NCBI GenBank assembly: GCA_023136205.1
Contig: JAGLRQ010000121.1
Span: 1-5,541 of the forward strand
Reading direction: 5' to 3'
Source: Candidatus Auribacterota bacterium
GTDB lineage: Bacteria; Auribacterota; UBA6266
Length of the DNA: 5,541 nucleotides
Shown: in pieces, positions 1-5,541 of the stretch
Numbering within the stretch: the stretch's first letter is position 1
Layout: each line of letters opens with the position of its first letter
Notes under the pieces: model-generated
The model's input: the letters and a program-made list of their open reading frames with translations, nothing else
Told to the model about the DNA's origin: nothing
Database searches by the model: none
Made by a program: the position numbers and the translations under genes

Positions 1-567
1 GTGAGTGAAGACGCGCCGACTAATCCAAAAGGAATATATGAGATTTCCAATCTTACAGCGGAAAAAATTATGAAGGTTTACAATGAAATACACGGTATTA
101 AGACAATACTCTTACGGTTAACTAATATTTACGGGCCGGGATCTCAAATGAAACACTCTCGTTTTGGAGTCGTAAACTGGTTTATTCGGCAGGCTATTGA
201 TAATGAAGTGATTAAAGTTTTTGGTGAAGGAAAGATTTTGAGAGATTTTCTCTATATTGATGACTGTGTTGACGCTATCCTTCTGTCCGCGGTTTCTGAA
301 CAAGCTGTTGGCGAAACGTTTAATGTAGGGATAGATAAACCAACCAGTTTTTTAGATCTGGTAAATTTAATTGTTAAAGTCGCGAAAGCCGGCAGATGGG
401 AGTTCGCGGAATTTTCACCGGAAAGAAAAGCACAGGAACCGGGTGATTTTTATTCGGATATAACTAAAATTAAAAATATTGTGGGCTGGCAGCCCGAAAC
501 AAGACTGGAAGAAGGATTAAAAAATACCATTGATTATTACAGACTGTATAAAAAACATTATTGGTAG
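1..567 (+). CDS. NAD-dependent sugar epimerase/dehydratase (extended SDR family), C-terminal fragment; the 5' end lies outside the window
   Basis: The frame is open from the window edge to TAG at 565-567. The translation shows extended-SDR hallmarks in the expected order: EDAPTNPKGIYEISNLTAEK (active-site Tyr region), LRLTNIYGPG, RDFLYIDDCVDA, ETFNVG, and a C-terminal ...GWQPETRLEEGLKNTIDYY tail. The N-terminal Rossmann GxxGxxG must lie upstream. The GTG at position 1 reflects the window edge, not a real start codon. Confidence 0.85.
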   Translation: MSEDAPTNPKGIYEISNLTAEKIMKVYNEIHGIKTILLRLTNIYGPGSQMKHSRFGVVNWFIRQAIDNEVIKVFGEGKILRDFLYIDDCVDAILLSAVSEQAVGETFNVGIDKPTSFLDLVNLIVKVAKAGRWEFAEFSPERKAQEPGDFYSDITKIKNIVGWQPETRLEEGLKNTIDYYRLYKKHYW

Positions 568-573
568 GGCTCA

Positions 574-1143
574 ATGACAGATAAATCCGTATATATCTAT
601 CCCAACGCAATTGTAGAGACAGAGGATATTGGTGAACATACACGGATATGGGCATTTGTTCATATACTGAAAGGAGCCAGCGTCGGAAATAATTGCAATA
701 TTTGTGAACATTGCTTTATAGAAGATGATGTAAAAATCGGAAATAATGTAACCGTAAAGTCGGGTGTGTACATTTGGAATGGAGTAAGGGTGGAAGACAA
801 TGTTTTTTTGGGCCCCAACGTTACGTTTACAAATGATATATATCCCAGAAGCAAAATTTATGAAAAAAGCTATCCGCGAACTTTTATCAAAAAAGGCGCG
901 AGCATAGGAGCCGGCAGTGTATTGATAGCCGGTATTACTATTGGGCGGTATGCCATGATTGGAGGAGGCTCTGTAGTTACGAAAGATATAAAAGATTACG
1001 AATTAGTATATGGAAATCCGGCAAGGCACCACGGTTATATTTGCGAATGTAAAGAGAAACTTAAATTCAAAAGCGATAAGGTTGTGAAATGTTCATGCGG
1101 GTTATTTTATGTATGTAAAGAAGGGGTTATTTCGAAAGTATGA
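574..1143 (+). CDS. Left-handed beta-helix (hexapeptide-repeat) sugar N-acetyltransferase, WbpD/WlbB-like, with a Cys-rich C-terminal tail
   Basis: 189 aa, with ATG 6 nt after the upstream stop. It has successive imperfect hexapeptide turns ([48 protein letters not shown]). The overall pattern IYPNAIV...RIWAFVHI...[12 protein letters not shown]...GNPAR matches my recollection of the UDP-2-acetamido-3-amino-2,3-dideoxy-glucuronate N-acetyltransferase (WbpD/WlbB) group. The TGA stop at 1141-1143 overlaps the next ATG (ATGA). Confidence 0.9.
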
Positions 1144-2252
1144 CATACCAGAATTCTTCGATATCTTTTTCCGGGTTGGTTGAGCAGTATGAGCGTATTA
1201 AGGATGAGATTAATCCGGCTATTGACCGTGCTGTAAAAAGCGGATGGTATATCCTTGGAAAAGAACTTGAGAGTTTGGAAAAGGAATTCGCGGGTTATTG
1301 CGGGGTTGAATATGCCATTGGATGTGCTTCCGGTACCGAGGCGATAGCGCTGTCTTTAATGTCTTTGGATATTAAAAGCGGGGATGAAGTAATAACGGTA
1401 TCCAATACTGCGGTGCCTACAGTCTCTGCTATTTCCATGGTTGGAGCAATTCCGGTGTTTGTTGATGTTGATGATTATTTCCTGATTGATACCAAAAAGA
1501 TTGAATCTGCCATTACTAAGAAAACAAAGGCTATTATACCTGTTCATCTTTATGGACAGATGGCTGATATGAATGAAATAATGGATATAGCCAGGCGAAA
1601 GAACATCAGAGTTATTGAGGACGCGTGCCAGTCACACGGTGCGGAATGTAAAGGACAAAAAGCAGGTTCTATAGGAGATCTTGGGTGTTTTAGTTTTTAT
1701 CCTACTAAAAATTTAGGTTGTTTTGGTGATGGCGGTGCTATTACCACAAACGATAAAACAATATATGACCGGTTGTCTATGTTAAGAAACTATGGGCAGG
1801 AAAAAAGATATCATAATCCAATTAAAGGAATTAACAGCCGGTTAGACGAAATACAGGCGGCAATATTAAGGGTCAAACTTGAGTATCTTAATGGATGGAA
1901 TAAAAACAGGAAGGAGATTGCTCGTTTATATAATGAGTTACTGTGTGATGTTTGCGTTACGCCTGCCGAAAAAGACGGGTATTCTCATGTTTTTCATCTT
2001 TATGTGGTCAGGGTGGAAAATAGAGAAGCCTTACAGAAGCATTTGAGAAAAAGTGGTATAGATACATTAATTCATTATCCGGTTCCCGTGCATCTCCAGC
2101 AAGCTTATAGTGAGTTACGCTGTAAAAAAGGCGATTTTCCTGTGACGGAACAATTGATGAAGGAAATATTAAGTTTGCCGATTTATCCGGGACTGCCCGA
2201 TGATGCTGTGAAATATATTTGTCGTAAAATTCATGAATTTGAAAAGAATTGA
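1140..2252 (+). CDS. DegT/DnrJ/EryC1/StrS family PLP-dependent nucleotide-sugar aminotransferase
   Basis: 370 aa, a typical length for the family. Family motifs present are [34 protein letters not shown] with the predicted Schiff-base Lys190 (AAA at 1707-1709), [12 protein letters not shown] and SLPIYPGL. The start overlaps the upstream stop by 4 nt. Confidence 0.93.
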
Positions 2253-2260
2253 GTGTATAA

Positions 2261-3226
2261 ATGAAGAAAGATAAAGTTTCAGTTATTATACCGGTTTATT
2301 ATAACAGTGAAAGTCTGCGGGAACTGTATGCTGATTTATGCGGTATTCCGGAACTGAATACTTTGGGAGAAATGGAGATAGTTTTTGTGGATGATGGTTC
2401 CGGTGATAATTCTTTTGAAATTATCCGCGGCCTGGCTTCAAAAGATAAGCGGGTTAGAGGTGTCAAACTTTCCCGTAATTTTGGATCCTTTGTAGCCTGC
2501 CTCGCTGGGTTGGCCCATTGCACGGGCAATTGCGCTGTTATAATATCAGCGGATCTTCAGGATCCTCCTGGTTTAATCGGGGCAATGTACAAAAAATGGA
2601 AGGAAGGCAATAAGGTTGTAATGGCTGTGAGAGAAGAACGAAAGGAGGGCTTTTTTAAAGTCCTGTTTGCCCGTATATTTTATAAGTTATTCCGTTTGCT
2701 CGTAACAAATGACATGCCTAAAAATGGTTTTGATTATGTGCTTATAGATAGACAGGTTGTTGATGTTTTGACTTCGATCCGGGAAAAAAATACAACCCTT
2801 ATGGGGTTGATACTTTGGATGGGTTTTAGCAGAGCAGAGGTTCCGTATACACGGATGGAAAGAAAACATGGAAAGTCACGATGGACGTTATATAAAAAGA
2901 TTAATTATTTTCTCGACTCTATCATGGCTTTTTCCCAGTTCCCAATCCGTATTTTCTCCGTGATTGGAATTTTTCTTTCAGGGATAAGCATTATCGGTAT
3001 TGTCTATGTAATTGTTGCGTATTTTTTAGGATGGATAGAAGGAGTAGCCGGATGGCCTTCGCTTATGGTAATTACTTTGTTTATGTTTGGGATACTATTT
3101 TTAGGCCTGGGGATGATGGGAGAGTACATTTGGAGGAATTTAGAGGAGACTCGCAAAAGGCCGCTATTTCTTGTAGATACTTATTGTAATAAGGTAAAAG
3201 CGGAGGCTAATTTTGAACAAAAATGA
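2261..3226 (+). CDS. Family 2 glycosyltransferase, GtrB/ArnC/DPM1-like polyprenyl-phosphate sugar transferase with two C-terminal TM helices
   Basis: 321 aa. It has an N-terminal GT-A fold signature (VSVIIPVYYNSESL, VFVDDGSGDNS, LSRNFGSFVACLAGL, ISADLQDPPGLI). Two hydrophobic helices follow at about residues 228-257 (FPIRIFSVIGIFLSGISIIGIVYVIVAYFLGW) and 265-288 (WPSLMVITLFMFGILFLGLGMMGE), and the protein ends EYIWRNLEE.RKRPLF. This is the architecture of ArnC and GtrB type enzymes that charge undecaprenyl or dolichyl phosphate. Confidence 0.9.
   Translation: MKKDKVSVIIPVYYNSESLRELYADLCGIPELNTLGEMEIVFVDDGSGDNSFEIIRGLASKDKRVRGVKLSRNFGSFVACLAGLAHCTGNCAVIISADLQDPPGLIGAMYKKWKEGNKVVMAVREERKEGFFKVLFARIFYKLFRLLVTNDMPKNGFDYVLIDRQVVDVLTSIREKNTTLMGLILWMGFSRAEVPYTRMERKHGKSRWTLYKKINYFLDSIMAFSQFPIRIFSVIGIFLSGISIIGIVYVIVAYFLGWIEGVAGWPSLMVITLFMFGILFLGLGMMGEYIWRNLEETRKRPLFLVDTYCNKVKAEANFEQK
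3202..3206 (+). promoter_or_regulatory. Shine-Dalgarno (GGAGG) for the methyltransferase gene, embedded in the 3' end of the glycosyltransferase gene
   Basis: GGAGG at 3202-3206 sits 6 nt upstream of the TTG at 3213. It is the only canonical strong SD I see in the window. It lies inside the upstream CDS, which fits translational coupling. Confidence 0.7.
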
Positions 3227-4241
3227 CCTGTCCTTTTTTCGCTGTCTTTCATGTAAGTCGGACCTGTCGTTAAAGGTTTTTGAAATAAATGAGGGCGATA
3301 AAGATAATGTGAAAGAAGGCGTGCTTTTTTGTCCTTCATGCAAAATTCTGTATCCGATATCAGAGAGCATCGCCCTTCTTTTGGATGTTGATTATTGTAA
3401 ACATTTTGATACCCGAAAATTTTTTCAGAAATGGAGCAAGGAATTTGATTTTGATAAGTATAAACCTTTACGGAAAGAAACCAGTTCCGAGAAGTTTAAA
3501 CAATTAGATTTTTACAACGAAGATTCCAAATCTTATGATGATCTGGTTAGTTATTCTAATTTTTGGAAGGCAAGTGATTGGAACATTCTTCAGGAATGGT
3601 CGGCCGGCCTGCCAAAAGACGGTGTGATTTTAGATGTAGGATGCGGGACAGGCAGATGCGCCGTTCCTTTGGTTAAGGGTGGAAAGCGTGTTATTGCTAC
3701 AGACCTTTCTATTGGTATGCTTAGAAAAGCTGTAGCAAAAAGTGCTGAAGCCGGGGTGAATAATATTACATATTTTTTAGCGGATGCTGAGAGTCTTCCG
3801 TTAAAACCGGATCTGTTTTCGGCGATAATTTCTTTTGGTTTACTGCATCATGTTAATAATCCGGTAACAATAATAAAAAGTACCGAAAAACTTTTGAAAG
3901 CCGGGGGGATATTTTGTGCCCTTGAGAATAATGCGTCACCTCTTCGTCCTATTTTTGAAATGTTAATGAAGATTTGGAAATTGTGGAATGAAGAAGCTGG
4001 AAGCCATCCTGTATTCAAGCTAAAAGAGATGAAAGCTTTTATAGAGAATAGCGGGATGTCCCCCAAAATACGTACAAGTACCTTTCTTCCTCCTCATCTG
4101 TGTAATCTTATGAGTTATAACATGGCCAGAAAGATGTTATTTCTTACAGATTGGATTTTTAACCGTATTCCGGTTGTAAGTAATTTTGGCGGGCAGCTTG
4201 TAGTAAGAGCAGTTAAAACTAAAAAAATCCCTCGAGCTTAA
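3213..4241 (+). CDS. Class I SAM-dependent methyltransferase (Methyltransf_11/25-like) fused to an N-terminal Trm112-like zinc-ribbon domain
   Basis: 342 aa with a TTG start (hand-checked: ttg aac aaa aat gac ...). The N-terminus FFRCLSCKSDL...EGVLFCPSCKILYPISESIALLL has Cys11/14/41/44 (nt 3243-3344), which is the Trm112/YcaR type zinc ribbon. SAM motif I is ILDVGCGTG (3627-3653). Then come the acidic loop VIATDLS, ADAESLP, the motif II-like ISFGLLHH, and LLKAGGIF. TAA stop at 4239-4241. Confidence 0.88.
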   Translation: MNKNDLSFFRCLSCKSDLSLKVFEINEGDKDNVKEGVLFCPSCKILYPISESIALLLDVDYCKHFDTRKFFQKWSKEFDFDKYKPLRKETSSEKFKQLDFYNEDSKSYDDLVSYSNFWKASDWNILQEWSAGLPKDGVILDVGCGTGRCAVPLVKGGKRVIATDLSIGMLRKAVAKSAEAGVNNITYFLADAESLPLKPDLFSAIISFGLLHHVNNPVTIIKSTEKLLKAGGIFCALENNASPLRPIFEMLMKIWKLWNEEAGSHPVFKLKEMKAFIENSGMSPKIRTSTFLPPHLCNLMSYNMARKMLFLTDWIFNRIPVVSNFGGQLVVRAVKTKKIPRA

Positions 4242-4259
4242 GAAAGATAATAACGCAAA

Positions 4260-5541
4260 ATGAAAGTATTGTTAATTAATGCTCCGTCAAAGTATGCGGC
4301 AGTGACTACATCGGATTGGGATACCACAGCAGAGGATATAGGCGCTTTTCCTCCGATTGGATTAAGTTATTTAGCCGGTTATCTTGTAAAAAATTCCTCG
4401 CATGAAGTGCATATCATGGATACCCTCGCTGAACAACTTGACTATGATGGAATCGAAAAAAGGGTTAAAGACTATCAACCTGAAATGGTGGCTATTACGG
4501 CGTTTACTCCGACTTTTTATGACGTTTTGCATGTTTCCCGCATAGTGAAAAAGAATATTCCGGATTGTTATGTATGTATCGGGGGAGCTCATGTAACATC
4601 ATATCCCGTTGAAACGATGAGCCATAAAGAGATAGATTTTCTTATTCACGGGGAAGGGGAAATTATTTTTTCTAAGCTTCTTGATGTCCTTGAAAAAGAT
4701 AAAAACGTGTCAGTTTTGGATGGAATTAGTTTCCGGGCTGACGGCCGTGTTATTCACAAGACAGAAAATAGAGGCTATATTGATGATGTAAATTCACTTC
4801 CATCTCCTGCCTTTAATCTTTTGCCGTTAGATAGATATAAGAGCGCTATAGGTACCGGTAATACTGTTGGGGTAATCGCGTCCTCCAGAGGCTGCCCTTA
4901 CGAATGTACCTATTGTAACCGTCCTTACCGTACTTATAGGTCTTACAGCAATGACAGAATAATATCTGAAATGGGTTTCTTTTATAACCGCGGAATAAAA
5001 GAATTTGTGTTTTTTGATGATATGTTTAATCTTACCCCAAAGCGTGTTATTGAAATAAGCGATGCTATTATCGCGGAATATCCTGATGTAACCTGGTCTT
5101 TCCGGGGCAGGGTGGATCAGGTCACGGAAGAGATGGTACGTAAGGCGAAGGAGGCAGGATGCAGACAAATTCTATTTGGTATTGAAGCCGCGAGAGATGA
5201 AGATTTAAAAGCCATCAAAAAGAAAATTACTACAAAGCAGGTAATAGATGGTATTGCTATCTGCAAAAAATTAGGGCTTGAAACAAGCACTAATTGGATT
5301 ATTGGATTGCCCACGCACAAAAGCCGGAATGATGTTCTTGATTTACTGGATTTTGCCGTAAAAAGCGGGTCCGATTATGCTCAATTCAATATACTTATTC
5401 CGTATGCCGGAACAGAAATATTCGATGAAGGCGTGAAGAAAAAAGTTTTATCGGCCAATTTTTGGAATGAATATGTTCTTAATCCTACACCGAATGCGTA
5501 TATTCCCATTTGGGAAGAGTATCTCAGCCGGAAAGAATTAA
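4260..5541 (+). CDS. B12-binding-domain radical SAM protein (class B radical SAM, COG1032-like); the 3' end lies outside the window
   Basis: This ORF is absent from the supplied track. I translated it by hand codon by codon. The ATG at 4260 follows an in-frame TAA at 4251-4253, and the frame has no stop through 5541 (427 codons plus 1 nt). The N-terminal MKVLLINAP...FPPIGLSYLAGYL...MVAITAFTPTF...VCIGGAHVTSYP...DFLIHGEGE is a cobalamin-binding-domain pattern without a DxHxxG His ligand, as is usual in class B enzymes. The radical SAM core is VIASSRGCPYECTYCN (Cys212/216/219, nt 4893-4916), followed by FVFFDDMFN, ILFGIEAA, NWIIGLP, and a YAQFNILIPYAGTE...FWNEYVLNPTPNAYIPIWEEYLS tail. Confidence 0.9.
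   Translation, partial: MKVLLINAPSKYAAVTTSDWDTTAEDIGAFPPIGLSYLAGYLVKNSSHEVHIMDTLAEQLDYDGIEKRVKDYQPEMVAITAFTPTFYDVLHVSRIVKKNIPDCYVCIGGAHVTSYPVETMSHKEIDFLIHGEGEIIFSKLLDVLEKDKNVSVLDGISFRADGRVIHKTENRGYIDDVNSLPSPAFNLLPLDRYKSAIGTGNTVGVIASSRGCPYECTYCNRPYRTYRSYSNDRIISEMGFFYNRGIKEFVFFDDMFNLTPKRVIEISDAIIAEYPDVTWSFRGRVDQVTEEMVRKAKEAGCRQILFGIEAARDEDLKAIKKKITTKQVIDGIAICKKLGLETSTNWIIGLPTHKSRNDVLDLLDFAVKSGSDYAQFNILIPYAGTEIFDEGVKKKVLSANFWNEYVLNPTPNAYIPIWEEYLSRKEL

What the first reader, a model, noticed from the sequence alone, without database searches (positions are those of the whole stretch)
1..5541. Operon couples an acetamido-sugar module and a lipid-carrier glycosyltransferase to two different methyl-transfer-type enzymes
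Six same-strand genes have gaps of 18 nt or less and two overlaps. An SDR, an LbH N-acetyltransferase and a DegT aminotransferase together form a nucleotide-sugar keto/amination/N-acetylation module. They are followed directly by an ArnC/GtrB-type GT2, which in known systems loads a sugar on undecaprenyl phosphate for flipping and extracytoplasmic transfer. Next come a Trm112-fused class I methyltransferase and a B12/radical SAM enzyme. Class B radical SAM enzymes methylate unactivated carbons, for example GenK and GenD1 on gentamicin aminosugars, Fom3, and HpnP/HpnR on hopanoids. I know of no characterised ArnC/Gtr-type lipid-carrier pathway that includes both partners. A plausible product is a polyprenyl-P-linked, N-acetylated and C- and/or O/N-methylated amino sugar decorating LPS, an S-layer protein or another envelope polymer. 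Alternatively the radical SAM enzyme acts on the lipid moiety or performs non-methylating chemistry, as BchE and OxsB do.
Basis: partly seen in the sequence, partly recalled or inferred. Interest (0 to 1): 0.8.

Follow-up and report, generated by a model that had tools for sequence, protein, structure and literature searches.

The report
Radical-SAM-tailored lipid-carrier amino-sugar pathway
This stretch of an uncultured bacterium's genome encodes a conserved, uncharacterised pathway that appears to make an acetylated amino sugar, load it on a membrane lipid carrier and modify it with a methyltransferase and a vitamin-B12-type radical enzyme, pointing to an unknown cell-surface sugar.

Summary
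The window carries six co-directional genes with spacings of 6, -4, 8, -14 and 18 nt: SDR, LbH acetyltransferase, DegT aminotransferase, GtrB/ArnC-type GT2, Trm112-fused class I methyltransferase, and B12-binding radical SAM enzyme. The window is a whole contig of a Candidatus Auribacterota MAG and a slice of a co-directional glycan locus of 20 kb or more.

The coupling is not chance. A full-length GtrB-like GT2 lies within 6 kb of orthologues of the radical SAM enzyme (45% identity or more, several phyla) in 11 of 14 loci. For paralogous B12-radical-SAM loci the figure is 2 of 45 (p=9e-8). GT2::DegT fusions tie the amino-sugar module to the lipid-carrier transferase.

Refinements:
- The DegT and LbH proteins resemble C-3 enzymes (QdtB/WbpE, QdtC/WlbB/FdtD), not Arn-type C-4 enzymes.
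- The SDR lacks the catalytic lysine (YxxxN).
- The Trm112-methyltransferase partner is restricted to some lineages. Desulfovibrionaceae and Nitrospinota carry a second LbH instead.
- Polytopic, possibly GT-C, membrane proteins follow the block.

The chemistry of the radical SAM enzyme is unresolved. It could be C-methylation, or AprD4-like or HpnJ-like non-methylating chemistry. No characterised homologue or paper was found. I rate it a new variant of the three-component lipid-carrier glycosylation systems, of moderate interest, and testable in cultured Fundidesulfovibrio butyratiphilus.

The parts
1..567 (+). ORF1, the C-terminal 188 aa of a 330-aa extended SDR (the full gene is L001 7315-8307). 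It is GalE-like, keeps the catalytic Thr and Tyr, and has Asn in place of the catalytic Lys (YEISN, nt 37-51). It has no Asp-Glu dehydratase pair.
   Evidence: Pfam Epimerase. The best solved structures are GalE 4ZRM (136 bits) and RmlB 6BI4 (113 bits). The HMMER alignment puts YEISN opposite YGIAK and YSSSK. Orthologues have YEISL.
574..1143 (+). ORF2, a left-handed beta-helix N-acetyltransferase (189 aa) of the QdtC/WlbB/FdtD type that acts on 3-amino sugars. It has a Cys-rich tail (CxC...CxC, nt 1042-1101).
   Evidence: Pfam Hexapep. PDB matches: 7S43 189 bits, 4MZU WxcM-like 185, WlbB 3MQG 143, QdtC 3FS8 73.
1140..2252 (+). ORF3, a DegT-family PLP sugar aminotransferase (370 aa). It is closest to C-3 aminotransferases.
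   Evidence: Pfam 401 bits. PDB matches: 7B0D 432 bits, QdtB 393, DesV 2OGA 324, WbpE 291. C-4 enzymes score lower: perosamine synthase 203, ArnB 172-178, WecE-type 139-141. In L093, L145 and L147 it is fused C-terminally to the GT2.
2261..3226 (+). ORF4, a GtrB/ArnC-type GT2 (321 aa) predicted to transfer the sugar from its nucleotide to polyprenyl phosphate. Motifs: VDDGSGD nt 2387-2407, ADLQD nt 2549-2563, and two C-terminal TM helices at nt 2939-3034 and 3053-3133.
   Evidence: PDB matches: GtrB 5EKP 195 bits over residues 5-306; ArnC 9HWJ, 9BHC and 8VXH 142-147 bits; DPMS 50 bits. NCBIfam PgfS 219 and ArnC 159 bits, both below their cut-offs. TM prediction and motifs.
3213..4241 (+). ORF5, an N-terminal Trm112-like zinc ribbon (CxxC nt 3243-3254 and 3330-3341) fused to a class I SAM methyltransferase (motif I around nt 3627-3656). 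342 aa. Substrate unknown.
   Evidence: Pfam Methyltransf_25 72 bits and Trm112p 24 bits. The family has about 50 clusters at 38% identity or more, none named. C11, C14, C40, C43 and G143, G145, G147 are invariant. At least 12 members appear to share a contig with a radical SAM orthologue, judged by matching contig lengths. Adjacency was seen directly in L097, L100/L101, L143, L144, L145 and L146.
4260..5541 (+). ORF6, the first 427 of 483 aa of a class-B-architecture radical SAM enzyme. It has an N-terminal B12-binding Rossmann domain (nt 4347-4679, GGAH at 4581-4592) and a radical SAM core with CPYECTYC (nt 4893-4916).
   Evidence: Pfam. NCBIfam BchE 186, HpnJ 160, ApyD 159 and HpnR 124 bits, all far below their cut-offs. 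AF2 model pLDDT 87. Foldseek matches: AprD4, TsrM, MgmA, CysS, OxsB, TokK. Orthologues of 45-78% identity occur in several phyla.

Best explanation
The six genes belong to one lipid-carrier ('three-component' or Arn-like) glycosylation pathway for a tailored amino sugar.

Proposed steps:
1. The atypical SDR makes a keto nucleotide-sugar, inferred to be 3-keto.
2. The DegT enzyme aminates it.
3. The LbH enzyme N-acetylates it, giving a 3-acetamido-3-deoxy(-6-deoxy)hexose nucleotide.
4. The GtrB/ArnC-type GT2 transfers this sugar to polyprenyl phosphate at the cytoplasmic face.
5. The soluble Trm112-methyltransferase (O- or N-methylation) and the B12-type radical SAM enzyme tailor the sugar in the cytoplasm, on the nucleotide or on the lipid carrier. 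The most likely radical SAM reaction is methylation of an unactivated carbon.
6. After flipping, the polytopic membrane proteins encoded just downstream (543 and 512 aa; YfhO in other lineages) transfer the sugar to an envelope glycan or protein.

Shown here: gene order, the family of each protein, conserved linkage across phyla, and the GT2::DegT fusions.

Inferred: C-3 regiochemistry, the role of the SDR, the order of steps, the chemistry of the radical SAM enzyme, the GT-C nature of the membrane proteins, and the acceptor.
For: Family assignments.

Conserved linkage:
- L143 (radical SAM 70% identical) has the same order: SDR-LbH-DegT-GT2-MT-rSAM.
- L097 has DegT-GT2 (78%)-MT (65%)-rSAM (72%)-...-M543 (45%)-M512 (34%).
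- Nitrospinota, Desulfovibrionaceae and related metagenome loci have SDR (56-61%)-LbH-GT2::DegT-LbH-rSAM (46-49%).
- Sedimentisphaerales-type loci have rSAM (60%)-GT2 (37%, full length)-SDR-MT between polytopic proteins.

Enrichment: a GtrB-like GT2 lies within 6 kb in 11 of 14 orthologue loci against 2 of 45 paralogue loci, Fisher p=9e-8.

Rosetta-stone fusions: GT2::DegT occurs in L093, L145 and L147.

C-3 assignment: the DegT and LbH proteins independently score highest against C-3 enzymes. In L145 the SDR is absent and the LbH is fused to a FdtA 3,4-ketoisomerase domain instead.

Compact cassette: cultured Fundidesulfovibrio butyratiphilus has the cassette with an EamA-type transporter and polytopic proteins, flanked by unrelated genes.

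Downstream M543: weak NCBIfam match to a putative glycosyltransferase family. Its top Foldseek matches are all GT-C enzymes, including PglB at probability 0.97.

Radical SAM enzyme: a confident class B fold.
Against: - No biochemical data exist for any member.
- The radical SAM enzyme's closest curated models (BchE, HpnJ) and closest structure (AprD4) are non-methylases.
- The Trm112-methyltransferase is absent from the Desulfovibrionaceae/Nitrospinota form of the cassette.
- In Solidesulfovibrio fructosivorans and an Altiarchaeota MAG the orthologue has no GtrB-like GT2 within 10 kb.
- The SDR lacks the catalytic Lys, so its activity is uncertain.
- The M543 model is poor (pLDDT 55; Foldseek E 0.06 or worse, TM about 0.3). 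Profile comparisons link neither M543 nor M512 to YfhO.
- No flippase gene lies within 10 kb in this organism.
- The window sits in a large multi-sugar locus, so MT and rSAM could act on another sugar.
Confidence: 0.55

Rival explanations
1. Same pathway, but the radical SAM enzyme does not methylate. It performs radical rearrangement, dehydration or deoxygenation of the sugar. One option is an AprD4/AprD3-like 1,2-diol dehydration followed by SDR reduction. Another is an HpnJ/Cds-like ring contraction of a lipid-linked hexosamine.
For: The best solved structure by both sequence and fold is the sugar diol-dehydratase AprD4 (84 bits; Foldseek E 2e-23, TMq 0.69). The best NCBIfam models are BchE and HpnJ, both described as non-methylases in PMC9204698. 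HpnI (GT2), HpnK and HpnJ are a precedent for a radical SAM enzyme acting on a lipid-linked GlcN (PMC13459092). An SDR is nearly always adjacent.
Against: All these matches are far below the family cut-offs (186 against 481 bits for BchE, 160 against 578 for HpnJ). The AprD4 sequence match covers only the radical SAM core (residues 174-395). The N-terminal domain passes the Pfam B12-binding threshold and aligns to the cobalamin enzymes TokK, OxsB and CysS. From my own knowledge, AprD4 does not use cobalamin, and most characterised class B enzymes are methylases.
Confidence: 0.25
2. The methyltransferase and the radical SAM enzyme act on a different sugar or on the finished polymer of the large glycan locus, for example on chain-terminating methyl groups. 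They would not act on the product of ORF1-4, and the adjacency would reflect only membership of the same glycan island.
For: The window lies in a locus of 20 kb or more that holds heptose genes, a split transketolase, two SPASM radical SAM enzymes, a CDP-glucose module and a second B12-type radical SAM enzyme. Several related loci carry Wzm/Wzt with a Wzt_C domain.
Against: The radical SAM-GT2 linkage persists in very different contexts. This includes the compact Fundidesulfovibrio cassette, which holds no other sugar pathway and is flanked by TetR and RND efflux genes. The enrichment over paralogue loci is about 79-fold by odds ratio.
Confidence: 0.15
3. The adjacency is fortuitous, with ORF5 and ORF6 in a separate transcription unit of unrelated function.
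For: None beyond the fact that transcription was not measured.
Against: ORF4 and ORF5 overlap by 14 nt, and ORF5 and ORF6 are 18 nt apart. There is no + strand terminator. Synteny is conserved across phyla.
Confidence: 0.03

Closest known systems
Three-component extracytoplasmic glycosylation systems: GtrA/GtrB/GtrC; CsbB/GtcA/YfhO; GacI/GacL; and the pentofuranose systems of PMC11127046
   Same: Both have a GtrB-type GT2 with two C-terminal TM helices that makes a polyprenyl-P-monosaccharide. Large polytopic proteins are encoded alongside, annotated YfhO in L093, L095 and L144.
   Different: Known systems use a ready-made common nucleotide sugar and carry no tailoring enzymes. Here a dedicated amino-sugar module, a Trm112-methyltransferase and a B12-type radical SAM enzyme are built in. 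No flippase gene was found in this organism. M543 and M512 are not recognisable members of any GT-C family.
Arn (L-Ara4N) lipid A modification pathway: ArnA, B, C, D, E/F, T
   Same: The logic is the same: an SDR step, a DegT aminotransferase, N-acylation, an ArnC-type transfer to undecaprenyl phosphate, then flipping and GT-C transfer. ORF4 scores 142-147 bits against ArnC structures.
   Different: The acyl group is added by an LbH acetyltransferase, not a formyltransferase. The DegT enzyme is much closer to C-3 enzymes (QdtB 393 bits) than to ArnB (172-178 bits). The SDR is GalE-like and not an ArnA-type decarboxylase. There is no ArnD-type deacylase. A radical SAM enzyme and a methyltransferase are extra.
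QdtA/B/C and FdtA/B/C(D) pathways (dTDP-Qui3NAc and dTDP-Fuc3NAc) and WbpB/E/D (UDP-2,3-diacetamido sugar)
   Same: ORF3 and ORF2 are closest to QdtB/WbpE and to QdtC/WlbB/FdtD. One related locus (L145) has the FdtD-type LbH::FdtA fusion.
   Different: The window has neither a cupin 3,4-ketoisomerase nor a GFO-type 3-dehydrogenase. An SDR lacking the catalytic Lys occupies that place. The product goes to a lipid-carrier GT2.
HpnI/HpnK/HpnJ (hopanoid cyclitol ether) and calditol synthase Cds
   Same: A GT2 puts a hexosamine on a lipid, and a B12-domain radical SAM enzyme then remodels the lipid-linked sugar. HpnJ is the second-best NCBIfam model (160 bits).
   Different: The score is far below the HpnJ cut-off of 578 bits. 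The lipid here would be polyprenyl phosphate, not a hopanoid. No hopanoid genes are nearby.
Class B radical SAM sugar C-methylases (GenK, GenD1, MoeK5) and the sugar diol-dehydratase AprD4
   Same: These are B12-domain radical SAM enzymes that act on amino sugars or on a lipid-linked sugar. From my own knowledge, moenomycin biosynthesis also uses a carbamoyltransferase, and one follows the radical SAM gene in L143 and L144.
   Different: Those enzymes belong to secondary-metabolite pathways of actinomycetes. Sequence similarity to any of them is low (AprD4 84 bits, core domain only). This family sits in envelope-glycan loci of anaerobes.

Membership tests
GtrB/ArnC polyisoprenyl-phosphate glycosyltransferases (GT2) | Full-length homology to GtrB and ArnC, including the membrane-proximal part | tested here: met
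   GtrB 5EKP scores 195 bits, with residues 5-306 of 321 aligned to 27-327 of 341. ArnC scores 142-147 bits.
GtrB/ArnC polyisoprenyl-phosphate glycosyltransferases (GT2) | GT-A catalytic motifs (DDG and DxD) and two C-terminal TM helices | tested here: met
   VDDGSGD, ADLQD, and hydrophobic segments at residues 227-258 and 265-291.
GtrB/ArnC polyisoprenyl-phosphate glycosyltransferases (GT2) | Polyprenyl phosphate as acceptor | not testable with these tools
   Requires an enzyme assay or lipid LC-MS.
NCBIfam equivalogs PgfS and ArnC | Score above the curated cut-off | tested here: not met
   PgfS 219 bits against a cut-off of 500. ArnC 159 bits against 529.
Three-component glycosylation system | A partner GT-C transferase encoded nearby | tested here: inconclusive
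   M543 and M512 are polytopic, with 10-14 predicted TM segments. M543 has a 31-bit match to the LA_3751/LA_3752 putative glycosyltransferase family. Its top Foldseek matches are GT-C enzymes, but the model has pLDDT 55, E 0.06 or worse and TM about 0.3. hhalign against YfhO finds nothing. Related loci do carry Pfam YfhO proteins.
Three-component glycosylation system | A small flippase (GtrA, GtcA or ArnE/F type) | tested here: not met
   None is called within 10 kb either side in L001 or L146. The Fundidesulfovibrio cassette does contain an EamA-family protein.
Class B (cobalamin-binding) radical SAM enzymes | CxxxCxxC cluster motif and an N-terminal B12-binding domain above the Pfam threshold | tested here: met
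   CPYECTYC at residues 212-219. PF02310 scores 66 bits against a cut-off of 32, and PF04055 scores 79 bits.
Class B (cobalamin-binding) radical SAM enzymes | Two-domain fold like TsrM, TokK, CysS and OxsB | tested here: met
   AF2 pLDDT 87, pTM 0.86. Foldseek E from 1e-18 to 1e-23 and TMq 0.6-0.69.
Class B (cobalamin-binding) radical SAM enzymes | Cobalamin binding and methyl transfer | not testable with these tools
   The top structural match, AprD4, is a non-methylase, so fold alone does not decide this.
Named class B subfamilies (BchE, HpnJ, HpnR, PhpK, ApyD and others) | Score above the curated NCBIfam cut-off | tested here: not met
   The best is BchE at 186 bits against a cut-off of 481. 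All 32 matches fall below their cut-offs.
Trm112-like zinc ribbon fused to a class I methyltransferase | Trm112p domain above the Pfam threshold with four conserved Cys, and SAM motif I | tested here: met
   PF03966 scores 24.1 bits against a cut-off of 22. C11, C14, C40, C43 and G143, G145, G147 are invariant in 18 homologues.
Sugar C-3 aminotransferases (QdtB, DesV, WbpE) | Closer to C-3 than to C-4 aminotransferases of known structure | tested here: met
   C-3 enzymes score 280-432 bits. C-4 enzymes score 203 bits or less. The regiochemistry itself was not tested.
QdtC/WlbB/FdtD-type LbH N-acetyltransferases | Best homology to 3-amino-sugar N-acetyltransferases | tested here: met
   7S43 189 bits, 4MZU 185, WlbB 143, QdtC 73.
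Extended SDR epimerases and dehydratases (GalE, RmlB) | Catalytic Ser/Thr-Tyr-Lys triad | tested here: not met
   Thr and Tyr are kept. Lys is replaced by Asn in the window and by Leu in orthologues.
NDP-hexose 4,6-dehydratases | Asp-Glu pair after the catalytic Thr | tested here: not met
   KTGTRGQYG aligns with STDEVYG of RmlB 6BI4.

The most novel reading that the evidence does not exclude
A widespread but unstudied family of B12-type radical SAM enzymes works on a polyprenyl-phosphate-linked (or nucleotide-linked) 3-acetamido sugar inside a three-component glycosylation system. It would install a C-methyl branch, or carry out a ring rearrangement, on an envelope sugar of anaerobic bacteria. 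That would be radical SAM tailoring of a lipid-carrier monosaccharide, with no described precedent in envelope glycan biosynthesis.
Probability: 0.35. Interest if true: 0.7.

Novelty: new variant of a known kind. Interest (0 to 1): 0.55.

Why it matters
Three-component (GtrB + flippase + GT-C) systems are regarded as simple devices that add common sugars to finished envelope polymers. This finding shows a conserved version that spans several phyla and has a dedicated amino-sugar module and a B12-type radical SAM enzyme built in.

It therefore predicts an unknown tailored sugar, C-branched or rearranged, on the surface of Auribacterota, Omnitrophota, Planctomycetota, Nitrospinota and Desulfovibrionaceae. 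It also predicts a new substrate class for cobalamin radical SAM enzymes.

The same core cassette occurs as a compact operon in the cultured sulfate reducer Fundidesulfovibrio butyratiphilus, so the prediction can be tested directly. The SDR subfamily lacking the catalytic lysine is a second enzymological question.

Tried and rejected
It returned only 25-34% identical paralogues.
- An Arn-pathway (C-4, Ara4N-like) reading was considered and dropped, because DegT and LbH score far better against C-3 enzymes.
- An SDR acting as a 4,6-dehydratase was rejected, because the Asp-Glu pair is absent.
- The apparent loss of the methyltransferase and the shorter radical SAM gene in strain variant L003 is a scaffold gap of Ns, not biology.
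- Rfam found no riboswitch, cobalamin or other, in the window or in L001.
- A literature search by PDB code for 7B0D, 7S3U and 7N63 gave nothing useful.
- Fold and HMM comparisons could not separate a methylase from a non-methylase for the radical SAM enzyme.

Full report
**Observation.** The 5541-bp window holds six ORFs on the + strand:
- ORF1, 1-567, cut at its 5' end by the contig end
- ORF2, 574-1143
- ORF3, 1140-2252
- ORF4, 2261-3226
- ORF5, 3213-4241, with a TTG start preceded by GGAGG
- ORF6, 4260-5541, cut at its 3' end

The spacings are 6, -4, 8, -14 and 18 nt. Pfam assigns them, in order, to Epimerase (SDR), Hexapep, DegT_DnrJ_EryC1, Glycos_transf_2, class I methyltransferase plus Trm112p, and B12-binding plus Radical_SAM. 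All matches are above the gathering scores. There is no + strand terminator-like site, promoter-like sites do not exceed those in shuffled sequence, and Rfam finds nothing. Co-transcription is likely but was not measured.

**Source and wider context.** Exact look-ups show that the window is a complete contig of a Candidatus Auribacterota (formerly Aureabacteria) MAG, with proteins MCK4948146-49. It is identical to positions 7741-13281 of locus L001, taken from a 291-kb scaffold of the same population. There the six genes lie inside about 20 co-directional genes.

- Upstream: an HldE-like kinase/adenylyltransferase, a GmhA-like SIS isomerase, two radical SAM/SPASM proteins, a split transketolase, and a short DPM1-like GT2.
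- Downstream: two polytopic membrane proteins without Pfam domains (M543 and M512), then RfbF (above its NCBIfam cut-off), a CDP-glucose-dehydratase-like SDR, another SDR and a second B12-type radical SAM enzyme.
- In a 93%-identical strain variant the locus continues with a DegT-like protein, a third GT2 that is again GtrB-like (31% identity, two C-terminal TM helices), and an M512 homologue.

The 'operon' is thus one module of a large glycan island that repeats one theme: a sugar pathway, a radical SAM enzyme, a polyprenyl-phosphate-type GT2 and a polytopic membrane protein.

**The individual proteins.**

*ORF4 (GT2).* It aligns over its whole length with the solved GtrB (195 bits) and ArnC (142-147 bits) structures. 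It has the VDDG and ADLQD motifs and two C-terminal hydrophobic helices. It is a member of the GtrB/ArnC class, but it is not an equivalog of ArnC or PgfS.

*ORF3 (DegT).* It scores 280-432 bits against C-3 sugar aminotransferases (QdtB, DesV, WbpE and relatives). Against C-4 enzymes such as perosamine synthase, ArnB and WecE-type enzymes it scores 203 bits or less.

*ORF2 (LbH).* It independently matches the 3-amino-sugar N-acetyltransferases 7S43, FdtD-type 4MZU, WlbB and QdtC. The functions of these reference enzymes come from my own knowledge of the Holden-laboratory structures.

*ORF1 (SDR).* It is GalE-like but has no Asp-Glu dehydratase pair. Its YxxxK motif reads YEISN, and YEISL in all orthologues, so the catalytic lysine is missing.

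In one related locus the SDR is absent and the LbH is fused to a FdtA 3,4-ketoisomerase domain. In another, a GFO/IDH/MocA::LbH fusion is present. I infer that the atypical SDR supplies the 3-keto sugar by a route that replaces those enzymes. This is inference only.

*ORF5 (methyltransferase).* It has an N-terminal four-Cys zinc ribbon (Trm112p, just above threshold) and a standard class I methyltransferase core. Its family of about 50 clusters has no named member.

*ORF6 (radical SAM).* It has the CPYECTYC motif, a B12-binding domain and a confident two-domain model (pLDDT 87). Its structural neighbours are AprD4, TsrM, MgmA, CysS, OxsB and TokK. The best curated HMMs are BchE (186 bits), HpnJ (160), ApyD (159) and HpnR (124), all far below their cut-offs.

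**Is the coupling real?** The radical SAM enzyme has orthologues of 45-78% identity in Omnitrophota, Sedimentisphaerales, Zixibacteria, Auribacterota, Nitrospinota, Desulfovibrionaceae (including cultured Solidesulfovibrio and Fundidesulfovibrio), Tectomicrobia and Altiarchaeota. I examined their neighbourhoods through eleven contig look-ups and a metagenome scan with an orthologue-specific C-terminal alignment. I then compared all ORFs with the proteins of this locus. Three arrangements recur.

1. The arrangement of this window, SDR-LbH-DegT-GT2-Trm112-MT-rSAM, followed by M543/M512-type or other polytopic proteins (L097, L143, L146). Partial forms are MT-rSAM-GT2-SDR-M512 (L100/L101), LbH-DegT-GT2-MT-rSAM-carbamoyltransferase-YfhO (L144), and LbH::FdtA-GT2::DegT-MT-MT-rSAM (L145).
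2. rSAM-GT2-SDR-MT between two polytopic proteins of 740-800 aa (L092, L096 and relatives).
3. Polytopic protein-small TM protein-SDR(YEISL)-LbH-GT2::DegT-LbH(254 aa)-rSAM (L093, L111, L112, L115). This form also occurs, with an EamA transporter, in cultured Fundidesulfovibrio butyratiphilus (L147), where the flanking genes are unrelated (TetR, RND efflux).

Counting de-duplicated loci with at least 3 kb on both sides, a full-length GtrB-like GT2 lies within 6 kb of the radical SAM gene in 11 of 14 orthologue loci. In loci of 25-37% identical B12-radical-SAM paralogues the figure is 2 of 45 (Fisher p=9e-8). Leaving out the near-identical strain gives 10 of 13 (p=3e-7).

The GT2::DegT fusions are a Rosetta-stone link between the amino-sugar module and the lipid-carrier transferase. 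The Trm112-methyltransferase appears to share a contig with a radical SAM orthologue in at least 12 further cases, judged by matching contig lengths. It is missing from arrangement 3, where a second LbH is the constant neighbour.

There are exceptions. Solidesulfovibrio fructosivorans and an Altiarchaeota MAG have the orthologue in a sugar locus without a GtrB-like GT2 within 10 kb. More distant relatives (38-44% identity) sit in arrays of several B12-type radical SAM paralogues and probably do something else.

**Mechanism proposed.**
1. The SDR makes a keto sugar nucleotide.
2. DegT aminates it and the LbH enzyme N-acetylates it, at C-3 according to both enzymes' nearest relatives.
3. The GT2 transfers the sugar to polyprenyl phosphate.
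4. The cytoplasmic methyltransferase and radical SAM enzyme tailor the sugar, before or after that transfer.
5. The lipid-linked sugar is flipped.
6. Polytopic proteins (M543 and M512 here, YfhO elsewhere) attach it to an envelope polymer or protein.

Shown here are the families, the synteny and the fusions. All chemistry is inferred.

For M543 the evidence for a GT-C fold is weak. It rests on a 31-bit match to a putative glycosyltransferase family, an invariant W-P-D in the first loop, and Foldseek matches that are all GT-C enzymes but come from a poor model. Profile comparisons were negative.

**What the radical SAM enzyme does.** Most characterised class B enzymes methylate unactivated carbons, including sugar carbons (GenK, GenD1, MoeK5; PMC9204698). 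That is my preferred reading.

The nearest models are non-methylases, however:
- AprD4, a sugar 1,2-diol dehydratase that works with an SDR.
- HpnJ, which contracts the ring of a lipid-linked glucosamine made by the GT2 HpnI (PMC13459092).
- BchE.

None of these matches approaches a family threshold, so the tools cannot decide. I put methylation at roughly one half and non-methylating radical chemistry at one quarter.

**Comparison with known systems and novelty.** The module works like a three-component (GtrB/flippase/GT-C) or Arn-type lipid-carrier glycosylation system, fed by a Qdt/Fdt/Wbp-like 3-acetamido-sugar pathway. It differs from all of them in four ways:
- the radical SAM enzyme is built in;
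- in this lineage, so is the Trm112-methyltransferase;
- the SDR lacks the catalytic lysine;
- the membrane transferase candidates belong to no described family.

Only RfbF, outside the window, reaches an NCBIfam cut-off. Full-text searches found no paper that links B12-type radical SAM enzymes to GtrB-, ArnC- or YfhO-type systems. I rate it a new variant of a known kind. Interest is moderate, because glycan islands of uncultured bacteria often carry unassigned radical SAM and methyltransferase genes. Three things raise it above the ordinary: conservation across phyla, the fusions, and a compact cassette in a cultured sulfate reducer, which makes a specific and new enzymology directly testable.

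Noticed in passing
window 37-51 (ORF1); full gene L001 7315-8307: The SDR has YEISN where extended SDRs have YxxxK, and orthologues (56-72% identical) have YEISL. A conserved G[ST]RGQYG replaces the SS(T)xxxYG or STDE segment. This is an SDR subfamily without the catalytic lysine. It is always next to the LbH and DegT genes.
   Followed up: partly
window 1042-1101 (ORF2 C-terminus): The LbH acetyltransferase ends in a Cys-rich tail ([20 protein letters not shown]) that looks like a small metal-binding motif. The closest solved homologue aligns only up to residue 146.
   Followed up: no
window around 3750-5000: GC skew of the coding strand drops from about 0.25 to about 0.1 from the second half of ORF5 through ORF6. 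GC content stays near 0.39. The cause is unknown.
   Followed up: no
L001 861-7312: An upstream module of the same locus holds an HldE-like protein, GmhA-like SIS, a radical SAM/SPASM protein, a split transketolase (N and Pyr halves), a short DPM1/PpgS-like GT2, and a second radical SAM/SPASM protein. It suggests a chain-extended or branched heptose-type sugar, also destined for a lipid carrier. The SIS, transketolase and SPASM set recurs in Solidesulfovibrio fructosivorans (L091) and in L143.
   Followed up: partly
L001 16923-20962; L146 13632-21791: A downstream module holds RfbF, a CDP-glucose-dehydratase-like SDR, another SDR, a second B12-type radical SAM enzyme (437 aa), a 437-aa DegT-like protein, a GtrB-like GT2 (312 aa) and a 743-aa M512 homologue. 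This is a second 'sugar pathway + B12 radical SAM + GtrB GT2 + polytopic protein' unit in the same island.
   Followed up: partly
L147 9235-11461; also L091, L093, L109, L111-L113, L115, L117: In the Desulfovibrionaceae/Nitrospinota form, a 254-aa LbH acyltransferase (51-64% identical among loci) always sits directly upstream of the radical SAM gene. This holds even where no GT2 is nearby. It seems to take the place of the Trm112-methyltransferase.
   Followed up: partly
L143 11463-13193; L144 5787-7511: A carbamoyltransferase (Carbam_trans_N/C) directly follows the radical SAM gene in two loci. This is reminiscent of the methylase-carbamoyltransferase pairing in moenomycin biosynthesis, which I recall from memory.
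   Followed up: no
L124-L136 (for example L128, L130, L132, L136): Relatives of the radical SAM enzyme at 35-44% identity occur in tandem arrays of three to five B12-type radical SAM paralogues without GtrB-like GT2s. This is probably a different, iterative chemistry.
   Followed up: no
L001 13604-15235 (M543 family; P0178, P0183): The M543 family has only 16 clusters in 5.8 billion proteins. Two members carry a C-terminal Laminin_G_3 (PF13385) domain, which would suit an extracytoplasmic glycan-handling role. W72-P73-D74 and R187-E188-S189 are invariant.
   Followed up: partly
L001 1-571 (- strand): An AlgX-domain (SGNH-type polysaccharide O-acetylation) gene lies divergently at the upstream edge of the glycan locus.
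   Followed up: no

Follow-up and report, generated by a model that had tools for sequence, protein, structure and literature searches.

A class B radical SAM gene truncated by a contig end in Candidatus Auribacterota and its association with genes of a putative lipid-carrier amino-sugar pathway

The window, by which we mean the whole stretch of DNA analysed here, comprises 5,541 bp and is one contig from a MAG assigned to Candidatus Auribacterota. Its plus strand carries a co-directional series of genes encoding a short-chain dehydrogenase/reductase (SDR), an N-acetyltransferase, a DegT-type aminotransferase, a family 2 glycosyltransferase (GT2), a methyltransferase and, as the last enzyme gene, a radical SAM protein whose coding sequence runs off the end of the contig. 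The features are as follows (for handles of other loci, see below).

1-567, plus strand: SDR nucleotide-sugar 4,6-dehydratase/epimerase, C-terminal 188 aa (domain searches, L001)
574-1143, plus strand: hexapeptide-repeat sugar N-acetyltransferase, NeuD/PglB/VioB-like (domain searches; L163 and L164 orthologues)
1140-2252, plus strand: DegT/DnrJ/EryC1 sugar aminotransferase, PseC/ArnB-like (Pfam, 401 bits)
2261-3226, plus strand: ArnC/GtrB/PgfS-like GT2 (NCBIfam, TM segments, homologues)
3213-4241, plus strand: SAM-dependent methyltransferase of class I carrying a Trm112-like zinc ribbon at its N-terminus, immediately before the radical SAM gene
4260-5541, plus strand: class B radical SAM gene, first 427 of 483 codons (translation, Pfam, L001 and L002, GenBank)
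4347-4679, plus strand: N-terminal B12-binding domain of Rossmann type, residues 30-140 (Pfam PF02310)
4881-5348, plus strand: radical SAM core, residues 208-363 (Pfam PF04055)
4893-4916, plus strand: CPYECTYC, the CxxxCxxC [4Fe-4S]/SAM motif, residues 212-219 (translation)
4371-4592, 4827-5168 and 5117-5320, minus strand: three antisense shadow ORFs (ORF list; homologue comparison)

Translation of 4260-5541 on the plus strand yields 427 codons without a stop, as an earlier, sequence-only reading of the window had claimed, the first of them being ATG. The open frame begins at 4242, immediately behind the in-frame TAA (4239-4241) of the upstream methyltransferase gene, and an open stretch of 433 codons has a chance probability of ~6e-15 at the base composition of the window; the ATG is not preceded by a clear GGAGG. 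A 291-kb scaffold (L001) is identical in DNA to the window and carries the complete gene of 483 aa (11048-12499), which extends 171 nt beyond the window end, and a 16-kb contig (L002) with 2 mismatches to the window carries the same frame, which reaches its stop at 483 aa as well. The extension that the sequence-only reading had proposed therefore recovers the C-terminus from two independent assemblies, and a stop codon, which was to have refuted the frame, appears in neither of them before 483 aa. The segment 4260-5541 is a real gene of the class B radical SAM type that is truncated by the contig end. The gene had also been described as missing, which is true of the ORF track but not of the NCBI annotation, since GenBank already lists the 427-aa product as MCK4948149.1, “cobalamin-dependent protein, partial.”

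The two domains named in that reading were recovered by HMM searches at scores far over the Pfam cut-offs, namely 66.4 bits for B12-binding (PF02310, residues 30-140; cut-off 32.1) and 78.7 bits for Radical_SAM (PF04055, residues 208-363; cut-off 29.5), and the CPYECTYC motif is present at residues 212-219. The three cysteines of this motif (C212, C216, and C219) are unchanged in all 44 family members aligned, and the GG.H sequence at residues 108-111, inside the B12-binding domain, is invariant across the family. The protein has no DxHxxG motif, as is expected for class B radical SAM enzymes (PMC12931638). An AF2 model, made from a homologue (P0001) that is identical to the full-length L001 protein at 482 of 483 positions, has a pLDDT of 90.5 and a pTM of 0.88; strands alternate with helices in residues 2-146, followed by a strand pair at 156-167, and the radical SAM region forms a barrel of alternating strands and helices. 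The protein is composed of an N-terminal Rossmann domain of the cobalamin type, a radical SAM barrel with the CxxxCxxC motif, and a helical domain at the C-terminus. Foldseek comparison of the model with the PDB returned 6WTE, 9CCB, 9N1B, 5UL4, and 7KDY with a probability of 1.00 and TM scores of 0.62-0.69, and the predicted overall fold agrees with the class I B12-radical SAM fold of TokK, OxsB, TsrM, and QCMT. TokK, CysS, MgmA (QCMT), OxsB, and TsrM have this class I fold and an N-terminal Rossmann domain in common with the protein (TM 0.62-0.69), but only 14-20% identity, and their substrates (carbapenem, benzoate, protein, nucleoside, and tryptophan) include no envelope sugars. The Foldseek comparison with the PDB did not separate methylases from non-methylases, with AprD4, TsrM, MgmA, CysS, OxsB, and TokK all matching about equally.

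The alignment of the family profile starts at residue 37 with OxsB, at residue 60 with CysS and at residue 72 with TokK, whereas the N-domain of AprD4 reaches 1.0 bit and does not align; this N-domain does not bind cobalamin (PMC12931638). The N-domain of the present family thus appears to resemble the true cobalamin binders OxsB, TokK, and CysS rather than the cobalamin-free AprD4. The conserved loop A81-F82-T83-P84-T85 is hydrophobic and lacks Arg or Asn. In a profile alignment that crosses a loop with indels, it would lie where TokK and OxsB have the residue under the cobalamin, TokK W76 being opposite P84 and OxsB N186 opposite the junction of residues 81 and 82. A hydrophobic lower face of the cobalamin has been reported for radical methylases (PMC12931638), the residues taken for comparison being W76 of TokK and a Leu in Mmp10.

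The protein is one of a large group of class B radical SAM enzymes that has not been characterised. Among the curated models of NCBIfam, BchE (TIGR02026, 187 bits), HpnJ (TIGR03471, 177 bits) and, third, ApyD (158 bits) come closest, and the scores lie far below the cut-offs of BchE (481 bits), HpnJ (578 bits), and AprD4 (500 bits). BchE has the same domain order and is matched over residues 25-406, with the C-terminal region unaligned, and HpnJ has the same three-part architecture, residues 1-455 of the protein aligning with positions 1-450 of the 472 in the model; BchE and HpnJ fall into one main cluster of the network built from class B sequences (PMC9204698). Identity with either enzyme was rejected on these scores and on genomic context, the 21-kb L001 locus being devoid of chlorophyll genes and the family loci of hpn genes. 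The AprD4 family (NF033070) was rejected likewise, at 90 bits and over residues 174-389 only, with 1.0 bit for the N-domain. The sequence-only reading had recommended a comparison with known class B members; set against curated models and profiles of PDB structures, the protein joins no characterised clade. Several homologues bear the automatic JGI name “anaerobic Mg-protoporphyrin IX monomethyl ester cyclase,” and we flag this and the names “BchE,” “hopanoid C-3 methylase,” and “YgiQ” on homologues as over-annotation. Family members share 41-80% identity and are spread over several phyla, with hosts among the Auribacterota, Omnitrophota, Planctomycetota, Nitrospinota, Desulfobacterota, and Altiarchaeota. 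In a search of the genome contigs with the family alignment, the matches listed were paralogues at ≤34% identity without the operon context, and these were left out of the ortholog set. A profile search of a 50%-identity library returned 83,163 representatives, and the class exceeds 80,000 sequences (PMC12931638); the earlier remark that enzymes of this class are mechanistically unusual and mostly uncharacterised holds for all of it and does not set this member apart. The protein is one more member of a very large class, in a group to which almost nothing has been assigned.

The genes around it supply new information. On L001, the SDR is 330 aa at full length (6363-7355), and its best match is dTDP-glucose 4,6-dehydratase with 154 bits, under the cut-off. 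The GT2 of the window matches PgfS (219 bits) and ArnC (159 bits) in NCBIfam, both under the equivalog cut-offs, and has C-terminal TM-like segments at about 221-286; it is probably a polyprenyl-phosphate glycosyltransferase. The radical SAM gene is followed on L001 by genes for two polytopic membrane proteins, with 13 and 9 TM-like segments; one has 512 aa, the other 543 aa. Neither has a Pfam match, and BLAST did not connect them with YfhO. The 512-aa protein, although conserved, also has no match in NCBIfam; the 543-aa protein weakly matches a putative glycosyltransferase family there (31 bits), and its homologue in L087 (45% identical) passes the cut-off of Glyco_transf_22 (31.1 bits, cut-off 23.8), a family of Alg9-like GT-C type. 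A flippase of the GtrA/ArnEF kind was sought among the called genes of the 21-kb L001 locus and was not found, and the locus shows no deacylase gene, no chlorophyll, photosynthesis or hopanoid genes and no Rfam element, cobalamin riboswitches included. Around the radical SAM gene, neither terminator nor promoter signals exceeded those in shuffled sequences.

Much of this arrangement recurs in other family loci. An ArnC-like GT2 with C-terminal TM segments lies beside the radical SAM gene in 13 of the 16 distinct loci and is the most consistent neighbour of the family, a homologue being missing only at L005, L165, and L166. The loci of Nitrospinota and Fundidesulfovibrio (L163 and L164) keep an SDR with 58% identity, an acetyltransferase with 44-48% and a GT2 with 44-47%, the last fused to DegT. 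A class I methyltransferase gene adjoins the radical SAM gene or lies near it in most loci with enough flanking sequence, and the pairing is kept in L003, L087, L089, and L167. In P0166 and P0187, the radical SAM module is even fused to a class I methyltransferase; because the fused domains have only generic similarity to the methyltransferase of the window, these fusions back a partnership of the enzyme types and not orthology. YfhO GT-C proteins adjoin the radical SAM gene in L161, L163, and L167, and an SDR stands beside the radical SAM-GT2 pair in L004, L089, L091, L093, and L167. Within a subclade of 59-68% identity, the loci with enough flank (L004, L089, L091, and L167) have no DegT nearby, so that an amino group is dispensable for the association. 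Small genes of the EamA type are confined to L162; L164 has an EamA protein of 306 aa. We infer that the operon encodes a pathway for an N-acylated amino-deoxy sugar of the cell-surface type. What is new here is the conserved tie, across phyla, of a radical SAM subfamily to a lipid-carrier amino-sugar pathway, which supplies a testable hypothesis for its substrate.

In common with the Arn, Gtr, and CsbB-YfhO pathways, this operon has genes for a sugar aminotransferase, for N-acylation and for a GT2 of the polyprenyl-phosphate kind; their GT-C transferase (ArnT/YfhO-like) has candidate counterparts in the 543-aa protein of L001 and in the YfhO proteins of other family loci. The GT2 of the window has the C-terminal TM helices of the ArnC/GtrB type that are a feature of this module, whereas the small flippase, another such feature, is absent from the called genes of the L001 locus. 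To our knowledge, no described system of the Arn, Gtr or CsbB-YfhO type includes a radical SAM enzyme.

The operon would make an NDP-4-keto-6-deoxyhexose, which would then be aminated and N-acetylated, and the sugar would be loaded on polyprenyl phosphate. GT-C/YfhO-type transferases would draw on this lipid-linked donor on the outer side of the cytoplasmic membrane. Tailoring of the sugar, either as the nucleotide sugar or in its lipid-linked form, would fall to the radical SAM enzyme and the methyltransferase. We consider the chances about even that the radical SAM enzyme C-methylates the N-acylated amino-deoxy sugar of this pathway. In such a reaction, SAM would be cleaved reductively at the [4Fe-4S] cluster to give a 5′-deoxyadenosyl radical, and this radical would abstract a hydrogen from an unactivated sp3 carbon, either in the sugar itself or in its N-acyl or O-methyl substituent. 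The substrate radical so formed would receive a methyl group from methylcobalamin, and the cobalamin would regain its methyl group from another molecule of SAM. This chemistry would be that of GenK, Fom3, MoeK5, TokK, and CysS.

C-methyltransferases are by far the commonest function in the class, and one is present in each group from which a member has been characterised (PMC12931638). Compared by description, GenK, GenD1, Fms7, MoeK5, and Fom3 methylate unactivated sp3 carbons, as is proposed here, and GenK, GenD1, and Fms7 (aminoglycosides) and MoeK5 (moenomycin) belong to pathways of sugar-containing antibiotics. The substrate of MoeK5 is a lipid-phosphoglycerate-linked sugar. All five of these enzymes are encoded in actinomycete secondary-metabolite clusters, in contrast to the envelope glycan operon in which the present protein is encoded. 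At a stringent threshold, Fom3 and MoeK5 co-localise with HpnJ in the sequence network (PMC9204698). CysS lengthens an O-methyl group that is already in place (the ligands in its PDB entries are 3-methoxy and 3-ethoxy substrates), and an extension of this kind could explain the methyltransferase partner. By the logic of CysS and TokK, the surface sugar could be an unprecedented C-alkylated product, e.g., one with an extended O-/N-alkyl or acyl branch. We would advance only tentatively, and with clearly less conviction than C-methylation itself, the idea that the family is the first cobalamin-dependent radical SAM enzyme in a primary envelope lipid-carrier pathway, in which it would tailor, together with the methyltransferase, a polyprenyl-phosphate- or nucleotide-linked N-acyl amino-deoxy sugar that GT-C/YfhO transferases would deliver to the surface of these uncultivated anaerobes. 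Our literature search found nothing relevant tying cobalamin radical SAM enzymes to polysaccharides, sugars, undecaprenyl carriers or nucleotide sugars.

Several observations speak against methylation and for a different radical reaction in the same pathway and on the same class of substrate, which we regard as improbable, though the main rival. BchE and HpnJ, whose curated models come nearest, are both enzymes that do not methylate (PMC9204698), and non-methylating members of the class are not distinguishable from methylases by sequence or structure (PMC12931638). The candidate reactions are a ring contraction to a carbocycle of the HpnJ or Cds type, a 1,2-diol dehydration of the AprD4 type with the neighbouring SDR acting as reductase, an epimerisation, and an oxidation; the cobalamin would then serve as an electron sink or would be absent. 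HpnJ is not only the second-best curated model but also the sole one that covers nearly the whole protein, and it is proposed to act, downstream of the glycosyltransferase HpnI, on the lipid-linked glucosamine that HpnI installs (PMC13459092; PMC9204698). Its score, however, falls as far short of the cut-off as stated above, its lipid is bacteriohopanetetrol rather than the polyprenyl phosphate proposed here, and the locus lacks hopanoid genes. In addition, ring contraction, the reaction proposed for HpnJ, would destroy the anomeric phosphate linkage that GT-C/YfhO transferases require; since a glycosyl donor would need this phosphate intact, methylation, which preserves it, is favoured over a contraction that would be incompatible with the donor role. 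AprD4 (6FD2), a cobalamin-independent 1,2-diol dehydratase of amino sugars, is the best single PDB match in both sequence and fold (profile E 6.5e-32, TM 0.68-0.73), and the SDR genes beside the radical SAM-GT2 pair in the five loci named above would suit a dehydration followed by reduction. AprD4, however, aligns with the radical SAM half alone and at 90 of the 500 bits of its family, the N-domain being like that of the true cobalamin binders, and the SDR of the window is better read as a 4,6-dehydratase feeding DegT.

A substrate other than a sugar is a still less probable alternative to C-methylation of the sugar. The enzyme would then act on the polyprenyl carrier or another membrane lipid (as with HpnP/HpnR, the GDGT methylases, and the ladderane enzymes), on a peptide (a RiPP, as with ApyD), or on a tetrapyrrole (as with BchE). 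BchE and ApyD do rank first and third among the NCBIfam matches, the JGI name of several homologues points to a tetrapyrrole, many class B enzymes modify lipids (PMC13459092), and an LPG_synthase_TM gene adjoins the radical SAM gene in L162. Against this reading, the BchE match attains 187 of the 481 bits needed, no hpn, chlorophyll or RiPP-precursor genes were seen in any family locus, and the conserved partners are all enzymes of sugar-nucleotide metabolism or glycosyl transfer.

Finally, that the plus-strand frame is a chance ORF or a pseudogene and the antisense ORFs the true features is hardly conceivable, since the ORF list and the want of a clear GGAGG are all that speak for it and it is already refuted by the chance probability, the full-length homologues in several phyla with their invariant catalytic cysteines, the intact 483-aa copies in two more assemblies, and the confident AF2 model. 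The ORF list for 4260-5541 does contain, as the sequence-only reading had noted, only the three short minus-strand ORFs at 4371-4592, 4827-5168, and 5117-5320. Its default limit is 60 aa, and ORFs running off an end are excluded by a stated rule of the tool; the gene was left out because its frame runs off the contig end, so that the explanation given earlier, the want of a stop codon in the window, is borne out and the omission reflects a rule of the track, not biology. At 29-66%, the similarity of the antisense ORFs to homologues does not exceed what conservation of a gene on the sense strand would produce; the ORFs were rejected as genes because this similarity only mirrors that conservation. 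By dropping ORFs that run off an end, the track hides the biggest gene of the window's final quarter and displays its antisense shadows instead.

The gene context is the main new information on the radical SAM gene that ends the window. The window holds a single co-directional operon, whose genes overlap or are closely spaced:

1-567, plus strand: SDR, the full-length protein of which best matches dTDP-glucose 4,6-dehydratase (154 bits, below the cut-off)
574-1143, plus strand: hexapeptide N-acetyltransferase of the NeuD/PglB/VioB type
1140-2252, plus strand: PseC/ArnB-like DegT aminotransferase
2261-3226, plus strand: GT2 glycosyltransferase closest to PgfS and ArnC, carrying TM-like segments at its C-terminus
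3213-4241, plus strand: class I methyltransferase, N-terminally fused to a Trm112-like zinc ribbon
4260-5541, plus strand: radical SAM gene, last in the window operon

All six genes share one strand, and along the whole of 1-5541 this strand is strongly enriched in G over C (G 23.5%, C 15.3%; GC skew from +0.08 to +0.30). The acetyltransferase carries a Cys-rich C-terminal tail (CEC...CSC...C, residues ~155-189), whose sequence resembles a small zinc-binding element and which is absent from the 159-aa orthologue at locus L003. The ribbon of the methyltransferase matches Pfam PF03966 (24 bits) and NCBIfam Trm112_arch (38.6 bits), the same fusion is found in the orthologue at locus L167, and the TTG start of the window methyltransferase gene gives a 14-nt overlap with the end of the GT2 gene.

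Translation of plus-strand 4260-5541 gives 427 stop-free codons, with the N-terminus MKVLLINAPS and with CPYECTYC at residues 212-219, which confirms the uninterrupted frame and the motif described in the sequence-only reading. The frame opens at 4242, directly after the in-frame TAA (4239-4241) of the upstream methyltransferase, and its first ATG is at 4260. An open stretch of 433 codons has a chance probability of ~6e-15 at the base composition of the window (A 0.308, C 0.153, G 0.235, T 0.304), and the possibility that the frame is not a gene is excluded. With the length limit left at its default, three minus-strand ORFs (4371-4592, 4827-5168 and 5117-5320) are all that is listed over 4260-5541 in the ORF track; the radical SAM frame is absent because the track leaves out ORFs running off either end, so that the suggested cause, the lack of a stop inside the window, was right. 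The gene is missing from the ORF track but not from public annotation: an exact-sequence look-up identified the 427-aa product as GenBank MCK4948149.1 (“cobalamin-dependent protein, partial”) from the 5,541-bp contig, and thus the absence is limited to the track. The finding is correct but ordinary: an incomplete CDS, cut by the end of the contig and already annotated in GenBank. The source MAG of the GenBank entries for the proteins of the window is labelled Candidatus Aureabacteria/Auribacterota, a PVC-group candidate phylum.

An exact look-up with the complete upstream methyltransferase matched two assemblies: a 291-kb ENA scaffold (L001), which contains the entire window at 6789-12329 with zero mismatches, and a 16-kb contig (L002), which differs from the window by 2 mismatches. 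In both, the radical SAM frame stays open until a stop at 483 aa, with none of the earlier stop codons that resequencing might have revealed, and therefore the last 56 residues fall outside the window.

The expected domains were both recovered from the window protein above the Pfam cut-offs: B12-binding (PF02310, residues 30-140, 66.4 bits vs 32.1) and Radical_SAM (PF04055, residues 208-363, 78.7 bits vs 29.5). No NCBIfam equivalog threshold was reached by the window fragment or by the full-length protein, for which BchE scored highest (187 bits, cut-off 481), followed by HpnJ (177 bits, cut-off 578; residues 1-455 against positions 1-450 of the 472 in the model), ApyD (158 bits), HpnR (123 bits), the PhpK family (122 bits), AprD4 (90 bits, radical SAM half only) and MgmA (89 bits). 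Each of the 28 proteins in the first family alignment matches BchE and HpnJ, the models with the best E-values among all the matches. Among PDB sequences, the family profile matched AprD4 (E 6.5e-32) over residues 174-398 only, with 1.0 bit in the N-domain, as well as OxsB (from residue 37), TokK (from 72), CysS (from 60), MgmA/QCMT (PDB 9CCB) and TsrM. A confident AlphaFold2 model from 44 family sequences (pLDDT 90.5, pTM 0.88) resembles AprD4, TsrM, MgmA, CysS, OxsB and TokK almost equally (TM 0.62-0.69, normalised to the query). These profile and fold matches place the window protein in the “class I” B12-radical-SAM architecture described in a 2026 review (PMC12931638). It belongs to a very large, mostly unassigned enzyme class and, by these models, profiles and folds, joins no characterised class B clade. 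The automatic names of family members are mutually conflicting and probably wrong: [quoted passage not shown] (JGI), “YgiQ (UPF0313)” (JGI) and “Hopanoid C-3 methylase” (NCBI, for the Fundidesulfovibrio magnetotacticus protein). The curated BchE and HpnR scores of the window protein, and of the 28 members in the alignment, lie far below cut-off.

The family is large and common, not a rarity. A word-indexed search returned 635 relatives, of which the best 120 share 43% identity or more and, with few exceptions, measure ~470-505 aa; the members that bear a name belong to Omnitrophota, Sedimentisphaerales, Zixiibacteriota, Auribacterota, Solidesulfovibrio, Fundidesulfovibrio, Nitrospinota, Tectomicrobia and Altiarchaeota. 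An exhaustive profile search of a 50%-identity library reached 83,163 representatives with E<=1e-3, of which 24,650 had E<=1e-30; each of the 150 best exceeded 378 bits, most being matched over their full length. In two alignments, one of 28 and one of 44 family members that are 41-78% identical to the window protein, C212/C216/C219, GG.H (108-111), the GEGE block (131-134) and FFDD.FN (251-257) are invariant or nearly so. Giant predicted proteins also occur among the profile matches (P0160, 2096 aa; P0162, 2331 aa; P0181, 2279 aa; P0276, 2012 aa), each with 4-5 family-profile matches; in P0160 and P0162, Pfam confirmed four to five tandem B12-binding/radical SAM modules, with a SPASM domain also in P0162. 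These may be real fusions or gene-calling artefacts.

The surroundings of the gene were compared among 16 distinct loci whose family members show 41-79% identity. Of these loci, 13 also encode a full-length homologue of the window GT2 (27-78% identical), as a rule one to four genes away, and every GT2 homologue checked has C-terminal TM-like segments; the match in L162 is weaker and partial. Among the exceptions, L005 and L165 have a WcaF-like acetyltransferase directly upstream in place of the GT2, and L166 has a run of seven radical SAM genes. The upstream genes of L163 (Nitrospinota) and L164 (Fundidesulfovibrio) are orthologous to the window operon (SDR 58%, acetyltransferase 44-48%, GT2 44-47% identity), and in both the GT2 is fused to the DegT aminotransferase; no DegT gene was found near the radical SAM gene in loci of the 59-68% identity subclade. 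In L003, L087, L089 and L167 the gene immediately upstream encodes the Trm112-methyltransferase, and other class I methyltransferases are close by in L004, L161, L162, L163 and L166. In P0166 (750 aa) and P0187 (693 aa), which have high family-profile scores, the radical SAM C-terminus is itself fused to a class I methyltransferase domain, of generic similarity only to the window methyltransferase. Downstream of the gene in L001 are two polytopic membrane proteins of 543 aa (13 TM-like segments) and 512 aa (9), neither with a Pfam match. The former has a weak NCBIfam match to a putative glycosyltransferase family, and its L087 homologue (45% identical) exceeds the Pfam cut-off for Glyco_transf_22, an Alg9-like GT-C family; homologues of the latter recur in L003, L086, L087 and L089, with three to four copies in L167. 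YfhO-family GT-C proteins adjoin the radical SAM gene in L161, L163 and L167. The operon context is not shared by the next-nearest subfamily (31-34% identity). This context suggests a conserved link of the family, across several uncultivated phyla, to a polyprenyl-phosphate amino-sugar pathway, which is a useful, testable lead.

Beside the established domains, motif, fold, operon make-up and cross-phylum conservation, a pathway may be proposed in which the operon forms an NDP-4-keto-6-deoxyhexose, which would then be aminated, N-acetylated and passed to polyprenyl phosphate. The lipid-linked sugar would be used outside the membrane by GT-C/YfhO-type enzymes, a likeness to the Arn, Gtr and CsbB-YfhO systems that is proposed here, and the radical SAM enzyme and the methyltransferase would tailor the sugar. 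There is perhaps an even chance that the window enzyme is a cobalamin-dependent radical C-methylase of this sugar. Such chemistry is favoured because C-methyltransferases dominate the class, every group with a characterised member including one (PMC12931638); because the N-terminal domain resembles those of true cobalamin binders and not that of AprD4 in the profile comparison with PDB sequences; because C-methylation leaves the anomeric phosphate intact and so fits a glycosyl donor; and because of the methyltransferase partner, whose recurrence brings to mind CysS, an enzyme that lengthens an O-methyl group already in place (solved structures with 3-methoxy and 3-ethoxy substrates). The loop aligned with the lower-axial residues TokK W76 and OxsB N186 reads A-F-T-P-T and is hydrophobic, as is the lower-axial side in radical methylases (PMC12931638); the evidence is weak, since indels interrupt the alignment at this loop. 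The main rival, a tentative one, is non-methylating chemistry, either HpnJ/Cds-type ring contraction of the lipid-linked sugar or AprD4-type deoxygenation; it is supported by the closest curated models and the closest structure, which are non-methylating enzymes. According to the review, non-methylating class B enzymes have no clear features that set them apart from methylases (PMC12931638). That the substrate is something other than a sugar is unlikely, less probable still than non-methylating chemistry. The literature searches turned up no earlier description of class B radical SAM enzymes in a lipid-carrier envelope pathway of this type. It is conceivable, if somewhat doubtful, that this family, tailoring an N-acyl amino-deoxy sugar together with a class I methyltransferase, would be the first cobalamin-dependent radical SAM enzyme known in a primary cell-envelope lipid-carrier pathway.

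Several further arrangements were observed around these genes. A recurrent gene set adjoins the B12-binding radical SAM module in L001 (1-6360), L003 (1-3385), L005 (1-5062) and L167 (13841-16441), the hosts being Auribacterota, two uncultured relatives (L003 and L167) and Solidesulfovibrio fructosivorans JJ. The fullest set, in L001, comprises an HldE-like kinase/nucleotidyltransferase, a GmhA-like SIS isomerase, a split transketolase (268 + 163 aa), two SPASM radical SAM enzymes and a 265-aa GT2, and portions of the set occur at the other loci; it has the look of a route to a sugar that derives from a heptose and is branched or extended by two carbons. The 21-kb glycan cluster of L001, with four radical SAM genes in total, includes a second one of the B12-binding type (18697-20010, 437 aa). 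At only 28% identity to the window protein, its product is a distinct paralogue. In L166, the locus of P0112, the seven radical SAM genes (B12-binding, SPASM and plain; 755-9422 and 15172-16566) lie near one another, six of them forming an unbroken row, which is followed by two unannotated proteins of ~510 aa. In L167, three tandem full-length homologues of the 512-aa membrane protein (885-6926; 35-37% identical) lie just downstream of the YfhO gene, and a fourth, partial copy is located at 12122-12718.
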